The translations under genes were made by a program, and so were the position numbers. Positions 1-64,000 of a stretch of 64,000 nucleotides of DNA are shown piece after piece. Below the pieces are notes generated by a model. The model did not search any database and had not been told where the DNA came from. It saw only the letters and a program-made list of their open reading frames with translations. The stretch's first letter is position 1. Every line of letters begins with the position of its first letter. The stretch comes from Enterobacter phage KKP_3711, in the sequence record PP579741.1, one strand, 5' to 3'.

Positions 1-922
1 CGTTGATCATTTGTTCAACGTTAAGAGATTGGATTGCGCCCAACATAGCACCTTGCAGCATTGCGTCAGCTACTAATTTCGCTTTGTCATTATTTGGGGC
101 AAAATTATCTACCGCAAATTTAAACAGGTTAGCAACAGCCAATTCACCCAGCGCCGTTTCAAGATAGCCACGCGCCATCATTGGTACTGCTGGTTTGACC
201 AGTTTAACGGCTTGCTTAACAGCGATACGACCCGCTTCAATTTTAGCTACAGATACAGCGGCAGATTTGTTAGCAGTTACAATGTTAGATACTTTAGTCA
301 TTTTTACTTCTCCAGTTGAATTTTGATTTTGGGTTACAGCGTTGTTAGTGTTATTGATTTTTGCGGGCTTGTCAAATTTATTTTCTAAGTAACCGCAATT
401 ACTATATAACCAGTTGTCAGGATATTGATACTCATTCTCAGGAATAATGTACTTGTCAGGTAGTACACCAAAGTAACCGATATTAGCATCACTTACAGTA
501 ATACTAGTAAAATCAGCATGTAACGCCATAGATAGCACGTCTGTGATCTGTTTTTTACCATCCCACTGTACCTTACCATTTAAAGAAATGGAGGCACTAT
601 CTACAGGCCGCATAAATACAAAATGTAATTCTGTGCCGTCAAACTTTAACAAGATAGCATCAGGATTAGCTTTTCTGCGATGATTTGCAAAAAACGTATC
701 ATTACTGTATACAAATACAGTAGCGCCATGATTTAGAAGTCCTGTTACACCTTCCGCATTATGGCGAAATGATTCTGATAATTCCCCATCTTCTGTAAGG
801 GTGCCTACAGTATCAACGGCAATATTTACCGCCCGTGGATTACCTACACCATTGAAAAACTTTTCAAAGGCTTGATGCGTGATAGCTGTTTTATCACTCA
901 CAAACCAATCATACGTTTGCAT
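1..922 (-). CDS. hypothetical protein (C-terminus runs off left edge; not in supplied ORF track)
   Basis: Hand translation of the reverse strand from ATG at 922-920 gives an uninterrupted ORF of more than 300 codons to position 1 (MQTYDWFVSDKTAITHQAFEKF...). GAGG Shine-Dalgarno 9 nt upstream. An in-frame internal ATG at 301-299 has a GGAG SD as well. Confidence 0.45.
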   Translation of the reverse strand, partial: MQTYDWFVSDKTAITHQAFEKFFNGVGNPRAVNIAVDTVGTLTEDGELSESFRHNAEGVTGLLNHGATVFVYSNDTFFANHRRKANPDAILLKFDGTELHFVFMRPVDSASISLNGKVQWDGKKQITDVLSMALHADFTSITVSDANIGYFGVLPDKYIIPENEYQYPDNWLYSNCGYLENKFDKPAKINNTNNAVTQNQNSTGEVKMTKVSNIVTANKSAAVSVAKIEAGRIAVKQAVKLVKPAVPMMARGYLETALGELAVANLFKFAVDNFAPNNDKAKLVADAMLQGAMLGAIQSLNVEQMIN

Positions 923-1190
923 GATATTTCCTCTCACTCGTTAGTTGGTAGAGCTATTATGTGCCCTAGTAATGAGATAGGCGAGAAAAAAGAAAATGTT
1001 TTTTATTCCTTGCCTAACTAACTTTTTTATGGTAGACACCCGCGCCCGTCCTTAAAACGGGCTACGCTAGCACCTATCAAGTAATACTATAATAAAGGGT
1101 GTAGCGAGAAAACGGCGTAGAACGCGATTTAGGCCGCTTAAATTTAATTGCAGTTGTTACTTCTACCATTTTACCCTGTATATTTATACA

Positions 1191-1222
1191 GTAGGATAAC
1201 CTGTGGATAAGTCAGGGGATAA
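1191..1222. promoter_or_regulatory. cluster of three helically phased DnaA-box-like 9-mers
   Basis: GTAGGATAA, TGTGGATAA (perfect reverse complement of TTATCCACA) and AGGGGATAA at 11-12 bp spacing. Preceded by the CTGTATAtttATACAG palindrome at 1176-1191. Confidence 0.5.
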
Positions 1223-2058
1223 CGTCCCTAAATTGATCCTATAATGTCAAATCTTTTTGTGCTGTGAATAACTTTGTGTATAACCTAAATGATAGTGTTT
1301 ATCATCTAGCAAGGTAGTTCCGTTGTGTTATTATTTCTCTTTAATTTATGTGAATATTATATAATAAAAAATAGTAAGTTGGCTAATGAGTTTTTACCTA
1401 ATAATACCTAATGGTTACTAATAATTAGCTAACTATAGAATTTAATTTCCATGCGTGATCATCCCCACCAGCAAACGTAACGCCCGAAATGATTAGCCTG
1501 CTAATAGTCGCGCGGCGCAGTTATGATTAGCGTGCTAACTATAACGTCATGAAACTACTTAACCTGTTTTGGATTTGTCAACCATTATTTGCAGCATTTT
1601 ATGCTTTTTTGAAAAATCAAGCGGATAACTCATTAAATTTCATTTTTGCTTTTTGTATAAGTTACTAACAGGGTCTAAAACGCTCTGTAACGCGTTCTAA
1701 GCGATTCAGGCCAAAAGCTATGCCATTGCATAGGGTACATGCCGATCTCCTCACCACGAGCGAAATAGGTTTTGTCAATACCCTAGAAGCAAATAAAAAC
1801 AAATAAATTTCGTGACTTTTATTTATTTTCGTGTATCACGCGCCCGTTTCACTTATAAATAAGGCAGACTCCGCACGCCGTGACCCTAGCAGTTTTCTTT
1901 ACACTTCTTTACAAATATCCGCTTGCAAGGTTTAACGCTTTCCCCTAATATTTATCTCGTAGGACGGCAAGACGGAAACGAAAGGCAACCTACACCGCTC
2001 TTTAACAATTTGGCTTGCTCTTGTTTGCCCGTCTACTACCTAATAAGGAAAAGAGATT

Positions 2059-2178
2059 ATGGCTAAACAATTCGCAGATCTGGCAGACGTTCAAAAAGCA
2101 TTTAAAACAAATCGTAAACTCGGTTACTTTAAGGGTAACGCTTTGAAAAAAGCAGTTAAAGAAACTGCTAAAAAATAA
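2059..2178 (+). CDS. small basic pre-early peptide (39 aa) flanked by 21-30 bp direct repeats
   Basis: ATG at 2059 with AAGGAAAAGAG SD. ORF MAKQFADLADVQKAFKTNRKLGYFKGNALKKAVKETAKK. A hairpin plus T-run terminator follows at 2296-2324. Confidence 0.3.
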   Translation: MAKQFADLADVQKAFKTNRKLGYFKGNALKKAVKETAKK

Positions 2179-2295
2179 GTTTGACAAAGTTTTTTAACTA
2201 AGCTAACTTAATAACCAGACGGGCAAACAAAAGCAAGTCACCGCTCTTTAACAATTTGGAAATGGTAAAAGTATTCAGGCGTATTATCTACGTTT

Positions 2296-2324
2296 GCCTC
2301 TTATAATAATGAGAGGCTTTTTTA
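2296..2324 (+). terminator. rho-independent terminator
   Basis: GCCTCT-tataataatg-AGAGGC followed by TTTTTT. Confidence 0.55.
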
Positions 2325-2381
2325 GATAATATGTTAATATTATCTACTTAACCCTAAACTTAAATTATGGAGATATATACC

Positions 2382-2789
2382 ATGACTACTACTAAATCCG
2401 CTAAAACTGTAAAATCTACTGCTTTTGCATGGGATGAAGAAAACACCGCTAAAGCGGGCGATCTTTATAACCAGATGGTAGAAGAAAGCGGGGTTGAATT
2501 TGCAAACGAGAATCTCAAAGTAATTGCGGAGAAACTCGGCGCTAAATCTGCGGCTGCTGTGCGTTCCAAACTGGTTAGCGCTAAAGTGTACCAGAAAGCC
2601 GATACGCCGCGTAAAGTTGGCGGCGGTAGCTCAATCCGTAAAATTCATTATGTGCGTGCTCTGGTTAAGGCCGCAGAAGCTAAAGGTCTGGAAGTTGAAG
2701 CCGATGCGCTGGATTCTCTGGAATCTTCTAAGATGTCAGCGCTTAAAATCCTTGCTGATATTGCCGGAGTTCAGGTTACAGGTGAATAA
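2382..2789 (+). CDS. pre-early hypothetical protein
   Basis: ORF 2367..2789. The second ATG at 2382 has GGAGA SD 8 nt upstream. No recognisable motifs. Confidence 0.45.
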   Translation: MTTTKSAKTVKSTAFAWDEENTAKAGDLYNQMVEESGVEFANENLKVIAEKLGAKSAAAVRSKLVSAKVYQKADTPRKVGGGSSIRKIHYVRALVKAAEAKGLEVEADALDSLESSKMSALKILADIAGVQVTGE

Positions 2790-2852
2790 CGGTTAATTAA
2801 TGATAGCCAGTGCTTTTATAGGCTGGCTATAGTGAATTAACCCAATAATATA

Positions 2853-3092
2853 ATGGAGTTTATTATGATTAATATTTTTACTGTTATTGCGATCATGTTC
2901 TTAGCGGCAGTATTCTATATTCTAGAATTTTGCCACGCTAAAGAAAGGAATACATGGTTTAACGCAAAAGGCAATTTAAGCAAGGAATATCGTTTCCATG
3001 ATATTTCGTCTAAGCGTTGTTTATGGTTAGGTCGCTTATTCCTTATTTCGGGTATAGCTCTAGCCGTAATTGAGCAAATAACATTTATATAA
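2853..3092 (+). CDS. small hydrophobic (membrane) pre-early protein
   Basis: ORF with a long hydrophobic N-terminal segment (INIFTVIAIMFLAAVFYIL). Start may be the ATG at 2865 (GGAG 6 nt upstream). Confidence 0.4.
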   Translation: MEFIMINIFTVIAIMFLAAVFYILEFCHAKERNTWFNAKGNLSKEYRFHDISSKRCLWLGRLFLISGIALAVIEQITFI

Positions 3093-3183
3093 TTGCAAAT
3101 TATAACGTTAAGAGTTTATTCGATCTTTTGACGTTATATTTGGCAATTATCGCCATTTACCCTGAATTATAGGAGTTTTTTAT

Positions 3184-4857
3184 ATGTCTCGTATTTCCGC
3201 CGAAAATATTGCTCTTATCGTTAAACGTGCTGCTGGTTTAAACTATTTCGGCAAACGTCTGGACGATAAGAAAAATGAAGTCGCTGAAAAAATCAGCATG
3301 GAAGTATTCAATACGGCTAGCCGTTCGGCAGAAGTAAAACAGGTTATTGAAGATAATAAACCTGTAAAAGCTGATAAGCCAAAAGCCGAAAGGGTAGCGA
3401 AAGAAGATACTCGTCCAGTGGCTGCTGGTGCTATGAATAGTGCCGTTGATAACTGGAAAGTTAAAACGGGCAAACGCTTTATTCTTACTAGCATTCAAAA
3501 CAATACTTTCCCTCATGCTAACTTTTTAGCATCACTGGAAAAGGCCGCCGAATATCTCGGTGCTGAATTGCTGGTTAGCAAATATCTGTATAATAAAAAC
3601 GGATTCCAGAATGGGGAAGGCGGGAAAGATATTAAATTCGATTCTGCTTTCGATAAATATATTATTGAGGAAAACGTATTCCTTAATAATCGTGAATCTG
3701 GTTTCGCTTTTATGGCTGAATTAAACATTCTGCCTACTGCCTCTTATCCGCTGTCAGGATTCGCGGAAACGGCTACTGCATATGATCTTAAAGGTCTGGT
3801 AGTGGGTCACGCTAAAATTACTGCTGAGAGCGTGGCGGCGTTGAAGGGTGAATCTGTGCGCCGTTTATATTCAACTGGTACGGCTACACTGAAAAACTAT
3901 ATTCAGCAAAAGGCCGGACAAAAAGCCGAAGCGCTTCATAATTACGGTGCGCTGTTAGTTGAATTTGACGATGAAGGAACTTTCTTTGTCCGTCAACTGG
4001 AAGCTATGGATGCTAGCGGCGAATTTTACGATTTGAATCTTCATTTCACTCCTAGCGGAGTTAATGAAGTTACAGGTCATGTCTTAGCGCTGCAATATGG
4101 TGATATCCACGCCGAAAAAATTGATGATGAATGTGCTAGCGCGTCATGGAATAGTGAAGATTCATTGCTTGATATTCTCAAGCCGAAATATCAACTAATC
4201 CATGACGTTCATGACTTCACCAGTCGAAATCATCATAATCGTCAGAGCGGCGTTTTCCTTGCTGAGCAATATGCGCAAGGCCGTGACAAAGTGCTAGACG
4301 ATTTGATTGATACAGGTCGCATCCTTGAGCAAATGGATCGCCCATTCAGCCAAACGGTGATTGTTGAATCTAACCACGATTTAGCGCTCGCTCGTTGGCT
4401 TAATGACCCTAAAGCGAACATCACCCAAGACCCTGCAAACGCTCACCTATTCCATACTCTTAACGCCGCTATTTATGGTGCTATTGCAGACCGTGATACT
4501 AGTTTTAACGTTCTGGATTATGCGCTACGTCAGGTTGCAGGTTGCGATTTTGCCGCCGTTTTCCTTTCAACGGATGAATCTTTTAAACTGGCTGGCATTG
4601 AATGCGGCTGTCACGGTCATAATGGCATTAACGGCAGTAAGGGAAGCCCTAAACAATTTGTTAAGTTGGGCAAGATGAACACAGGTCATACTCATACGCC
4701 TAGCATTTACGGCGGTGTATATACTGCTGGCGTGTCTGGTAGTCTGGATATGGGTTATAACATTGGTGCATCTAGCTGGAGTCAGACGCATATCATTACC
4801 TATGCAAACGGTCAGCGTACTTTGATTGATTTTAAAAACGGTAAATTTTTCGCTTAA
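3184..4857 (+). CDS. A1: A1-like pre-early protein, calcineurin-like metallophosphoesterase (host DNA degradation / second-step transfer)
   Basis: 557 aa (T5 A1 is about 556 aa as I recall). Metallophosphatase motifs GDIHA (about nt 4099), GNHD-type ESNHD, and GCHGHNG. AGGAG SD. Confidence 0.75.
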   Translation: MSRISAENIALIVKRAAGLNYFGKRLDDKKNEVAEKISMEVFNTASRSAEVKQVIEDNKPVKADKPKAERVAKEDTRPVAAGAMNSAVDNWKVKTGKRFILTSIQNNTFPHANFLASLEKAAEYLGAELLVSKYLYNKNGFQNGEGGKDIKFDSAFDKYIIEENVFLNNRESGFAFMAELNILPTASYPLSGFAETATAYDLKGLVVGHAKITAESVAALKGESVRRLYSTGTATLKNYIQQKAGQKAEALHNYGALLVEFDDEGTFFVRQLEAMDASGEFYDLNLHFTPSGVNEVTGHVLALQYGDIHAEKIDDECASASWNSEDSLLDILKPKYQLIHDVHDFTSRNHHNRQSGVFLAEQYAQGRDKVLDDLIDTGRILEQMDRPFSQTVIVESNHDLALARWLNDPKANITQDPANAHLFHTLNAAIYGAIADRDTSFNVLDYALRQVAGCDFAAVFLSTDESFKLAGIECGCHGHNGINGSKGSPKQFVKLGKMNTGHTHTPSIYGGVYTAGVSGSLDMGYNIGASSWSQTHIITYANGQRTLIDFKNGKFFA

Positions 4858-4917
4858 TTAAAATCTAATAGCGGGAATTAATATTCCCGCTAACCCTAAA
4901 TAACTGGAGAATATTAA

Positions 4918-5322
4918 ATGAAATTAGTTTTCGTATACCGCAACGGAAAAACTTTTACCGCTCGTAACGTTGAAGATATTCATATTGTTACAGGTGGCGG
5001 GAATGTTACGGGTATTAATTATATTCGTAATCTTGATTTTGAAACATATCAGCAAACAGGTGATATGAAAAAGCTAGATAAAAATGCTGGCTTGTTAGTA
5101 CGCCGCAATGGTGATCAACGCTGGCAAGAGGCTAGCGAAGCCGTATCAATCCGAGTAGACAAAGCTCAATTGAGCTACGTCATTGTAGAGGAAAAGCTCG
5201 TCTATACGGATTTAGTAGGATTGTTTGGTGATGTTAGCAATCGCAATATGGTAAGCGTTATTCCTTGCCTTGATTCTTACACTGCTGAAAATATCGCAGA
5301 CGTTCTAAAAACCATTAGCTAA
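4918..5322 (+). CDS. A2: A2-like pre-early protein
   Basis: 134-aa ORF immediately downstream of A1 with GGAG SD. Position and size are as in T5. No motif seen. Confidence 0.5.
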   Translation: MKLVFVYRNGKTFTARNVEDIHIVTGGGNVTGINYIRNLDFETYQQTGDMKKLDKNAGLLVRRNGDQRWQEASEAVSIRVDKAQLSYVIVEEKLVYTDLVGLFGDVSNRNMVSVIPCLDSYTAENIADVLKTIS

Positions 5323-5389
5323 TATATTCTAGCGGCTTTATAGTATAGGCCGCTAGTCAATATATTAACCCTGTAAAGGAGAGCTATAA

Positions 5390-6088
5390 ATGCAACAAAT
5401 CACTAATATTAATCTGTGGGATTTAGATGGTACAGTAATCAATTCCGCGCACCGTGTTTTACCTCTGCTGGATAGTGATGGTAATTTAGATCTAAATCGC
5501 TATCGTAATGAGGCCTGCAAACATGAATTAATTATTCAAGATTCATTGTTGCCACTGGTTGAATTAATGCGCCGCCAGATGTCAGCGCCTAATACAATCA
5601 ACTATATTATCACCGCTCGCGCCATGTCCAAGTCTGATTATTATTTCCTGCGTAAACAGGGATTGAGAGGTCGCAACGGTGACAATATCCAAGTATTTAG
5701 CCGTGATACTATTCATAAGTTTGCGCCGTTGGAATCGGTGAAACATATTTACAACTCTCGTGACGCTGATTATAAAGCGTTTTATTTTGATCATATTATC
5801 CGCTTACATGGTCGTGATAACGTTAATTATACTATGTATGATGATCATAAGGGTGTGCTAGAAAAGGCGCGTGAATATGGATTCAACGCCATAGACGCCA
5901 CGCAATTAAACGAGATGTTAACAATCGGCATTCAGTTAGCAAGCGAACAATTTCTGGAGGAAACTATTTCCGATGATTTAGATATTGATTATTTAAATCA
6001 AAGGTTGTCGTTTGCATGGCAACAATTAACAGAAGAAGAACAGGATTATTATTCTGTTAAGTATCCTAAACTAGCTCAGGCAGTTTAA
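5390..6088 (+). CDS. dmp: 5'-deoxyribonucleotidase, HAD superfamily (dmp-like)
   Basis: N-terminal DLDGTV (the HAD DxDGT motif) and AAGGAGAG SD. Size and position match the T5 pre-early dmp. Confidence 0.7.
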   Translation: MQQITNINLWDLDGTVINSAHRVLPLLDSDGNLDLNRYRNEACKHELIIQDSLLPLVELMRRQMSAPNTINYIITARAMSKSDYYFLRKQGLRGRNGDNIQVFSRDTIHKFAPLESVKHIYNSRDADYKAFYFDHIIRLHGRDNVNYTMYDDHKGVLEKAREYGFNAIDATQLNEMLTIGIQLASEQFLEETISDDLDIDYLNQRLSFAWQQLTEEEQDYYSVKYPKLAQAV

Positions 6089-6096
6089 TATAAGTT

Positions 6097-6134
6097 AGCT
6101 AACCATTCCACTTCGAATGGTTAGCTTTTTAATT
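6097..6134 (+). terminator. rho-independent terminator closing the pre-early operon
   Basis: AGCTAACCATTC-cacttc-GAATGGTTAGCT followed by TTTTTAATT, 9 nt after the dmp stop. Confidence 0.75.
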
Positions 6135-6281
6135 ATAACCATGCGTGATCATTCCACTTCGAATAGTAACGCATGGTAACTATCACGGTGGGCGGTAATT
6201 AGACTGCTAACTATCCCCCACCACTGTGGACCCACCCACATGTGTAACTTTTGAAAAATGGAGCAAAAAGTGTTATTAGCT

Positions 6282-6356
6282 CATAGGAAAGTTACATATG
6301 CATAGGAAAGTTACATATGCATAGAAAAGTTACATATGCATAGAAAAGTTACCCAC
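6282..6356. repeat. 19-bp direct tandem repeat, about 3.8 copies (CATAGRAAAGTTACATATG)
   Basis: Copies at 6282-6300, 6301-6319 and 6320-6338, with a partial copy at 6339-6353. Each carries a CATATGCATAG palindromic core. Confidence 0.85.
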
Positions 6357-6469
6357 AATCTCACATATAATTGCACCAAATCTCCCACCCAAACCACCCA
6401 ACAGACCCACAAATTGCCACATTTAGCACGAAATTCAACGACTTATACAAGCAATCCAATTCCAACTCC

Positions 6470-6868
6470 TTATAAATATGTAATTACACGAGGTTCTGTT
6501 AAAGAGAAAGAAACTAATACTGCAATATCATCCTCTTTAATATCGTAATCATCACGGAATACTAAGCCACCATCTTCAATAACCATTTTCCATGATTGGC
6601 CTGTAAACCTTTCGAGTCTATTACGAAGAATACCCGCAGCCTCAGAATCTAAATTATGAATCTGATCATACATATCAGACAGACTAAATGGATCCGCCGG
6701 CTTGGTTTTCAAATATAAGTCTAGTAATTTCCAGCATCTGTGATTAATATCCAGACAACTAGAACTATTCCATACTAACCAGCGATAAAATAATTGTAAC
6801 ATTATAACCACCCTAGCATAAAGAGAATCATTACTACTACAAAAATTAAGAAGATTAAAGTTCCGCAT
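6470..6868 (-). CDS. hypothetical protein, divergent from the pb5 gene (positional analogue of llp, but no lipoprotein signal)
   Basis: 132-aa ORF. Frame checked upstream: stop with no alternative start. No lipobox or signal peptide seen. Confidence 0.3.
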   Translation of the reverse strand: MRNFNLLNFCSSNDSLYARVVIMLQLFYRWLVWNSSSCLDINHRCWKLLDLYLKTKPADPFSLSDMYDQIHNLDSEAAGILRNRLERFTGQSWKMVIEDGGLVFRDDYDIKEDDIAVLVSFSLTEPRVITYL

Positions 6869-7020
6869 CCAAAACTATTAATCCATGAATCGTATACTTC
6901 TCCGCGTCTCATTGGCAATACCTTTTGTGAAGTTTAAAAATTAGTTTTACATTTTCTTCTATTTATTTTATAATTATAATATATTTTAGGTAACTTAGCA
7001 AATAAAATTTAGGAGAGATT

Positions 7021-9069
7021 ATGAGCTTTTTTGCAGGAAGAATTGGTACAAAAACAGTTCTATCCCTCAACAGTGCCAGTGGAGGCGATATAAATGTCCA
7101 TCTTAACCCTAATACCAATACTATTTTCCATAGTGATATGCCATATGTCATAATCCAAGAACAATATTCCGCTAATCTTGGCGCCGTAGGTTCTGACTAT
7201 TATGTGTGTGATATGCCAGCTGCGGTAGCAAACTATGTAAGTAACACTAGCAGAATATTGATTCCTATGTTAACTGTTAATTATGGTGGCGTGGAATATA
7301 ATACTATTCTAGGTGGCGGCTCTATGTCTCTAGGTAACTGTACTGCGGGAGGTACCGAACTAAACCTAGGTACGACAATGGCAACTGCTGAGTGCGGCGC
7401 TCAGCTACGTAATATTTGGGGTTTTTCAAACGACGTTGTTTGGGATACAGGTTACTATACTAAAAGTAGTAGTTTATCTGATGTATTAAGTATTGGTCAA
7501 GGTACTGGTAGAAGTATTGATATAATGAGTGCTAGTCTTTATTACGCTGCTACTTACAGTACAGGCGGAGGTGGTATAGGTATTCCTCCAATTCCAGATT
7601 TAGATCAGTCATACCTATATTTAGCTAGTGGTGCTATCTACAGTGGTAGAATTCCTTCCGTGGACCAAGATGGTAGACTTAGATGGGCTGATGAAGATAG
7701 ACAATATAATACAAAGATAGGTTCTGTTACTCGTACTATTGCTATTAATAGCCACTTCCAAACTCCAACAGGTAGAAGCTTAGGTCATTCTAAATTCTAT
7801 GTTCGCAGAGGTATTGCTGCTCTAGTAAAAGCTTGGCGTGTTAGGTATAACCAAGGAGCAGGTACAGGAGAAACTTTAGTACAAAGATACACTAATAGTT
7901 TTTATGCTCAGTCTGGTGATCGTATAGATGAAGTATGGCAGCGTACTAGTTTCCATTCTAATACCAGTACTGTTATCGCTCCAGATACTACAGGTACTTA
8001 TCTAAACGTAGATTATAAAGCTAGCCTGTATAATATGGTAACGCCTGTCAGAATGACTTGGTTTGTAACTAATGTTACATATAATGAGTCAGCAGGTACT
8101 TATTCTGCTAGTAATCCCTTTACTGTAAATAATGACATTAGATTGTCTCCTTCTGATTTTATTATTAAAGGTGTTAATTTAGGAACTACTGCATGGAGTT
8201 TCTTAATGCAACTTTCTGCTGGTGCCCTTTATAACGCTAATGGCCGTGTTGTGATGGGAGCTAATGGTAGTAGAAGTACTGCCAAGAATGGTAGTTCAGC
8301 AGCAGCTATTCCTATTCCTTACATGTCTGGGACTACCGAAAGATTTATAGGCGGAGATACTACGGATGGTTGGCAGTTACATAAATTAGCATTGTATCAA
8401 TTCAATAGAAATAGACAATGGAAAGTAGATACTAGATCTAATTCAATTAGTAATGCAGAAGGTGATGTATGGAGTCCCGGAGTTAATCCATTAAAAATAT
8501 TTGCTGGTAATAGTTCGGTGGTTAACGTAGGAGGTAATACATTAAACTCCAATACAGGGGAAGTATTATTGACTACCGTTAACTTAGGTATGAATACTAA
8601 TGTACGAGCAGGTTCGGTAATTTGTTCCGTTCAGCTAAGGGATGCCACAGTATTTACATCTGGGGGCTATGGGTCTTTTGTAATATGTTCTCCTAGACCA
8701 GGAAATCCAGAATCTTTGGGACTATCTGCTAGTACTTCTAGAATGAGGACTTCGGGAGGTATTGGTGCAGTACACCATCATTTGTTCTGTACACTTCCTG
8801 TTGGTAGATTTGTGCCTGTTTATGCTATAAGAACCGCTGGATATAACTTTGTGTTAACTCCGTCTTTCCAGCCGCTATGGTTTACCCCTAGTAATGTTCA
8901 AATGAGTAATAGAACTCTAGAATGTTCTTTCATAATTTATTTGAAAAATGAAGGTAATGGTAACGTAGGTATTTATTGTGGTACTGGTCGTAACGCAGAT
9001 GCCGCGGCTATGGGTAACTTCTCTTTCATTTTACCAAACTTACGTATTTCTGTACAGCGTCTCACTTAA
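7021..9069 (+). CDS. oad: receptor-binding tail protein pb5-like (oad)
   Basis: 682 aa. The N-terminus MSFFAG...GGD..H.NP...TIFHSDM and C-terminal ...QRLT resemble my recollection of T5 pb5. AGGAGAG SD. Confidence 0.7.
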   Translation: MSFFAGRIGTKTVLSLNSASGGDINVHLNPNTNTIFHSDMPYVIIQEQYSANLGAVGSDYYVCDMPAAVANYVSNTSRILIPMLTVNYGGVEYNTILGGGSMSLGNCTAGGTELNLGTTMATAECGAQLRNIWGFSNDVVWDTGYYTKSSSLSDVLSIGQGTGRSIDIMSASLYYAATYSTGGGGIGIPPIPDLDQSYLYLASGAIYSGRIPSVDQDGRLRWADEDRQYNTKIGSVTRTIAINSHFQTPTGRSLGHSKFYVRRGIAALVKAWRVRYNQGAGTGETLVQRYTNSFYAQSGDRIDEVWQRTSFHSNTSTVIAPDTTGTYLNVDYKASLYNMVTPVRMTWFVTNVTYNESAGTYSASNPFTVNNDIRLSPSDFIIKGVNLGTTAWSFLMQLSAGALYNANGRVVMGANGSRSTAKNGSSAAAIPIPYMSGTTERFIGGDTTDGWQLHKLALYQFNRNRQWKVDTRSNSISNAEGDVWSPGVNPLKIFAGNSSVVNVGGNTLNSNTGEVLLTTVNLGMNTNVRAGSVICSVQLRDATVFTSGGYGSFVICSPRPGNPESLGLSASTSRMRTSGGIGAVHHHLFCTLPVGRFVPVYAIRTAGYNFVLTPSFQPLWFTPSNVQMSNRTLECSFIIYLKNEGNGNVGIYCGTGRNADAAAMGNFSFILPNLRISVQRLT

Positions 9070-9079
9070 GGAGAAATTA

Positions 9080-9562
9080 ATGAGCACAGATGTATTAGTA
9101 CCAGAAGAAATGTCACCTGAAGGTATGCGTGTCGTTGAGGCCTACCTTGATTGTGGCTCTGATATCACCCAAGTAGGAGATTACTTGGGTATGCCTCAGG
9201 AAACGGTTATGGCAATCTATAATCGTCCTGAAGTTAAACATTATATTACCACTCTTTTTATGGAGAGTGGTTTCCGTAATCGAGATAAGTTCTTTGGGGT
9301 TATGGATGAAATTGTTAAGAAAAAGCTAGAAGATTTAGAAGAATCCGAATTAGGTTCTGATGCAGATATTCTTGAGATTATGAAAGTATACCATAAAATG
9401 AAGATGGATGAAATGGCTATGCAAATCAAACTACTAGAAGCTCAGACTAAGGTAAGAACACCAACTACTCAAACTAATATTCAGAATAACTTCAATCTTC
9501 CAGGGTCGGATGATGGCAACTATATGGCGCTTATGAATCGACTTTCAGGAGCTAGAAAGTAA
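9080..9562 (+). CDS. putative terminase small subunit / DNA-binding protein
   Basis: ATG at 9080 with AAGGAGA SD (in frame within listed ORF 8978..9562). Lies immediately upstream of, and is translationally coupled (ATGA overlap) to, the large terminase. Confidence 0.45.
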   Translation: MSTDVLVPEEMSPEGMRVVEAYLDCGSDITQVGDYLGMPQETVMAIYNRPEVKHYITTLFMESGFRNRDKFFGVMDEIVKKKLEDLEESELGSDADILEIMKVYHKMKMDEMAMQIKLLEAQTKVRTPTTQTNIQNNFNLPGSDDGNYMALMNRLSGARK

Positions 9563-10881
9563 TGAAGGTATCTCGTGATTATTTGAACTGTACAGAACTG
9601 CTACAGTTTCCCGTAGAGGATAGATTTTTTGCTCTTCAAGTAGAAAGTTTACTAGAAACTGAAGGTATTATACCTAATGGGCCTCAGATTGCTATTGTTA
9701 ATGCCATTAATGACCCTAGACATCGTTTCGTAACTGCTTGTGTGTCACGACGTGTTGGTAAATCATTCATCGCTTATACTCTAGGATTCTTAAAGCTGCT
9801 AGAGCCAAATGTTAAAGTTCTGGTAGTAGCTCCAAACTACTCTCTAGCAAACATTGGATGGACTCAGATTAAAGGTCTGGTTCGTAAATATGGGCTTGAG
9901 ACTATTAAAGAGAACGCCAAAGATAAGGAGCTAGAACTTTCTAATGGTTCTTTATTTAAACTGGCATCTGCCGGTCAAGCGGACTCCGCAGTTGGTCGTT
10001 CTTATGACTTTATCATATTTGACGAAGCAGCTATCTCTTCTAAAGGTGGAGATGCCTTCGAAATTCAGTTACGTCCTACACTAGATAAGCCTAACTCTAA
10101 GGCTCTGTTTATCTCTACTCCTCGTGGTGCTAACTGGTTTAAAGAGTTCTATGAGCGTGGATTCAGTCCAGATCCTATGTTGTCTAAGTGGGTATCTATC
10201 CATGGTACATATAAAGATAACCCTCGCGTATCTGAAGCCGATATTGAGGAAGCTAAGAAAACTGTTACTAATGCATACTTCCGTCAGGAATATGAGGCAG
10301 ACTTCTCAGTATTCGAAGGTCAGATCTTCGAAGAGTTCGATGCTAAGATTCATGTTAGAGACTTTAGCAGAGAGAAAGAATTCTTTGCTAGTAATGAATT
10401 TGAAAATATTCTTGGTATTGACGTAGGTTATCGTGACCCAACAGCAGTACTAACGGTGAAGTATCATTATGATGATGATATTTACTACGTTATGGAAGAA
10501 TATGAAGAGAAGGAAAAGACTACTAGTGAGCATGCTGCTTATATTCACACTGTTGAAGAGAAATACGAAATTGATCGTATCTTCGTAGATGCTGCTGCGG
10601 CGCAGTTCCGTAATGACTTAGCTTATGAGCATGATATTGCATCTGCACCTGCTAAGAAATCAGTGCTTGATGGTCTAGCACTTCTACAAACTCTATTCCA
10701 TCAGAACAAAATTATTGTTAGTACAGAATGTCCAAGACTTATACATGCTCTAGCAAACTATAAGTGGGACTTCGATGAGACTAGTGATAAGTTAGTGAAA
10801 GAGAAGCCATTACACGATGGTAACTCACACTTATGTGATGCTCTCCGCTATGCAATTTATTCTATCCAAAGGGGTAAATAA
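9562..10881 (+). CDS. terL: terminase large subunit
   Basis: 439 aa. Walker A (CVSRRVGKS), Walker B (IFDEAA) and a C-terminal nuclease-like region. Size matches T5 TerL. Confidence 0.85.
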   Translation: MKVSRDYLNCTELLQFPVEDRFFALQVESLLETEGIIPNGPQIAIVNAINDPRHRFVTACVSRRVGKSFIAYTLGFLKLLEPNVKVLVVAPNYSLANIGWTQIKGLVRKYGLETIKENAKDKELELSNGSLFKLASAGQADSAVGRSYDFIIFDEAAISSKGGDAFEIQLRPTLDKPNSKALFISTPRGANWFKEFYERGFSPDPMLSKWVSIHGTYKDNPRVSEADIEEAKKTVTNAYFRQEYEADFSVFEGQIFEEFDAKIHVRDFSREKEFFASNEFENILGIDVGYRDPTAVLTVKYHYDDDIYYVMEEYEEKEKTTSEHAAYIHTVEEKYEIDRIFVDAAAAQFRNDLAYEHDIASAPAKKSVLDGLALLQTLFHQNKIIVSTECPRLIHALANYKWDFDETSDKLVKEKPLHDGNSHLCDALRYAIYSIQRGK

Positions 10882-11000
10882 GAGCTGAATACACTCTATT
10901 TTGCCGAATTATAAATGCTACTTTACAAGTGGGATAATATTATATATACTATCTGTATCAGTTGAGGATAATATATCCCACAGTAAAAAAGGAACAAATA

Positions 11001-11432
11001 ATGGCAACTAATACTAAATATAAAAGAAGTGCCATTGCTTTGATGCGAGATGGTATCAAAGCAAACTATAAAAAAGATTCCTGCTGCGCAATCTGTGACG
11101 TAGATCACGAATTAGAATTGCACCACTACAATACGGTGTCCTTACTAGTAAAAAACTTTGCCAAAGAATTCCAACTGGATTTCAATGATGAAGATATCGT
11201 CCTAAGCAATAGGACGGCATTTTATGATAAATACTGGCACGAGCTAGTAGAGGACACTGTTACTTTATGTGCGGAGCATCATAAGCTATTGCACAAAATA
11301 TACACAAAAGAACCTCCACTTCATACTGCTTCCAAGCAGAAAAATTGGGTAGCGGTTCAACGCAACAAGCTACAGAATCCGAAAGAAAAGAAAATCACCT
11401 CTAAAAAATCGGGTTTCGGAAAGTTCTTATAA
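11001..11432 (+). CDS. HNH homing-type endonuclease
   Basis: CAICD...HHYN...CAEHHKLLH HNH/zinc motif. ATG at 11001 with AAAAGGA SD; the track start at 10962 is a TTG. Confidence 0.7.
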   Translation: MATNTKYKRSAIALMRDGIKANYKKDSCCAICDVDHELELHHYNTVSLLVKNFAKEFQLDFNDEDIVLSNRTAFYDKYWHELVEDTVTLCAEHHKLLHKIYTKEPPLHTASKQKNWVAVQRNKLQNPKEKKITSKKSGFGKFL

Positions 11433-12641
11433 ATGGGTATTAAAAGCTGGATAATTGAAAAACTTAATCCTGTGCAGAATATAATGCGCGATTATGAACC
11501 CAATAGTGAAAGAACTCTTCGCCAACCTTATACCGCTTCCGCTGCATATAGAACCATTGGACTAGTAAACCGTATCGTGAATATGGTAGTTGATGGTGCA
11601 GCAGAGTGTGATTATGAAGTTGGCGAACAAAATAAAGGGATTCTTTCCTATGGGACCATAAAGGGTGTAACTTTAGATAAGCTTCTAAATGTTCAACCCA
11701 ACCCATTCATGGATATAAGTACTTTCCGTAGATTGATCGTAACAGATCTTCTGTTTGAAGGTTGCGCTTATATTCATTTTGATGGTTCAGCATTATATCA
11801 TATACCTGCATGGAATATGGAAGTTAAAGCAGACAGCAAAAAATATATAAATTCGTTTGTCTTTAATGGTAATGTTAACATTCCTGTGAACGAAGTTATC
11901 TTCATTAAAGATAACGCATTCATTCATGGAGCTACTTCTCAAGTATCAGGACAATCTCGTATTCAGACTGTTCTTGGCTCATTAGAAAAAATGTCCAAGA
12001 TGCAGGAGTTTAAAGAAAAATTCTTAGATAACGGTACAGTTATCGGGCTAATTCTAGAGACTGACGAGGTTCTGAACAAAAAATTACGCGAACGTAAGCA
12101 ACAAGAACTGCAATTAGACTATAATCCACGTACTGGACAGTCAACAGTTCTAATCCTAGATGGTGGTATGAAGGCTAAGCCTTACTCACAAATTTCATCT
12201 TTCAAAGATTTAGACTTTGAAAACGATTTGAAACGTTATACTAGTGATGTATGTGTTACGTTAGGTGTCCCAGAATTGCTAATACAAGGTGGTAACAACG
12301 CGAATATTCGTCCGAACATTGATTTGTTCTACTATATGACGATTATTCCAATGCTTAAGAAATACTCAAGCGCTGTTTCCTTCTTCTTTGGCTTTAAAGT
12401 TAAGCCAACGCTATCTGAGGTAACTGCATTAACGCCTGATCGTGATGCAGAAGCGAAATATCTAACCTCCTTGGTTAACAATGGTATTATGACAGGTAAT
12501 GAGGCTCGTAAAGAACTTCGTCTAGAAGAGATAGATGACCCTCAAATGCAGAAAATCAGGATACCTGCCAACGTTGCCGGTTCTGCTACTGGAATTAGTG
12601 GGCAGGAAGGCGGTAGACCAACCGAAGAGGATAATAAATGA
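11433..12641 (+). CDS. portal protein (pb7-like)
   Basis: 402 aa, directly after the terminase block and before the protease and capsid genes. Size as T5 portal. Confidence 0.75.
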   Translation: MGIKSWIIEKLNPVQNIMRDYEPNSERTLRQPYTASAAYRTIGLVNRIVNMVVDGAAECDYEVGEQNKGILSYGTIKGVTLDKLLNVQPNPFMDISTFRRLIVTDLLFEGCAYIHFDGSALYHIPAWNMEVKADSKKYINSFVFNGNVNIPVNEVIFIKDNAFIHGATSQVSGQSRIQTVLGSLEKMSKMQEFKEKFLDNGTVIGLILETDEVLNKKLRERKQQELQLDYNPRTGQSTVLILDGGMKAKPYSQISSFKDLDFENDLKRYTSDVCVTLGVPELLIQGGNNANIRPNIDLFYYMTIIPMLKKYSSAVSFFFGFKVKPTLSEVTALTPDRDAEAKYLTSLVNNGIMTGNEARKELRLEEIDDPQMQKIRIPANVAGSATGISGQEGGRPTEEDNK

Positions 12642-13117
12642 TTGATTATAGTGCTTTAGAGGCTATTTTCGGCAAAACTCTTCCAAGATCCGATATCTTT
12701 TTCGCAACAAGAGCTGCTAGAGCGATTGTTCCAGGATATGCGGCTTTACGTAGAGAGTTTGGACTATCATCCGCTCATACTAATCGTAAAGTTTGGAAGA
12801 TGTTTATGGCTAAATATGCCGAAGAAACAGCTGAAACTACAGTTCCAGTAACTGGTGTAACAGTAGCTCCTACAACAGCTACCTTAGCACCTGGAGCTAC
12901 GCAACAGCTGACTCCTACAGTTGCACCTGCTAATGCAACTAATAAGTCCGTGACTTATAGTTCTAGTGATGAAGCCGTAGCTACCGTTAGTGTAGTAGGT
13001 CTTATTACTGTAAAAGCTGATGCTACTGATGGACAAACTGCTAATATTACAGTAACTACTGCTGACGGTGCTAAAACTGCTGTTTGTGTAGTAACTGTTG
13101 AAACCGGAGAAGCCTAA
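12638..13117 (+). CDS. capsid decoration protein with C-terminal Ig-like (BIG2) domain (pb10-like)
   Basis: 159 aa. The C-terminal VTGVTVAP..TATLAPGATQQLTPT...TVTTADG is a bacterial Ig-like fold signature. Confidence 0.6.
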   Translation: MIDYSALEAIFGKTLPRSDIFFATRAARAIVPGYAALRREFGLSSAHTNRKVWKMFMAKYAEETAETTVPVTGVTVAPTTATLAPGATQQLTPTVAPANATNKSVTYSSSDEAVATVSVVGLITVKADATDGQTANITVTTADGAKTAVCVVTVETGEA

Positions 13118-13752
13118 TGGAAAACGTGGTTCACTTAGATAAAAATCTAAAGAACCCCGTTCACCTAGATGCTACGATCAAAGCTATTGAAGCTACAGAT
13201 AAATCTCTTAAAATTCGTGGATTTGCTAATACCATTAGTAAAGACCGCGCTGGTGATGTTATCGTAGCCTCTGCTTGGACAACTTCAAATGCTCTCAAGA
13301 ACTACATGAAAAACCCAATCATTTTGTTTGGACATGATCATGAACGTCCTATTGGTAAGTGTATCGATATGGTGCCTACTGAAATGGGATTAGAAATTGA
13401 AGCTGAAATCTTTGAAGATGCAGATCCTAGTATTTTTAGTCTTATCAAAAACGGGGTTTTAAAAACTTTCAGTGTTGGGTTCCGTATTCTCGATGCAGAT
13501 TGGGATGATGATACTCACACATTTATGATTCTAGACCTGGAACTATTTGAAGTATCAGTAGTTTCTGTTCCATGCAACCAAGATTCTACATTTAATCTTG
13601 CAAAAAGTATGAATGGCCTAGACTATATGGATTTAAGAAGTAAATTCGCAAAACAACAGGATTCTGAGGCTAAGTCTAAAACGCCAGAAGAATCAAATTT
13701 GACAGAAATCGAGAAGCTTTGTATGGCTCTTGGATTGACAATAGAGGAATAA
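13117..13752 (+). CDS. prohead protease (pb11-like)
   Basis: 211 aa between the decoration and major capsid genes. ATGG start-stop overlap. Confidence 0.65.
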   Translation: MENVVHLDKNLKNPVHLDATIKAIEATDKSLKIRGFANTISKDRAGDVIVASAWTTSNALKNYMKNPIILFGHDHERPIGKCIDMVPTEMGLEIEAEIFEDADPSIFSLIKNGVLKTFSVGFRILDADWDDDTHTFMILDLELFEVSVVSVPCNQDSTFNLAKSMNGLDYMDLRSKFAKQQDSEAKSKTPEESNLTEIEKLCMALGLTIEE

Positions 13753-13757
13753 TTTAA

Positions 13758-15131
13758 ATGTCTTTTGATTTAGAAAAACTGCGTAAAGAACTTGGTCTTG
13801 ACACTATTACTGACGCTCTGAAAGCTCAGGAAGATGCTCGTAAGGCTGAAGAAGCTCGTAAAGCTGCTGAAGCTGCTAAAGCCGCTGAAGAAGCTCGTAT
13901 GAAGAAGATGGTAGATGAAGCTACTGGCGAAACTAAAGAAAAGCTGGAAGCTGCTCTGGGCATCATCAAAGAGTTCTCTGACTCTAAGAAAACTTCTGAC
14001 GAAGAATTCGCTAAGAAGCTGAATGATAGCCAAGAAACTATCGTTATGCTGCAAGATCAGGTTAAACAACTGTTAGCTGCTCGCGAAGGTAAAGGTTTCG
14101 TTTCTAACGCAATCACCCACGCAATGTTCGGCGACCAGAAAGGTTTCGAAGAAGAAGTAGAAAAAGTAGTTCTGCTTTCCTATATCATGGAAAAAGGTAT
14201 CTTTGATACTGAATATGGTGCTGCTCACCAGAAGGCTGTTAACTCTAGCTCTTCTATTGAAGTTTCTACCGAAAACTACGAAACTATCTTCTCCACCCGT
14301 ATCCTGCGTGATATTGAAGCTGAGCTGAAAATTGGTCGTATGTTCACTGAACTCCCAATGTCCAGCAAAAACCTGACTATGCTGGTTGAGCCAGAAGCTG
14401 GTGAAGCGAGCTGGGTAGATGCTTCTACTTACGGTACTCCTGCTACTACTGGTGACGAGCTGAAAACTAAGCTGGGCGAAGTTTCCTTCCGTACCTTCAA
14501 GCTGGCTGCTAAGTCTTTCATCACTGATGAAACTGAGGAAGATGCAATCATCTCTCTGCTGCCTATCCTGCGTCGTCGTCTGATCGAAGCACATGCTGTT
14601 TCTATCGAGAAGGCTTTCCTGTTAGGTGATGGTAATGGTAAACCAACTGGTCTGGTTACTTTTGCACAGAATGATAATGCAGTATTCACTGCTGAAGCAA
14701 ATGCTGATGGTTCTGTATCTGTAACTGCTGCACAGATTCAGTCTATGCGTCGTATGCTGGGTCGTAAAGGTCTCGACCGTTCTAAGCTGGCTCTGGTTAT
14801 CTCCATGGATGCTTATTACGATCTGCTGACTGATGAAGAATGGCAGGACGTTGCTCAGGTTGGTGATGCTTCTGTGAAACTGACTGGTGAAGTAGGTCGT
14901 ATCTACGGTATCCCAGTTGTTGTTTCTGAGTACTTCCCTGATCGTGCTGCTGGTGCTGTATTCGGTGTTCTGGTTTATCGCGATAACTTCGTGGTTCCAC
15001 GTCAGCGTCAGGTAACTGTTGAGCGTGAACGTCAGGCAGAGCGTCAGCGTGATGCTTACTACGTTACTCAGCGTGTTAACCTACAGCGTTTCTTCGAAAA
15101 CGGTGTTGCTGCAATCAAATATGCTGCTTAA
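13758..15131 (+). CDS. major capsid protein with N-terminal scaffolding (delta) domain (pb8-like)
   Basis: 457 aa. N-terminal coiled-coil, Ala/Glu/Lys-rich region (EDARKAEEARKAAEAAKAAEEAR). Strong terminator immediately downstream. Confidence 0.85.
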   Translation: MSFDLEKLRKELGLDTITDALKAQEDARKAEEARKAAEAAKAAEEARMKKMVDEATGETKEKLEAALGIIKEFSDSKKTSDEEFAKKLNDSQETIVMLQDQVKQLLAAREGKGFVSNAITHAMFGDQKGFEEEVEKVVLLSYIMEKGIFDTEYGAAHQKAVNSSSSIEVSTENYETIFSTRILRDIEAELKIGRMFTELPMSSKNLTMLVEPEAGEASWVDASTYGTPATTGDELKTKLGEVSFRTFKLAAKSFITDETEEDAIISLLPILRRRLIEAHAVSIEKAFLLGDGNGKPTGLVTFAQNDNAVFTAEANADGSVSVTAAQIQSMRRMLGRKGLDRSKLALVISMDAYYDLLTDEEWQDVAQVGDASVKLTGEVGRIYGIPVVVSEYFPDRAAGAVFGVLVYRDNFVVPRQRQVTVERERQAERQRDAYYVTQRVNLQRFFENGVAAIKYAA

Positions 15132-15151
15132 TAGGCACTAATTGCCGGATA

Positions 15152-15180
15152 AAGGAGAGCTTCGGCTCTCCTTTTTTATT
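15152..15180 (+). terminator. rho-independent terminator after the major capsid gene
   Basis: AAGGAGAGC-TTCG-GCTCTCCTT hairpin followed by TTTTTTATT. Confidence 0.8.
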
Positions 15181-15191
15181 ATGGGTACTAC

Positions 15192-15701
15192 ATGGAAATT
15201 TTAACCGAAGATGATTACAGAATCTATGCGGGGCTTAAAAGACCTGAAGTAGATCCTAAAGTTCAACAGCTTATTAAAGCGGCTAATGCTCATGTTATTA
15301 AATACTTGAATATAGAAACTAGTCCTATTAGTAAAATTCAAGTAAATAGAAATAGAGATACTTACTTCCTAGATGCTATAGAAGCCACATCAATTGCTTC
15401 TGTTACTAGAATGGGGAGCACAGAGCCAGTTGACGTAGGGAGTTACTTCTTACAAGCTCCAGGTGTTTTAGTATTTACAACTGTTCCAATTGAAGGTTGG
15501 TATACTGTTGTAACAGATTCTGATCCTTTAGCTGTCACAGACGATTTAAAAACCGCTGTCTATCTTTTAGTACAGTATTGGGATAAAAATGAATACAGAG
15601 ATAGTAGAACATTTGGTGGAGAAACTGTTGCTTTCACCAACCAAAATACAGGTATGCCAAAACATATTCGTACTATCTTAGAACTATACCGTAATATCTA
15701 A
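15192..15701 (+). CDS. head completion / connector protein (p144-like)
   Basis: 169 aa, at the position of the T5 head-completion gene. Confidence 0.45.
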   Translation: MEILTEDDYRIYAGLKRPEVDPKVQQLIKAANAHVIKYLNIETSPISKIQVNRNRDTYFLDAIEATSIASVTRMGSTEPVDVGSYFLQAPGVLVFTTVPIEGWYTVVTDSDPLAVTDDLKTAVYLLVQYWDKNEYRDSRTFGGETVAFTNQNTGMPKHIRTILELYRNI

Positions 15702-16468
15702 TGGCTTTATCTGATATTGCAAGAAGCATCATTAAGGATCAACTTGATACTAACAAAGGTGGTGCTTCCACTCGAAATAGCGTAACCTATGAAGTCGCAA
15801 CAGGACTCATAGATCCTGAGAAGGACGGCACAGTAGCTTCTGTAAGTTTTTCTTTCTCTAAACCAGTATCTGAAGATTTACTACTGACACAAACTGCTGC
15901 TATTCTTAATAGAATAACTCAAGCATTAGATGTTAATATGGATACTCAGGTTGTTAATTCTTTATTTGCAAAAATACTTGGACAAAAATCTGCTGCTAAG
16001 ATTGGTAGAAAGAGAACAAAAGGCAGTGTACAAGTAAACTTTGGAGATCCAGAGGATGCAGATGGAGAAGCCGGTTCAATTCGTGGTATATCAGGAAGAT
16101 ATATTTCACAATCTAACTTTAAAGCTGCTCTAGAACTATTAGCTAAGGCTTATCTTATTAAAGATATGCAGTCTCCTGGTGCTCCACTTAAGTTTAGAAC
16201 AGGTAGATTTGCAAACTCCCTTCGAATTAAAGATGTGGTTCAACGTCAGCAAAAAGCTGGTGATGCTCCAGAGCTTAATGTGTCTTACAATTACATGACA
16301 CGACCTTACTCCGTATTTGATCCTAGAGTCTCTACTTATAGAAATTTATCACTTAGACCTTTCCGTGGGGCACGAAATCCACAAGCTTTGATAGGTGAAG
16401 CCATAGCAAAAGCACTAAGAGATATTGTACACTCTAGATATAGATTGGTTGTAAGACAAGGAACTTAA
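15701..16468 (+). CDS. hypothetical head-tail joining protein
   Basis: 255-aa ORF with ATGG overlap. Confidence 0.4.
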   Translation: MALSDIARSIIKDQLDTNKGGASTRNSVTYEVATGLIDPEKDGTVASVSFSFSKPVSEDLLLTQTAAILNRITQALDVNMDTQVVNSLFAKILGQKSAAKIGRKRTKGSVQVNFGDPEDADGEAGSIRGISGRYISQSNFKAALELLAKAYLIKDMQSPGAPLKFRTGRFANSLRIKDVVQRQQKAGDAPELNVSYNYMTRPYSVFDPRVSTYRNLSLRPFRGARNPQALIGEAIAKALRDIVHSRYRLVVRQGT

Positions 16469-16469
16469 T

Positions 16470-16949
16470 ATGGATTACAGAACTAGTATAACTGAGGCAC
16501 TGCGCCAGAAAATTTCTGATGAACTAGATGGCTCTAAGCCTGATGTATATTGGAATAATTTATTTGGTAATGTAGAACGAAAGGCATTTAAGTTTGAGGA
16601 AATAAACGAATTCCCATTCATTGGCTTACATATTGGCCCAGAATCTTTCGAGTACTTACCTTCCCGTCAGCAATGGATATATCTAGACATCTCTGTGCTT
16701 CTTTATGTTAGGAATGAGGGGGATGTTCAAGATCAACTTGAAAAATTGATCGCGGATGTAAAAACCATAATTGACAGTGACATGGATTTGACGTATACTA
16801 TAAATAAACCTGATGGGTCTACTTCGGTTGGCAAGGTAACTCAGATAACGATGAACTCTGTCAGCACTGATGAAGGCCTGCTTGATCCGTTTGGATTTGC
16901 GGAAATCAGTGTAACTTGTAGATATACACCTGATAAAAGACTATTTTAA
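16470..16949 (+). CDS. tail terminator protein (p142-like)
   Basis: 159 aa immediately upstream of the tail tube gene. Confidence 0.45.
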   Translation: MDYRTSITEALRQKISDELDGSKPDVYWNNLFGNVERKAFKFEEINEFPFIGLHIGPESFEYLPSRQQWIYLDISVLLYVRNEGDVQDQLEKLIADVKTIIDSDMDLTYTINKPDGSTSVGKVTQITMNSVSTDEGLLDPFGFAEISVTCRYTPDKRLF

Positions 16950-16969
16950 TAATAGGAGTGTAATTATAA

Positions 16970-18364
16970 ATGTCTGTACAACTACTTAGAGGTACACGAG
17001 TATGGGCTTCTACCGTAACTAGCGGATTCACAACTGCTAATACTCAGGAGATTCTGGTTCAGGATGATATCTCATTCAGCCAGGATGCTAACGTAACTGA
17101 TATTACGGTAAACGAAGCAGGTCCTCGTCCAACTCGTGGCTCAAAACGCTTTAACGATTCTCTAAACCCAGCAGATTGGAGCTTCTCCACCTATATTCTG
17201 CCATATGTCGATCCTGACGATAATCTCGTTAAGCTTCCAGACGTATTCCTGTGGCAGGGTCTCTGCTCTGGTTCTCCATTAGATTTAGATGGTGATCATG
17301 CAGTTCATACTAATGAAACTAACCTTATGGTTGATTTCAAGGATAATGCTTACCACGAACTTCTAATGATTCAGTTCTATATTCTTCTTGATAATATTTG
17401 GTATCGTATTAAAGATTGTCAGATCAACCAAGCAGAAATTAACGTTGACATCGAAGATATTGGTCTAGTAACCTGGTCTGGTAATGGTACTCAGATTGAA
17501 CAGCTTGAGGCTGCTCCCTTTGATGTTAATACTTTAGGTATGACTGATGAGTTTTATGCTAGACTTCAGGGTTCTTATCTGAAGAACAAACTTACAATCC
17601 TTAAACTTAAGGATATGGAAACTAGTAAAGCATACGATGTCCCAATCACTGGTGGTACGTTGACCATTAATAACAACGTAACTTATCTGACTCCAAACAC
17701 TCTGTCCCGTGTAGATATTCCAATTGGTTCCTTCACTGGTTCCTTCGAAGTTACCGGTTCTCTGAGTGCATATATGAATGACAAATCTATGGGTTCTGCG
17801 GAACTTTATCAGGATCTGTTAACTACTTTGAAATCTGTTAACAAATTCGAACTGTCAATCGTATTAGGTGGTGAATATGATGTTGAGCGTCCAGCAGCTA
17901 TCCTTACTGCTAAACAAGCTCACATGAATATTCCTTCTATCGAAACTGATGATGTACTTGGCACTACAGTTGAGTTTAAGGCTATTCCTACCGAACTGGA
18001 TGCAGGTGATGAAGCATTCTTGGGCTTCAGTCCTAAATATACTAAAACCACTATCAACAACTTCATCGTTAATGGTGATGGTGCAGAAGCAGTTAATGTT
18101 CCAGTAACTGGTGTAACAGTTGCTCCTAAAACTGCAACTTTAGCTCCAGGTGCTACTCAACAGTTAACTCCAACTATTGCCCCAACTAATGCAACTAATA
18201 AGTCTGTAACTTACTCTTCCTCTGCTAATGCAGTGGCAACTGTAAACTCTAGCGGTCTTGTTACTGTAGCACCTGCGGCAACAGATGGTCAAACAGCAAC
18301 TATCACAGTAACTACTGCTGACGGTTCTAAGACCGATACTTTTGTAGTGACTGTACGAGTATAA
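16970..18364 (+). CDS. tail tube protein with C-terminal Ig-like domain (pb6-like)
   Basis: 464 aa, same size as T5 pb6. C-terminal Ig-like domain nearly identical to that of the decoration protein. Confidence 0.8.
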   Translation: MSVQLLRGTRVWASTVTSGFTTANTQEILVQDDISFSQDANVTDITVNEAGPRPTRGSKRFNDSLNPADWSFSTYILPYVDPDDNLVKLPDVFLWQGLCSGSPLDLDGDHAVHTNETNLMVDFKDNAYHELLMIQFYILLDNIWYRIKDCQINQAEINVDIEDIGLVTWSGNGTQIEQLEAAPFDVNTLGMTDEFYARLQGSYLKNKLTILKLKDMETSKAYDVPITGGTLTINNNVTYLTPNTLSRVDIPIGSFTGSFEVTGSLSAYMNDKSMGSAELYQDLLTTLKSVNKFELSIVLGGEYDVERPAAILTAKQAHMNIPSIETDDVLGTTVEFKAIPTELDAGDEAFLGFSPKYTKTTINNFIVNGDGAEAVNVPVTGVTVAPKTATLAPGATQQLTPTIAPTNATNKSVTYSSSANAVATVNSSGLVTVAPAATDGQTATITVTTADGSKTDTFVVTVRV

Positions 18365-18373
18365 GGGACTTAA

Positions 18374-19267
18374 ATGCGTTACTCTTTACTGCGAGAGTCT
18401 AGAGTAGTGATTCATTATGACGGCAGGGCGTACGAATTTGACGCCCTGTCAAATGTGAGCGCCGGAATAGACTATCAAGAATACAAAACAACACGTAAAA
18501 CATTACATAAGCGTAGAAACTACCCTTTATCTAAAGTGGTATCTAAAAATCCTTCCGATATTTCTTTAGCTGTTAACTTAACAGATAATCAACTGGAAAT
18601 CAATTTTTTCCGTTGGTTAGGTCTACAGGAATACGGAGCACATATAATGTATCTTCCAGATGTATCGGAATTAACTCCGGTAGTATTTGATATGTACATT
18701 ATTACTAAAGGATCTATTCTTCGTTGTAAACACTGTTTTGTATCTGCTGTGGATTTTACACTAGAGAAAGCTGTACCTTTGTTAAATATTGCAATTGAAG
18801 GTGCAGATGTTGTCGAAGTGTATGATTACCCTGATACTGGTTCTCTAATGCAAGGTAATATCCTTACATACAGCCCGTTAAGAGTGAACATTAATAATAA
18901 TGAGATGCCTGCACTAATTGGTGCTGGTATTTCTTTCCAACAGCAGTGCAATTGGAGAGAACAACGAACTATTCATGACATAGGTAGAATATACACACAT
19001 AAAACAGCCATTGTCAGCGAAATGAATGCTTCAGCTACTATTAACTTCAACTTTGCCAATAGGTTTAGTAGAAGTACAATGATAGAAGATGTTCCTCTAT
19101 ATAGTGTGCCAGTGGCACTTTTTAATAGACATATATCTATTAATTTTCCTAATTCCAAAATAACTAAACGCCTAAGTGTTGCTGATGTTTATTCCATCTC
19201 TTTTGATGTTACTCCTATAGAAGAGAGTGAAGAACCAGTAACAATTCAATTCTTCGGAGAGAATTAA
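18374..19267 (+). CDS. minor tail protein (p140-like)
   Basis: 297 aa; T5 p140 is about 298 aa. Confidence 0.45.
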   Translation: MRYSLLRESRVVIHYDGRAYEFDALSNVSAGIDYQEYKTTRKTLHKRRNYPLSKVVSKNPSDISLAVNLTDNQLEINFFRWLGLQEYGAHIMYLPDVSELTPVVFDMYIITKGSILRCKHCFVSAVDFTLEKAVPLLNIAIEGADVVEVYDYPDTGSLMQGNILTYSPLRVNINNNEMPALIGAGISFQQQCNWREQRTIHDIGRIYTHKTAIVSEMNASATINFNFANRFSRSTMIEDVPLYSVPVALFNRHISINFPNSKITKRLSVADVYSISFDVTPIEESEEPVTIQFFGEN

Positions 19268-19269
19268 TA

Positions 19270-19674
19270 ATGTTAAATTTAAAAGATATTGCAATTGATA
19301 CCAAAGAAGTAGAAGTTTCCTTCCCTGGTTTTGATACCTTCAAAGTTCGTATTAAGTATGTAAGTCGTGCAGCTTCTAAGAAATTGCTTGAAGATTCAGA
19401 AGTTAAAGAATTTAAAAACGGTACTCTGATTAATATCCGCCGTGACGAGGATAAATTCTCTAACCTGTTCTCACAGCACTGTATTACTGGTTGGTCTGGT
19501 CTAACTCTAGATATCGTTAGCCATCTTATTCTGGTTGATATTGGTGATCGAGATCCTTCTGCTGAAGTTCCTTACTCTTCTGATAACGCAGCTATGCTGT
19601 TGAAGAATAGTGTAGCATTTAACCGCTTCATTGATGAAACTGTGTTCGACTTAGAAACGTTTCGTACAAAATAA
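19270..19674 (+). CDS. tail assembly chaperone (G-like)
   Basis: 134-aa ORF directly upstream of the tape measure region. The downstream ORF overlaps it in the +1 frame. Confidence 0.5.
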   Translation: MLNLKDIAIDTKEVEVSFPGFDTFKVRIKYVSRAASKKLLEDSEVKEFKNGTLINIRRDEDKFSNLFSQHCITGWSGLTLDIVSHLILVDIGDRDPSAEVPYSSDNAAMLLKNSVAFNRFIDETVFDLETFRTK

Positions 19675-20098
19675 TCGGTTAGCTTTAGAAAAGGCTATTA
19701 TACGATTTGCAAAACAAGTTAATAGTCCTGCTGCCTCTAAAATAAATAAGGAGAAATACCTCCTTATTTGTGAGCAGATGGGGCATGAACCTGATCCAGA
19801 AGCTATGCCCTTAGAAATGTCGGATTTTCCTCCTATTGTTTCTTTAGGTATACATTTATTTAACCAATTACGAGATCATTATATTCCTGGGGAAATGCCC
19901 ATATATTCAGGTAAAGACCTAACCGCCCTACCGGTTTTATTTGACATATATGAAATAACTTCTCCGATAGAAAAGGAATTTTTGCTTCGAGTAATTAATA
20001 TCCTAGATACTGAAGCTGTTACGGCAGCAAGAAATAAGGCTAAAAAAGCTATAAAGCCTAAAGTCTCGGATGTAAAGGGTGGTTCCAGAATTAAGTAA
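19655..20098 (+). CDS. tail assembly chaperone extension (T-like) ORF, possibly expressed by frameshift
   Basis: The frame stays open from 19655, 41 codons upstream of the first ATG at 19778, and overlaps the end of the upstream ORF. The nearest SD-like AAGGAG is 25 nt from that ATG. Confidence 0.35.
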   Translation, partial: KRFVQNNRLALEKAIIRFAKQVNSPAASKINKEKYLLICEQMGHEPDPEAMPLEMSDFPPIVSLGIHLFNQLRDHYIPGEMPIYSGKDLTALPVLFDIYEITSPIEKEFLLRVINILDTEAVTAARNKAKKAIKPKVSDVKGGSRIK

Positions 20099-20133
20099 TT
20101 TCCTCCAAGATGGGCGTTCCACGATGAGGGTTT

Positions 20134-20168
20134 GGCTCTGAGTGTAATTGCTCAGAGCCTTTTTTATT
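20134..20168 (+). terminator. rho-independent terminator
   Basis: GGCTCTGAG-tgtaattg-CTCAGAGCC followed by TTTTTTATT. Confidence 0.75.
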
Positions 20169-20188
20169 GTCTAAAATACAGGTGAATA

Positions 20189-23100
20189 ATGGATAAGCTA
20201 ATACGTGAATTGCTAATTAACGTTAAACAGCAAGGTGCTACTAAAACAACTAAAGCTATTCAAGGTATCGTTGATGCTCTGGAAGATGCAGCTGTTGGCG
20301 CTGAACTGGCTAATGAACAATTAGCTAAAATATCTCCTACGTTAGCCGGAATTGAAAAGAATGCTCGTAAAACAGCAGCTTCAATGGCTGACCTAGGTGC
20401 AACAAAAAACCTGGATAGAATTTCCAAGAGTCTTTCTACAATTGAAGATTACCTTGATGAATTACTTACTACATCTACTGTGGCTTCTGAAAAGATGGCA
20501 GCAGGATTTGGTACTGTAGCAAATGCAGTAAATAAGATGGGTAATAATATTGCAGGTACTGTAGAAAGAACAGAAGATCAATTAATTGGTCTTAATACAA
20601 CTGTAGGTAGAACAGGTAAATCTTTTACTGATACTGCTACTTCTGCAACAAAAGTAACACGTGCGGTAGGTGATACATCAGGTGCTGCTCGTGGTGCAAC
20701 TAGAGACTTCGCTTCTTTAGCAAAAATTGGTGGGGGGCTACCAATAATGTATGCTGCTATTGCATCTAACGTGTTCGTTTTGCAATCAGCATTTGAACAG
20801 TTCAAGATTGGTGATCAGCTGAATCGTCTGGAAAGATTCGGTAGCCTAGTTGGTAGTATGACTGGTACTCCAGTTCAATCTCTAGCAGTAGCGTTACAAG
20901 GTGCGGTAAATGGTGCGATCAGTTTCCAGGAAGCTATGCAACAAGCATCTGTAGCTTCTACTTATGGATTTAACACAAAACAAATTGAACAATTTGGTTT
21001 AGTAGCTCGCCGTGCATCCGCAGTATTGGGTGTTGATATGGTTGACGCTCTTAACCGTGTTATTAAAGGTGTTTCTAAGCAGGAAATTGAACTTCTGGAC
21101 GAATTAGGTGTAACTATTCGTTTAAACGATGCTTATGCTAAATACGTACAAGTTCTTAATTCTGCTAATACTGGTATTACCTATAATATTAATACACTGA
21201 ACACGTATCAGAAACAGCAAGCTTACGCTAACGCTGTTATTGATGATTCTACTAAAAAGCTAGGTCAATTAGATAGTGCTCTTCGTGCAACAGCATGGGA
21301 ACAGTTTGCAGCTAATGCTAACGCAGCATTACGTTCTGTGCAACAAGCAGCGGCTTCTTTCTTAGACCCGGTTATTGAACGCATTAATATCATCATGAAC
21401 CGTGCTCCTGTATTAAACAGAATAGCAGAATCTCAGGCAGCAATTCAGTCTATTCAAACTATGGATTCAAAAAACGTAGGTGCTGTCCTAAACGCTTATA
21501 ATAATGCCTTTCAACGTAGTGCTGAGTCAGCCAAGGAAACTATGGCTACTATGCAGCAAGTTCGTGATAATGAAAAGCAAATAGATGAAATCTACAGTAA
21601 GCGTCGTAAGATGGAAGGTCAAACCGCTAAAGAGTTAGGCTTATCTTGGAGTGCTTACAAAGAGCAGATTACTTCTCTAGTTAGACAGGAAGATCAGTTA
21701 AGTGCTGAAAACGAGAGATTAAATAAGAACTTAGAAGAATCTTCTAAAAATGCTTTAGCATTTACTAGAGAACAGGATGTTGCTACTAAAAAATTACAGC
21801 AGAATAAGACTTTATGGGATAGTATTACAGATGCCTCAGGTAATGTAAACCCAGATAAATTGACTGCGGCTTTAGATGCAGCAAATGCTACTACAACTTC
21901 TATTAAGAATGATATACCTGCTATAAATGGTATGTTAGGAGATCAATCTTCTACTCTTAAGAACTCTCAGAAAATTGCAGCTGACCTAGCAGGTGTTATG
22001 AACACCGTTAAGAATAACGCAGCAGCAACTGGTAGATCAGAAGATGAGGTTTTAGCTACTTATGGTCTGCAATACAAGACTATGAAAGAGCTAGAAGCAG
22101 CTCAGAAAGGATTTAATCAAGTATTTGAAGCTACCAAATCTAACTCTAAGGATGCTCTGGAAGTGCAGCAGAAAATCGCTGATGTTTATGCTCAAACTAG
22201 AGATAAGGAGAAAGCACAAGCTGCTGGTAGAGAATTGGAAGTTCAACAGCTTGATAAGCAACTGAGTAAGTTAAAGCAAGCGCAAGCTGCTGGTGTAGCT
22301 TCAAAAGAGATTCAGGATGAAATTAATAAACTGGAAACTCAGAAATTAAACATCCAGAACCAGAGTATGGAAGCAGCTAAGAAAACCAAAGATATATCTG
22401 ACAAAATTGTTGGTATTGAAGAGCAGATAAAACTGTTAAAAGATACTACCTTAAACTCTGATCAGTATGCTATGGCTAACTTACAGCTTCAACTGCAAAT
22501 AGAGAAACAGCGTCAAGCAATTTTAGCAGGTAACGCACAGAAACAACGAGATTATATGCAGTCTAAGTTAAACGAAGCTCAGATCGAACGTCAGATCAAT
22601 GAGTTAACTTTCTCTCAGGCTGAGGCTGCTAGTAAGAGACAGCGTGAGCAAGAAATTGCTATGCGTAATGCTACTGGTGAGTATACTTCTCAGGAAAACT
22701 TACTAAACCAGATTAATAATCTCGAACGTGAACGTGTAGAGCTTATTAAAAACGCTAAAGATGCAAATGTTGCGCTAGATACTAATAGAATCACAGATTT
22801 GCAAAATCAAGTGTTGGTATTAAAGCAGCAATTAAAAACTGAACAAGCAGATAAGAATCGTAACTTCCAAAACCAAACCACTGGTTTATTAGGTGGCACT
22901 TATAGCTCTAGTATGGGTCAATCAGCCGGTATGAAGGAAATGACTGAGTTCATGAATAACCAGCAGGGATATGCACAAGCTATATCTAACCTACAGGCGA
23001 TTAACTCTGAAGCTACAGCGGCAGGTCAAAGTCTTGGTAATATGGTTAATGCGATGATGCAGTTTTCCAATGGTTCTCTGGATGCTACCTCTATGGTTGC

Positions 23101-23845
23101 TGCCGGTATGCAAACTATATCTTCTGCTATTCAGTATTCTACCAGCCAACAGATTAGCTCTATTGATGCGGCTATTGCAGCTGAGCAAGCTCGTGATGGT
23201 CAATCTGAGGAATCTAAAGCTAAGATCAAGAAGTTAGAAGCTGAGAAGATTAAAGTACAGCAAGAATCTGCTAAGAAACAAATTCTTATCCAGACAGCAG
23301 TTGCAGTAATGCAGGCAGCTACCTCTGTACCTTATCCTTGGTCTATTCCTCTGATGATTGCAGCTGCGGCAGCAGGTGCTTTATCTTATGCTCAGGCATC
23401 TAGTGCTACTCCTCAGTTGGATGGTATGTCTGGTGGTTCTGGTACTACTGCTTCTCTAACTCTAGGTAAGCGTGATAATTCTGTAGACGTATCTAGAAAT
23501 TCTAGTGGCGGAGAATTATCCTATATTCGTGGTGAATCAGGTGTAGGTAACGCAAATAACTTTGTACCACGTGCAGAAGGTGGTAACATGATCCCAGGAG
23601 TTGGTTATATAACTGGTGAGAACGGAATAGAAGTTATTACTCCTAGTGTACCATCTAAGGCAGTTCCTGCTGATCAGGTAGGTTCCGCTGGTAAAGGCGG
23701 TAGTGCAGTGATTCTACAGGTTCAAGCTATGGACGCTAGAAGTTTTGTTGACTTTGCTAATGAAAACAGTGCAGCTCTGCGTGGTGCTGTAGAAATAGCA
23801 TTAAATGAAAATGGAATGTCCTTGGACAACCTAAGTAGACGTTAA
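20189..23845 (+). CDS. tape measure protein (pb2-like)
   Basis: 1218 aa with long coiled-coil stretches and a C-terminal Gly-rich region. T5 pb2 is about 1219 aa. Confidence 0.85.
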   Translation: MDKLIRELLINVKQQGATKTTKAIQGIVDALEDAAVGAELANEQLAKISPTLAGIEKNARKTAASMADLGATKNLDRISKSLSTIEDYLDELLTTSTVASEKMAAGFGTVANAVNKMGNNIAGTVERTEDQLIGLNTTVGRTGKSFTDTATSATKVTRAVGDTSGAARGATRDFASLAKIGGGLPIMYAAIASNVFVLQSAFEQFKIGDQLNRLERFGSLVGSMTGTPVQSLAVALQGAVNGAISFQEAMQQASVASTYGFNTKQIEQFGLVARRASAVLGVDMVDALNRVIKGVSKQEIELLDELGVTIRLNDAYAKYVQVLNSANTGITYNINTLNTYQKQQAYANAVIDDSTKKLGQLDSALRATAWEQFAANANAALRSVQQAAASFLDPVIERINIIMNRAPVLNRIAESQAAIQSIQTMDSKNVGAVLNAYNNAFQRSAESAKETMATMQQVRDNEKQIDEIYSKRRKMEGQTAKELGLSWSAYKEQITSLVRQEDQLSAENERLNKNLEESSKNALAFTREQDVATKKLQQNKTLWDSITDASGNVNPDKLTAALDAANATTTSIKNDIPAINGMLGDQSSTLKNSQKIAADLAGVMNTVKNNAAATGRSEDEVLATYGLQYKTMKELEAAQKGFNQVFEATKSNSKDALEVQQKIADVYAQTRDKEKAQAAGRELEVQQLDKQLSKLKQAQAAGVASKEIQDEINKLETQKLNIQNQSMEAAKKTKDISDKIVGIEEQIKLLKDTTLNSDQYAMANLQLQLQIEKQRQAILAGNAQKQRDYMQSKLNEAQIERQINELTFSQAEAASKRQREQEIAMRNATGEYTSQENLLNQINNLERERVELIKNAKDANVALDTNRITDLQNQVLVLKQQLKTEQADKNRNFQNQTTGLLGGTYSSSMGQSAGMKEMTEFMNNQQGYAQAISNLQAINSEATAAGQSLGNMVNAMMQFSNGSLDATSMVAAGMQTISSAIQYSTSQQISSIDAAIAAEQARDGQSEESKAKIKKLEAEKIKVQQESAKKQILIQTAVAVMQAATSVPYPWSIPLMIAAAAAGALSYAQASSATPQLDGMSGGSGTTASLTLGKRDNSVDVSRNSSGGELSYIRGESGVGNANNFVPRAEGGNMIPGVGYITGENGIEVITPSVPSKAVPADQVGSAGKGGSAVILQVQAMDARSFVDFANENSAALRGAVEIALNENGMSLDNLSRR

Positions 23846-23850
23846 CAGAA

Positions 23851-23877
23851 GGAGGGCGAAAGCTCTCCTTTTTCTTT
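23851..23877 (+). terminator. rho-independent terminator after the tape measure gene
   Basis: GGAGGGC-GAAA-GCTCTCC stem with GAAA tetraloop, followed by TTTTTCTTT. Confidence 0.7.
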
Positions 23878-23947
23878 ATGTGAGATTAAAAAAGTTTGTT
23901 GATATATCTTTTCAATAGTGTATAATAATTATATTAACGGAGGTGAC

Positions 23948-24559
23948 ATGAGACTACCTGATCCTTTTACTAACCCGTCTCTTTGCCCTGGTTTCGAAAC
24001 AGCGGATCTTGTGGATAATGACCCAATGATACGTGATGAGATGCCAAACGGCAAAGTTCTCGAGGTTAAAAGCTCAGCCCAATATTGGGGCATTAACATA
24101 ACAATGCCAGATTTACTGCCAAAAGAATTCTTCTTTTTGGACGCATTTATTGGCGAATATAAACGTACTGGTGGATACATTGATGTTCTATTGCCTCAAT
24201 ATGAAAATGTTCATGTTAGAGGTGGGGCAGAGTTACTTACTATTGCTTCAGGACAAAAAGGGTCTACTGTTGTATTAGGTAACTTATCAGCTTTAACAGG
24301 TTTACCTGTTGCTGGTGATATATTCCAGTTATCTACCCATCCTAAAGTTTACAAAATAACAAAAGTTGCCACAACAGCAACAACTATGACGTTATCTTTA
24401 TACCCTGATTTATTTATAACTACTACAGGTGCCGAGAAACCAGTCTTTAACGGGATTCTATTCCAGACTAAGTTAATGAATGGTGATGCTTGGTCTCAGA
24501 ATATAACTAATGATGGTGTGTATACTGGTGTAACGCTTAACCTGAGGGAAGCTCTATGA
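23948..24559 (+). CDS. distal tail protein Dit (pb9-like)
   Basis: ATG at 23948 with GGAGG SD gives 203 aa (T5 pb9 is about 204 aa). The track start at 23918 is GTG. Confidence 0.6.
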   Translation: MRLPDPFTNPSLCPGFETADLVDNDPMIRDEMPNGKVLEVKSSAQYWGINITMPDLLPKEFFFLDAFIGEYKRTGGYIDVLLPQYENVHVRGGAELLTIASGQKGSTVVLGNLSALTGLPVAGDIFQLSTHPKVYKITKVATTATTMTLSLYPDLFITTTGAEKPVFNGILFQTKLMNGDAWSQNITNDGVYTGVTLNLREAL

Positions 24560-27417
24560 AAACTATTTTGCCAGCAGCTCAAACGTATCTGAATACACAT
24601 ACGAAAATTAAGACTGCTATGCTTATCTCCATGGAATTGCCAGGCTCAGATCCTACAGCATCTACCTTTGCATACTATACTGATTATTTTAGAGATATTA
24701 CATATAGAGGCATTCCTTATCGTGCTGGCAAGATAAAAGTGGTAGGAGCACATAAACAAGATAGACAACTATCTATTGGTACTTTATCCTTTACTATCAC
24801 AGGTGCTGATGATGTAGAAGTTATTAAATTAGTACAACAGGGTGTTTCATTTATTGATAGAAATGTAACAATACTGCAAGCAATCATTGATGACAATGGT
24901 GAAATTATGGCAGTTGATCCTGATACTAATGGACCTATTCAGTTCTTCAGAGGTAAAATTACTTCTGGCGGTATTCGTGATGATGTTACTGCATCTGATG
25001 GTGGTAGTTCTACAATTACATGGACTTGCTCTAATGCATTTTACGATTTTGAACAAGTAAATGGTAGAGTTACAGATGATGCCTCACATAGAGGTCTAGA
25101 AGTTGTTAATGGAAAACTAGAACCTTCTAACGGGGCTAAAAGGGAAGAGTACAAAGAAGATTATGGATTCTATCACTCAAACCAGTCAGTAAATATTTTA
25201 GCTCAGTATCAAGTTAAAGAACTTAGATACAAAATGAAGTCTAAGAAAAAATTCTTTGGTTTATCAAAAAGTTATTCTCTAGTAGAATACTACGAAACAG
25301 TAACTAAAGAAGTAGATTTAGATTTGAACTTAGCTGCCAAGTATCTTCCAGTAGTTTATGGGGTTCAACAAATACCTGGTATCCCAGTGTTTGCAGACAC
25401 GGAGAAAGATAATCCAAATGTTGTCTACGTTGTATATGCTTTCTGTGAGGGAGAAATTGACGGTTTCTTAGATTTCTATTTTGGTGATAACCCAATGATT
25501 TGTGTTAACCAAGAGGATTCACAAGCAAGAACCTGTTTTGGTACTAAGAAAATAGCAGGTGATACGATGCAACGTATTGCATCTGGACAGCCTAGTACTG
25601 CAACTTCTGTTCACGGACAAGAATATGTATATAATGACGGTAATGGTGATATACGTATTTGGACATATCACGGGAAAAGAGATCAAACAGCAGCACAGGT
25701 ACTAGTAGATTTAGCAGCGAAGAAAGGTTTTTATTTACAAAACCAAAATGGTAATGGCCCAGAATACTGGGATTCTAGATATAAACTATTAGATACTGCA
25801 TATGCTGTTGTTCGTTTCACTATTACTGAGAACCGTACAGATATTCCTGATTTAGCTGCGGAAGTACAAGGTAAAAAGATCAGAGTTTATAAATCAGACG
25901 GTAGTTATGATGCAAGTAAAACTTCTCTTAACCCAATCTGGCAAACTCTTGATTACTTAACTTCAGACCTATATGGACCTGGTGTTACTCTTGATCAGTT
26001 TACTATGAGTCAATTGCTGCAAGAAGCAGCAGTACTCAATACTATAGATACTAGCTACCAGATGTCTTGGCAGCCATATTGGCGTTATGTAGGTTGGACT
26101 AGTAATGCTAATGTTGATTTCCGCCAAATGGTGCAATTAAACACCATAGTAGATACAGCAGATACCGTATTTAAAAACGTACAAGCACTATTAGATGCGT
26201 TCAAAGGAGCTTTAAATAACTTATCTGGAACTTACAGATTAACAGTTGAAAAATATAGTAAGACTCCTAGAAAAATACACTACCTAGATACTACCGGTTC
26301 TATTGATCTACAAGATACTACAGGCAGAAGTAAATATAACTCTGTCCAAGCATCCTTAATTGATCCTGCACTTATGTGGAAAACTAACAGTGTTACATTC
26401 TTTAACTCTGAATATAAGAATCAAGATAAAGGGGCGGACAAAAGATTACAATTATCTTTTGCTTATATTACTAACTACTATACTGCCAGAGCATTTGCTG
26501 AAAGAGAGTTAAAGAAATCTCGTTATTCCCGACAGTTAACAATAACTGTTCCTTACTCTTTTATAGGTATTGAGTGTAATGATCCTATTGCATTTACATA
26601 CCCTAGGTATGGTTGGGTTGACAAATTCTTTTTAGTAGATTCTGTTGAAAATACCAGAGATGGTAAAATCAATTTAGTTCTACAAGAGTACGCAGAAGAT
26701 GTGTTTATTAACTCTGATCAAGTAGATAACTCTGGTACAGATATACCAAACGTAACAAACTCTGTATTACCTCCTAGAGACTTCAAATATGTTCCTACGC
26801 CTGTATCTACAAGCCAGGATTTTACTACAATAGGTAAAAATGGTGAATTAACATGGTTGCCTTCATTTACGGGTAATGTAATTTACTACACTATTTTACA
26901 GTCTGGTAGACTAGACCCTTATGTAGTAGATCAACTTACTCAAGATCCTAATGTTCGATTAAAACAGGATATTATGGGTCAGCCAGCAGGACTTTATATA
27001 TTTGAAATTAGAGCTGTAGATGTTAACGGTAGACGATCTTCTCCTGTTACTCTTACCGTAGAATTAAATGCTGCTAGAAATTTAGCTCCTGTATCTAACT
27101 TTAGAGCATTAAATGCTTTACCTTCTGACGGCAGTGAGTTTACGGGGCCAGATCTTCTATTAGCATGGGATCCAAACCCCGAAGAAGATTTATTAGAAGG
27201 ACTTTACTACGAGCTGGAACTTTCAAACTCAGTAGGTACTATGTTAAGGAGTATAAGAATCGAGAATCAGTGGACATATGATTACTTACTCTTATACAAC
27301 AAGCAAGATTATGCTACTCAAAACAGTGGCAAAATAGGTATTAATAGACGGATAAATGCACGAATTAGGGCAAAAGGTCCTAATGGCGAACAATCCGTAA
27401 CATGGACAACACTTTAA
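24556..27417 (+). CDS. baseplate hub / tail tip protein (pb3-like)
   Basis: 953 aa (T5 pb3 about 949 aa). Positioned after Dit. Confidence 0.75.
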   Translation: MKTILPAAQTYLNTHTKIKTAMLISMELPGSDPTASTFAYYTDYFRDITYRGIPYRAGKIKVVGAHKQDRQLSIGTLSFTITGADDVEVIKLVQQGVSFIDRNVTILQAIIDDNGEIMAVDPDTNGPIQFFRGKITSGGIRDDVTASDGGSSTITWTCSNAFYDFEQVNGRVTDDASHRGLEVVNGKLEPSNGAKREEYKEDYGFYHSNQSVNILAQYQVKELRYKMKSKKKFFGLSKSYSLVEYYETVTKEVDLDLNLAAKYLPVVYGVQQIPGIPVFADTEKDNPNVVYVVYAFCEGEIDGFLDFYFGDNPMICVNQEDSQARTCFGTKKIAGDTMQRIASGQPSTATSVHGQEYVYNDGNGDIRIWTYHGKRDQTAAQVLVDLAAKKGFYLQNQNGNGPEYWDSRYKLLDTAYAVVRFTITENRTDIPDLAAEVQGKKIRVYKSDGSYDASKTSLNPIWQTLDYLTSDLYGPGVTLDQFTMSQLLQEAAVLNTIDTSYQMSWQPYWRYVGWTSNANVDFRQMVQLNTIVDTADTVFKNVQALLDAFKGALNNLSGTYRLTVEKYSKTPRKIHYLDTTGSIDLQDTTGRSKYNSVQASLIDPALMWKTNSVTFFNSEYKNQDKGADKRLQLSFAYITNYYTARAFAERELKKSRYSRQLTITVPYSFIGIECNDPIAFTYPRYGWVDKFFLVDSVENTRDGKINLVLQEYAEDVFINSDQVDNSGTDIPNVTNSVLPPRDFKYVPTPVSTSQDFTTIGKNGELTWLPSFTGNVIYYTILQSGRLDPYVVDQLTQDPNVRLKQDIMGQPAGLYIFEIRAVDVNGRRSSPVTLTVELNAARNLAPVSNFRALNALPSDGSEFTGPDLLLAWDPNPEEDLLEGLYYELELSNSVGTMLRSIRIENQWTYDYLLLYNKQDYATQNSGKIGINRRINARIRAKGPNGEQSVTWTTL

Positions 27418-29550
27418 ATGATTTCTAATACCGCTCCTGCCAAGATGGTGCTGCAATCCGCAGTCGCTGGATATACGATGATCTTCTTCCAGCACTCCAT
27501 CTTTACAGATCCTGACGTATATGATAGATCTTTCTGGATTACTACAGGAAGCACAACGGTACGTAGGGATTATACAGATGTGTCTAAATTTACTATAACT
27601 CTTCTGGGTCTCTTAGCTGAGACCCAGTATAGTGTTCAAGGTGCATTCGTAGATAGTATTATAGATGAACAACTATTAGCTGCAAAATTCTCTTTAAACC
27701 TTTCTGATGTTGCAACGGTTAAAACAATTAAAAGACCAAAAATACTAACTGCAACATCCACTGCTCAACCTGTTGACGTGGGCGTAGGTTCTCCTGTAGT
27801 AGTTATTACTACAGAAGGAGATGGAGATTTTTGTACAATTGAATTACAAAAAGTAGGAGAGACTACTTGGACTATTGCTTACCAAGGTCCTCTTCTTCCA
27901 ACCATCCAATTTGGTGGTGTACCAATTGGAGATTATAAAGTAAGGATCTCAGGTCAAGTATCTATGCCAGACGGTGTTACTATTGATACCTCTGGAGTTG
28001 CACAATTTGCAGGTACTTTGACTGTTGCGTATAATTTCGTACCACCTTCTGCACCTACAGGTATCACCTTCAAAGTTGCGAATGTTAAGGATGGTAAGGA
28101 AAGATATGATTTACGTGTAGGATGGACGTGGACTAAAGGTAATGGGGCAAACGTTAGAGAATTCGTTCTAGAATATGTAGATTCTGCTGCATTTGCTGCA
28201 TCTGGGTGGACTAAATCTCAAAAGATAAACGTAGGCTCAGCTAAAGAAGCGACACTATTCTCCTTCCCGTTCAATGTGGAACATAAATTCCGAGTTACTG
28301 CTATTGCTTGGGGTCCAGCTACTCAAGATGCTACTCCTAGTGCTGTAGCAACATTTAGAATTACAGAATCTACTCCGATAGACAATAGCTTTATAAATGA
28401 AACTGGTATTGATGTAAACTACGCATATATTATGGGTAAGTTGAAAGACGGAACAGCTTGGAAACAAACTTTCCTTCTAGATGCTAAAACTGGTGCCGTT
28501 GCTATTGGTTTACTAGGTTCAGATGGTAGAGCTCCTATATCTTTTGATCCAGTTCAAAGAATTGTAAACGTTGACGGTAGAGTTATTACTAAAATAATCA
28601 ACGCCGCAAGTTTTGTATTAACTAACTTAACAGGTCAAGATAACCCAGCATTATATACTCAGGGTAAAGCATATGGTGATAATAACTCCGGTGTTTGGAT
28701 TGGTATGGATAATGCCACTGCTAAACCAAAAGTAGATATAGGTGGTCCTACTCAGTATATTAGATTTGATGGTACTACATTAAGGATTGCTGGTCAAGTA
28801 GTAATTGGGACGCCTACTGGTGATATTTCCTTAACGGAAGGTGTACAGGGTAAACAAACAGTATTTATCTATATATTAGGTACATCTATTCCTGCGAAGC
28901 CCACATCTTCAGCATATCCACCTCCAGGCTGGTCGAAATTACCTCCTAATAGAACTAATGCTACTCAGAATATTTATTCTTGTACAGGTCAAATAGATCC
29001 TGTAACTAATACATTGTTATCTGGTACAGGTTGGTCAGATCCGGTGCAGTGGAGTGGTACTGAAGGTTCAGATGGGGCTCCTGGTTCTCCGGGTGCACCA
29101 GGGGCAACAGGCCCACAAGGTCCACAAGGACCACAAGGGCCGGCAGGTTCTAATGGTGCTGCAGGTGCTCGTGGCCCTGGGTTCTACGCGCAATCTATTG
29201 CGGGCTTAACAGCATTTAATACTACTCAAGCAAACTCATACTTCCAATCACTGTTTGGTACTGGACCTACACGTTATGATGTACTGACTCAGTATAACTC
29301 TAGTAACCCTGCAACTGCGTTTACTAGACAGTGGAATGGTTCTTCATGGATTGCTCCTGCTTTAGTAGTTCATGGTGATATGGTTGTTAATGGTACTATT
29401 ACAGCACAAAAAATTGTTGCTAACTATGCTTTCTTTGCACAGTTAGGTGTAGATGTAATCTATAACAGGGCTGCTGCGCTAAGCACAAACCCAGAGAGTT
29501 CCTATACAATGAAAATTGATTTAGCAAACTCTTACATACATATACGATGA
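27418..29550 (+). CDS. central tail fibre protein (pb4-like) with collagen-like repeat
   Basis: 710 aa. A G-X-Y x12 tract GAPGSPGAPGATGPQGPQGPQGPAGSNGAAGARGPG lies at about nt 29065-29180. Confidence 0.7.
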   Translation: MISNTAPAKMVLQSAVAGYTMIFFQHSIFTDPDVYDRSFWITTGSTTVRRDYTDVSKFTITLLGLLAETQYSVQGAFVDSIIDEQLLAAKFSLNLSDVATVKTIKRPKILTATSTAQPVDVGVGSPVVVITTEGDGDFCTIELQKVGETTWTIAYQGPLLPTIQFGGVPIGDYKVRISGQVSMPDGVTIDTSGVAQFAGTLTVAYNFVPPSAPTGITFKVANVKDGKERYDLRVGWTWTKGNGANVREFVLEYVDSAAFAASGWTKSQKINVGSAKEATLFSFPFNVEHKFRVTAIAWGPATQDATPSAVATFRITESTPIDNSFINETGIDVNYAYIMGKLKDGTAWKQTFLLDAKTGAVAIGLLGSDGRAPISFDPVQRIVNVDGRVITKIINAASFVLTNLTGQDNPALYTQGKAYGDNNSGVWIGMDNATAKPKVDIGGPTQYIRFDGTTLRIAGQVVIGTPTGDISLTEGVQGKQTVFIYILGTSIPAKPTSSAYPPPGWSKLPPNRTNATQNIYSCTGQIDPVTNTLLSGTGWSDPVQWSGTEGSDGAPGSPGAPGATGPQGPQGPQGPAGSNGAAGARGPGFYAQSIAGLTAFNTTQANSYFQSLFGTGPTRYDVLTQYNSSNPATAFTRQWNGSSWIAPALVVHGDMVVNGTITAQKIVANYAFFAQLGVDVIYNRAAALSTNPESSYTMKIDLANSYIHIR

Positions 29551-29960
29551 GCATAGAGAATAAAATGGTTGACCTTAGCGTGGAGGCCAATATCCCTTAC
29601 GGTTTATTAATGCAGTTTGAGGATGTTGAAACGCTACTTGATTCTGAGAATATTGTTCCTATTAACTTAACAGGATCTACTTTCAAAGGAGCTATCAAAG
29701 CTTCCTTAGATCCGGGAGCAGCTCTGTTGGAAACTTTTACCATCACAGTTGTAGACGCTGCTAGTGGGGTAGTTGCGGTAAGCTTATCCAAAACTCAAAC
29801 AGCTAATCTTACTACTAAAGCATCTAAGATAAGAGACAAGTATAATCCTAGGTTGCGTTTTGTTGGTTACTATGATATTATAATGACTAAGACAAGTAGT
29901 AATACTAACTTTAGAGTACTTGAAGGTAAAGTATATATTAGTGATGGAGTGACAACCTAA
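29547..29960 (+). CDS. collar / tail protein (p132-like)
   Basis: 137 aa between the pb4 and fibre genes. Confidence 0.45.
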   Translation: MSIENKMVDLSVEANIPYGLLMQFEDVETLLDSENIVPINLTGSTFKGAIKASLDPGAALLETFTITVVDAASGVVAVSLSKTQTANLTTKASKIRDKYNPRLRFVGYYDIIMTKTSSNTNFRVLEGKVYISDGVTT

Positions 29961-32900
29961 TGGCAACAACTACTCGTATAGTAATCCAGCAAGCTGTAAA
30001 CTTAGATAAAAATAATCTTACAGCTGGTAAGTATCCAAGATTCGTTGTGAGTCTTGGTTCTTCCATTACTGGTGTTACTATCAATGATTTAACAAACGCT
30101 ATTCAGGAAACAGCAGATAACGCAGCGGCTGCCGCTGCTTCTGCTACTGCTGCAAAAGCGTCTCAAGATGCTGCAAAAATTTCTGAGAATAATGCTCTAG
30201 CATCTCAGAATGCTGCTAAAGCATCACAAACTGCGGCTAAAACGTCAGAAACAAATGCTAAGACTTCCGAGACTAACGCTAAAAATTCTGAAACTGCTGC
30301 AAAAACTGCTCAAACTGCTGCGGAACTAGCTGAAACAAACGCTGAGACTGCGGAAAGAAATGCTGCTGAAAGTGCTCGTTTAGCTAAAATATCCGAAACT
30401 AATGCTGCAAACTCTGCTTCAGCTGCTGCTATTTCTGCAACTAACTCTTTTAACTCAGCAACACAATCTGCAACTTCAGCTACTAACTCTAAGAACTCTG
30501 CTGATGCTGCTGCTGCATCCGCTACTGCTGCTGCTAATAGTGCAACAAAAGCTGCTACTTCTGAAGATGAAGCTGCTGACCACGTAGTAGATGCTGCTGC
30601 CGAAGCTGATAGAGCTAAAGCAGAAGCTGATCGTGCACAATCCGTTGTTGATGCTGCTCTAGATGCTGAAGATATTGCGGGGTTCTATAAATCTTACAAG
30701 ACTAAAGCTGAGGCTGATGCTGACGTTGCTAACCGTGTTGTTGATGAAGTAGTTCAGGTTTGGAATCAGACAGCTGCACAATATGGCTGGTATAAAGTAA
30801 TTTCAACAAACGGAACTAAATCTTTACAATTGGTTGAAACAGAGAATAAACTTATATCTGTTAATAACATTAAAGCAGACACTAATGGTAACGTACAGGT
30901 AACTATTCCTGGTGGTAATCCATCTCTGTGGCTTGGTGAAGTTACTCTGTTCCCATATAGAAGCACTGATACCGTTGGTTACTCTGGTATCCTTCTAGCG
31001 GATGGTCGTTTACTTAACCGTGCAGATTATCCAGATTTATGGGCTTCTATTTCTGCTGGACTTATTCCTTCAGTTTCAGAAACTGAATGGCAAGCTGGTC
31101 AAAATCAGTTCTACTCTACAGGTAATGGAACAACGACTTTCCGTTTACCTAATATGCTTCAAGGTCAGGCTCTTCGTTCAGCCACAGCTGGTGAAACTGG
31201 CACTGGTGCCATTAAGGCTCAGATCCCTTACATCACTACAGTTAACGGCAAAGCTCCTGCCGATGCTACCGGTGCTATAACATTAGCAATTGGCGATGTA
31301 GTATCTGGTGGTATTATCCCTATAGCTAATGGTGGTACAGGAGCTAATACTGCGGCAAATGCTAGAACTAATCTAGGGGTAGATCGTTTTTCTCAAGGTA
31401 GTACTGTTACTTATATTTACAGTGCAAATAACTCCCATACTGTACAGGTAGCTGACAATGGTTTGTGGGGATGCTACAAACAAGGAACTGGTTGGAATGC
31501 TTTAGGTATAGCCCAAGGCGGTACAGGAGCTCTTAATGCTGCTGATGCTAGAGTTAATCTAATTTTAGATAGACTTGTACAAACTTCAGCTAGTACAAAC
31601 TTAAACTTCCCTACAAAAAATGCTGCATTAGTTCTTAGAGATTCAGATCTTGCTTGGGGTGTTTTTGATAATAGTGCAAATGCTTGGCAAGCTCTAGGCA
31701 TTGGACAGGGCGGTACTGGTGGCAGAACTTCTTTAGAAGCACTAAATAATCTTGGTATTCCTGGTATTGGTAAAAGTTTTGGAGATGATGCTCCACTAAA
31801 TGCTAACTCAATAGCTATTAACGGTATTTTTGCAGGTGCAGGTGTTAATGGAGTTAACTGGGGACAGCAATATTCTCCTTTATTACATATGGTTAGATTT
31901 GCAGGTGGTGCATCAGGCCAGATGCAGATTACTGGAGATGGTTATGTTTGGTTCCGTGGTAGTGCTAATGGTACTTCATGGACTGCTTGGAAATTAGCAC
32001 TTCTAACCGGAGATTATGGTGTTGGACTTTCTGGTGAGTCTTTACCAGGATCTGATTGGGGTAGTAGATTCATATCTACATCTAATGCTAGTTCTGACTG
32101 GACTCCAGCAAACGGTGCAGGTTTCCAAAGTTCTTATGCAAACAATCGTTCTGCTCAGCTGTGGATGAATACCTCTGGAGAATTATACGGACGTTTTAAT
32201 ATGTCTACCTCTCCACAAGCTACAAAAGCTGCATCTCCTTGGAAACGCTATTTAAATGAGTCCGATGTCTCTAATTTCTTTAGATCTGGTGGTAGTATTG
32301 GTACTGGCTCCCTTAATGTATTAAGAGGGGACTTATCTGGTGTTTATCTGCAAAGTATGAATGCTAATGCTACTCCTGCTTTAGGTTATTCCCCAAATAT
32401 GCAAGCCGGTAGTTTACTAGTTCTTCAAAATGGCGCCAATGGTGCATATGGTGCTACACAGCTATATTTCAACTATTTAGGCTCTGGCGGGCTATTCTTC
32501 CGTAGATTATTAGCGTCTGATGGTGGTGCTGTAGAACCCGGCGGTAACGGAGCTGGCTGGAGAGAAATTTGCTCTAATAATGGTGATGTTTGTGGAGGAA
32601 GCACTCCAACTATCACAGATTGGAATAGTTTTATACCTAACCATACTGGTTTTGGTTATGGAGGAGGTACTACAAACTCTCCTGGAACAAATGGTATAGT
32701 CAGAACAGATAGTAATCATAGATTTTATGAGTATAAGTCCCAGATAGCTCACGATTATGCTACCGGTAGAATGTTTATTAGAACATTCAATGCGGACTCT
32801 GTTAAAACTTGGACTGCTTGGAAAGAAGTTACAACTACTGCTGCTTCTGATGAAAACCTAAAAGAAATAAAAGGTGATTTAAACGTTGAAGGTGCATTAG

Positions 32901-33205
32901 ACAATATAAACAGAATGGACTTCAAACTGTTTAGATTCTTAGATGATGAACCTGATCGTAGTGCAAGACGAGGAGTTATCTCTCAGCAAATCAGACTGAT
33001 TGATAAAGAGTATACTAGAAAAGTAGGCGAATATTGGCACCTTGACCAAACTCCTATGCTTCTAGATGGTCTGGCAGCTATCAAAGCCCTGAGAGCTAGA
33101 GACGTAGAGAACAAAGAGAGAATCTCTAATTTAGAAAGTGAATTAGATGCATTAAAATCTCTAGTTCAATCTTTACTTCCAAAAGAAGAGGAGACTTCTG
33201 AATAA
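29960..33205 (+). CDS. L-shaped tail fibre protein LtfA-like with C-terminal intramolecular chaperone (peptidase S74-type) domain
   Basis: 1081 aa. The N-terminus has Ala/Ser/Thr-rich coiled-coil repeats (ETNAKTSETNAKNSETAAKTAQ). The C-terminal about 120 aa (DENLKEIKGDLNVEGALDNINRMDFKLFRF...ISNLESELDALKSL) matches the auto-cleaving chaperone of phage fibres and endosialidases. Confidence 0.75.
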   Translation: MATTTRIVIQQAVNLDKNNLTAGKYPRFVVSLGSSITGVTINDLTNAIQETADNAAAAAASATAAKASQDAAKISENNALASQNAAKASQTAAKTSETNAKTSETNAKNSETAAKTAQTAAELAETNAETAERNAAESARLAKISETNAANSASAAAISATNSFNSATQSATSATNSKNSADAAAASATAAANSATKAATSEDEAADHVVDAAAEADRAKAEADRAQSVVDAALDAEDIAGFYKSYKTKAEADADVANRVVDEVVQVWNQTAAQYGWYKVISTNGTKSLQLVETENKLISVNNIKADTNGNVQVTIPGGNPSLWLGEVTLFPYRSTDTVGYSGILLADGRLLNRADYPDLWASISAGLIPSVSETEWQAGQNQFYSTGNGTTTFRLPNMLQGQALRSATAGETGTGAIKAQIPYITTVNGKAPADATGAITLAIGDVVSGGIIPIANGGTGANTAANARTNLGVDRFSQGSTVTYIYSANNSHTVQVADNGLWGCYKQGTGWNALGIAQGGTGALNAADARVNLILDRLVQTSASTNLNFPTKNAALVLRDSDLAWGVFDNSANAWQALGIGQGGTGGRTSLEALNNLGIPGIGKSFGDDAPLNANSIAINGIFAGAGVNGVNWGQQYSPLLHMVRFAGGASGQMQITGDGYVWFRGSANGTSWTAWKLALLTGDYGVGLSGESLPGSDWGSRFISTSNASSDWTPANGAGFQSSYANNRSAQLWMNTSGELYGRFNMSTSPQATKAASPWKRYLNESDVSNFFRSGGSIGTGSLNVLRGDLSGVYLQSMNANATPALGYSPNMQAGSLLVLQNGANGAYGATQLYFNYLGSGGLFFRRLLASDGGAVEPGGNGAGWREICSNNGDVCGGSTPTITDWNSFIPNHTGFGYGGGTTNSPGTNGIVRTDSNHRFYEYKSQIAHDYATGRMFIRTFNADSVKTWTAWKEVTTTAASDENLKEIKGDLNVEGALDNINRMDFKLFRFLDDEPDRSARRGVISQQIRLIDKEYTRKVGEYWHLDQTPMLLDGLAAIKALRARDVENKERISNLESELDALKSLVQSLLPKEEETSE

Positions 33206-35133
33206 TGGCACGTAATTTTATGCCACAAAGTGGGGCGCTTGCGCCCTACGTTGTTGTTAATAGAGACGCCGCTGTGGCCGGCGTTTTCTCTGTTGACGGA
33301 CTGAGAGGTTCGGTAGACTTAACTACTAAATATCTAACAATTGCAAACTTTAATGCTTATAAAACCACGACCGATGGTTCTATCTCTAGTATCAATCAGT
33401 CAATTACTGCTTTAAATACTGCTGTAAGTAATAAAGCAGCTAAAGGTGCTAATAGCGATATTACTTCTATTACTGGACTTACCACTGCATTAGGTATCGC
33501 TTATGGTGGTACTGGTGGTAAAACAGCGGCTGAAGCTAGAACTAATCTAGGATTAACCACCGCTGCCACTACCTCTATTGGTACTGATGGTGCTCGTATA
33601 CCTTTGCTTAATGGAGTGAATACCTGGGCAACTAATCAAACTTTTAGTGGTACGCAAACAATATTCTCTAACATTAATCCTGGTGGTATAGAGATTGGTA
33701 GTTACGGAACGGCAGGAGTGGCGTATATTGACTTACATAGTTCTGGTACGGGTAATGACTATGATGTTCGTATACGATCAGATGGGGGTAATAATACGGC
33801 GGGTAGAGGTACATTATCTATAGCTGCTGATTTAGTAAAACTTCCAGCATTAGAATTAACTTCTCCTTTAGGTATCGCTTATGGTGGTACAGGGGCAGTT
33901 AGTGCAGAAGGTGCCAGAACTAATCTAGGTTTAGGAACTAATGCAAACGCTGTATTTAGTAATTTATCTGTACCTAACGGGATATATATTACAACTTCTG
34001 ATAGTGGTTCAAACCCTTCTGCACCTATAGTGGCTAAGATAATGGCTGCCAATGGTACCGACACTTTAGGTCAAGCAGAATTTAGAGCCGATAGGAATGG
34101 TAATCTATCTCTTATTAATAGAACGGATCCTTCTAGGCCTCAATTCATGACATTAGATACTACCGGTATGCTATCTGCTCCTGCATTCCAAGCTAGTGGC
34201 ACAAGCAGGCTTAGTAGTTTAGAAGTAGGTATAACTACACCTAATACTGCATCTTTTATAGATTGGCACTATAGTGGTAGCTACGATTATGATTTTCGTA
34301 TATTATGTAGTTCTTCTGGATCTGGTATAGGTAAAGGTGCTGTTAATTTTTATGGTGGAGTTTACACCTTTGCTGGGGATTCTTTCATATTTAATAACCC
34401 TATCACTTCCCAAAATACTATTACAGCAGAAGGAGAACTTAGAGGAGCTTCAGTAAGAACTACTTCTGGCACCGCGCTTCGTTCTGGTACCTCTAATGGT
34501 TGTTATGCGTCTGTTAGTGCAGAATCTGGATATGTATTATTGTGGAGACGAAATGATCCTGGTACTAAATCAGATGAATTTTTAGGTATAAGAAATACTG
34601 GTGATGCTATTTTCCGTCAATCAACAGGTGCTTCTACTTATGTTGATAGAATTATCTGGCACCAGGGAAATACAACTGTAGATGCTAACGGTTTTATTAA
34701 AAGAGCTTCTCCTATTGTTAAGATCTTCAATGATGATTTCTCTGTAAATGAAGAATCAGAAGGTTGTACAGTAACTCATGTTGAGACTGGAGTATACAGA
34801 ATAAACGGATGTCTAGGTCTTTCTGCTGACTTAGCTTGGGGTGGTGTGAATGGTGGTATTGAAGTTCCTAAGGATATCAATGGTCAGCCATTACTATGGG
34901 TAGATTATAAGGTAGATAGTGAAGGTACTATTATTCTTAAAACTTATCATAGAGAACACCCTGAGTCTCCTGCTTTTGCACAGAATAAGCGTGAAGGATA
35001 CTCAAATGGAGATCCTATCGATATTCCATTTGATGTTTTCGTTTCTGTTCGTGTGGAAATGCCAGAAGATTCCAAATACAATCTTTGGAAACAGCAAGAA
35101 GCTAAGCTTAATGCTGAGTCTGAAGAAGAGTAA
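33205..35133 (+). CDS. second L-shaped tail fibre protein (LtfB-like)
   Basis: 642 aa, Gly/Thr/Ser-rich fibre-like composition. TAATG overlap with the upstream fibre gene. A two-gene Ltf arrangement is recalled from DT57C-like phages. Confidence 0.55.
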   Translation: MARNFMPQSGALAPYVVVNRDAAVAGVFSVDGLRGSVDLTTKYLTIANFNAYKTTTDGSISSINQSITALNTAVSNKAAKGANSDITSITGLTTALGIAYGGTGGKTAAEARTNLGLTTAATTSIGTDGARIPLLNGVNTWATNQTFSGTQTIFSNINPGGIEIGSYGTAGVAYIDLHSSGTGNDYDVRIRSDGGNNTAGRGTLSIAADLVKLPALELTSPLGIAYGGTGAVSAEGARTNLGLGTNANAVFSNLSVPNGIYITTSDSGSNPSAPIVAKIMAANGTDTLGQAEFRADRNGNLSLINRTDPSRPQFMTLDTTGMLSAPAFQASGTSRLSSLEVGITTPNTASFIDWHYSGSYDYDFRILCSSSGSGIGKGAVNFYGGVYTFAGDSFIFNNPITSQNTITAEGELRGASVRTTSGTALRSGTSNGCYASVSAESGYVLLWRRNDPGTKSDEFLGIRNTGDAIFRQSTGASTYVDRIIWHQGNTTVDANGFIKRASPIVKIFNDDFSVNEESEGCTVTHVETGVYRINGCLGLSADLAWGGVNGGIEVPKDINGQPLLWVDYKVDSEGTIILKTYHREHPESPAFAQNKREGYSNGDPIDIPFDVFVSVRVEMPEDSKYNLWKQQEAKLNAESEEE

Positions 35134-35136
35134 TAA

Positions 35137-35172
35137 AAAAGCCCAAGTGAATTTCACTTGGGCTTTTCTTTT
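35137..35172. terminator. bidirectional rho-independent terminator at the late/early boundary
   Basis: AAAAGCCCAAGTGAA-TT-TCACTTGGGCTTTT with A-run upstream and T-run downstream, between convergent genes. Confidence 0.75.
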
Positions 35173-35410
35173 AGCTGTCTCTAGATCCTGCGAGAATACC
35201 TAAATTAAATATAGTTAGCATAATATGAAATAGTGGTTCATTGGAAGTTTCGCAAACATGCACAAAACCATCTTCATCCCACTCTAATATATTACCTTCC
35301 ATATCAACTTTTAAAATATCTCTACCCTTTTCATCACGAAGTACATGATATTTTCCATTTTCGGTAGGATCGTTTTTAATTTCGTCCTGAGTGTCCGAAT
35401 CCATTTTCAC
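35171..35410 (-). CDS. hypothetical protein
   Basis: 79-aa ORF, acidic N-terminus. Confidence 0.3.
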   Translation of the reverse strand: MKMDSDTQDEIKNDPTENGKYHVLRDEKGRDILKVDMEGNILEWDEDGFVHVCETSNEPLFHIMLTIFNLGILAGSRDS

Positions 35411-35828
35411 CTCGTTTAGTTTCTTCTAAGGACTCTACACGTTCACGTAGCATCGGTGGGAAGTGGGGAACAATAACCATCTGACAAATACGGTCGAAAT
35501 TGTACAATAGCTGTGTTTCAGTTCCATAGTTATGAACACGGAGTTTAACTTCACCAGTATAATCAGAGTCAATAACGCCGATAGTATTTTCTAACATTAT
35601 ACGAAGTTTACCAGTAGAGCTACGTGGAGTCACTAAGCCCACCCACAGTTTAGGAATTTTAAACTTAACTCCCGTACCAATTACAATTGTATCTCCTGGA
35701 TGAAGTTCAATAGCTTCAACTCTGGGTTTAGGGCCGATAAAGATCCTAAGATCTAAACCGGCTGCATCTTCTGAACCTACAAAGGGTTCACAGCGATCGT
35801 CAGATAATACATACTCTAATTTATTCAT
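35376..35828 (-). CDS. dut: dUTP diphosphatase
   Basis: dUTPase motifs AAGLDLR and GVIDSDYTGE. 150 aa. Confidence 0.85.
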   Translation of the reverse strand: MNKLEYVLSDDRCEPFVGSEDAAGLDLRIFIGPKPRVEAIELHPGDTIVIGTGVKFKIPKLWVGLVTPRSSTGKLRIMLENTIGVIDSDYTGEVKLRVHNYGTETQLLYNFDRICQMVIVPHFPPMLRERVESLEETKRGENGFGHSGRN

Positions 35829-36694
35829 ACTAATTTACGTAGCTCCTGTACAAACTCTTCCAAATATCCTGCGGCTTCTACAGCTTCTTCGCAGAAGGAA
35901 GGTAAATCAACTAATTGAATGTTTCGTTCTATAAGATCATAAGACTCATTGAGATTCTTAATGAACATCTGTTTCCCTGGTAAAGGAATATTATCTAAGA
36001 TTCCTATGACATCTCCATACTCACGAAGTAGACCATAACAACGCTTAGGACCAATACCATCTACACCTCTAATATTATCTCCAAGATCCCCTTGGATTGC
36101 TTTCAGAGATATAAACTGTTCAACTGTATCTACGCCATGTTCTTCATACATAGTTTCAGTAGTATATTCTCTACGAGTTTTATAAGAGAAACGTTTCACA
36201 CGTCCTTTATCTGCAAGAAGAGTGTCCCAGTCACCATCGGTAGATACTAACCAAATTGTATCGTAAGTATCTTCCTCTAGCATTACTTTAACAATAACGC
36301 CAGCTAAGTCATCTGCTTCCACACCTTTTTGATAGAAAGTTGGGAATGTAGTTTCACAAAGTTTTAGAGCTTCATGGTAGTATTCAAAGAATATACGATC
36401 ATCTTCCTTCTCGTCGTCTGTCTTATTAGCAAACCTTTCATCGCGGTTCGCCTTGTATTCAGGAAAAATTTCTTTACGAAAAATTGATTTTCCTTTATCA
36501 GTCACTATGATGACACGTCTTGCACCGTAAGATTGTGCAAGAGATTGTACGGTACGAACGTAGTCAGAGGCAAATGGCTTGCGCTTATTATGTTTCCAGC
36601 GGAATGCCAAGTTCAATCCATCAACTACTAACAGATTATTGTTTCGACCGGCTCGTTCGTTAAATTCTGCTTGAGATTGTTTCCAACTTTTCAT
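35825..36694 (-). CDS. D15: flap endonuclease / 5'-3' exonuclease (D15-like)
   Basis: 289 aa (T5 D15 291 aa). N-terminal LLVVDGLNLAFR and Asp-rich FEN motifs, with H3TH region. Confidence 0.8.
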   Translation of the reverse strand: MKSWKQSQAEFNERAGRNNNLLVVDGLNLAFRWKHNKRKPFASDYVRTVQSLAQSYGARRVIIVTDKGKSIFRKEIFPEYKANRDERFANKTDDEKEDDRIFFEYYHEALKLCETTFPTFYQKGVEADDLAGVIVKVMLEEDTYDTIWLVSTDGDWDTLLADKGRVKRFSYKTRREYTTETMYEEHGVDTVEQFISLKAIQGDLGDNIRGVDGIGPKRCYGLLREYGDVIGILDNIPLPGKQMFIKNLNESYDLIERNIQLVDLPSFCEEAVEAAGYLEEFVQELRKLV

Positions 36695-37179
36695 TAAACA
36701 ACTAAATCCTCTAAGTTCGCCTCAGCCAACCACGGTTTAAATTTACCAATTATAATACCCGTTGTCATTCTGGACGATCTGAATGTTAAGTAAGCATTAT
36801 CCATTAGGTATGCAGCATTTTCGTCGTCTTCCCACAGAGCCATTAACCATTCACCCCTGTCTTTCTTGAAGACTAACATAGACTTGCTATTCATTTCACC
36901 AGCTTCTCTAACTGTCTGATCCCACCATTTTTCTAAGGTAGATACTGTTGCATTTGTTAGATTACTAGTTATTGTATCATCTTTATAATGCTTAACTTCA
37001 ATACAATATAGACTACGTTTATTGGTGGAGATTGGGAGATAAATATCTCCCTTTAATCCGTGTTGTGCACCAAAGCCACCTGAGCCGGGAACTCGTTCCC
37101 AGCCTAAACCAGTTTTTTCTCTTAATAGATCACGTACATCATATTCGGCACGCTTACCTTTATCTCTACTATCAACCAT
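36694..37179 (-). CDS. PD-(D/E)xK-type nuclease-like protein (D14-like; possible junction resolvase)
   Basis: 161 aa with an E...D...EVK arrangement reminiscent of the Hjc/restriction-endonuclease fold. Positioned between the flap endonuclease and the SbcC-like gene. Confidence 0.4.
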   Translation of the reverse strand: MVDSRDKGKRAEYDVRDLLREKTGLGWERVPGSGGFGAQHGLKGDIYLPISTNKRSLYCIEVKHYKDDTITSNLTNATVSTLEKWWDQTVREAGEMNSKSMLVFKKDRGEWLMALWEDDENAAYLMDNAYLTFRSSRMTTGIIIGKFKPWLAEANLEDLVV

Positions 37180-39073
37180 TTTCTTTAATCATCGAATTCC
37201 CTTCGGAATCTCCCACCACATTTAATACGTGGGTAAGTGGATGTGTCATTCCATGCGACACTAAGAAAGAGTTTAATTCATGCTCTTCTAGTAGAAGCTC
37301 AATTAAAGTATTCATACCTTTAGTATCTAGGAAGCTAATAACTTCATCTAAGAACAGCAGGTTAATATTTACTTTACTAATAGCACTCATTAGCTTTCGA
37401 ATTGCTAATAGAGTGGAGAGCTGGATTCTATGCTGCTGTCCAGTAGAGCATGATTCGATTGTAGTTCTTACACCATCATTATAAATAACCACAAGTAGTT
37501 TAGTAGCATCAAGCTCGAAACCAAGAGCAAACTTACCACTAGTAAGAATTGATAAATATTCATTAATAAGCTCCTCAAAAGCCTTCACAGAATACTCTAG
37601 CTTATATGCTACTAGATCCTTAAATGCTTTCTCTAGAACTTCTAAGTCAAATAGATCATTCTGTAGTGAAGCTATTTTACTGCCTATTACAGACAGATCT
37701 TTATTAGCTTTATCTAATTGTTCTTGTAATGCCTGTATCTTAGCATTATGAACAGCAGCAGACATATTATGCTCTGTGATTCTTTCAATCTCAACTTTTT
37801 GCTGTCGGATTTGCACCTGTAGTCTATTGATTTCAGCTCTAGCGTCAGATACATCTATAATTTCATAGACATTGGTATCTAACACACTTAGTTCAGAAGC
37901 ATTGAAGTCTGCAAGATTTTTTCTAGCTACCTCTAAAGAGTTCTTACTTAAAGTGTAATTAGTGTAAAGTTCTTGAGCTTTACTTAATTCAGCTTGTACT
38001 TCTTCTAGTTTAGAGCGTCTATCAAATAATGGTTGGTATTCTTTAGCTGCTATGGAGGCTGCATGTTGTGCTTCTGAAACATCCATCGGTTTTCCACATG
38101 TAGGACAATTGCAAACTTCTGCTTGTGCTTTGAATGACTTATACCGTTTCTTAACAGCTGTCGCTTCTGCACTTACAATTGCAAGCTCACGTGTAACACT
38201 TTGGAGTTCTACAGATTTATCTTCTGGGGCGCAGGGAAGATTTTCAAATGGTTTAAAGGTTTGTTCGGCCGCTTGTACTTTGTTGTCCAAATCCTTTCGT
38301 TGCTTCTCAATTTTTGCATTGTGAGCATCACGTTTTCGGATCTTAGCTTCTATCTCATCTACTAAGACTACCTTTGCCTTATAACCAGATATCTTTTCCA
38401 GAATCTCTTCTTCACTATACTCAAAGCTAGGAATTGCTAATACATCCATAGGGCTTCCAGCTTTTGAAGCATTAGTGATTATTTTTTGTATTGCTTGTAA
38501 TTTACCAGATTCAGTGTCTAATTCGCTTTTAAACTCTTTAGCATCTGCTTTAATTTCTTCGGCAATTTGTTTATATTGCTCTTGCGCTAATAGAGTTGTT
38601 AAGAATTGTTTTCTATTAGCATCTGTAGATCTCAAGAAATCTAAACTAGACCCTACAGATTGATAAATCAACTTTGTGAATGTAGTAAAATCACAACCGA
38701 TAATATCTTCTAATAGTTTATATGTTTGAGTTGCTGTATGTCCACTTATATCTTCAGATTCTTTTTTCAGAATCATTTTAGCGGTAGACTTTACAGTCTT
38801 ATGCACTTCATATTCAACATCATCTTTAGAGAAGTAGACTGAAATAGAATATTCTTTCTTATCTAAGTTCCAGTTGAACAGTGCTTCTTTCTTAATGCCT
38901 CTAGAGTTTTTATTATATAGGCACTCTTCAAGAATAGTAGCAATAGAAGATTTACCAGCACCATTTTCTCCTATTAACTGAGTAACAGGATGCTTCTCAA
39001 AATCAATTGAAGTATGAGAAGCATATGATAGAATGCCAGCAAATTCCATGCGTTTGATTTTAATCACGGACAT
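37172..39073 (-). CDS. SbcC/Rad50-like ATPase (D13-like)
   Basis: Walker A GENGAGKSS at the N-terminus, long coiled coil, CPTCGKP zinc hook, and C-terminal signature/Walker B (LLFLDE). Confidence 0.8.
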   Translation of the reverse strand: MSVIKIKRMEFAGILSYASHTSIDFEKHPVTQLIGENGAGKSSIATILEECLYNKNSRGIKKEALFNWNLDKKEYSISVYFSKDDVEYEVHKTVKSTAKMILKKESEDISGHTATQTYKLLEDIIGCDFTTFTKLIYQSVGSSLDFLRSTDANRKQFLTTLLAQEQYKQIAEEIKADAKEFKSELDTESGKLQAIQKIITNASKAGSPMDVLAIPSFEYSEEEILEKISGYKAKVVLVDEIEAKIRKRDAHNAKIEKQRKDLDNKVQAAEQTFKPFENLPCAPEDKSVELQSVTRELAIVSAEATAVKKRYKSFKAQAEVCNCPTCGKPMDVSEAQHAASIAAKEYQPLFDRRSKLEEVQAELSKAQELYTNYTLSKNSLEVARKNLADFNASELSVLDTNVYEIIDVSDARAEINRLQVQIRQQKVEIERITEHNMSAAVHNAKIQALQEQLDKANKDLSVIGSKIASLQNDLFDLEVLEKAFKDLVAYKLEYSVKAFEELINEYLSILTSGKFALGFELDATKLLVVIYNDGVRTTIESCSTGQQHRIQLSTLLAIRKLMSAISKVNINLLFLDEVISFLDTKGMNTLIELLLEEHELNSFLVSHGMTHPLTHVLNVVGDSEGNSMIKENG

Positions 39074-40037
39074 AGATAGTTGCTTTACTCACTAAGCGTT
39101 CCACAGACTCTTTGTCAAGTCCTTGAACGTCTGTTAAATATAATGCGAGTTCTTCTAATGTGGTTTTGTTTTCTAGATTTAGCTTTGCGTCTTTCGAGAC
39201 TTTGGTGTTGATCTTCTTGTCTAATAGATCTGACCCCTTTAGCTTCTTTAGTTCGGAAACATCACCTTCTACTTCATAAATAACACGATCATAAGGATCT
39301 GGAAGTAGTTCATCATTAATAGTTACTGTCTTACGTATAAGTTGAGGAAGATCTCCTAACTCAATCCATTTATACTCTAAAGTTTCAGTATCAATTATCA
39401 AGCATCCATTAGTATTTTTTGTTCTTTCTCTGTGGAAAGATGTAGTTAATGGTGAGCCAGGATAAAGTAGAGTTAATGAATCGTTAATTTGCTGAGTATT
39501 CTGATAACTATGTAAGTCGCCAGCTACTACTAGCTTATAGCCATGTTCAGCAAACTTATTTAAGTCTATTTCTGGTTGTACATGCGGAGGGATTGATCCG
39601 CGTACATGTGTGAAACATAACTTACTTTTTGCAGGTTCCCATGTTTTCTTATGGAGATCTGCGTAATCTATAACATCCCAATCATGAAGTCTCTTATTTC
39701 TCAAGAGTCTCCATCTACCATTTGTAGAATCTTTAATAGCATCACTAAGATGTGTTAGACAGGATATAGTTTTTGATAACATCTCATGATTGCCTGTATA
39801 AATACGGCCTTCATGCGTCATACTTTGTAGAAATGCAAATAACAGCTCTAGTTCTTCTGTGGAAGGGTTTGCTACGTCTAGAATATCACCGCCAATAATA
39901 TGTAAATCACAATTATATTCGATGAATATCTTATTAAAACGTTCAGCAAGCATTAAGAATCTGTTCTTTTGCCATTCCTTAGGAACATTCTTTTGTCCTA
40001 GTTTAATATGATGGTCAGCAGAGAATAATATTTTCAT
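39060..40037 (-). CDS. SbcD/Mre11-like nuclease (D12-like)
   Basis: Metallophosphoesterase motifs DHH (MKILFSADHHIK), GDILD and GNHE. Confidence 0.8.
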   Translation of the reverse strand: MKILFSADHHIKLGQKNVPKEWQKNRFLMLAERFNKIFIEYNCDLHIIGGDILDVANPSTEELELLFAFLQSMTHEGRIYTGNHEMLSKTISCLTHLSDAIKDSTNGRWRLLRNKRLHDWDVIDYADLHKKTWEPAKSKLCFTHVRGSIPPHVQPEIDLNKFAEHGYKLVVAGDLHSYQNTQQINDSLTLLYPGSPLTTSFHRERTKNTNGCLIIDTETLEYKWIELGDLPQLIRKTVTINDELLPDPYDRVIYEVEGDVSELKKLKGSDLLDKKINTKVSKDAKLNLENKTTLEELALYLTDVQGLDKESVERLVSKATIYVRD

Positions 40038-40079
40038 TCCATAGATACGAAAAAGGAGGCCGAAGCCCCCTTTCTTTTA

Positions 40080-40850
40080 TTAATCGTCCAGATCGCTAGC
40101 GGCTTCTTTTGCAGCTTCCTGCTTAGCCTCAGACTTCTCGTCTTTCTGATCACCATCTTCATCTTTCTTACCTTCAAGGAAGGAACGAATAGACTCAAGC
40201 TGTTCGTCGTAAGAAGGAATCGGGAACTGTGCATCCAGGCTAGGAACTTTTTCAAATTCAGCATCACCAGTTTCAGGATCTTCACTCAGTTCACCCAGAA
40301 TTTCGAGGTCTTTCTGATGCAGTTTCCACTCGTCAGAACCTTCGACAGCTACTTTTGCCTGGAACTTAGATGCTGCGATTTCCTGAACTTTGTACTCGGT
40401 ATTGAAACCAGTACCAGAACGCTCAATCACAAAGTCAATGCTCATTGGATCATCAATTTCCAGCTGACCCATAGTAGACTGAATACCTTTCAGGATAGTT
40501 GCTTTAACTTCCATGATTTTCAGCTTGTTATCAGCACGATCGATTACCCAGCAAACGTAGTTCTTTTTAGGCTTCAGAGCAGTAATTTCGCCTTTATCGT
40601 TTGGTTTTTCTTCTTTCAGACCCAGAGTAGTGATTGGATCTTTAGCACCAGACATGAAACGCTCAGTTTCACGGTTAAAACGAAGGCAATCAAATGCTGC
40701 TGGTTTACCATCTGGATTTTTCAGCCAGTAAACGTAACGTGGAAGTACCGGAGATACGATACGAACAACGTTTTTACCGGATTTGAAAGACATATATTCA
40801 ACTTTATCAGAAGAAGTAGTACCTTTAGTAGAGCCCCAAGATTTAGCCAT
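40080..40850 (-). CDS. hypothetical early protein with acidic C-terminal tail (possible ssDNA-binding / replisome protein)
   Basis: 256 aa, C-terminus DEKSEAKQEAAKEAASDLDD. Hairpin terminator downstream at about 40045-40075. Confidence 0.35.
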   Translation of the reverse strand: MAKSWGSTKGTTSSDKVEYMSFKSGKNVVRIVSPVLPRYVYWLKNPDGKPAAFDCLRFNRETERFMSGAKDPITTLGLKEEKPNDKGEITALKPKKNYVCWVIDRADNKLKIMEVKATILKGIQSTMGQLEIDDPMSIDFVIERSGTGFNTEYKVQEIAASKFQAKVAVEGSDEWKLHQKDLEILGELSEDPETGDAEFEKVPSLDAQFPIPSYDEQLESIRSFLEGKKDEDGDQKDEKSEAKQEAAKEAASDLDD

Positions 40851-41205
40851 GTGTTATTTCCTCATTGAAGATTAGTTTGTTTTGTTTAATTGCGATTAGT
40901 GGGTTGTTTTCTACAACTTCTCTAGGAATCCATGGATATATTAGTTGTATATCCAGTGAGGTATCCCCCGATACTAAGTAGTTATGATAACTGCGAATAC
41001 TTAATATTCCTATGTACTCTGCAAGTTGTTGTGATGTTAAGTGGTTTGAGTTCCAGATAACCACATCCTCATTCACAATGAATGAGGAACCTAGCAACAT
41101 TTTATACTGCTCAGGTTTATATTTTATGTTCTTTATATATCTAATAATCAGGTCACTTCGTCCTGCTGCTAGAACATAAATCTTCTCATAATCAAAGAAT
41201 AACAA
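40843..41205 (-). CDS. hypothetical protein
   Basis: 120-aa ORF downstream of a consensus promoter. Confidence 0.3.
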   Translation of the reverse strand: MLFFDYEKIYVLAAGRSDLIIRYIKNIKYKPEQYKMLLGSSFIVNEDVVIWNSNHLTSQQLAEYIGILSIRSYHNYLVSGDTSLDIQLIYPWIPREVVENNPLIAIKQNKLIFNEEITHG

Positions 41206-41295
41206 TATTATACACCAAATTTTGTATATTAGGCAAGTAAAATTTTTATTTATTTGCCTAAGCTTTGGAGAAGAAATCCTTTCGTTTCAAACTAT

Positions 41296-41331
41296 GAGAA
41301 TATTATATCAATTTTGAGGATGTTTAGCAAA
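41296..41331 (-). promoter_or_regulatory. sigma70 early promoter (TTGCTA-N17-TATAAT with TG extension) plus conserved leader
   Basis: Minus-strand reading TTGCTAaacatcctcaaaatTGaTATAAT. The 31-bp block TTGATATAATATTCTCATAGTTTG(G)AAACGAA is repeated at 52874-52904. Confidence 0.6.
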
Positions 41332-42678
41332 TACAATTTCTTTAAACTTATGCTGTTGCTCTGGCGTCATCATTACAATATCCCATCCGTTATTAATATA
41401 TACTGCTCGTCTACCTCTTGCCTGCCCCATAGCAATACCACCTTTCAACATTGTATCAACTACAATAGGTCTAGGCTTGCCTGGTACAATACGCTGGATA
41501 CGTCCAACTAATTGTTCCAATAGTGCTTCATTGTTGAGCAAACTAGCTGTGATTAAGCATGATAGACTATTAACAGAAATGCCTTCTGAAAATATACTTT
41601 GAGCAGCAGTAAGCACACATGGCCCGCCATTAGATAATTCTTCTATGACTTCTCCACGATTAGCTGTAGAACCTATAATCTTATACACAGGTACATTAAA
41701 TTCTTCTAGAATTTCACCTACATACTCAATTAGTTCAGTTCTGTCTGAAACAAATAAAACTTTATGACCTGCTTTCCAGTAAAGATAGCAAGATTCTATT
41801 AAATGATCTCTGTAATCATCATTATTGTAAACATCGTTAGCCCTGTTAGCCCAAGCAACCATTTGATTGCCACTAAGCTCTACTTCTAGTGGATAAATGT
41901 GTATTTCGGGATCTACTACGTTATTCTTTGATGGAATATGTATAGTATACCCGAAATAGTCCTTAAACATCACATTGAGACCATCTTTTCTTTTTAAAGT
42001 ACCGGATAGCCCTATTTTATACCTAGCATGACTAAACTCTAAAAAGTTAGAGAAAGTAGTAGCTACACAGTGATGTACTTCATCTACAATGACTAATCCA
42101 AATTCTTTGGATAAAAGAGTAGAATGCTTATTAACTGTCTGTATATTGCTAACAGTTATAGGTTTAGAAATATCATATTTACCAGATCCTATTACACCTG
42201 GCTTAAATCCAAACCATTTTTCAATTTCTGCTTCCCACTGCTCACGTATACTTACGTTTGTACAGATAACAAGGGTTTTTTGTTGTAACTTATGTGCTAT
42301 TGCTAAAGCAGTAATGGTTTTACCAAACCCCGGATTACCATTTATTAAACACGTATCATCACAAGCGTCTAATATTTCTTGTTGATCTATACTACCATCT
42401 ACCCCTTTACGCAAAGTAAATGAAGGTTTTGGTATTTCTGCGGATACGCAAATCCTTTTATCCACTATTTCTAGTGGTATACCTTTGGATTGAAGAATAT
42501 CCAACCTAGATGCAGGTATACTACGTAGTCTAGCTCCTAATTTAGATGAGGTTATATAAACCTCAGGAAACTTAGCTCCTGGTCTAAATATCTGATACGT
42601 AGTTTGTGCACAACAATGCTCCCAAAGTTCATCATCGTCACAGTTAAAATATGCTTTGTTAGATAATACTACCTTCAT
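41308..42678 (-). CDS. DExH-box SF2 helicase (D10-like)
   Basis: Walker A GNPGFGKT, DEVHH box, helicase C-terminal motifs. 456 aa. Confidence 0.75.
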   Translation of the reverse strand: MKVVLSNKAYFNCDDDELWEHCCAQTTYQIFRPGAKFPEVYITSSKLGARLRSIPASRLDILQSKGIPLEIVDKRICVSAEIPKPSFTLRKGVDGSIDQQEILDACDDTCLINGNPGFGKTITALAIAHKLQQKTLVICTNVSIREQWEAEIEKWFGFKPGVIGSGKYDISKPITVSNIQTVNKHSTLLSKEFGLVIVDEVHHCVATTFSNFLEFSHARYKIGLSGTLKRKDGLNVMFKDYFGYTIHIPSKNNVVDPEIHIYPLEVELSGNQMVAWANRANDVYNNDDYRDHLIESCYLYWKAGHKVLFVSDRTELIEYVGEILEEFNVPVYKIIGSTANRGEVIEELSNGGPCVLTAAQSIFSEGISVNSLSCLITASLLNNEALLEQLVGRIQRIVPGKPRPIVVDTMLKGGIAMGQARGRRAVYINNGWDIVMMTPEQQHKFKEIVFAKHPQN

Positions 42679-43166
42679 TATAATTTTATTCTATGCTTGA
42701 TGTGCTCCGGCATCTCGTCATGGACGTCAAATAAAACAAAAGAGTTGTTGTAATGTACAAGTGCTAGATAATTGTAAGGCTCTTTAGTAATAAAGGGTGT
42801 GTTTACTCCTGAGACATAGCACTGATACTTACCATTAAATATACGTACACAACTAACAACTCTTTTATAAATAATTCTACTAAACTTGGTCTTTTTAAGG
42901 GTGAATAAATTCCCCTCTTCATCAATAAAGTCTTTAGTCCTAGCATGAATAGCTTGACTTAAAGTATTAACTGAATATCTAAGTTTATAAAGCTTGTAGG
43001 GCTTATTATCGTCAGCTAGTAATTGCATTCGTCGTAGAACATAATCACCAGATAAAGAAGGCTTGTCTAGGACATACCTATCATAGTATGTCTCTAGACA
43101 AATATATCCATTTTCTTCAAATTTACGATTAAAACCCCTTACAATGTATAAGGGGAATTTTATCAT
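42678..43166 (-). CDS. hypothetical protein
   Basis: 162-aa ORF overlapping its neighbours' start and stop codons. Confidence 0.35.
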   Translation of the reverse strand: MIKFPLYIVRGFNRKFEENGYICLETYYDRYVLDKPSLSGDYVLRRMQLLADDNKPYKLYKLRYSVNTLSQAIHARTKDFIDEEGNLFTLKKTKFSRIIYKRVVSCVRIFNGKYQCYVSGVNTPFITKEPYNYLALVHYNNSFVLFDVHDEMPEHIKHRIKL

Positions 43167-45727
43167 AATGCAAAGCCCAACTTCTCGATATTGTTATAGT
43201 CCTTCACATAGGATGGGATATCAACCCCATATTCTTTGTAAAGTTCTTTTAACATCTTATCATCTTTTACAGATGCAAGATAGTCAATATCTTCTGATGC
43301 GCCAAGACGTTCAACTAGTGTGCGATATTCTGGATCATCAATACAAGCGATTGACGGATGCTGTTTTTTGATCTTACCACAAGAGTAGTCACGAGAACCA
43401 CCATCTTCAGAATCAGATTCCAGACCGATTGGACAACCTGGGATAGATAGACCACGATCATTCTGAACATGACGTAACAGAATCTCATTATAATCATCTA
43501 CCAGATCTTCACGAACCAATGCAACAACGGAGTCATGAACCAGCATAATGATTTGCATTTCTTTCTGCAAACCACGAGCAATGATTTCTTCATCAGCTCC
43601 AATTGCACCAAGCAGAAGGTTATCAGAAGACGCACCCTGAATGATTGCGTTGAAGCCAGAACGAAGTTCTTCACCCTGAACTCCACGATCTTCGGAGTTG
43701 ATATTCAGCAGACGACGCTTACGACCAAAGTGGCTGTAGATATAACCCTGAGACAGGATTTGTCCATGAGAAGCATCGATCCACTTCTTAAGCTGACGGA
43801 ATGTACGGAAGTACTCATCAATATATCCCTGAGCCTGCGCTTTAGTACATTCTTCATATGGCTTACCAGTCTTTAGACTTTCTTCCAGCAGAGATTCGTT
43901 GATTGATGCAGCGACTTTAGCAGCACCAGAACCGAACAGAATACCGAATGTGATTGCTTTAGATGCCTGACGAAGAGAAGGATACAGTTTCTTCAATTCT
44001 TTTGCAGAACATCCTGGCTTAAATACCATGTGCGCAATCATGCTGTGGAAGTCAGCACTGTTTTCTGGATCATTACGCATATCTACGAAAATTTTCTGTA
44101 GATTTCTATCACCAGATAATACAGCAGCTACGTATACTTCAGCAGTTGTTAAGTCCCATGCAACAATTCTATAACCAGGTGGAGCTACAATACAACCTTT
44201 AATTATAGATTCATCACGAGGTAACTGCTGTAAGTTCAATTTACCAGAAGAACTCAAACGACCAGAAGTTGTCATGTGAATGTTGAAACCCGTTCTAACA
44301 CGACCATCTGCATCTATACTTTGCAGAATCTTTTCCACATAAGTAGATATCAACTTCTTGGTTTTACGAATATCTAGTAATGTTTTAGCTACTGGATGTT
44401 GATCTGCTAGTTCTTGCAATACTTCTGCATCTGTAGAGATAGCACCAGTACCTGTAAGTTTACCTGTTGGAGTAAGTCCCAGATAATCAAATAACAATAC
44501 TCGTAATTGAGCTACAGAGTTAGGGTTAAATTGTTTACCTTGTGCTTTTTCTAAAGCGTGCACTTCTTCATACTGATACAGATCTTGTTCAGCAGCACGA
44601 AGTTTATCAACTAATTGGATCTGTGCTTCTTTAAGACGAGGTATAGAAACAGGTACACCTCGATCTTCAACACGAGTTAGGAACATTGTCCCAGGAATCA
44701 AGAGATCATAGTACAAACGAGACAGATTTTCATTCTTCTCAATCTTAGGAAGGAAGAAGTTATGTAAACGAAGTGTTGCATCTGTATCTTTTGCAGCATA
44801 TGGCCACATAATATCAAATGGAATCAGATCATAGGTAAAATCTTCTTTCTTAATACCATGTGATTTGCAATAGTTGTCTTTGAACTGATCTAATTCAAAG
44901 TCATAATCACCCATATCTGTATACTTCATAGCTAGTTGTTTCAAACCATGTGTACCACGACGTTCATCAAGAACATAGTGCTGCAACATAGTATCATGAA
45001 GTCTCTTTTCACGATATGGACGTTCAAAATCTAACCCAAAGTGATATTTATACATGTGCATATCGAACTTCAAGTTATGGAAAACGATTGGACGTTCTGG
45101 AGTATCAATAATTTTCTGTAAATAATGCACTACCACTTCGGTAATTGCATCAGAATCAATATAAACACCTTGATACTCTTCATGACTCATTGAAAGACCT
45201 AATACATACCCATCACGAGCATATAAAGCTGAGGTTTCGGAGTCAAAAGATACTGGAGTTGCCAGCATTGCGTAAACCATCTTAACATACGCTTCTGCTT
45301 CTTCTTCCGTAGTGATAGGTCGCCAGTCACCTTCTTTAGCAACTTTTTCATTCCCACTGATAATTGCATGGAAACTCTCTACTGTTGCTTCAAAGACAGG
45401 CTTCATCTCTGGTTTGAAGTGTAACATGGCTGGGCTGATACTTGCTAACCATCCAGAATACCCATTATACTCTACACGTTTACCAGAATAATCACCAATA
45501 CCTGTTTTACCTGCATATGCTTTAAATGGTTCTGCACCTACTAGAATTACATAGTCAAATTGGTGTGGATCAAAAGGATTATCTTCTGTTCCTAGGTCAA
45601 TATGTTTCTTTAGCAGACGACCGTCTAGCTTTTTAGAACACATATGGAATACTTCTAAATCCTTAATACCGAAATGCTTATCATAACGAGTATTATTCAA
45701 GGATTTATCGACAACTGCTATTCTCAT
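43163..45727 (-). CDS. DNA polymerase, family A with 3'-5' exonuclease domain
   Basis: 854 aa (T5 Pol 855 aa). Exo motifs in the N-terminal half, and Pol A motifs (DYSQIELR-like, R...K...YG, HDE) in the C-terminal half. Confidence 0.9.
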   Translation of the reverse strand: MRIAVVDKSLNNTRYDKHFGIKDLEVFHMCSKKLDGRLLKKHIDLGTEDNPFDPHQFDYVILVGAEPFKAYAGKTGIGDYSGKRVEYNGYSGWLASISPAMLHFKPEMKPVFEATVESFHAIISGNEKVAKEGDWRPITTEEEAEAYVKMVYAMLATPVSFDSETSALYARDGYVLGLSMSHEEYQGVYIDSDAITEVVVHYLQKIIDTPERPIVFHNLKFDMHMYKYHFGLDFERPYREKRLHDTMLQHYVLDERRGTHGLKQLAMKYTDMGDYDFELDQFKDNYCKSHGIKKEDFTYDLIPFDIMWPYAAKDTDATLRLHNFFLPKIEKNENLSRLYYDLLIPGTMFLTRVEDRGVPVSIPRLKEAQIQLVDKLRAAEQDLYQYEEVHALEKAQGKQFNPNSVAQLRVLLFDYLGLTPTGKLTGTGAISTDAEVLQELADQHPVAKTLLDIRKTKKLISTYVEKILQSIDADGRVRTGFNIHMTTSGRLSSSGKLNLQQLPRDESIIKGCIVAPPGYRIVAWDLTTAEVYVAAVLSGDRNLQKIFVDMRNDPENSADFHSMIAHMVFKPGCSAKELKKLYPSLRQASKAITFGILFGSGAAKVAASINESLLEESLKTGKPYEECTKAQAQGYIDEYFRTFRQLKKWIDASHGQILSQGYIYSHFGRKRRLLNINSEDRGVQGEELRSGFNAIIQGASSDNLLLGAIGADEEIIARGLQKEMQIIMLVHDSVVALVREDLVDDYNEILLRHVQNDRGLSIPGCPIGLESDSEDGGSRDYSCGKIKKQHPSIACIDDPEYRTLVERLGASEDIDYLASVKDDKMLKELYKEYGVDIPSYVKDYNNIEKLGFAL

Positions 45728-45787
45728 TTATTCTCCTCTATGTAAGAAAGTTCAACTTCAGTGTTCCTTCTCAAACTTACATAAATA

Positions 45788-46675
45788 TTATACCTCATTT
45801 TTGAGGTACTTAGCAACTATTTTTTTAATATTCTCATCTAACTCTTTAACTTCATTCTCACTTAATTCTCCAGGATCTTTATTATCCGGAAGTAAGTGAT
45901 TTACAACTAATGGAGTTAATCTGGTCTTAAATTTTATCATTTTTGCTAGTTTTTCAGCAGCATCATTACCTGCTTTATCATTATCTAGTAAAATAGCTAC
46001 AATTCGTGTACCAGCTAGTATAAATGAGCTGAATTTATCAGCAATATTATCATTGCTGAACTGATGTGTACCAAAACAGCAAGAAACATTCTCCATGCCC
46101 TTATCTTCTAGATTAAGCATGTCGAACATACCTTCTGTTAGAACTAAAATTGGTTGATTATATCTTAAAGGAAAGATAGGAGCGGAAATATCCTTGGGTT
46201 TAAGGAGGTATTTAGGAGGTGCAGAAGATTGTCTACTTCTCCCCTGAAATACCACTATCTTACCAGTAGCATCTGTAATAGGAAATACTATGCGATCAGG
46301 CCAATCTTCCTCATGTATGAATGCAAAATATTTTTTGAAAGTTTCAGGCTTAATTCCACGATATTCTTCCTCAAACATCATAGCTGCATCAGGAATCGTT
46401 AGAACATTAGACTGATTTAATAATTCTTTTATTCTTTTCTTAACTGTGACTAGTCTGGGAGACTGTCTAAGCATATCTTCATTAAAATAATGAAAAATAC
46501 TAGGGATGCCTTTACCATAACCACAACTTAAACAGTGAAAAACACCCGTCTCTCTATCAACTCGGAGAGACGGGTGAGCATCGTTGTGTTCTGGATTAAG
46601 ACAACGGATAAGTATATCACCACCCGTGTCTTTATATTCTATCCCTTTTAAATCTAAAAGTTCTAGAACGTTCAT
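45788..46675 (-). CDS. DNA primase (DnaG-like, CHC2 zinc finger plus TOPRIM)
   Basis: Zinc finger CLNPEHNDAHPSL...FHCLSCG with acidic TOPRIM-like residues. 295 aa. Confidence 0.7.
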   Translation of the reverse strand: MNVLELLDLKGIEYKDTGGDILIRCLNPEHNDAHPSLRVDRETGVFHCLSCGYGKGIPSIFHYFNEDMLRQSPRLVTVKKRIKELLNQSNVLTIPDAAMMFEEEYRGIKPETFKKYFAFIHEEDWPDRIVFPITDATGKIVVFQGRSRQSSAPPKYLLKPKDISAPIFPLRYNQPILVLTEGMFDMLNLEDKGMENVSCCFGTHQFSNDNIADKFSSFILAGTRIVAILLDNDKAGNDAAEKLAKMIKFKTRLTPLVVNHLLPDNKDPGELSENEVKELDENIKKIVAKYLKNEV

Positions 46676-48138
46676 TAAATGTCTGCGGCTCCTTCACCAT
46701 CAGATTGTGCTTTAGCAGCAGGTTTTTGTCTTTGTTTAGACTTATTATCCTCAATAGGAAGAACAAACTCAGCTTGCATTTCGTTAATATCTATAGTAGT
46801 AAGGTTAGTAGTATTGTCAATTTTCAGACAGTTCCAATCTGTTGCAGGCATAAACTTAATACCAGACATGCTTCGGACTTTTACGAAGTCAAATAAGATA
46901 CCACCTTGGTTCTTATCGTTTTTAGCAGCATTTAGGTTCATAGCCATATCACAAGAATCTAGGATACCTTGAGACATACGAGCATTACCATTTTTATCCA
47001 TCTGATAAGGTGTAACACCACCCACGTTAAGTTTTGCACATGTATTCTTGAAAGATTTACTCACAATCATCTGCTGCTTCCAATCATACATATCGGTTTC
47101 ACTAGATCCATCGACTTTTACTTGGTTAATGTAATCTAGGATGATTAATGGAACTTTATCTTCACCATACTGAGATACTGTTTTGTAAGCAATACCATCT
47201 AACTTGGCTGTAGTTAATTCTGGATCATGAATAATGATCATAGGAGTATGCAGTTCAAAATCTCCCATCAATTTCTGTTCAAACTCGTAAAAGTCTGACA
47301 TCTCTTTGACAGAGTACTGCTTAATATACTGTTGATAATACTCTTCGCCGCCTAAGAACATTTTAGCTCTAGTTCTAGCTAATTGCATTACAGCTAAATC
47401 TTTAACTTGCTGCTTACGAATATCCAGTGCAGATATACCAGACATTATAGCTAGATTCCTACGAAGAACTTCAACAGCTTTCATTTCTAAAGAGAAATAA
47501 GGAGCTATGTTACCCTGCTCATACTGATTAACTTGTAAGTTAGAACATACAACTGATTTACCAGTACCGCGATAACCACCAATTAACAGAGTTTCTCCTC
47601 TACCTAATCCACCAGAATATGCATCAAATTCATTACATAATCCTAGAGGGATAAGAGTTAGGTTTGTACTATCCTTCTCTTCAAAAATACTGATCTGATT
47701 AGCGTTAAAGATATTACCAGTATATGAGACTTTTTCTTCTAATTTTAAAGCTAGGCCACTAACCCTATCAATAATCTCATCTTTATCCAACATGGTTATA
47801 TCACGTAAAATATCAGAATCTACAAGCTGCAAGAATAAATCTTGTGTGTATTCAGACTCTAATACTTGGATTGCATGTAGAATATCAACTTGTGGGATTG
47901 GTGTATTAATTAATACACTCAATGCTTGAGAGAGCTTAGCGTTCCTAGAACTCTCAAGAACCAGCGAGTCAATACTCGGCATGTCACCATGCTTTTTATA
48001 ATAATTGTGGATAGACTTGTAGATAGAAGCGAAAGCATCATTGAATAAATCTTTATGCAATCTAGAGAATATGTTAATAGCAGTGATCTTATCAGCCATT
48101 AACAGCATTTTCAGCACTATAGATTGTGTATTGAACAT
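46675..48138 (-). CDS. replicative DNA helicase (DnaB-like)
   Basis: Walker A GGYRGTGKS, RecA-like core. Probable start at the ATG at 48138 (AGGAAA SD); the track lists 48180. Confidence 0.65.
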   Translation of the reverse strand: MFNTQSIVLKMLLMADKITAINIFSRLHKDLFNDAFASIYKSIHNYYKKHGDMPSIDSLVLESSRNAKLSQALSVLINTPIPQVDILHAIQVLESEYTQDLFLQLVDSDILRDITMLDKDEIIDRVSGLALKLEEKVSYTGNIFNANQISIFEEKDSTNLTLIPLGLCNEFDAYSGGLGRGETLLIGGYRGTGKSVVCSNLQVNQYEQGNIAPYFSLEMKAVEVLRRNLAIMSGISALDIRKQQVKDLAVMQLARTRAKMFLGGEEYYQQYIKQYSVKEMSDFYEFEQKLMGDFELHTPMIIIHDPELTTAKLDGIAYKTVSQYGEDKVPLIILDYINQVKVDGSSETDMYDWKQQMIVSKSFKNTCAKLNVGGVTPYQMDKNGNARMSQGILDSCDMAMNLNAAKNDKNQGGILFDFVKVRSMSGIKFMPATDWNCLKIDNTTNLTTIDINEMQAEFVLPIEDNKSKQRQKPAAKAQSDGEGAADI

Positions 48139-48182
48139 GATGTTTCCTGATACGCATGCTTGCGTCTTTCTACAAAACAAAA

Positions 48183-48212
48183 AGGGGAGGAGACATTAGC
48201 CCCCTCCCCTTA
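48183..48212. terminator. bidirectional hairpin terminator
   Basis: GGGGAGG-agacattagcc-CCCTCCCC. On the minus strand it is followed by TTTTTGTTTTG. Confidence 0.6.
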
Positions 48213-48224
48213 GGAGATTATTGA

Positions 48225-48986
48225 TTACTCAGCAGCTTTCTTAGCGTCCAGTTTTTCACGCTTAGCAGCACCATCATAATCAGCGACTTTAACACCACGA
48301 CGAGACAGCATGCTACGAACACCACGCTCAGTAGTACCAACCTTCTCAGCGATTTCTTTAACAGTCAGATTTGCAACATCCAGACCTTCCAGAACATCAG
48401 CACGTTCTTTAGTAGCCAGTTCACGCTGCTTAGGAATAGCGTTAATACGACCTTCACGCATCAGGCTCAGAGCCTTACCACGAACCTGTTTAACTTCACG
48501 GTTGAATGCAGAAGCGATATCTTCTACGAAAGCACCAGAGTTTACAAGATCAATAAACTTAGCTTCTTCTTCCGGAGTATAAGTACGAGGAGCAGCAACT
48601 TTTTCAGTTGGCTTAACCAGATGAGTCAGTTCTTCACTCAGGATCTTACCCTGAACCTGCTTAGCAGAGAACTTGCTACCACAAACAGCCGCAGCGATTT
48701 CGGTATAAGTATGGGCGTTAGGATTAGCGTCCAGGAACTCTTTCAGTTCAGCAGTATCTTCGTCAGACCATGCAGATTTTGCGGTTTCAGAAGCTTTCTG
48801 AACTTCAAATCCCATCTTACGCAGTTTGGAACCGATTGAACGAGCGGTAACTTCTTTACCAGTTTCTGCACCCATAGCTTCAGCCAGAGCACTTACCTGT
48901 TCTTGAGAGATTACTGCAACGCCCAGAGCACCAGCTTTTGCGTTCAGAGATTCAGTAGTAGTTTCGTTCCACGTTAATTTAGCCAT
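48225..48986 (-). CDS. DNA-binding early protein (D5-like), repeated HTH-like modules
   Basis: 253 aa with three similar about 45-aa modules (EEAKFIDLVNSGAFVEDIA..., LTVKEIAEKVGTTERGVRSML...). Confidence 0.45.
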   Translation of the reverse strand: MAKLTWNETTTESLNAKAGALGVAVISQEQVSALAEAMGAETGKEVTARSIGSKLRKMGFEVQKASETAKSAWSDEDTAELKEFLDANPNAHTYTEIAAAVCGSKFSAKQVQGKILSEELTHLVKPTEKVAAPRTYTPEEEAKFIDLVNSGAFVEDIASAFNREVKQVRGKALSLMREGRINAIPKQRELATKERADVLEGLDVANLTVKEIAEKVGTTERGVRSMLSRRGVKVADYDGAAKREKLDAKKAAE

Positions 48987-48994
48987 GTTATTTA

Positions 48995-49750
48995 TTATCC
49001 TTTAGTATTTTCGATTAATTCGTTAATAGAGATGACAGGAATGTCATACTCTAGAGCTTTAAGATATGAAGAGGAGCTACGTTTGCTCTCATCTTCGCAG
49101 ATCAAATATTTGACATCTTTTGTCACAGATTTCTTAACTGTGAACCCAAGAGATTCCAAATGTGAACTGGCGTCTGTCCTGTTCTTGAAATCTTTCAGGC
49201 TACCAGTAATGCAAATGATAATACCGTTAGATTGAGAAATTGGTGCCGTAACATTAGTTGACGTTTTACCAAATTTCCAAGGTACTTCCATTATATCCTT
49301 GCCAACAAGTGAATCTTTCCATGATTTAAGATTTTCACCTGCCTTGCCGTCTGCTTTAACATCTTCCAGATTATTAAAGTTAACAGCTAGCTTCCTTGCA
49401 GCAACTTCACCGATCAAAGGAATACCGAGCGATCCTAGGAATTGACCGAATTCCATTTCTCCATGAAGTTTTTCTTCCAGTTCCTTTGCTAGCTTGTCTC
49501 CAGTTTTTACACCTACTGCTTCATGCAAATCATCCAGAGTTACATAAAACAGTTCAGAAATCCTTACAAGTCCTAGCTTCTCAATAGTAGCTGGGCCAAA
49601 GCCTTTTAACTTCATCTTTTTACAGAAGTTCTCTAATAACTTTGAGGATTGTGCAGGACAGGATTCTGAATTACGACAGAATAGCTGAGCATTTACTAAT
49701 TCCAACTTACCACCACAAGAGGGGCAAGAGGTTGGCATTTCGATTTTCAT
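48995..49750 (-). CDS. lig: NAD-dependent DNA ligase, C-terminal part (zinc finger, HhH, BRCT)
   Basis: CPSCGGKLELVNAQLFCRNSESCPAQ Cys4 zinc finger, HhH region and a C-terminal BRCT-like region. Separate ORF from the adenylation part. Confidence 0.7.
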   Translation of the reverse strand: MKIEMPTSCPSCGGKLELVNAQLFCRNSESCPAQSSKLLENFCKKMKLKGFGPATIEKLGLVRISELFYVTLDDLHEAVGVKTGDKLAKELEEKLHGEMEFGQFLGSLGIPLIGEVAARKLAVNFNNLEDVKADGKAGENLKSWKDSLVGKDIMEVPWKFGKTSTNVTAPISQSNGIIICITGSLKDFKNRTDASSHLESLGFTVKKSVTKDVKYLICEDESKRSSSSYLKALEYDIPVISINELIENTKG

Positions 49751-49939
49751 TTACTCGTTGTTGCCTCTTCAATTTATATAAATATTATAGCAATAATTTT
49801 GACTCTGAGCAACTACATTTTTAAAGTATTTGCTTGAGGCTTATTGCTTTGAGAGGTTATCCCGAATCAGTGAATATAGTATATACCTCTGATTCGAGAA
49901 AGTCAATTGTAGTTTATTTTTCTGGATAAGAAATCGGGG

Positions 49940-50905
49940 TTAATCAACTCGTTCAACAATTTTTGGAATAACACCACCAGAACGAATTACCCTGACTTGA
50001 CATCCTAACTCTAAACCTAGGGCATTGATATAATCAATGTTGTTAAGGGTAGCTTTTGTAATCCTAGCATCATCAATAACTATTTCTTCGAAATGACCTA
50101 CTGGAGTTACTTTACCAGATTTACCTACATCCCATGTTACTGCTAGTAATGTAGTAACTTCACCTTGTTCATCAACTTTGATAGCATAGGCTCCACGAGG
50201 GAACTTATTAGTCCAACCTAAACGATTAAACTCATTATTGCTATTAAGTCTGACTACTCTACCGTCTGACGGGAACCAAGATAATCTATTAGTCCCTAAT
50301 ACACTAATAAAGCCATGATTTTCCAGCCACTGCATATCTTCGGTATATGTTCCATGGCAACCCACCTTTCCAACTTCACACTGAATACCATATGCTACGA
50401 AAGTAAGTTCAGCTTCATCAATACGATTTTGGAATTCTTTGGGATCTTTAAGACCCATAGCACCAGAAGCATAGTTTCGCATATTTTCTACTGGTTTAGT
50501 AACGGTAACTTCACCAGTAATTTGAGTTGGAACTTTCTGACTGATAGATAATGGGATATTCAGAAGTTTGGCATTTTCTGTAACATCACGTCCTTTAATA
50601 CCATCACCGCGAGTTAGTACTTGAACTAAACGCCCACCAATATACAGTAAAGATATTGCGCATCCATCTAGCTTAGCTGTTTCTACCTGGTCTAGTGACT
50701 TAAAGGGTACTTCATCACCACGATCGAAATATACTTTTTGCAAGGAATACATGCGGTATAAGTGAGGTACATCACCAGTCGGACCGATGGAACCTTCCGC
50801 TTGAGGAAAACGTTTTACTAGACAATCATATTCTTCATCAGAAATAATTGCCATACCATTGTAATATGTTTCCTGGCACTGCTCAATAAAGCTCTTTACG
50901 TTCAC
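49940..50905 (-). CDS. lig: NAD-dependent DNA ligase, N-terminal adenylation / OB part
   Basis: KLDG (KxDG adenylation lysine motif) and a LigA-like N-terminus. 321 aa. Confidence 0.75.
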   Translation of the reverse strand: MNVKSFIEQCQETYYNGMAIISDEEYDCLVKRFPQAEGSIGPTGDVPHLYRMYSLQKVYFDRGDEVPFKSLDQVETAKLDGCAISLLYIGGRLVQVLTRGDGIKGRDVTENAKLLNIPLSISQKVPTQITGEVTVTKPVENMRNYASGAMGLKDPKEFQNRIDEAELTFVAYGIQCEVGKVGCHGTYTEDMQWLENHGFISVLGTNRLSWFPSDGRVVRLNSNNEFNRLGWTNKFPRGAYAIKVDEQGEVTTLLAVTWDVGKSGKVTPVGHFEEIVIDDARITKATLNNIDYINALGLELGCQVRVIRSGGVIPKIVERVD

Positions 50906-51531
50906 ACAATTTCTCCAGCACGTTTTTTGTAAAGTAAATCTAAATGACCTTTAACACCTAGATTATAGCATGGAATATTATATCGAGTGGCTAGCTTCCA
51001 AGCACTTGCAGTACCTCCCAATGCATTACCAAAACGATCTGTCTCAGCATAGCAAATAAGAAATTCTGAAGGAGTATTAAGATCACGTCCTAAAACCTGA
51101 TACATATTACGAATGTGTGCTTCTCTAGCAAATCCACGTAAAAATTGACCTTTAGGATGAATACTAAACATTAAATCCTCTGCTTCTTCATAATTATCCC
51201 ACTCAGAAGGATCTAATTCACCCAGTCGACCATACTTTACATTAAAACGTTTATTTGGTACATAAATTTCTTGTTTAAGACGAGTACTACTAATCATCGC
51301 CTTTTGTTTGTGCTGATATTCTGCTCCTCGCTGAAAAGCATAATCAGAACCATCTGCTCTACCAGATCTTAGTATGTAATCAGCACCGTACAATACAACT
51401 GCTATATTACTCATTAAATCTGTAATATTTTCAGGAGTATTTCGTGAACCCACTCCTGTATAGAATTTAGACTTCATAAAATTTAGGTTCCCTACTATCT
51501 CCGTGCCATGTAAAATCTTTACATAATCCAT
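50902..51531 (-). CDS. DprA/Smf-like (SLOG Rossmann) protein
   Basis: YTGVGSR...ILRSGRADGSDYAFQRGA...GGTASA resembles the DprA SGxArGID...AHrgA core. Confidence 0.4.
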   Translation of the reverse strand: MDYVKILHGTEIVGNLNFMKSKFYTGVGSRNTPENITDLMSNIAVVLYGADYILRSGRADGSDYAFQRGAEYQHKQKAMISSTRLKQEIYVPNKRFNVKYGRLGELDPSEWDNYEEAEDLMFSIHPKGQFLRGFAREAHIRNMYQVLGRDLNTPSEFLICYAETDRFGNALGGTASAWKLATRYNIPCYNLGVKGHLDLLYKKRAGEIV

Positions 51532-51736
51532 AGAAAGATGTTTTTACAATTCTTTCAGAGTTAGGTGAGTATATCTCTACCATAAGTTGATTATGTTCAT
51601 AAGTATATGAAACTAATTTGTATCCACTTCTACTTTTATGGTACTTTTGTCCATTAATTTTCTCAGTCCAGACCAAAATTAAAGACTGCCCTATAAAGGG
51701 TAGAGGCTTATATGCATCTATTATAATAGGTTTCAT
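51467..51736 (-). CDS. hypothetical protein
   Basis: 89-aa ORF. Confidence 0.3.
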   Translation of the reverse strand: MKPIIIDAYKPLPFIGQSLILVWTEKINGQKYHKSRSGYKLVSYTYEHNQLMVEIYSPNSERIVKTSFYGLCKDFTWHGDSREPKFYEV

Positions 51737-51796
51737 TATGATATCCTCATTGATTTATAAGAATATTATAATAAATTTTTAACGTTTAAGCAAGTA

Positions 51797-51833
51797 ATAA
51801 AAAAGCCAAAGACACTATTCATCTTTGGCTTTG
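51797..51833 (-). terminator. rho-independent terminator (minus strand)
   Basis: AAAGCCAAAGA-cactattca-TCTTTGGCTTT with a T-run on the minus strand. Overlaps the stop codon of the 104-aa gene. Confidence 0.6.
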
Positions 51834-52129
51834 TTTGCTTCTATCATTACTTCTTGCAGAACCTCTGCCTCACTCAGTATTTCCACAAGTGCTTTGAATA
51901 GTCTAGAAGTTGAATCGAGGTTATACGGCATAGAGAAGCCAGCTTTTGTAGGAACCCATTCATTTTCTAGATCCATAATCCAATAGCGAATTCCGAGGTA
52001 CAGATTGCCCCGGAATTCTGATATAGTCAATCTAACCTGTTGGCCATCATCTTTTTCCCAGATGATTACAGATTGTTCATCCTCATGACCAACATAGTCT
52101 TGATTAACTCTTTCGCTTTGGTTTGCCAA
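51815..52129 (-). CDS. hypothetical protein
   Basis: 104-aa ORF. Confidence 0.3.
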   Translation of the reverse strand: MANQSERVNQDYVGHEDEQSVIIWEKDDGQQVRLTISEFRGNLYLGIRYWIMDLENEWVPTKAGFSMPYNLDSTSRLFKALVEILSEAEVLQEVMIEANKAKDE

Positions 52130-52406
52130 ACGGAGAAGCTTTATCCAACTCCGAATTTAGTGAGGTAATACGACGGATCTTTTTCGTAGGGAGATAGCGG
52201 AAGCTATCATTTGTACGACTAAATACCAGAATTTCGTCCTCTTTAGCGGGACGTGGATTTTCATCCTTGAAACGTTTTGCGAGGTATTTGTCAGTAAAAT
52301 CTATAGTACCTTGTAGGTAAGTAACTCCGCGTTCACGGAGTTTCTCATACTTGATATAGAATTCACCAAACTGGTCACACTGCGCAAGAATTGTTGCTTT
52401 ATCCAT
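52104..52406 (-). CDS. hypothetical protein
   Basis: 100-aa ORF. Confidence 0.3.
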   Translation of the reverse strand: MDKATILAQCDQFGEFYIKYEKLRERGVTYLQGTIDFTDKYLAKRFKDENPRPAKEDEILVFSRTNDSFRYLPTKKIRRITSLNSELDKASPFGKPKRKS

Positions 52407-52428
52407 GTTTGCTTCCTTCTATATTGGA

Positions 52429-52830
52429 TTATTTGGTTACTTTACGGATCAGTTCTGCCAGATGCAGAGCGGCTTTACCAGTAAGTTTTTCGATAATTTC
52501 AGCGTCGATATCTTCATCGGTAACACCACCGTCAGTCAGAGCTGCTTTCAGTTCTGCGTGAGCAGTTGCCTTAGAAGTACGAGAACCACCTTTAGATTCA
52601 CCAGATTTTGCTTTGCTGGTGGATGCAGTTTGTTCTTTCTTAACATAGCAACCATCTTTAGACAGTTTCATACGGAAACCGTTACTAGATGTACCGTAAG
52701 CCTGAGCAATTTCTGCAACTACTTCAGATGAATGTTTTGGAGCATCAGCACCCAATTCTTCCATTCGAGACAGATACTCTTGTTTCATCTCTGCAAAAAC
52801 TTCGTCAGTCCACTTAAATACTTCTGCCAT
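52429..52830 (-). CDS. hypothetical DNA-binding-like protein (Lys/Ser-rich linker)
   Basis: 133 aa. Preceded by a consensus promoter. Confidence 0.35.
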   Translation of the reverse strand: MAEVFKWTDEVFAEMKQEYLSRMEELGADAPKHSSEVVAEIAQAYGTSSNGFRMKLSKDGCYVKKEQTASTSKAKSGESKGGSRTSKATAHAELKAALTDGGVTDEDIDAEIIEKLTGKAALHLAELIRKVTK

Positions 52831-52888
52831 ATTATGTTTATCCTTTATGTTGTTTAAGAAAAGTTTTCATAGTTCGTTTCCAAACTAT

Positions 52889-52923
52889 GAGAATATTATA
52901 TCAAGTTAATAGGTACTAAGCAA
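52889..52923 (-). promoter_or_regulatory. sigma70 early promoter (TTGCTT-N17-TATAAT with TG extension) plus conserved leader
   Basis: Minus-strand reading TTGCTTagtacctattaactTGaTATAAT followed by the same ATTCTCATAGTTTGGAAACGAA leader as at 41281-41311. Confidence 0.6.
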
Positions 52924-52932
52924 CCACAATTT

Positions 52933-53226
52933 TTAAATTATTACCCAATCGTCCGCACAATGATCTTCCTCATCTAGCTTAAAACTATAAGGTATAGTAT
53001 CTCCATCCCTGCACTTACACATAGGGATTTCGCTAACACGTACTTCTAATTCCCCCACAGTACACTTATTTCGTTTGGAAAATAATACTTCAAAACTAGT
53101 AATAATATGAGTTCTGCTAGTTAGTTCCAGCCAGAACTCTAAATACTTCTTATTCCAAGAAGGGCGAGTTACTGAAATAGTAACTCCTGCCTGTGTCATA
53201 CTCGCTCTGATTTCATCAAGAGTCAT
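52933..53226 (-). CDS. hypothetical protein
   Basis: 97-aa ORF. Confidence 0.3.
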   Translation of the reverse strand: MTLDEIRASMTQAGVTISVTRPSWNKKYLEFWLELTSRTHIITSFEVLFSKRNKCTVGELEVRVSEIPMCKCRDGDTIPYSFKLDEEDHCADDWVII

Positions 53227-53924
53227 TAGTCTTTATCCTTATTTGCTTGCTTACGTGCTTTTGCTAAAGCCTCATTAAGCAAAGGAATTGTATTTTCACG
53301 AGTCCACCCATGATAACCTAATGACTTAATGTTAACACCTAGCTCCTTAAAAGGCTTCATGCTACCTAAATCCCAACCATGTTGGTGAACAAATTTTTGA
53401 CGATCTTCTGCTAACAACCACACACGATATACATCGTTATCCATTACTTTACGGATTACACCCATGCACTGATAAGCAGATACCCACACTTCTTCATCTA
53501 ATTCAAAAGAATCAGCCATAAGCTGTTCTGGAATTTCAGGTGGATTCAATTCCAAAGGTTTTGCAGGATCTAACTTCTCAGAAAATTTAAGGTTTGCACC
53601 TCTGCGTTCTAGTTCTGCTTTAACCATTGCAGTTGAACGATACAAACGATTTGCAATTTCATCTAAAGAATCACCTTGTAAGTAACTTTCAATGATGATT
53701 ACAATTTCATGTGGTTGTAGAGGTGTTCCGCGCTTTTTCTTTTTCATTTCAGCAGACATTACCTGCTGATCTTGCCATTCTTGGATTAGACGTTCCATCG
53801 TAGCATTAGAACCAACGCCTAAAATTTCACAAGCACCTTTTTTGGTATTACCGTCTTCTAGCCATTTGATGGCTTCTTTGAATTTTTCATCAGAAATGGT
53901 ATGTGCTTTAATTCCACGAGCCAT
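53226..53924 (-). CDS. HTH DNA-binding protein (two HTH-like segments)
   Basis: N-terminal ACEILGVGSNATMERL and central DSLDEIANRLYRSTAMVKAELERRG. Confidence 0.4.
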   Translation of the reverse strand: MARGIKAHTISDEKFKEAIKWLEDGNTKKGACEILGVGSNATMERLIQEWQDQQVMSAEMKKKKRGTPLQPHEIVIIIESYLQGDSLDEIANRLYRSTAMVKAELERRGANLKFSEKLDPAKPLELNPPEIPEQLMADSFELDEEVWVSAYQCMGVIRKVMDNDVYRVWLLAEDRQKFVHQHGWDLGSMKPFKELGVNIKSLGYHGWTRENTIPLLNEALAKARKQANKDKD

Positions 53925-53991
53925 AACAGTCTCCTCTCATCAATTTATAAAACTATTATACGTGAAATTTAACTATTTTGCAAATACAAAT

Positions 53992-54237
53992 TTATTCAAA
54001 ATCATCGAAACGCTCTTGGCTTTGGTGGTACTGTATTAGTTCAGAGATTGTTCTATAGGCTTTTTTCAAATCGTAAGGAATAGTGGTTGATAACCTAATA
54101 GTCCTATCTTTGTAAAGCCAGTCTGCAATATCTGGAATACGAGCCAATAAAGGCGGGACAACCCTACAAATAGGATCTCCCGCCTTTTTAGGTTTAGAGA
54201 CTTTGGGACGTTTATACACAGGATCCCATTTACTCAA
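53992..54237 (-). CDS. hypothetical protein
   Basis: 81-aa ORF. Confidence 0.3.
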   Translation of the reverse strand: MSKWDPVYKRPKVSKPKKAGDPICRVVPPLLARIPDIADWLYKDRTIRLSTTIPYDLKKAYRTISELIQYHQSQERFDDFE

Positions 54238-56972
54238 ATTTCAGTCACCTCTTCTCCATGTGTATGGATATTTAACAGAGTTCTAGGAATACCAATACCT
54301 TCCTTAGCACAATATATTTTAACCCATTCTACCACATGATCATATTCAAGATTATAACCAATACCTATTGAATACAGAACATGCGACAATCTACTAGCTT
54401 TATAATGAAAACCAAAAGCGTGATAAAAACCTTTCTTATTACTAGAGATGTATTGACGCAATGCACCAATTTTATCTTTAGCTGCTCTGGCTTTCTTAAT
54501 TAATGGGATAATATATGATGCAGACTGCATTAACATAATAGCTCGTTCTTCAGGTCTATTTTTAACATACCACACCGCATCTTCCATTTCAATCTCTTCG
54601 ACTGTCTTTTCTAGATACATTGCACACTTTTGTTTTTCTTCAAAAGCATTCTGGTACATTGGAATAATACCTTGAGCCTGTGAAGCCATAATAGCTTCCG
54701 CATGTTTAACTTTCTCGGCAGCTCGATTAGGTTTAATAATATCCCAATCTGCAATATCTGCCTTGCTGAGAATGTCTATCTCTGCACCCTGATCTGCTAA
54801 CAAATAACGTAAAGTACCTGCATAGGCTTGAGATTCACGCAAATAACGAGCTTCCATAATTTCTTTAGAACCAGTTAATATTTCACCAATTCCACTGAAA
54901 ATATCTTTTAATGTAACCCCATCAATATAAGGACTACTACACTGTGGTGCCACATAATAACAGATAAACTTAGCTCCACGATCTCGACGAATTGCCTGGA
55001 ATCGAACATACGGAGTATGGATTGGAGTATCAGTTACAGAAAATACGTTATCAAAATACCTAAAGTCAACCCCGTTAGTAACACTTGGACTACAGATTAA
55101 ACCAGCTACTTTCTGTTTGAGAAGCTCTTTGTTAGTATATTGCAGAATCTTTCTGTTTACTTTCTCTAGTGAAGAATCACTATGAATAGCTCGAACAACT
55201 CCTGAAAACTGTTCACAGATTACTTCTAGATACGCATTAATGGTACTAGGTCCTTCGGTTGTTACCATTAAGGACTTCTGACCAGCTACTAAAGATTCAA
55301 AGAACCATGTCCAAACTGCTTTAGATGTTGGAACTTCTACTGCGCGAACTCCATCAAGCATTTTACGATCATGAAGAATTAGATCGATATCTTTTTCATC
55401 TTCAATAATTTGAGAATATAATTTGATAGTTTCTTCTGATAAGTCACCATCTGCCAGAACAACATAAGTTGCACTGTTAATTAATTCTGCAAATGCTCGT
55501 AAAATCTGTGGACGTCTTGCTTCGGTTAATGAAGATTTCAGAAGATCATTTAAGATTGCGTCTGCTTCATCCAAAAACAGAAAATCACAACCACATCCTA
55601 AAAGTCTATGAGTAGAATGAATTGTAATTGACAATCTCTCTACATCACCACTAGCGTATGCATCAGCACCACCATCAGAATATGATTCCATTCCTAGTTT
55701 TAAAGCATTTGCTTCTACTAGAGATACAGTGTTTGTAATTGCAACACATCGTTTACCAACTAATTCTGGAGATTTTAACCATTGAGCTACAGTATGAGTT
55801 TTACCAGACCCAAGACTGGCCTTAATAAACGTTAGTTTATGTTTGGCCGGAAGCTCTTTAATGTCAAGATAATTACCTTTAGCATTTGGTACAATTACAT
55901 TAACACCAGGCATACTAATTTCACGTTTCGCATTAGATACCCATGCATGAACTGCTGCTTTTCTGGCGTTATTAACATAATCTGCGGGAACTTTCTGTTT
56001 ATCATTATCCATTACATATCTTTCAATATGTGGTAGAATGGCTCTGTCCAATGCATCGAAAGAATAACCTTCGGCAAGAGCTTTATGATAAATACGAAGA
56101 ATGTGACGAGTATACCATTCATCACTTTGTTCTGGCAGATTTTCTAACTCACGTTCAAGAATTGGAGAAGGAGTTTTCTGGAAGTTAATTTTTCCATAAA
56201 GTTCAAACTCTTTATCTGTTACTCTGGAACGGTTATAGGTTTTCTCAATATCCCTGTAGTAATCAGGTGGAGTCATTTTTGCACCCTTACGTTTAATAAG
56301 GCGAGGCAAATTCTCCACAACAAAGGGATCTTTACAACGTTGGAATGTCGGACTAGCAAAATATAGAATGTGAACGCGATGATAAAGTGAGGTATCTATT
56401 AATGCTTTCTTTGTTCCCATCTTTTCACGATACTCATTATTTAGAGATGCAAAAAGTTGCCCTAACTGAATAGGGTTCAAAGCAATATTGCTTTCTAAGA
56501 ACATGTGTGCACGAATACCTGACTTAATACCAGCAGATGCTGAGCCTTGAACAATATATCCTAAATCTTTAGGGAAAATGTCTGGACGTAAGTCATGCAA
56601 AATACTTGCAATGTGTTCACCAACCTTATACATATTACAAGGGTTTACGGATGACTCTAGGTTATCGATGTCCAAACATACAATATTACTTTCCACCAGA
56701 GGTGAAAAAGCCTCGGATACCCTTCTTAATGAACTTGGGCTATCTCCGATATATCGTTCTCGAATTACAGCAACATCCTGTCGTCCCATGAGTGATTCTA
56801 CAAAATCAAACATTTCGTCTAAAGATTCCGGATACACTTCATCCTCTAGCACAAACCTAGATACTTTGGGAACTGACTGGAGTTCTACATAGTTGCCACT
56901 GTTGTCCATACCAAATTGTTTTGAAAACCTAGTATTATTACGACGACCCCAAGCTTTCAATAATGTAAACAC
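54234..56972 (-). CDS. replication origin-binding-type SF2 ATPase/helicase
   Basis: 912 aa. Walker A LGSGKTHT, DEAD-like FLFLDEAD. GTG start with GGAAGGA SD. Confidence 0.6.
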   Translation of the reverse strand: MFTLLKAWGRRNNTRFSKQFGMDNSGNYVELQSVPKVSRFVLEDEVYPESLDEMFDFVESLMGRQDVAVIRERYIGDSPSSLRRVSEAFSPLVESNIVCLDIDNLESSVNPCNMYKVGEHIASILHDLRPDIFPKDLGYIVQGSASAGIKSGIRAHMFLESNIALNPIQLGQLFASLNNEYREKMGTKKALIDTSLYHRVHILYFASPTFQRCKDPFVVENLPRLIKRKGAKMTPPDYYRDIEKTYNRSRVTDKEFELYGKINFQKTPSPILERELENLPEQSDEWYTRHILRIYHKALAEGYSFDALDRAILPHIERYVMDNDKQKVPADYVNNARKAAVHAWVSNAKREISMPGVNVIVPNAKGNYLDIKELPAKHKLTFIKASLGSGKTHTVAQWLKSPELVGKRCVAITNTVSLVEANALKLGMESYSDGGADAYASGDVERLSITIHSTHRLLGCGCDFLFLDEADAILNDLLKSSLTEARRPQILRAFAELINSATYVVLADGDLSEETIKLYSQIIEDEKDIDLILHDRKMLDGVRAVEVPTSKAVWTWFFESLVAGQKSLMVTTEGPSTINAYLEVICEQFSGVVRAIHSDSSLEKVNRKILQYTNKELLKQKVAGLICSPSVTNGVDFRYFDNVFSVTDTPIHTPYVRFQAIRRDRGAKFICYYVAPQCSSPYIDGVTLKDIFSGIGEILTGSKEIMEARYLRESQAYAGTLRYLLADQGAEIDILSKADIADWDIIKPNRAAEKVKHAEAIMASQAQGIIPMYQNAFEEKQKCAMYLEKTVEEIEMEDAVWYVKNRPEERAIMLMQSASYIIPLIKKARAAKDKIGALRQYISSNKKGFYHAFGFHYKASRLSHVLYSIGIGYNLEYDHVVEWVKIYCAKEGIGIPRTLLNIHTHGEEVTEI

Positions 56973-56989
56973 TAATATTTCCTTCCGGT

Positions 56990-57024
56990 GAAGAAAAATA
57001 AAGCCATAACAACATTATTATGGC
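56990..57024 (-). terminator. hairpin plus T-run (minus strand) at the low-coordinate end of the GC-rich ORF-free island
   Basis: GCCATAA-caacatta-TTATGGC. The minus strand is followed by TTTATTTTTCTTC. Confidence 0.45.
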
Positions 57025-58206
57025 ATACACAAAAGAACTACCAATATACTCATTAATCGTGGGATTAATAGTACCCTGCTTTCTGGCTACGCATCATGCT
57101 GCATTGCACAAACATGAAGAAGATCTAATATCTAGTTTCACCTTACTCGCACATCCACTTAATGGGTGTTTCTTAATTTCCAGTATAATCCGATATTTTG
57201 CGGTCGATGGTAGACAAACCTTGATTGATACTGTCCCATAACTTTAAGTGGGGAAGTTTCATGCACTGTTCCTTGTTAGTTATCACCCTAATCATGTATA
57301 ACCACGCTCTTGAATTAGTCGACGGGGAAAGCCGGCAAGCATCTCTCCCTCAGTCCAGAACCTCAGATCCCATAGCTAGTACGACGTTTTCCTAAAGTGC
57401 TTTTAGGTCAGTCTTGGCATTCAGCACCGTCTCTTGCTTATCACATATATTCAGGGGTTCGCACCCTTCGTAAAGACAGTTATCATCCTAATAGGTATGA
57501 AAACTCTGCCCCTAATATGTAGCTCAGCTTTACTCCCAGTACTAGCGTGATCAGGCCAATTTTTCCTCCCATCCCGGTCGGCACGCCCCGTTGCTTATGG
57601 TCGGGGAAGACTCGTGGGTTTCTGCGACTTGAATCGATCTTATCTTCTTCGAAATACTTCTGCACATCATTGTCCCACAGACTTACGAGAGGTCATTGAA
57701 CGCCGAGTTATGTTACGACGACAGAAGTATGCATACGCTTTAATATGCTGTTTTGTTAGGCTCCAGAGGCCGCCGGCACCACCGGTCGATCTGCTCCTCG
57801 GACTTGTAAGGTGTAAACACTCGAACGCATCCTCTAACCCACATGTGCGCTTGACTCTACAGCTTTTCACATGTACTTATCACCATTGCATCCCATGCTC
57901 AGGTCTTCAATCCGTCCGTCTAGCAACTCGTCTCTCATTATTGGATTTGCGGTCGAATAATAAGTTCTTAGCTCTAGAGTTTCAGAAGGTCGTAAAGCTT
58001 TTCCCTCAGGTCTACTTTACAATTTTTGACTTATATAATTGGTTGAGTATGAAATAGCTCTACGATTGAATTAACCCCCGTAAGTGAGCACGTATTTCAT
58101 AGAAATTTACTTTAGGTATAATCTCCTCAACTGATACAAATATTATACCTAAAATTAATCTCATTGGCAACTAAAATTTTAAAATGATGATCGGACAGCA
58201 TAAAAA

Positions 58207-58240
58207 GACCCTGTAAACCAATTTAGTCTACAGGGTCTAA
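58207..58240 (-). terminator. hairpin terminator candidate
   Basis: AGACCCTGTA-aaccaatttagtc-TACAGGGTCT inverted repeat downstream of the 68-aa ORF. Confidence 0.4.
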
Positions 58241-58245
58241 CGGAT

Positions 58246-58452
58246 TTAAAAGGGTACTACCACTTTATCCAATGGATTGACATACAACCATTCAGCAGTG
58301 GTAGCGTAGATAGTGTTAAAGTCACTGCCAAGGGCTTCTTTGTAACCTTTCAATCTGTATTGAAATCGATAACACCAAAAGCCTTCTTTATTCATGAATA
58401 TATCCCACTCACTTCTCATTACTGTACTTATCCATAAATTTGTCAAAAGCAA
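58246..58452 (-). CDS. hypothetical protein
   Basis: 68-aa ORF. Confidence 0.25.
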   Translation of the reverse strand: MLLTNLWISTVMRSEWDIFMNKEGFWCYRFQYRLKGYKEALGSDFNTIYATTAEWLYVNPLDKVVVPF

Positions 58453-58568
58453 GCTGCCGGAGATGGGATTGTTCAGAATAAGAAATAATTAGACGAGTTT
58501 CTTCCATTGAAAGATTGAATCCATGTTCTAGTTTATTTTCTAATTCTCTAACTCTATATTCTAAAACC

Positions 58569-59381
58569 TCATTTATTGGCAATATATGGTCTCCCTTCTA
58601 AATGTGCTTCTACTCGTTCAATAAACTCTGGATCGCTAAAAGCATCCACAGCACCCTTATACCAGTAAGGAATTCCTCGCTCCTCTAGCTGATACATATC
58701 ACTACGAGTCATACCAGCGTAATCTACTTCACTGGCTTTGGTACTATCATGATAGTTAACTACCATCAGTTTAGCACCTGTTCTGTTCAACACAGGGAAC
58801 AGATCCCAATAGAAGTTAATTACTTGGTTAGACGCCCCAACGATAATAACCATGTCTTCACTAGTAATATCATCGAAAGTTTCGTACATATCTTTATACG
58901 CTGGAGCTGCTTCTCCAAAGAAGATAACGTTGGGTTTGCACCAGTCATAGTCATCTGGGTCAATCTCATTATAACCAACATCAATGACCTTTTTTTGTTG
59001 CGTAAATGCATCTTGGACAACGATTTCTTTTAGATACCCATGGATGTGAAGCACTTTATCCCTTGGAATACCTGCACGCTCTAGCAAATCATCCACGTTA
59101 GTAGTAAGGTTAACTACTTTACCCAAAGGGTAGCGTTTATACCATTCTGCAATGCGTAGATGTGCTAGGTTAGGCTCTACAGAGGCAAGCTCCTGACGAC
59201 GCTTGTTGTAGAACATATGGGTCTTATGGTAGAAATTGCCACGAAAGGCATGAATGTCACACACTTCTTCAATGTTATACTCATCCCACATAGCTTTACC
59301 AGTTGCAGTATCCGTACGAAAAGCACGGATACCACTTTCTACACTAAGACCTGCCCCACTGATAAATAACACTCTACGCAT
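58569..59381 (-). CDS. Sir2-family (sirtuin-like) NAD-dependent protein
   Basis: GAGLSVESGIRAFR, TTNVDDLLERAG, HIHG and NVIFFGEA motifs. No Cys4 zinc module. Confidence 0.7.
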   Translation of the reverse strand: MRRVLFISGAGLSVESGIRAFRTDTATGKAMWDEYNIEEVCDIHAFRGNFYHKTHMFYNKRRQELASVEPNLAHLRIAEWYKRYPLGKVVNLTTNVDDLLERAGIPRDKVLHIHGYLKEIVVQDAFTQQKKVIDVGYNEIDPDDYDWCKPNVIFFGEAAPAYKDMYETFDDITSEDMVIIVGASNQVINFYWDLFPVLNRTGAKLMVVNYHDSTKASEVDYAGMTRSDMYQLEERGIPYWYKGAVDAFSDPEFIERVEAHLEGRPYIANK

Positions 59382-59390
59382 ATCATTTCC

Positions 59391-59672
59391 TTAGTCTTTC
59401 AAATTAATTTGAATATTGTCCGTCTGTCCCATGCTAGCTTCTTCTTCATTAATTCGAATCTGAAGGAAGTCTACTAGCTGTTCTGCTGGAATTACCGGTA
59501 CATAATTTTCATCTTGTGCAGCATTTTCTCGCTGACCTTCTACAGCAGATTCTACCGCGCGCAGCAGAGATAGAAATGCATCACGACGACCTGTAATATA
59601 CATGTTATTCATAGCAGTTTTCAGTTCGTTTACAATTTCTGCTGGAGACTGATCAATATTAGTGTTTTCCAT
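59391..59672 (-). CDS. hypothetical protein
   Basis: 93-aa ORF. Confidence 0.3.
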   Translation of the reverse strand: MENTNIDQSPAEIVNELKTAMNNMYITGRRDAFLSLLRAVESAVEGQRENAAQDENYVPVIPAEQLVDFLQIRINEEEASMGQTDNIQINLKD

Positions 59673-60174
59673 CTTTAATCCTCTGTTTTAAAATTTCTAC
59701 ATCTTCATCGGTTAACCCGACTAATCCATTAATCATATGAGTATCAAATTCATACATATATGAACCTGCATCATCAATTACAATCCAGTCTTTTAAATCG
59801 AGAGTATTAACTATTCGTAGAACTTCCCGACCTCTTCCTAAACCCCCACCTGTGTGTTTAGATACTAGGAGGGTTCGACTGGTAAGACCTAGAAAGTCAA
59901 TCATACCTAAGTTTTCTAGGATATGCTTTTTAGTTTTAGGATCTCCCCAAAACCAACTTGATACCATCACTACTCTAGCGTCAATTTCATCTAAAAATTT
60001 CTGCAAACGTTTTAGTTTATATTTGCAGATAAAATCTCCACCTTTGAAAAATTTCAAGGAGGAAATATGTCCAATTCTCATTAAATCAAGGTCCGCGCGA
60101 GAATTTAAGACACCATCAATATCTAAAAAGACAACAGGTCTATTCATGTACTTTATCCACAAATTTAATTTCAC
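59659..60174 (-). CDS. HAD-superfamily phosphatase-like protein
   Basis: VVFLDIDGVLN (DxDGV motif I). 171 aa. Confidence 0.5.
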   Translation of the reverse strand: MKLNLWIKYMNRPVVFLDIDGVLNSRADLDLMRIGHISSLKFFKGGDFICKYKLKRLQKFLDEIDARVVMVSSWFWGDPKTKKHILENLGMIDFLGLTSRTLLVSKHTGGGLGRGREVLRIVNTLDLKDWIVIDDAGSYMYEFDTHMINGLVGLTDEDVEILKQRIKDGKH

Positions 60175-60391
60175 CTACTTCTACAGAACCAGACTTTTCT
60201 TTATACTTTATAATTAAATCTTTATCGCCAAAACCATGATATCTAATACCAAAAAATTTAAACTTTTTGTTTTCATAGTCAGCAAATTCTACTGTTCTCT
60301 TAGAGAAGCCACCTAATTTATCCAGTGCTAACTTTTCTTTACTAGGACTACCTAAGTGAGAATACTCAGGTTTTGGGAGTAAATCAGACAT
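60140..60391 (-). CDS. hypothetical protein
   Basis: 83-aa ORF. Confidence 0.3.
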   Translation of the reverse strand: MSDLLPKPEYSHLGSPSKEKLALDKLGGFSKRTVEFADYENKKFKFFGIRYHGFGDKDLIIKYKEKSGSVEVGEIKFVDKVHE

Positions 60392-60488
60392 ATAGTTTCC
60401 TTATCAATTTATGTAATTATTATATCTAAATTTTACCTGTTTAGCAAATAAAATAAAACCCAGACTCGTTTCCAAGCCTGGGTTAATA

Positions 60489-62321
60489 TCAAGATACTTT
60501 TAAATTCATGTGTTTTATACGACCCATAACCTCAGCTTGCTTACCTGGGTTAAATGGGCGACTGCCAGGAGATCCTAAATATCCACAAACACGTTTAGTA
60601 ACTTCAATATTTGTGCTACCGCATCCAGGACAAATAAACCCTTGATCTGAACTTACACTATCTCCCATAAAACCACAATCCTGACAAGTATCAATAGGAA
60701 TATTCACACCAATATAATGAGAGTGATTCAATCCATAATCAATAACCCACTCTAAGGCTGGTAAGTGCTTTTTCATTTGTGGAAGTTCTACAAAAGAAAT
60801 ATTACCACCGTTAGCAATACTAGTAAAGTTAGACTCATAATCGTATTTAACATTAGGAGCAACCTTTTCTCTAACATCTAAGTGATGGCTGTTAGTTAAA
60901 TAGCCTTTATCTGTGAGCCAGTCATACTCTGGATATTGTTCCGCAATCAAATTATTAAAACGATTACATAGTGATTCACTAGGAGTAGCATAAAGACTGA
61001 ATCCAAGTTCAGTTTCTTTGGCTTTCTCGTCACAAAATGTTTTCATATAATTTAAAACTTGCTTGGTAAATTCAATGTGATCTACCTGTTTAGCACCTTC
61101 TCCGTAAAGTGCTTGACACATTTCATAAACACCAATATATCCTATAGATACAGAGGCTCTACCTTTAAATGAATCCCAAACTAAATCATTAGGATTTAAT
61201 CGCAGACCAAATCCACCATGCATATACAAAATAGGGGCCTGCTTGGCTCGTACTCCTTTAAGTCTACTAAATGCCCAATCATGAGCTTTATATGCTAACT
61301 CCAAATATTCATCTAATACACCAAAGAAGCTAGTTTCTCGCTCTTTACTTTCTATAGCTACCATAGGAAGATTTATAGATACAACTCCCAGGTTATTACG
61401 TCCAGCAGTTTCACCTGTCGGAATTGCACTTAAGAAGGAGCGACATCCCATAGGGAATTTAAAATCTCCTGTAACTGCACATACCCGCTCGTAACTCACA
61501 TAATCTGGATACATTCTTTCTGCTGTGCAGCGCAGGGCTAGTTTTTTAATGTCATAGTTTGGATCCCCTTCTTTTTTATTAAGCCCTTCTTTAACTGCAA
61601 AGATAAGCTTAGGGAATACAGCTGTGTGTCCTGAAGCACCCAGACCTTTCATACGAACTTCTAGAATTGATTTTTGAACCATCCTAGCTTCCCAGGATTC
61701 TCCCAAACCAAATCCAAAAGTAACGAAAGGTTGCTGACCGTTAGAATTAAACAAAGTATTAACTTCATACTCTAATCCCTGCATAGCACTAGCTACTTCT
61801 TTTTCTGTCATTTCAGTAGCATATACAGCAGCCTTCTTATCATTTTTGAGCCAACGAAGTCCTGTTGCGAGGTGTTTATCATATGATTTACGTACATACG
61901 GGGCTAATACTTCGTCGATACGATCAATAGAAGTACCACCATATTGGCAGCTAGACACCTGGGCAATAATCTGAGCTGTGATAGCTGTTGCTGTAGAGAT
62001 AGATTTAGGAGTTTCAATTTCTGCACCACCTACTTTTAGGCCTTTCTCTAGCATATTAGCTAAATCTACTAAGCAGCAATTAGTATAGCCTTGAGCACGG
62101 TAATCCATATCATGAATATGAATTTTACCCTTATTATGTGCGATTAATAGTCCTGCGGGAATTTCTTGGCTAACAATATATTTGCTAACTTCTCCAGCAA
62201 TCATATCACGTTGGGTAGGAAATTGTTCGGATGCTTTATTTGCATTATTAAATAGGAGATCTTCATCAGCTTCCTGCTCTAGAATCCCATATACGTTATT
62301 AATTAGTTCTTGTTCGTTCAT
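60489..62321 (-). CDS. nrdD: anaerobic ribonucleoside-triphosphate reductase (class III)
   Basis: C-terminal glycyl-radical motif RVCGYLG and Cys4 zinc site CQDCGF...CPGCGS. 610 aa. Confidence 0.85.
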   Translation of the reverse strand: MNEQELINNVYGILEQEADEDLLFNNANKASEQFPTQRDMIAGEVSKYIVSQEIPAGLLIAHNKGKIHIHDMDYRAQGYTNCCLVDLANMLEKGLKVGGAEIETPKSISTATAITAQIIAQVSSCQYGGTSIDRIDEVLAPYVRKSYDKHLATGLRWLKNDKKAAVYATEMTEKEVASAMQGLEYEVNTLFNSNGQQPFVTFGFGLGESWEARMVQKSILEVRMKGLGASGHTAVFPKLIFAVKEGLNKKEGDPNYDIKKLALRCTAERMYPDYVSYERVCAVTGDFKFPMGCRSFLSAIPTGETAGRNNLGVVSINLPMVAIESKERETSFFGVLDEYLELAYKAHDWAFSRLKGVRAKQAPILYMHGGFGLRLNPNDLVWDSFKGRASVSIGYIGVYEMCQALYGEGAKQVDHIEFTKQVLNYMKTFCDEKAKETELGFSLYATPSESLCNRFNNLIAEQYPEYDWLTDKGYLTNSHHLDVREKVAPNVKYDYESNFTSIANGGNISFVELPQMKKHLPALEWVIDYGLNHSHYIGVNIPIDTCQDCGFMGDSVSSDQGFICPGCGSTNIEVTKRVCGYLGSPGSRPFNPGKQAEVMGRIKHMNLKVS

Positions 62322-62523
62322 TTATTCCTCCTTCAAGTTGAATACAGATATTATACTCCAATTCTGCGTGGTGGTCAATAAGAATTTTTAATAATTCAAG
62401 GCTGTTACATTTTATTAACAAAATTTTATTTGCCAACTACGAGAAATTATGTTATTCGCGTACGCCTCCGCGCGTTATAATAAAGGAAAGAAATGATCTT
62501 TCGATGGGTTCTAGAAAATTGTG

Positions 62524-62552
62524 GTTGCAAAACGCACAAAAACTTGGTAATA
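62524..62552 (+). promoter_or_regulatory. candidate sigma70 promoter for phoH (TTGCAA-N17-TAATAT)
   Basis: TTGCAAaacgcacaaaaacttggTAATAT, 44 nt upstream of the phoH start. Lies in a divergent intergenic region. Confidence 0.4.
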
Positions 62553-62595
62553 TATAAGTGTAGTCTGAAATATATGTTCCATTTTCGGAACCTCT

Positions 62596-63378
62596 ATGAG
62601 AACTTTAAGGAAAATACCTATGGTACAAAAAGCTGTTCGTCGTAAACGTAATGGGTCACGCAATCGTAATCACGTAGCCGAGGTTTACAATATCGAAAAT
62701 GGTAAACCAATGGATATTTCTGGTTATGCTAAACCAGAACAAAAGAAACTCATTGCCAAAAACCAAGAACAATCAACGTATATTAACTCTCTTAAAAACC
62801 ATACTGTGACAGTATGTTTGGGTTCAATCGGTTCTGGTAAGACCTTTATTCCTTCTGTACTAGCAGGTAATGCTCTTACTGATAAAAGTTCCGGTATTAA
62901 AAAAGTTATCTTAATACGTCCTAATGAACCTTTAGGTAAATCCTTAGGTATGTTACCGGGTGATTTAAAAGAAAAACTAAAACCTTGGCTGGCACCTATC
63001 GCTGATGGTGTGCAATACGCTGTAGGTAAAGGTTTTTACGAATACGCAGTTGAATCAGAGAAAGTTGAGTATCTTGCTGTAGAACACGTTCGTGGTCGTA
63101 CATTTAATGATGCTTATGTAATTGTAGATGAAGCTCAAAACTTGAGTGTAGAAGCTATGGTTGCAATTCTTACTCGTATTGGTGAAAACTGCAAGATGGC
63201 AATCTGTGGTGATATAGCTCAGAAAGATATTAAGGGTGCATCAGGCTTAGGTATGCTTAAAAAGCTTTCCGAAGATTACGATTACCTTCCATACAATATT
63301 GTAGAGCTTACTGAGTGTGTGCGTTCTAAAGAAGCCGCAGCGTTCCTGTCCGTATTCCAACAAGAAGGATTGCTTTAA
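62596..63378 (+). CDS. phoH: PhoH-family ATPase
   Basis: Walker A GSIGSGKTF, and VIVDEAQN Walker B. 260 aa. Confidence 0.8.
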   Translation: MRTLRKIPMVQKAVRRKRNGSRNRNHVAEVYNIENGKPMDISGYAKPEQKKLIAKNQEQSTYINSLKNHTVTVCLGSIGSGKTFIPSVLAGNALTDKSSGIKKVILIRPNEPLGKSLGMLPGDLKEKLKPWLAPIADGVQYAVGKGFYEYAVESEKVEYLAVEHVRGRTFNDAYVIVDEAQNLSVEAMVAILTRIGENCKMAICGDIAQKDIKGASGLGMLKKLSEDYDYLPYNIVELTECVRSKEAAAFLSVFQQEGLL

Positions 63379-63578
63379 TGGCAGTAGTGCACCTTGCAAG
63401 ACCTACCAAGTTTTCCCGAAAAAATATGTCAGCCGCCAATATTGTTTGTGCAAGTTATCCAGGTGATGAAGATGCACACAAGATCATTTGGGGTTTAGTA
63501 TCTCGCTCTAGCAATGATATTAATCTTGAAGCCCTCAAACAAGCCGTTGAGCATATTATTTTTAAGTCTAGACTATAA
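63378..63578 (+). CDS. hypothetical protein
   Basis: 66-aa ORF with ATGG overlap. Terminator follows. Confidence 0.35.
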   Translation: MAVVHLARPTKFSRKNMSAANIVCASYPGDEDAHKIIWGLVSRSSNDINLEALKQAVEHIIFKSRL

Positions 63579-63587
63579 CCTAGGAGA

Positions 63588-63622
63588 CCCGAGTACTACT
63601 GTACTTCGGGTCTTTTTTATCT
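63588..63622 (+). terminator. rho-independent terminator
   Basis: GACCCGAGTA-ctactg-TACTTCGGGTC followed by TTTTTTAT. Confidence 0.7.
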
Positions 63623-63693
63623 AAAATTTTAATTGCCTTATGACCGAATCTAAAGTAAACTATTTCCTAAATCCTGCAAACCAAGGAAATTCA

Positions 63694-64000
63694 ATGCAAA
63701 CTAAACTAAAAGAAGTAATTAAACGTGATGGTAGCATCGAACCATTTATGCCAGAAAAACTAAATAACTGGGCAAAATGGTCTTGTAAAGGATCTACCGC
63801 TAGCTGGTCAAGTCTTGTACTTACAGCTGTAAAACAAATTTCTGACAGTCGTGTAACGACTGATTTTCTGCAAGAACTTCTAATTACTACGGCAATGAAC
63901 TTGTTAGATGAAGATCCTGCATATGATAAAGTTGCAGTAGAGTTGATGATCGCACAACTTCGTAAGCAACTGTTCGATTCTTATTACCCACCACACCTTA
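63694..64000 (+). CDS. nrdA: ribonucleotide reductase large subunit, N-terminal ATP-cone (partial)
   Basis: ATG at 63694 with AAGGAAAT SD. VIKRDGSIEPF ATP-cone signature. Runs off the right edge. Confidence 0.65.
   Translation, partial: MQTKLKEVIKRDGSIEPFMPEKLNNWAKWSCKGSTASWSSLVLTAVKQISDSRVTTDFLQELLITTAMNLLDEDPAYDKVAVELMIAQLRKQLFDSYYPPHL

Follow-up and report, generated by a model that had tools for sequence, protein, structure and literature searches.

The terminal repeat of phage T5 (AY587007), as annotated by Wang et al. (2005) and Davison (2020; 10.1101/866236), carries two modules in which Davison described paired DnaA boxes and a 52-bp spacer. One, Repeat Region 2 (RR2), has the arrangement IRC-spacer-IRD (6022-6152). 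The other, IRD'-spacer-IRC' (RR3, 9332-9462), is the classical injection-stop (iss) region of Heusterspreute et al. (1987), as that work is related by Davison. RR3 is opposite in orientation and is located at ∼9.3-9.5 kb, shortly ahead of the stop point and the 7.9% nick. It is followed by the DRC, DRD and DRE repeats, its flanks read GCGTAGGAATA... and ...AAATAACAGTG, and its boxes are mostly TGTTGATAA. The mechanism of the T5 pause is still described as poorly understood, and functional studies of the sites as lacking (PMC10644984; PMC13250531).

The stretch of DNA analysed here, 64,000 nucleotides of Enterobacter phage KKP_3711 (PP579741.1; the window), contains a 131-bp module at 1176..1306 on the plus strand, which is the equivalent of IRD-spacer-IRC and the orthologue of T5 RR2. 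The module aligns gap-free with the reverse complement of T5 6022-6152. It is also gap-free against the injection-stop-region copy at 9332-9462, its paralogue, with which it has the palindrome and the box arrangement in common. Nucleotide identity to T5 is 72-75% (blastn, E values of 1e-21 and 7e-19 for the two T5 copies), and rises to 80-86% against the RR2-type copies of other relatives. The T5 and window modules are of equal length and have an identical column layout with no indels, which fits the 52-bp spacer. The original prediction had asked for conservation in related phages, and the 131-bp block is indeed kept in all T5 relatives examined. In loci of relatives that span both sites, the inverted module copies are ∼1.8-3.9 kb apart, most of them ∼3-3.9 kb, while blastn found a single module in the window. 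By these alignments 1176-1306 is this phage's copy of a known T5-family module.

The genes around the module show which of the two copies it represents. To its left lies a homolog of pre-early gene 011 (1..922, minus strand), which extends beyond the left edge of the window. It matches phrog_4263 (E 4.5e-48), T5 ORF011 (BLASTP, E 1e-11) and SIY1lw_00008 (E 1e-29), the last of which is located in an annotated 10.1-kb terminal repeat; the module therefore lies inside the terminal repeat. To the right, all on the plus strand, are A2 (2367-2789, phrog_1725), A1 (3184-4857, phrog_1745, E 7e-224) and a dmp-like gene (5390-6088, phrog_415), each matched by blastn to its T5 counterpart. These data support the earlier proposal of a collapsed terminal repeat in a T5-like phage. 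They do not support the suggestion that the site marks the boundary with the early region, since pre-early genes flank the module on both sides and the genome end that homology predicts (∼6231) is ∼4.9-5.1 kb away, whereas the T5 stop point is at ∼9.6 kb. The window module is collinear with T5 5964-6210, and the collinearity reaches T5 5016-6210. An equivalent of the T5 inverted repeat IRB' is found at 1115..1139 (unstranded), with its partner arm at 1678-1702 (25 nt, 72% complementary); T5 IRB' itself (6184-6209) falls inside the aligned block 6024-6210, which corresponds to window 1304-1118. The flanks, spacer and tail of the module are of the RR2 type. The conserved tail CCTAAATGATAGTGTTTATCA (1284..1304, plus strand) has the RR2-type form AAATGATAGTG, in contrast to the AAATAACAGTG of RR3-type copies. 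The original prediction was correct that the region is free of open reading frames, the largest in 923-2058 being ≤49 aa, but its description as repeat-rich holds only weakly within the window.

The likeness to the T5 RR2 copy extends to the 131-bp layout, the DnaA-box pairs 3 bp apart, IRB' on one side, a TAGCCA-18-TATAAT promoter-like element and a place between gene 011 and the A2 side; the palindrome, CTGTATATTTATACAG, is identical in the two. The differences are that in T5 an HNH (hegG) insertion, absent from the window, splits RR1 from RR2, and that the T5 RR2 copy has lost one box whereas in the window box 2 is degenerate and boxes 3 and 4 are consensus. None of the RR3 features (orientation, flanks, following repeats, TGTTGATAA boxes and the inner-end position at ∼8% of the genome, ∼9.3-9.6 kb) is found in the window copy. 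A blastn search of the window with the T5 repeat gave no match to T5 9463-10409, which contains DRC, DRD and DRE. Gene order, the type of flanks and the distance to the inferred genome end all agree, and on the sequence evidence 1176-1306 is the central RR2 copy inside the collapsed terminal repeat, and neither the injection-stop (RR3) copy nor the early-region boundary. The true injection-stop copy is expected beyond base 1, outside the window, as are the repeat boundaries of this phage. Exact-match searches for the surrounding genome, with a 53-mer in IMG/VR, the A2 protein in a gene index and a 39-mer in metagenome and GTDB contigs, gave no match.

The module begins with palindrome D, CTGTATA-TT-TATACAG, which is present as a perfect 16-mer at 1176-1191, as originally reported. 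The palindrome is contained in a 20-mer, CCCTGTATATTTATACAGTA (1174..1193, unstranded), that resembles a LexA SOS box and satisfies all conserved positions of the LexA consensus, taCTGTatatatatACAGta. Its LexA score is 22.5 bits, compared with 12.8-23.5 for known E. coli sites and 26.6 for the consensus; the matrix was an informal compilation of known sites, and the consensus was verified in PMC5101192. In 100 random sequences of 64 kb the mean maximum score was 13.7 and the largest 21.5, and the window contains only two sites above 15 bits, 471 bp apart. The T5 palindrome agrees with the consensus at 19 of 20 positions. Scores of 21.2-25.3 bits were obtained for both module copies in all the T5-like terminal repeats scanned, which came from phages of E. 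coli, Salmonella, Klebsiella and Pectobacterium, with at least two sites per repeat except for one locus, cut at the end of its record, with one. Among 34 related copies the palindrome is nearly invariant, and CTG...CAG is retained in every variant; the variants CTGG and CCAG are of the kinds tolerated in real LexA sites. No other part of the module is as deeply conserved: the palindrome is shared by Tequintavirus, Epseptimavirus and relatives infecting Klebsiella, Pectobacterium, Proteus and Vibrio, a range that spans the three Demerecviridae subfamilies plus the genus Novosibvirus. Both the palindrome and the DnaA boxes are retained in Proteus phage RP7 and Vibrio phage Quinn, in which A1 is only 42% and 32% identical, respectively. 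The palindrome is thus a near-consensus candidate LexA SOS box. While the module itself and its DnaA boxes were already known from T5, the LexA resemblance is a new point as far as the literature search reached: no publication linking T5-like phages to LexA boxes was found, although older T5 papers may mention the resemblance. A1 homologs outside the Demerecviridae (Agrobacterium Atu_ph02 and Shewanella 1/4), sought as carriers of a different host LexA motif, sit in replication modules instead of a first-step region like that of T5 and were set aside.

A LexA-repressed promoter lying across the palindrome was not adopted, as no sequence at that place in the window is acceptable as a −10 element. 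In T5, promoter-like matches leave the palindrome in both copies, but the overlapping match is not conserved in the window, where the closest conserved promoter-like element starts ∼160 nt from the palindrome.

Beyond the palindrome lie the DnaA boxes, which have been published for the T5 modules (Heusterspreute et al., 1987, via Davison, and Davison, 2020; 10.1101/866236). The original prediction named three GGATAA-containing 9-mers near one-turn spacing. The spacing is confirmed, as GTAGGATAA, TGTGGATAA and AGGGGATAA are on one strand with starts 11 and 12 bp apart, but their identity as DnaA boxes holds fully only for the central one. Box 1, at 1202..1210 on the minus strand (TTATCCACA; TGTGGATAA on the plus strand), is a perfect box of the R1/R4 type. 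The first 9-mer, ‘box 0’ (GTAGGATAA, 1191..1199, plus strand), has three mismatches to TGTGNAWAA and is not a consensus DnaA box, although nearly all copies retain it as GTAG[G/A]ATAA and it shares bases with the CAGTA flank of the LexA-like box. The third, DnaA-like box 2 (1214..1222, minus strand; AGGGGATAA on the plus strand), is 3 bp from box 1 and has two mismatches; the T5 injection-stop copy has a similar variant, TGGGGATAA, at this position. A consensus pair in the same orientation had been overlooked. It comprises box 3 at 1263..1271 (minus strand, TTATTCACA; TGTGAATAA on the plus strand) and, 3 bp away, box 4 at 1275..1283 (minus strand, TTATACACA, R2 type; TGTGTATAA on the plus strand). 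The spacing inside each pair (1202-1222 and 1263-1283) is 12 bp. The window module therefore holds three consensus boxes (TTWTNCACA) on one strand within 82 bp; three same-strand consensus boxes within 100 bp occurred in 0 of 300 Markov-1 random 64-kb sequences.

Box conservation differs between the two types of copy. The box 1 position is consensus in 12 of 15 RR2-type copies but in 8 of 19 RR3-type copies, and the box 2 position is consensus in all 15 RR2-type relatives. RR2-type boxes depart from TGTGGATAA mostly at position 5 (23/64) and position 7 (8/64), counts that come from related sequences and are not independent; in the DnaA consensus, TGTGNAWAA, these two positions are N and W. RR3-type boxes, by contrast, vary at position 4 and often carry G4→T (TGTTGATAA), which is beyond the strict DnaA consensus. 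No published test of DnaA binding on T5-family modules was found in the literature searched, in keeping with the statement in PMC10644984 that experimental studies on T5-family sites are lacking.

The module would act as double-stranded DNA that binds proteins rather than as a hairpin. The original prediction placed a GGGA-taacg-TCCC hairpin upstream of the palindrome; the sequence is in fact downstream of it, at 1216-1228, with a 4-bp stem that is not conserved in relatives. Single-strand folding of 1165-1310 was no better than that of shuffled sequences (z = −1.45). A hairpin or cruciform reading was rejected on these grounds, and the GGGA/TCCC stem is best treated as chance. A non-coding RNA was likewise rejected, as an Rfam search gave one sub-threshold match only, located elsewhere in the region.

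It is possible that A2, alone or in complex with A1, recognizes the motifs in place of the host proteins, with the likeness to DnaA and LexA sites incidental or partial. All family members have A2 (phrog_1725), an essential phage DNA-binding protein that is 43-45% identical across the family, including the Proteus and Vibrio versions. Furthermore, DnaA and LexA do not explain the recurrent TGTTGATAA, the conserved GTAGGATAAC or the spacer motif TGTCAA (1245..1250, plus strand), whose GTCAA is invariant or nearly so in a 35-row alignment in which inspection revealed no conserved −10 partner. The fit of the palindrome to every conserved LexA position, and to 19 of 20 in T5, argues against an incidental likeness, as does the fact that RR2-type box variation falls mostly on degenerate positions of the DnaA consensus. 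In addition, abundant host proteins would bind such near-consensus sites anyway, and injection stops without phage protein synthesis (10.1101/866236). Recognition by a phage protein is unlikely, although A2 could be the true ligand of some of the motifs.

A T5-type σ70 promoter-like element, TAGCCA-18-TATAAT followed by CATAAATT, was identified by a consensus scan at 1343..1385 on the minus strand. It is directed leftward, into the module and then towards the gene-011 homolog. Its counterpart in T5 is at 5975-6004 (plus strand), and the element is conserved in six RR2 regions, from which we infer a putative conserved T5-type promoter. A provisional sequence for the T5 PH207 promoter did not match the T5 repeat and was not used. 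Relative to the predicted start at ∼1349, the DnaA boxes would span roughly +67 to +148, and the palindrome would follow at roughly +159 to +174.

The homology, position, motif content and conservation of the module point to an accessory platform for the host factors DnaA and LexA in the leader of the gene-011 operon. We assign a probability of about 0.7 to this explanation as a whole, that is, to RR2 orthologue identity together with the host-factor platform. The module occupies the central untranslated region of the collapsed repeat between divergent pre-early operons, the gene-011-like operon running leftward and A2-A1-dmp rightward. It has a near-consensus candidate LexA operator at one end and then two same-orientation DnaA-box pairs, with 3 bp within each pair. 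Pre-existing host LexA and DnaA would occupy these sites on entry of the first-step-transfer DNA. The complex would form in the transcribed leader, ∼65-175 nt downstream of the conserved promoter, if the latter is active, where it would reduce transcription of the (toxic) gene-011 operon or act as a roadblock to it. Pairing of the complex with the inverted copy in the classical injection-stop region, at the repeat's inner end, is also possible, and DNA transfer may be affected. Two observations weigh against a leader role. A LexA site ∼160 nt past the start is not in a classical operator position, and Klebsiella relatives have a truncated RR2 copy and oppositely oriented genes between the two modules; a leader-operator role is therefore not universal.

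The RR2 copy is predicted to be accessory rather than essential to the phage. According to a recent report (10.64898/2026.04.02.716235), a T5 ‘hegG to 017’ deletion is viable and forms small plaques. When its primers were mapped on T5, the deletion extended over ∼5389-9081, so the RR2 module is removed and the copy is dispensable for viability in T5. This bears on the proposal that the module marks the early-region boundary as the actual injection-stop signal, located where the repeat ends on its inner side. The original prediction was right that the site belongs to the same repeat family, and the alignment it proposed, to the inner-boundary module of the T5 repeat, is gap-free. Moreover, Davison (10.1101/866236) argues for a possible role of both copies in iss. 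The orthology, however, is to 6022-6152, every positional indicator described above gives the central copy rather than RR3, the downstream DRC, DRD and DRE repeats are not found in the window by blastn, and T5 without this copy is viable. We thus regard an injection-stop signal at this site as quite improbable.

The inverted modules might instead serve mainly as recombination substrates that bracket a swappable accessory pre-early cassette, with the motifs secondary. The most variable part of the repeat lies between the modules, the genes there are oppositely oriented in Klebsiella relatives, and ORF011-015 are replaced in Types 2 and 3, according to Davison. Homologous recombination, however, requires neither motif-level conservation nor a fixed 131-bp length, nor that LexA and DnaA consensus positions be preserved down to Vibrio phages, and this explanation is highly unlikely. 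An oriC-like origin, suggested by the proximity of the DnaA-box cluster to the regional GC minimum (29.5% at 1201-1400) as a possible unwinding region, is barely credible, as the AT-rich stretch is accounted for by the conserved promoter-like element, T5 origins are near the genome centre with replication genes arriving only with second-step DNA (Davison, 10.1101/866236), and the viable T5 deletion covers the RR2 copy.

Beyond the platform in the gene-011 leader, we tentatively suggest that the palindrome heading each module may be a genuine host LexA operator which, with the DnaA boxes, assembles both proteins on first-step-transfer DNA. Such a complex could be the trans-acting partner of the cis stop/anchor signal or, alternatively, a sink for LexA and DnaA. 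If the LexA/DnaA platform exists, it would assemble on this DNA without phage protein synthesis, and the 60-year-old question of the T5 injection pause would become directly testable. Both the pausing of T5-type DNA delivery and the control of toxic pre-early genes become experimentally approachable, and inexpensively so. The analysis also identifies a divergent T5-like phage, with an A1 at most ∼75% identical to those of database phages, and establishes how its collapsed terminal repeat is oriented and arranged. A central repeat module of this kind should not be read as a repeat boundary or an injection-stop site. The comparative result is that the family's most conserved non-coding element contains both a near-consensus LexA box and DnaA boxes, whose variation tracks the DnaA consensus in RR2-type copies and not in RR3-type copies.

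In oriC, weaker boxes of like orientation flank a high-affinity consensus box, and the box spacing within the arrays is 2 bp. The window cluster resembles these and other E. coli DnaA-box arrays (datA and DARS) in that a high-affinity consensus box stands beside weaker same-orientation boxes at about one helical turn. It differs in the 3-bp separation of its box pairs and in being carried, unlike oriC, by a virulent phage with replication proteins of its own. With LexA SOS operators (PMC5101192; GIL01, PMC4551915) the palindrome shares CTGT-N8-ACAG, an AT-only centre and a score at the top of the genuine range. Unlike these operators, it overlaps no recognizable −35/−10 element. Phage and plasmid elements that use host LexA are exemplified by GIL01 (PMC4551915), whereas the window palindrome belongs to a virulent phage without a lysogeny switch. 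In further contrast to known LexA operators, the T5-family palindrome is joined to DnaA boxes and is present as two inverted copies in each terminal repeat.

The original prediction quoted strings that are all present in the window, and read three 9-mers containing GGATAA as DnaA boxes. This holds for TGTGGATAA (1202-1210), which fits the consensus TTWTNCACA, but not for GTAGGATAA (1191-1199) and AGGGGATAA (1214-1222), which depart from it at three and two positions, respectively. A second pair that it overlooked, TGTGAATAA (1263-1271) and TGTGTATAA (1275-1283), consists of consensus boxes on the same (minus) strand as 1202-1210. Three same-strand consensus DnaA boxes inside 100 bp occurred in none of 300 random 64-kb sequences of matched dinucleotide composition, and the motif cluster is real and non-random. 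Beside the boxes lies the palindrome CTGTATA-TT-TATACAG (1176-1191). The proposed GGGA/TCCC hairpin fell away, being a small, non-conserved stem in a region of unremarkable single-strand folding.

Nucleotide searches matched several hundred T5-like phages (Demerecviridae) at ∼75-86% identity with partial coverage, and the closest match to the A1 protein is ∼75% identical, indicating that the phage is a divergent T5 relative. The left terminal repeat of T5 contains three untranslated repeat regions (Davison, bioRxiv 10.1101/866236). The central one, RR2 (6022-6209), contains IRC-spacer-IRD, while RR3 (9194-10409) carries the inverted copy IRD'-spacer-IRC', the presumed injection-stop signal; in both copies DnaA or DnaA-like boxes are paired 3 bp apart and the spacer is 52 bp (bioRxiv 10.1101/866236). 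When the window was aligned to the T5 terminal repeat (AY587007), as had been suggested, the module, a 131-bp block at 1176-1306, matched both T5 copies without gaps, in agreement with blastn. Where the loci retrieved from relatives cover both sites, two copies in inverted orientation are present, ∼1.8-3.9 kb apart and mostly ∼3-3.9 kb; blastn found one in the window.

Four lines of evidence agree that this copy corresponds to RR2. First, the window, which is oriented opposite to the T5 reference, is collinear with it in three blocks (T5 6024-6210 with 1304-1118, 5964-6018 with 1396-1342 and 5016-5096 with 1974-1895). Second, in a 35-row alignment the RR2-type left flank (ACCWTTYTACC), spacer and tail (AAATGATAGTG) are present in the window and their RR3 equivalents are not; the module is 80-86% identical to RR2 copies versus 72-78% to RR3 copies. 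Third, its neighbours are pre-early genes. A long minus-strand ORF, starting at 922 and running past the left edge, is homologous to T5 gene 011 (E 1e-11) and to a gene of phage SIY1lw within an annotated 10.1-kb repeat (E 1e-29). After the collinear blocks come plus-strand genes for an A2-type DNA-binding protein (2367-2789), the DNA-transfer protein A1 (3184-4857; phrog_1745, E 7e-224) and a dmp-like phosphatase (5390-6088). Fourth, the module lies 4.9-5.1 kb from a genome end placed at ∼6231 by weak homology, compared with ∼5.6-5.75 kb from the repeat end for RR2 in SIY1lw and ∼9.3-9.5 kb for RR3 in T5 and SIY1lw. The non-coding stretch 923-2058 is thus a mid-repeat region of predicted divergent promoters rather than a repeat/early boundary. 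The injection-stop reading had therefore identified the correct family of elements but the wrong copy and position, and a boundary with the early region at the module is refuted by the RR2 assignment. Its proviso of collapsed terminal repeats was borne out. In relatives with annotated repeats the region matched by the window sits within the long terminal repeat. Weak homology of ∼6180-6235 both to the left end of T5 (...CAGTGGACA) and to the SIY1lw repeat end indicates that the physical terminus is probably near 6231 (between CACTGTGGAC and C), and as tail and late genes come next, the repeat has been collapsed in assembly. The sequence CCATGCGTGATCAT(C/T)CCAC occurs twice, at 1449-1467 in the central non-coding region and at 6139-6155, ∼80 nt inside the inferred end. 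The central region also contains the direct repeat ATGATTAGC(C/G)TGCTAA (1489-1504 and 1523-1538, 34 bp apart).

The palindrome, as CCCTGTATATTTATACAGTA, agrees with all conserved positions of the E. coli LexA box taCTGTatatatatACAGta (PMC5101192). On a matrix built from 19 E. coli operators, on which all bit scores rest, 1174-1193 scores 22.5 bits, compared with 12.8-23.5 for known E. coli sites and 26.6 for the consensus; the maxima of 100 random 64-kb sequences average 13.7 and reach 21.5. The T5 RR3 palindrome TACTGTATAAATATACAGTA scores 25.3 bits (19/20 to consensus). The T5-like repeats scanned, from phages of E. coli, Salmonella, Klebsiella and Pectobacterium, each hold at least two sites of 21.2-25.3 bits, one heading each module, save for a single site in a locus that ends at the record end. 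Natural variants of the palindrome (CTGG..., ...CCAG) also occur in real operators. The palindrome is the most deeply conserved part of the module; in a Pectobacterium phage the match to the window is limited to 1176-1213. Palindrome and boxes are kept as far as Proteus phage RP7 (A1 42% identical) and Vibrio phage Quinn (32%), where the distal copy retains a 20-24-bit palindrome beside TTATCCACA boxes; the central region of RP7 also retains a lone 24-bit palindrome. LexA and SOS are not mentioned in Davison's paper (bioRxiv 10.1101/866236), and the searchable literature, which excludes older paywalled work, yielded nothing linking T5-like phages to LexA boxes. Identification of the palindrome as a putative LexA box, made from sequence, goes beyond that accessible literature. 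A second near-consensus LexA-like box, TACTGTATACAAATACAGTA (703-722; 23.0 bits), lies 471 bp from the palindrome within the gene-011 homolog, where it encodes TVFVYSN; no other site in the 64 kb exceeds 15 bits, and no counterpart of the second was found in the homologous genes of T5, SIY1lw or IrmaTschudi. Pectobacterium phage DU_PP_V, a distant relative, has an extra LexA-like palindrome, ACCTGTATAGGCATACAGTA (2288-2307; 19.2 bits), within its distal-module spacer, a further instance of this motif inside the module.

Variation in the boxes differs between the two copies. Among RR2-type copies, departures from TGTGGATAA across the four box positions fall chiefly at position 5 (23/64) and position 7 (8/64), precisely where the DnaA consensus has N and W, with at most 5/64 at every other position; these counts come from related sequences and thus non-independent events. 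Selection for DnaA recognition would produce this pattern. By contrast, the commonest change in RR3-type copies is G4 to T (33/76), giving TGTTGATAA, which is outside the strict consensus. This apparent contrast between the copies also goes beyond the accessible literature. Experimental tests of DnaA binding are explicitly stated to be lacking (PMC10644984, 2023), and the mechanism is still called poorly understood (PMC13250531, 2026).

A conserved T5-type promoter-like element, TAGCCA-18-TATAAT followed by CATAAATT, a motif typical of strong T5 promoters, is directed into the module from 1385-1343 on the minus strand; it is also present at T5 5975-6004 and in 6/6 aligned RR2 regions. Its activity as a promoter is inferred from sequence. 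In the predicted leader, boxes 4 to 1 would span ∼+67 to +148 and be followed by the palindrome (∼+159 to +174), after which the leader would run past the equivalent of IRB' (1115-1139) and reach the gene-011 homolog. A DnaA-like 9-mer, TGTGAATAT (1349-1357; one mismatch, oriented as the other boxes), overlaps the predicted -10/+1 and belongs to a 19-nt imperfect direct repeat shared with 1252-1270. An exact 21-nt repeat, CACCGCTCTTTAACAATTTGG (1993-2013 and 2239-2259, plus strand), sits in the leaders of A2 and of the small ORF that starts at 2059. The core of this repeat, GCTCTTTAACAATTT, is identical to the boxA antitermination sequence of E. coli rrn operons. The motif CGCTCTTTAA[AC]AAT recurs in T5 (4979, minus strand), Klebsiella vB_Kpn2-P1 (two copies), RP7 (five) and Quinn (one), pointing the same way as the pre-early genes beside it, which suggests that pre-early operons undergo NusB/S10-type antitermination. 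No paper linking boxA to T5 was found in the searchable literature.

Injection stop occurs without phage protein synthesis, so the trans-acting partner of any cis-acting DNA signal must already be in the cell. It is possible that the phage A2 protein, 43-45% identical across the family, is the ligand. The module is best read, however, as a platform for host factors: given the established affinities of LexA and DnaA and the near-consensus sites, both proteins would occupy the module on DNA entry. Its location in the predicted leader suggests that the window copy could act as a roadblock or attenuator of the gene-011 operon, the products of which are toxic in T5 (bioRxiv 10.64898/2026.04.02.716235); pairing with the inverted RR3 copy is a further possibility. 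A universal leader role is disfavoured by Klebsiella relatives, in which the RR2 copy is truncated and the genes between the modules are oppositely oriented. The T5 'hegG to 017' (delta-R) deletion phage is viable with smaller plaques (bioRxiv 10.64898/2026.04.02.716235). We mapped the deletion primers to AY587007 ∼5388 and ∼9082; as they bound ∼5389-9081, the whole RR2 module (6022-6152) is deleted along with the promoter that precedes gene 011, and RR3 is kept, a loss on which the authors of that study do not comment. The RR2 module is non-essential in T5. The element type is already published, and the module, whose function is solely predicted, is a further example of it.

Follow-up and report, generated by a model that had tools for sequence, protein, structure and literature searches.

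The window analysed here is a stretch of 64,000 nucleotides of DNA from Enterobacter phage KKP_3711 (sequence record PP579741.1), a T5-like phage of the genus Kononvirus. At positions 7021..9069 on the plus strand lies an intact open reading frame (ORF) with an ATG start that encodes a 682 amino acid protein, an exact match to XAG95850.1. This protein is labelled in GenBank only as 'hypothetical protein' and was left unidentified as a pb5-family member by the authors of the KKP_3711 work; the analysis below points to an oad-like gene encoding a receptor-binding tail-tip protein. A putative ribosome-binding site (AGGAG, 7011-7015, plus strand) is found 5 nt ahead of the ATG and, further upstream, a putative promoter (TTTACA-17-TATAAT, 6946-6974, plus strand) matches the consensus at 11 of 12 positions. 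A second putative promoter (TTGCTA-17-TATAAT, 6973..7001, minus strand, 10 of 12 matches) would serve the leftward small-protein genes.

The gene order in this region is dmp (5390-6088), the small leftward membrane-protein genes, the pb5 gene (7021-9069), terS (9080-9562) and terL (9562-10881), which places the pb5 gene where members of this family are found, immediately ahead of terS/terL and bordering the pre-early/terminal-repeat region. The terS gene (9080..9562, plus strand), encoding the small terminase subunit (PHROG 3802, full length, E 2.7e-68), forms the right-hand boundary of the pb5 cassette. To the left, the place occupied by llp in T5 and BF23 is taken by a gene (6802..6912, minus strand) for a 36 amino acid single-pass membrane protein homologous to T5.159 (PHROG 8596, E 4.5e-14; MRRGEVYDSWINSFGCGTLIF... 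in KKP_3711, ...RRGEVYDSWINSFGLGTILFF in T5.159). Further downstream, a straight-fibre/spike gene (27418..29550, plus strand) encodes the predicted docking partner of pb5, pb4, of which residues 1-710 align with residues 1-688 of T5 pb4 (7zlv and others; phmmer E = 0), with conservation continuing up to the last residues (...MKIDL.N.YIHIR). Two large tail-fibre genes, encoding lateral fibre proteins, are located at 29960-35133.

A pb5-family protein under purifying selection

Residues 1-682 of the protein align with the entire PHROG 4815 profile 'receptor binding tail protein' (1-650/650, E 2.3e-100) and the protein matches T5 pb5 in the PDB (8b14_B, 8a8c_B) at E 1.5e-53; chance similarity is therefore excluded. 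A match to PF26860 (Phage_T5_RBP5) has been precomputed for the exact protein XAG95850.1, a Pfam-A release older than PF26860 assigning it no family. At the DNA level, the gene had no megablast match among 50,697 phage records (a collection that lacks the source genome), the closest allele being too divergent. When 1.84 billion representatives were searched exhaustively with HMMER, the matches fell into 24 clusters, 17 of them at E <= 1e-30. Those followed further are pb5 genes adjoining terS (several long weak matches were left aside), and none of the matches examined is a non-pb5 protein with the same variable body.

The predicted fold agrees with these results. An AF2 model of the protein (pLDDT 69.5, pTM 0.77) matches only T5 pb5 (8b14_B and 8a8c_B, E 2e-31 and 3e-28, TM 0.70-0.73, the value of 0.73 being normalised to the target), the next structural match being at E 0.05 and all others at that level or worse. 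The segments with pLDDT < 50 (183-251, 273-304, 317-327, 542-582 and 612-629) correspond to the distal half, which is likewise poorly predicted in T5 pb5. Because the sequence matches, the predicted fold, the gene position and the conserved pb4 partner in the window all agree, we conclude, as originally predicted, that the gene product is by sequence a full-length homologue of pb5 and a pb5-family receptor-binding protein. Its predicted role is receptor binding at the outer membrane and triggering of DNA ejection. These results leave our understanding of how pb5 proteins work unchanged.

The 'hypothetical protein' label and the presence of the two large tail-fibre genes could also be reconciled with a decayed or non-functional pb5 remnant, recognition being left to other tail proteins such as the lateral fibres. 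We consider this extremely improbable. The reading frame is unbroken over its full length and is preceded by both a ribosome-binding site and a promoter-like site, and dN/dS of 0.04-0.14 across four lineages indicates purifying selection. All 36 invariant family columns are present (true by construction of the alignment) and the docking partner pb4 is conserved, whilst the lateral fibres of T5-like phages bind O-antigen and are dispensable, pb5 being the terminal receptor binder.

Conserved blocks and the predicted docking surface

The original prediction had been that the protein matches T5 pb5 over about its first 40 residues and at a C-terminal QRLT, with a divergent body in between and a length of 682 against about 640 residues. 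Much of this is borne out: the N-termini (MSFFAGRIGTKTVLSLNSASGGDINVHLNPNTNTIFHSDMPYVII in KKP_3711, MSFFAGKLNNKSILSLRRGSGGDTNQHINPDSQTIFHSDMSHVII in T5) are identical at 28 of 45 positions (~62%, counted by hand), both proteins end in QRLT, T5 pb5 is 640 amino acids long (leaving 42 extra residues in the KKP_3711 protein) and there is no near-identity along the full length, overall identity being 28%. The divergence of the body is real for residues 61-339, which are 14-25% identical to every pb5 beyond the protein's own clade and of which ~164-339 are left unaligned with T5 pb5 by phmmer, but it does not extend to the remainder: residues 340-682 align with T5 pb5 306-640 (domain E 2e-35) and include blocks of 65% and 34% identity. 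Residues 1-60, for their part, share 55-73% identity with pb5 of every type.

Three conserved blocks are predicted to belong to the pb4-docking (apical) subdomain. The first, the N-terminal strand set encoded by codons 1-37 (7021..7131, plus strand; pLDDT 84-86), is 59% identical to T5 pb5 1-37, itself a segment of that protein's pb4-binding subdomain. The second, TVNNDIRLSPSDFIIKGVNLG (codons 368-388, 8122..8184, plus strand), is 65% identical to T5 pb5 333-352, a segment that is unresolved when pb4 is absent and that has been assigned to the pb4-binding subdomain; F367, T368, I373, S376, F380, I382, K383 and G384 are invariant or near-invariant in the family at this block. The third (codons 461-489, 8401..8487, plus strand) is 34% identical to T5 pb5 427-455, with a family conservation of 0.51, and contains the invariant W484 and the near-invariant F461, I476 and P486. 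Conservation is thus patchy and, by alignment, tracks the discontinuous pb4-binding subdomain rather than the N-terminus alone, homology spanning the full length of the protein. This map fits the published division of T5 pb5 into a conserved phage-docking (apical) part and a variable receptor-binding (distal) part.

By homology with T5, the gene very probably encodes the receptor-binding protein that, in a single copy, tips the central straight fibre, and this protein would present its distal loops to an outer-membrane beta-barrel and signal to pb4. Residues 1-37, 368-388, ~401-406 and 461-489 would make up a small apical subdomain of beta-helical fold that caps the C-terminal spike of the trimeric pb4 encoded at 27418-29550. 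At the far end of the elongated beta-sheet protein, long, poorly ordered loops (~101-137, 163-251, 542-582 and 611-629) would enter the extracellular lumen of the receptor barrel, and receptor binding would rigidify pb5 and relay the tail-opening trigger to pb4. What the analysis shows directly is the homology, the similarity of fold, the pattern of conservation, the partner gene, the cassette swap and the purifying selection; the docking geometry, the insertion of the loops and the nature of the receptor are inferred.

Predicted receptor loops and receptor specificity

In T5 pb5, loop L1 touches the FhuA plug and loop L4 enters FhuA. The region aligned to L1 (Gln115 in T5) comprises codons 101-137 (7321..7431, plus strand), is 20% identical to and 7 residues longer than its T5 counterpart and has a family conservation of 0.28. 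The region aligned to L2 (Phe170), codons 163-221 (7507..7683, plus strand), is 23% identical and carries a 29-residue insertion (59 residues, against 30 in T5), with pLDDT < 50 from residue 183. The region aligned to L4 (T5 570-590), codons 611-628 (8851..8904, plus strand), is 6% identical to T5, with pLDDT < 50 at 612-629. The boundaries of these regions are approximate, the MAFFT alignment being at ~20% identity and AF2 confidence low at the same place, and together they hold most of the 42 extra residues relative to T5. Among variants at least 97% identical, variable sites are found at residues 115, 118, 119 and 120 (L1 region), 175, 177, 182, 186, 214 and 221 (L2 region) and 618 (L4 region). 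Thus, 11 of 27 variable sites lie within the three regions, which account for 17% of the length (binomial p = 0.003, for five close variants and with the loop regions defined after the alignment was viewed).

The KKP_3711 protein forms a clade with that of phage Eos and those of three metagenomic lineages, at 72-77% identity over the full length. Published work has used clustering of receptor-binding proteins to predict the use of FhuA, BtuB or FepA. The original prediction looked to alignment with members of the three classes. Divergence is indeed seen but no typed class fits. Identity to the FhuA class (T5, S131, HK6) is 28-29% and to the BtuB class (BF23, EH1, DT57C-like) 30-31%, with the KKP_3711 protein in a separate clade from both in a neighbour-joining tree and neither the 77 amino acid Llp of the former nor the 88 amino acid lipoprotein of the latter present at the locus. 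Identity to the FepA-class proteins of H8 (located by tblastn in the unannotated draft AC171169) and S124 (NC_048013) is 23% in each case, and both of these fall with Gostya9 (55%) on a different branch. A second record bearing the name S124, OK108607 ('vB_SenS_S124'), was set aside as it carries a BF23-like (BtuB-class) allele. At 23-31% identity, the clade is about as far from the typed classes as these are from one another (23-29%), and the receptor of KKP_3711 can therefore not be read from the sequence, which speaks for a specificity that is either different or unassignable. The further suggestion that this gene predicts host range is too strong, since lateral tail fibres and O-antigen also limit the host range of T5-like phages.

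The KKP_3711/Eos pb5 proteins would appear to constitute a separate specificity type, with loops unlike those of the FhuA-, BtuB- and FepA-typed classes in both sequence and length. There is a close to even chance, falling just short of it, that this type is a sequence variant and not a new specificity, binding the Enterobacter/E. coli orthologue of FhuA, BtuB or FepA by way of an interface that arose independently. Every T5-like phage whose receptor has been typed to date relies on one of these three TonB-dependent transporters, and sequence distance alone is no proof of another receptor, the pb5 protein P0026 of a sibling phage (see below), 47% identical to that of T5, also being untyped. 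Moreover, the host range of KKP_3711 crosses genera (five E. cloacae strains, one Pantoea strain and only one of ten E. coli strains), as would be anticipated if the receptor were a conserved transporter. Against this stand the equidistance of the clade from every typed class, the low identity (6-23%) and differing lengths of the loop-aligned regions, and the absence of an Llp that blocks FhuA or BtuB.

This last point rests on a screen of upstream ORFs of at least 20-35 amino acids for a lipoprotein signal and lipobox in the window and 18 related loci, which found none for the KKP_3711/Eos clade; no lipobox ORF lies within 1.5 kb upstream of the KKP_3711 pb5 gene. Llp is present in every FhuA-class and BtuB-class genome examined. 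A 110 amino acid leftward ORF (6470-6802) is not taken to stand in for Llp as an exclusion protein, as it has no signal peptide or PHROG match and a homologue in L016 is found together with a true Llp. The absence of Llp removes one corroborating line but is not evidence against pb5 function, since it is missing also from H8 and S124, both of the FepA type, and from several other types. For the same reason, we rejected the argument that a phage with no Llp must use a receptor other than a TonB-dependent transporter.

It is likewise not quite an even prospect that the receptor is an outer-membrane protein new to T5-like phages, either another TonB-dependent transporter or a porin or translocon, as in T1-like phages (YncD, TolC, LptD). 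The separate position of the clade, the enlarged L1 and L2 regions and the missing Llp are consistent with this, as is the presence of ~24 clusters at 50% identity within a family for which three receptors are known, and small siphophages have a wider set of receptors. Nothing positive, however, points to any particular receptor, and literature searches turned up no fourth receptor in the Markadamsvirinae, nor a receptor or host for KKP_3711, Kononvirus or Eos. We suggest only tentatively, at somewhat less than even chances, that the KKP_3711/Eos clade recognises a receptor other than FhuA, BtuB and FepA and does so with no receptor-jamming lipoprotein of the Llp type. Were this true, the receptor repertoire of the Markadamsvirinae would be extended and a ready swappable cassette for retargeting T5-like phages would be at hand. 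For the present, the KKP_3711 type of pb5 is one for which sequence clustering cannot predict the receptor, and the 'hypothetical protein' label can be corrected to the protein most likely setting the terminal receptor in a phage proposed for food biocontrol.

Cassette exchange and comparison with other T5-like phages

A sibling Kononvirus-like genome (L015) is 91-97% identical to KKP_3711 on both sides of the pb5 gene, but the DNA alignment is lost exactly between positions 7082 and 9080 of the window, resuming exactly at 9080. The L015 slot holds a 657 amino acid pb5 of another type (P0026) that is 31% identical to the KKP_3711 protein and 47% identical to T5 pb5; the first ~20 pb5 codons are shared between the two phages, and llp is absent from L015 also. 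The pb5 gene thus acts as an exchangeable cassette. Its limits are the first ~20 codons of the gene itself and the start of terS, and these natural junctions would be practical for engineering receptor-binding protein exchange in T5-like phages.

The closest relatives of the KKP_3711 protein, Eos67 of phage Eos (QGH45209.1, MN478377; also annotated as hypothetical) and the metagenomic P0023 and P0024, are 679-681 amino acids long and have the same gene neighbours, llp being absent and a T5.159-like gene lying immediately upstream. At genus level, however, Eos and the P0024 lineage are distinct phages, their terL and terS being 74-76% and 50% identical, respectively, to those of KKP_3711. The same layout, with the pb5 gene directly upstream of terS/terL, is seen in T5, BF23, Gostya9, EH1 and S131. 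The BtuB-binding Hrs/pb5 of BF23 and the FepA-binding pb5 of H8 and S124 share the family, the gene position and the conserved termini with the KKP_3711 protein, but BtuB-class pb5 is 593-595 amino acids long, with an 88 amino acid lipoprotein encoded upstream, and FepA-class pb5 637 amino acids long. T5 pb5 itself (oad; 8B14, 8A8C) resembles the KKP_3711 protein in predicted fold, gene position, N-terminus, docking blocks, C-terminal QRLT and pb4 partner, and also in its back-to-back promoters, the divergent oad/llp promoters of T5 being annotated at the same place. It differs in being 28% identical and 42 residues shorter, in its FhuA loops and in the llp lipoprotein gene that adjoins it.

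Family membership and source phage

One uninterrupted reading frame, opening with ATG and 682 codons long, occupies 7021-9069 (+). Its product aligns along its full length with PHROG 4815 ('receptor binding tail protein'; E 2.3e-100) and, over two stretches (residues 1-163 and 340-682), with T5 pb5 in the PDB (8B14, 8A8C; E 1.5e-53). Pfam PF26860 (Phage_T5_RBP5) is precomputed for the protein; a local Pfam scan returned nothing, the copy used being older than that entry. An AlphaFold2 model built from a 31-sequence alignment (pLDDT 69.5, pTM 0.77) retrieved two T5 pb5 chains only from the PDB with Foldseek (E 2e-31 and 3e-28, TM 0.70-0.73), the following hit lying at E 0.05. The order of genes (dmp, small leftward membrane-protein genes, pb5, terS, terL, a nicking-endonuclease-like gene and portal) is as in T5. 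The original prediction of a pb5-like receptor-binding protein is thus borne out by PHROG, PDB, Pfam, fold and gene order, and its details hold: 28 of the first 45 residues (counted by hand) are identical to T5 pb5, both proteins end in QRLT and T5 pb5, put at about 640 aa, is indeed 640 aa long. When 1.84 billion cluster representatives were searched with HMMER in filter-only mode, 24 clusters came up, 17 of them at E <= 1e-30, and those examined are pb5 genes adjoining terS; this result shows the family to be small and closed.

The sequence is identical to protein XAG95850.1 of Enterobacter phage KKP_3711, listed by NCBI as a 'hypothetical protein'. The ICTV has assigned the phage (genome 113,711 bp; species Kononvirus KKP3711) to a newly created genus within Markadamsvirinae, which comprises the T5-like phages (PMC12451628). 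Its isolation host was Enterobacter cloacae KKP 3684, and plaques form on five strains of E. cloacae, on a single strain of Pantoea agglomerans and on one E. coli strain out of ten (PMC11172527); neither the receptor nor the pb5 gene of KKP_3711 is mentioned in the phage's own papers or in later ones. The protein adds a new, as yet untyped pb5 to a family that is well understood, and its genome was already published. Contigs of 110-111 kb in Salmonella enterica isolate assemblies at NCBI (EBX7861864.1, EAT0097362.1) encode terminases with 90% or more identity to KKP_3711 terL (9562-10881), which suggests that Kononvirus-like phages accompany or infect Salmonella cultures.

Conserved, predicted docking segments and variable loops

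Cryo-EM of T5 pb5 has revealed an oblong protein whose distal end inserts four loops, L1 (around Gln115), L2 (around Phe170), L3 and L4 (570-590), into the lumen of FhuA (PMC9586334). Away from the phage, residues 1-37, 333-352, 365-371 and 427-455 are disordered, and among homologues the apical half is conserved and the distal half variable (bioRxiv 10.1101/2022.09.22.509047). To map segments of T5 pb5 onto the KKP_3711 protein, 36 family members were aligned with L-INS-i. The pb4-docking segments 1-37, 333-352 and 427-455 correspond to residues 1-37 (59% identity, length unchanged), 368-388 (65%, one residue longer) and 461-489 (34%, length unchanged), and linker 37-45 to residues 37-45 (78%, length unchanged). 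The L1 region aligns with residues 101-137 (20%, seven residues longer), the L2 region with 163-221 (23%, 29 longer) and L4 with 611-628 (6%, three shorter). The extra 42 residues thus appear, from this alignment, to lie mainly in regions matching receptor-contact loops. Low-confidence stretches of the model (183-251, 273-304, 317-327, 542-582 and 612-629) coincide with the distal half, which is likewise of low confidence in T5 pb5. The body is divergent, as predicted, but conservation tracks a discontinuous pb4-docking subdomain rather than the termini alone.

With homology, fold and conservation pattern in place, the T5 mechanism is the best supported for this protein: a conserved adaptor would dock the pb5 monomer onto trimeric pb4, variable loops would plug an outer-membrane barrel, and ordering of pb5 upon binding would pass on the trigger.

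In pairwise comparisons with four lineages dN/dS is 0.04-0.14, so purifying selection acts on pb5. The gene evolves far more rapidly within the genus than the neighbouring genes do: in the Kononvirus relative L008, pb5 is 77% and terL 99.5% identical to the KKP_3711 version. In this comparison dS is higher in pb5 too (1.23 vs 0.51), which suggests allele exchange. Five pb5 variants at least 97% identical differ at 27 sites, 11 of which fall in the L1, L2 and L4 regions (17% of pb5 length; binomial p = 0.003), an enrichment that is suggestive only, since the regions were defined post hoc from the alignment.

Receptor class and exchange of the pb5 body

T5-like phages have been sorted into FhuA, BtuB or FepA users by clustering of their receptor-binding proteins (PMC8594841; PMC12980165). 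We compared the protein with typed representatives (FhuA: T5, S131; BtuB: BF23, EH1; FepA: H8 and, as NC_048013, S124) and with Gostya9, HK6, Serratia Slocum, Erwinia KEY and all HMMER cluster representatives. Identity is 72-77% to its own clade (Eos, P0023, P0024), 34% to two metagenomic types (P0052, P0053), 30-31% to BF23 and EH1, 28-29% to T5 and S131 (far from full-length near-identity to T5 pb5) and 23% to H8 and S124; the three typed classes share 23-29% among themselves. As the clade is distant from all three and stands apart from them in an NJ tree, sequence clustering cannot assign its receptor. Two readings are about equally likely: that the clade binds a known receptor via a new interface, or that it uses a different receptor. 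The Gostya9 protein (L005 968-2905) is 55% identical to, and groups in the tree with, the FepA-binding pb5 of H8 and S124, a hint that Gostya9 uses FepA or a receptor related to it; H8 pb5 itself lies at L019 24699-26612 (-) in draft AC171169, a record without annotation.

The metagenomic genome L015 (SRR16280057), a Kononvirus-like sibling, is 91% identical to KKP_3711 up to 7082 and 97% from 9080 on, and nothing aligns between 7082-9080 and L015 7062-8971. The gap spans pb5 from about codon 21 to the stop, and the L015 slot holds a 657-aa pb5 (P0026) with 31% identity to the KKP_3711 protein and 47% to T5 pb5. The slot therefore swaps entire pb5 bodies between otherwise near-identical phages; this is a clean, naturally occurring cassette swap with borders near codon 21 of pb5 and at the start of terS. 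This swap directly supports the proposed idea of the pb5 body as a specificity module.

Neighbouring genes and tail partners

AGGAG (7011-7015) precedes the pb5 ATG, and a 100-bp AT-rich spacer upstream holds a strong sigma-70-like site, TTTACA-17-TATAAT (6946-6974), with an oppositely oriented promoter-like site at 7001-6973; back-to-back promoters are annotated at the corresponding position in T5, between oad and llp. The interval from oad to the T5.159 gene contains a 77-aa lipoprotein gene (llp) in T5, S131 and HK6, in whose place BF23 and EH1 have one of 88 aa and locus L016 one of 73 aa. In KKP_3711 the T5.159 homologue (6802-6912) itself comes first among the leftward genes, with no Llp-type gene in 6802-7020, and no lipoprotein-signal ORF occurs within 1.5 kb here or in Eos, P0023, P0024 and P0004. 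Llp-type genes are also absent between pb5 and the T5.159 homologue in related loci L001, L005, L008, L009, L012-L015, L019 and L022-L024, and a lipoprotein gene from H8, S124 (FepA class), Gostya9, KEY, Slocum, P0026, P0052 and P0053. Absence of Llp is thus not unique to the clade and carries little weight. The S124 'receptor blocking protein' (NC_048013) is an acidic non-lipoprotein that in EH1 occurs beside a true Llp, so the annotation looks positional rather than functional.

A 110-aa ORF at 6470-6802 (-) (MLQLFYRWLVWNSSSC...), translationally coupled to the T5.159 homologue, is kept in Kononvirus relatives L008, L012 and L015 and, with 118 aa, in L016; it is absent from Eos and L009 and has no PHROG match. 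A 19-bp tandem repeat, CATAGAAAAGTTACATATG (6282-6352; 3.7 copies, 98% match), sits between the hairpin that terminates dmp (6097-6126) and the small leftward genes; alignment to L008 breaks there, no related locus has an exact copy, and by analogy with T5 this area would border the terminal repeat.

The tail-tip partner of pb5, pb4 (27418-29550), aligns with T5 pb4 over its whole length, C-terminal spike included (E = 0). Residues ~553-586 form a collagen-like Gly-X-Y run (GAPGSPGAPGATGPQGPQGPQGPAGSNGAAGARGPG), extra relative to T5 pb4, directly before the spike that should carry pb5. The claim that pb5 predicts host range needs widening, since two lateral-fibre proteins (29960-35133) will also matter, probably with as large a share. 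Encoded in succession after pb4 (29960-33205, 1081 aa; 33205-35133, 642 aa), they suggest a two-protein lateral fibre like LtfA/LtfB of DT57C, unlike the single pb1 of T5.

Follow-up and report, generated by a model that had tools for sequence, protein, structure and literature searches.

Bacteria and phages have few structured RNAs of more than about 500 nt. Among those that reach such a size, group II introns without an ORF span 0.6-1 kb and combine a multi-domain fold with long-range helices. A different kind of folded transcript is found at replication origins, where ColE1 RNA II and the oriF/oriG origin transcripts of phage T4 act as primer or R-loop RNAs. Solved structures in this size range are those of ribosomes, self-splicing introns, RNase P or, recently, RNA-only cages (PMC12286853). 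Comparable to the locus presented here are two large RNAs of phages, namely GOLLD, which is phage-encoded and elaborately structured, exceeds 800 nt in many members, has no assigned function and was defined by covariation, and ROOL (rumen-originating, ornate, large), which is abundant in phages and prophages, measures about 600-660 nt, has a multi-domain architecture, forms RNA-only cages and has no known protein partner (PMC12286853). Here, we describe a GC-enriched island in a 64-kb stretch of phage DNA (the window), which is very probably the core of a discrete minus-strand gene whose product is a non-coding RNA of about 1.1 kb with extensive structure. At 1.0-1.1 kb, and supported by covariation, such an RNA would rank among the largest outside ribosomal RNA, and its site is also of interest, as it belongs to the replication module, where it immediately precedes the gene for an origin-binding-type helicase (obp), and is not near tRNA islands. 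The gene matches no described RNA family.

The first-pass annotation of the window had pointed to about 1.3 kb without a convincing ORF, and this was borne out, with an ORF-free gap of 1,274 nt extending from the obp start at 56972 to 58246, the stop of a 68-aa gene that matches phrog_5116 (E 2e-10) and forms the gap boundary. For the ORFs within the gap (73, 147, 60, 67 and 56 aa), no significant Pfam or PHROG match was found. The GC content of 200-nt windows between 57200 and 57999 is 0.46-0.50 compared with 0.31-0.39 in the flanks (around 0.37), and the conserved core has a value of 0.448 against 0.382 across the window. The compositional contrast described earlier is thus real, but the 55% given for it was too high and the island is milder; it is also not the sole composition peak, with the coding stretch 14401-15200 being just as GC-rich (0.469). 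The element is larger than the coordinates 57240-58060 given for it earlier, with conserved structure that spans about 58030 to 57075 and a transcript predicted to extend from 58135 to about 56994. In agreement with the earlier failure to find tRNA hallmarks, ARAGORN detects neither tRNA nor tmRNA within the 64-kb window.

The 147-aa ORF and the other short ORFs, together with the fact that coding genes here can be equally GC-rich, could be taken as traces of a decayed protein-coding gene, i.e. a frameshifted pseudogene. This is scarcely conceivable, as none of the ORFs matches a protein family, the relatives neither keep these open frames nor have coinciding ones among themselves, the island of one relative (L006) has no open frame longer than 55 codons, and the substitutions are base-pair compensatory rather than codon-periodic.

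Five distinct contigs of related phages, which form a small clade of T5-like phages, have the island sequence conserved at this locus. Three of these (L004, L005 and L006, with obp identities to the window of 80%, 79% and 75%, respectively) have in common a layout of terminator, promoter, about 1 kb of non-coding sequence and obp, while further copies of the island are 99.7% (L090), 99.4% (L091) and 94.4% (L095) identical. Core identity is 58-72%, which is above that of the third-codon positions of obp (51-57%). The neighbours of the RNA gene are Sir2, HAD phosphatase, NrdD and obp. One near-identical copy of the RNA resides on a 111-kb contig whose Sir2 protein recurs in an NCBI Salmonella enterica assembly (Salmonella Bareilly, protein DS691_20980; SRR7495787), which hints at a culturable host; two other lookups based on Sir2 (L092, L093) led to unrelated contexts.

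Conservation in relatives had been set beforehand as a test of the structured-RNA proposal, and the segment is syntenic in every relative. This bears also on the alternative considered in the first-pass annotation, a foreign insertion. Such an event, be it the arrival of a mobile element, a group I/II intron or a captured host RNA gene, would agree with a GC content above the genome average and with the homing endonucleases carried by T5-like genomes (T5 annotation), but it is very improbable given that the island is syntenic and GC-enriched in all relatives, that BLAST searches of the island against GenBank phage records, plasmids and E. coli genomes returned no match, and that no Rfam intron, ribozyme or rRNA model matched at E <= 10. 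Exact-motif scans with two invariant motifs in IMG/VR, JGI metagenomes and GTDB genomes, which are sensitive to close relatives only, gave chance matches only. Further, the N-terminus of obp is intact and aligns collinearly with that of T5, so no exon has been interrupted.

Searches with Rfam 15 (cmscan, at gathering thresholds and at E <= 10, covering the window region and L004-L006) yielded no real family match; in these sequences and in T5 there were only spurious low-score miRNA-like or trpB-like matches, located at the promoter hairpin and the terminator. The group I/II intron, GOLLD/ROOL and OMEGA RNA candidates named in the first-pass annotation were covered at E <= 10 and none matches. 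A group I intron was rejected because there is no Intron_gpI match at this threshold, the obp N-terminus is intact and the RNA has its own promoter, and a group II intron because there is no Rfam match, no reverse-transcriptase/maturase ORF and no exon context. An OMEGA or HEARO RNA was likewise rejected, as no Rfam model matched and the neighbours are Sir2 and obp instead of IscB or TnpB.

Evidence for a large structured RNA comes from the pattern of substitutions. RNAalifold applied to four sequences gave 187 consensus pairs, 86 of which show compensatory changes on both sides, and the consensus energy of -131.9 kcal/mol lies far below that of column-shuffled alignments (-55.9 +/- 6.0 kcal/mol; z = -12.6). 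Shuffled alignments contained only 20.5 +/- 3.8 covarying pairs (maximum 29; z = +17 for the observed count). When helix partners were slid, 36-42% of cells remained paired and 7-15 pairs covaried, compared with 95.7% and 86 in the actual alignment, and none of 500 shuffles in this control reached the observed pairing values. The coding control obp gave energy z-scores of -2.1 and -0.5, with 9 and 28 covarying pairs. Additionally, L095 was held out of model building and used as an independent check: 29 of its 34 substitutions fall in unpaired columns, and all four affected pairs (4/4) are still paired. A folding energy no different from shuffled controls had been named beforehand as a refuting result, and the minimum free energy of the single sequence was indeed no better than in shuffles (z +1.45 on the minus and +1.13 on the plus strand); this result is overridden by the comparative evidence.

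Strand preference can be read from the same alignment. The minus strand has a consensus energy of -131.9 and the plus strand one of -98.8, and the helices include 88 G-U cells with five invariant G-U pairs, while on the opposite strand these helices would be 83.7% paired; the G-U pairs and the consensus energy thus favour the minus strand. The island is under strong base-pairing constraint: its 34 helices are organised in several domains, long-range helices close parts of the fold, and many of the unpaired nucleotides do not vary. Because the comparison comprises only five distinct sequences from two sub-lineages, columns 176-268 of alignment A3 and several short helices are weakly determined.

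The features of the locus are collected in Table 1. Among the long-range elements, the 13-bp helix closing the central domain (57632-57617 / 57362-57350) is supported by five compensatory pairs with 100% of cells paired, and the UGAAG/CUUCA helix closing the body has modest support (85% of cells paired, one compensatory pair). The most conserved sub-domain contains the invariant runs CUCGUAAG, CAAUGAUGU, AGAUAAGAU, GAUUCAAGU, GAGUCUUCCCCGAC and UAAGCAACGGGGC, and the CCCCG(11 nt)CGGGG stem spotted by eye near 57590 is indeed present and invariant in all relatives.

Table 1. Predicted and annotated features of the locus, in order along the minus strand.
Feature	Position	Strand	Description
Last upstream protein gene, 68 aa, phrog_5116	58246..58452	-	Boundary of the non-coding stretch
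Intrinsic terminator of upstream operon	58206..58238	-	15-bp stem, then TTTTTAT
Near-consensus sigma-70 promoter	58142..58170	-	TTGCCA-17 nt-TATAAT, 11/12 matches, A/T-rich tract upstream
Non-coding RNA primary transcript, about 1,140 nt	56994..58135	-	Predicted ends, from promoter and terminator; conservation and covariation over most of it
5' hairpin domain	58046..58135	-	Alignment and local fold; in window lineage and L095, largely missing in L004-L006
Conserved structured core	57060..58045	-	34 helices, 187 consensus pairs, including long-range helices; alignment A3
Body closed by long-range helix	57115..57909	-	UGAAG (57909-57905) / CUUCA (57119-57115)
Most conserved sub-domain	57560..57752	-	83% mean column identity; source of covariance model R1
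Central multi-helix domain	57350..57632	-	Closed by 13-bp long-range helix
Invariant hairpin CCCCG-ACCAUAAGCAA-CGGGG	57586..57606	-	Arms 57606-57602 / 57590-57586
GNRA-type hairpin AGGGUGCGAACCCU	57453..57467	-	Covarying stem; L005 and L006 have another sequence here
Weak extended -10 promoter-like site	57017..57044	-	TTGGTA-16 nt-TG-CATAAT, 9/12, consensus match
Intrinsic terminator before obp	56994..57024	-	Stem GCCAUAAUA/UGUUAUGGC, then UUUAUUUUUC
obp / T5 D2-like SF2 helicase, 912 aa, downstream gene	54234..56972	-	Related to UL9-like origin-binding proteins

The transcription signals agree with a separate gene. The hairpin and T-run elements reported earlier to bracket the island are confirmed on the minus strand (58238-58206 and 57024-57003), and the proposed discrete minus-strand transcript gains support, as a prediction, from the promoter, the flanking terminators and the strand signal. 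The first of these elements ends an upstream operon of NrdD, HAD phosphatase, Sir2 and small genes, and its hairpin is kept in L004, L005 and L006. The promoter, from which transcription is predicted to start near 58135, has equivalents in the same relatives (L004 3578-3606, L005 3612-3640, L006 3668-3696). The second terminator has a stem of 9 pairs, one of them G-U, and its T-run stops 21 nt before the GTG of obp; a terminator after the core is also present in L004 and L005, while none was recognisable in L006. Judging from these consensus elements, host RNA polymerase would start at the near-consensus early promoter (58170-58142) and most transcripts would stop at 57024-56994, giving a stand-alone RNA and not an mRNA leader. 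Altogether, the conserved locus, the massive covariation, the strand signal and the promoter with its terminators speak for the large structured RNA proposed at first sight.

Position alone could also suit a cis-acting leader or attenuator, in which the RNA is the folded 5' UTR of the obp mRNA and controls terminator read-through, obp translation or stability in response to a protein or metabolite. The RNA is always directly upstream of obp on the same strand, the window terminator precedes the obp start by about 20 nt and no strong promoter intervenes, and in T5 the structured region and obp are not separated by a terminator. We nevertheless consider a leader unlikely for the window. With about 1 kb and 34 helices, the RNA far exceeds known attenuators and riboswitches in size. 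In L004 and L005, the core and its terminator are followed by a non-conserved spacer of 210-260 nt before obp, and the spacing between the folded core and the ribosome-binding site of obp is thus not fixed. Moreover, the weak promoter-like site in Table 1, which overlaps the 5' arm of the second terminator, could drive obp independently; speculatively, it is a candidate separate obp promoter, and transcripts from it would be without the full terminator hairpin.

A third possibility concerns DNA replication itself, with the transcript persisting as an RNA-DNA hybrid or being processed to a primer that starts leading-strand synthesis beside obp. The conserved position beside an initiator-type helicase gene and the strong promoter are in line with such an origin-associated RNA, as is the fact that the replication machinery of T5-like phages is phage-encoded; a specific fold is also needed by ColE1 RNA II. 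No T5 origins mapped to sequence were found in the literature searched (PMC3632103), which likewise leaves room for this reading. It is nonetheless improbable. No DNA-level origin features are conserved, the transcript is predicted to terminate and not to enter an AT-rich unwinding element, the covarying long-range structure and invariant loops go beyond the needs of a primer, and the GC skew in the island is the same as in the neighbouring genes. As for candidate origin elements, the four copies of a GUGAUAA repeat were rejected as iterons because they are not conserved in relatives. Read on the plus strand, the GNRA-type hairpin gives GTTCGCAC, which matches the core of HSV UL9 box I. This motif occurs once in the 64-kb window (57457-57464, plus strand), which equals chance expectation, and the T5 locus likewise has a single copy, located in the corresponding gap and oriented as in the window. 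A UL9-type origin, with at least two inverted GTTCGCAC boxes flanking an A/T-rich spacer, was rejected, since there is one copy and it is not conserved. With a covarying stem and a sequence that L005 and L006 do not keep, this is an RNA hairpin and not a conserved DNA box.

Distant homologs of obp (P0005, P0006 and P0009) carry PF02399, and the D2 protein of T5 is a bipolar helicase (PMC3632103). Sequence comparison of the same slot suggests that T5 and three other T5-like groups carry structured RNAs upstream of obp/D2 that are unrelated in sequence to the RNA of the window. Their layout consists of a terminator, a strong early promoter, 430-800 nt without ORFs and obp, in the same orientation as in the window, and the column-shuffle test gave energy z-scores of -5.6 for the T5 group, -6.0 for the Eos/Klebsiella-phage group and -11.1 for L036/L038. 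A promoter occupies the same slot in T5, Eos and Proteus phage 2, and when the gaps of these phages and the window were aligned, the only common block was the promoter -10 region TATAATATTT(A/G)TAT. Five clusters have in common a covarying hairpin with an invariant CUUAGCSG motif; the window, L004, L005 and L006 lack this hairpin, which has the form NNCU-UAGC-GGN'N' and lies 170-410 nt upstream of obp. Conversely, nhmmer and covariance model R1 found no homologs of the window RNA in 35-60 other T5-like loci. The T5-type RNA (in T5, NC_005859 59074-59544) was not found in any Rfam family or in the literature searched, where no mention of a non-coding RNA, a leader or a mapped origin at this T5 locus came up either. 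Proteins take the place of the gap in some lineages (L061, L064, L057, L018) and offered no functional clue.

Tentatively, and with somewhat less than even confidence, we favour a trans-acting RNA that is abundant early, works as a folded particle and is tied to the replication-initiation module. It may act by binding a protein or a nucleic acid, or by sequestering such a partner, or it may self-assemble as GOLLD and ROOL do. The tie to replication initiation is suggested by the unrelated structured RNAs that fill the slot upstream of obp/D2 in T5 and three further lineages. In T5 itself, with no terminator between the RNA and obp, a leader role fits better than a free RNA. A more far-reaching proposal, which we regard as rather doubtful, is that the window RNA is the founder of a new kilobase-sized class (a ribozyme, a ribonucleoprotein scaffold or a self-assembling particle) that takes part, together with the UL9-like D2 helicase, in the initiation or regulation of replication, and that the obp-upstream slot of T5-like phages, T5 included, is a hotspot of fast-evolving, unannotated structured RNAs with a shared function. 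Since the slot in T5 itself is filled by another structured RNA, the role of these RNAs is testable in a tractable model phage.

Compared with the described systems, the T5-type RNA has the same slot, the same orientation and the same kind of evidence for conserved structure, obtained by the same test, but it is shorter and in T5 has no terminator before obp. ColE1 RNA II and the T4 origin transcripts resemble the window RNA in being promoter-driven, non-coding and folded and in lying beside replication functions, whereas they need only few stem-loops and act at defined origin DNA and the window RNA has no conserved origin features and a predicted termination. Group II introns differ in that no domain V/VI or D1-D4 model of Rfam matches the window RNA, which has neither flanking exons nor a maturase and, unlike these introns, has its own promoter and terminator. 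ROOL, which likewise gave no Rfam match, resides in another genomic neighbourhood, and the window RNA is about 1.7 times longer. GOLLD is an RNA of the same kind, to which the window RNA is similar in size or larger, at about 1.0-1.1 kb; its Rfam model does not match the window region or L004-L006 at E <= 10, and while GOLLD is usually found near tRNA islands, the window RNA is encoded in a replication module, in a 64-kb window that contains no tRNA.

The ORF-free, GC-enriched region upstream of obp, the gene for a 912-aa T5 D2-like helicase on the minus strand, very probably encodes a structured phage RNA of very large size that forms a new family. Between the obp start (56972) and the next real gene there are 1,274 nt, and the ORFs inside this region gave no match in Pfam and PHROG searches, in agreement with the gap recognised in the first-pass annotation, which had proposed a large structured RNA or a foreign insertion here. 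The CCCCG/CGGGG stem and the two hairpins with T-runs were found where it had placed them, and ARAGORN predicted no tRNA in the window, as expected from the reported lack of tRNA hallmarks. The GC enrichment is real (0.46-0.495 at 57200-57999 against 0.31-0.39 on both sides, in 200-nt windows), but the 55% estimated by eye was too high. GC is 0.448 in the conserved core and 0.382 in the whole window, and the coding stretch 14401-15200 is as GC-rich as the island. At 1-2366, the window holds no ORF of at least 80 aa on either strand (GC 0.373); this part probably consists of very small genes in series.

The source of the window is a divergent T5-like phage. Gene order is the same as in T5 (NrdD, HAD phosphatase, Sir2, small genes, obp, PC4-like protein, ligase A and B), all 913 tblastn matches of obp in GenBank phages have at most about 35% identity, and the non-coding DNA of the island matched nothing in GenBank phages. 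An ORF-free gap lies at the equivalent place in T5 (570 nt), phage Eos (607 nt) and Proteus phage 2 (821 nt), and the T5 record has a terminator and a promoter annotated immediately before it. A search with the obp protein led to three long Logan contigs whose homologs are 80, 79 and 75% identical (loci L004, L005 and L006), each with 1.4-1.6 kb lacking a called gene upstream of obp. In all three, the promoter and upstream terminator hairpin of the window are kept and followed by roughly 1 kb that is conserved in blocks, where compensatory changes are evident by alignment (GCAUAU..GUAUGC, GCACAU..GUGUGC, GCAUGU..GCAUGC). Between the RNA core and obp, these loci have a further 350-400 nt of non-coding sequence, poorly conserved, with terminator-like hairpins (L004, L005) and promoter-like sites, a spacer absent from the window lineage.

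Three further copies were reached via the neighbouring Sir2 gene, with 99.7% (L090, on a 110.9-kb contig), 99.4% (L091) and 94.4% (L095) identity. The L090 Sir2 (P0012; Logan SRR7495787) is NCBI DS691_20980, from an assembly of Salmonella enterica serovar Bareilly. This hints at an enterobacterial host and suggests Salmonella as the host of the clade, though GenBank contains no phage record similar to the L090 phage. This phage is mosaic: its Sir2 (3501-4313) is only 87% identical to that of the window, whereas the adjoining 1.29 kb with the RNA (4632-5922) is 99.7% identical in DNA, which places a recombination boundary between the two.

For the conserved core, window 57060-58045 (minus) was aligned with L004, L005 and L006 (1,018 columns, 73% mean column identity), and RNAalifold gave 34 helices with 187 pairs, 86 of them changed on both sides. 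By an independent count, standard pairs occupy 95.7% of cells, against 36-42% with partners slid by 1-3 columns, covarying pairs drop from 86 to 7-15 with slid partners, and none of 500 shuffles reached the observed values. Because RNAalifold itself optimises covariation, it was also re-run on 30 column-shuffled alignments, which gave a consensus energy of -55.9 +/- 6.0 against the observed -131.9 (z -12.6) and 20.5 +/- 3.8 covarying pairs (maximum 29). Two 1-kb pieces of obp, treated identically as a coding control, reached energy z values of -2.1 and -0.5 with 9 and 28 covarying pairs, and the signal is thus specific to the non-coding region. L095, held out of model derivation, has 34 aligned differences from the window, 29 in the 583 unpaired columns and five in the 363 paired ones; the four pairs concerned can all still form, one through a double AU-to-GC change. 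In the near-identical copies, 5/5 differences fall in unpaired columns. The comparison across T5-like genomes that the first-pass annotation had proposed therefore bears out a structure conserved at the same locus. Its proposed folding-energy check went the other way, as neither strand of the 821-nt island has a lower minimum free energy than its shuffled controls (z +1.45 and +1.13); since the comparative data show conserved structure, this single-sequence test is not decisive here.

The minus strand of the window is favoured by the consensus energy (-131.9 versus -98.8 for the other strand). G-U pairs fill 88 of 736 cells, five of these pairs are invariant, and on the opposite strand pairing in these helices would fall to 83.7%. 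The four sequences share 58-72% identity over the core, which lies between that of third (51-57%) and first/second (82-86%) codon positions of obp. In the consensus, 212 of the 365 invariant columns are unpaired, and invariant unpaired runs, including GACGGAUUGAA, AGAUAAGAU, GAUUCAAGU, GAGUCUUCCCCGAC and UAAGCAACGGGGC, suggest tertiary contacts or binding sites. No shared open frames were found across the relatives (L006 has none above 55 codons), and a decayed gene, with no Pfam or PHROG match either, is effectively excluded, as is the foreign insertion.

A promoter and flanking terminators, recognised from sequence, delimit a putative transcription unit with a predicted RNA of about 1,140 nt. 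Among the relatives, L004 and L005 have a terminator after the core and then 210-260 nt of non-conserved spacer up to obp; none is recognisable in L006. An extended -10 site could give obp its own start, with transcripts lacking the terminator hairpin. A 20-bp A/U-rich hairpin (58104-58160, minus), whose 5' arm takes in the -10 hexamer of the RNA promoter, is the source of spurious miRNA-like Rfam matches and would be expected only in DNA or in transcripts that read through from upstream.

Coordinates of features in the window and in related loci
Feature	Coordinates	Strand	Remarks
Next real gene beyond island (68-aa ORF)	58246-58452		phrog_5116 match, E 2e-10
Terminator	58238-58206	minus	ends upstream genes
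Promoter TTGCCA-17 nt-TATAAT	58170-58142	minus	11/12 matches
Terminator with T-run	57024-57003	minus	end about 20 nt before obp GTG
Weak extended -10 promoter-like site	57017-57044	minus	overlaps 5' arm of window terminator; consensus match only
Terminator after core, L004	4756-4791
Terminator after core, L005	4720-4744
Extra spacer, L004	4594-5000
Extra spacer, L005	4615-5000
Extra spacer, L006	4606-5000
T5-type RNA, T5 (L003)	11075-11545		NC_005859 59074-59544
T5-type RNA, L001	5390-5856
T5-type RNA, L002	5240-6000
T5-type RNA, L023, L036, L038, L017

The obp-upstream regions of 66 loci clustered into 17 groups, many with an ORF-free gap of at least 600 nt and some with a small protein gene in its place. 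In the column-shuffle test, energy z was -5.6 for the T5 group (26 sequences), -6.0 for the Eos/Klebsiella-phage group (three), -11.1 for L036/L038 (two) and a borderline -3.9 for the L050 group (five). Five enterobacterial clusters have in common a hairpin with invariant CUUAGCSG and a covarying closing stem, its outer stems covarying by eye; the motif is absent from the window clade. The shuffle tests and this hairpin show that predicted, unannotated structured RNAs fill the slot in several lineages, T5 and some of its relatives among them, and at least two of the RNA families in it show no detectable relationship. Several clusters of the T5-type RNA have a GGGG-AAGUUGCCA-CCCC type hairpin, and nothing is annotated there in GenBank records, 534 of which have the T5 version. 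In the T5-like IMG/VR contig L070, obp is preceded by a gap of 1,172 nt (no same-strand ORFs of at least 70 aa, GC 0.48), and this one sequence resembles neither RNA type. In some T5-like lineages (L061, L064, L057, L018) the non-coding gap is missing and a small gene (110-144 aa) directly adjoins obp instead; three of the encoded proteins seem to be related.

Taken together, covariation, strand and promoter/terminator evidence uphold the large structured RNA, the main interpretation of the first-pass annotation. Given a strong promoter and terminators of its own, and a complexity like that of ribozymes in which many unpaired nucleotides are invariant, we propose that this RNA may be a stand-alone, abundant early RNA working in trans as a folded particle; since synteny with obp persists despite sequence turnover, its role may be tied to the replication-initiation module. 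That it is instead a leader or attenuator of obp we consider unlikely; the T5 arrangement, where no terminator precedes obp, would fit this reading better. An origin or primer RNA at this place is less probable still. T5 obp is the D2 bipolar SF2 helicase, kin to herpesvirus UL9 (PMC3632103). The HSV-1 UL9 box I core, GTTCGCAC, has a single occurrence in the window (57457-57464, plus) and a single one in the 20-kb T5 locus (L003 11281-11288, minus). Both lie within the gap upstream of obp and point the same way with respect to that gene. Within the window clade this sequence is unconserved and forms a covarying GNRA hairpin; in T5 there is no obvious hairpin.

A literature search found no published description of an RNA in this position. 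Two models, a profile HMM for the core and a covariance model covering the 190 best-conserved positions of the core, matched only clade members (192-225 bits) and none of 35-60 other T5-like loci. When IMG/VR, JGI metagenomes and GTDB genomes were scanned for exact motifs, only chance matches came up; BLAST searches of plasmids and of E. coli genomes returned none. Rfam 15 returned no match at gathering thresholds for the window, its relatives and T5, and nothing relevant for the RNA region at E <= 10, which excludes detectable membership of the families the first-pass annotation had suggested (group I/II introns, GOLLD, ROOL, OMEGA-RNA) and of HEARO, RNase P and other curated families. GOLLD and ROOL are nevertheless the closest kin in kind to the window RNA (PMC12286853), which differs from both in its genomic context.
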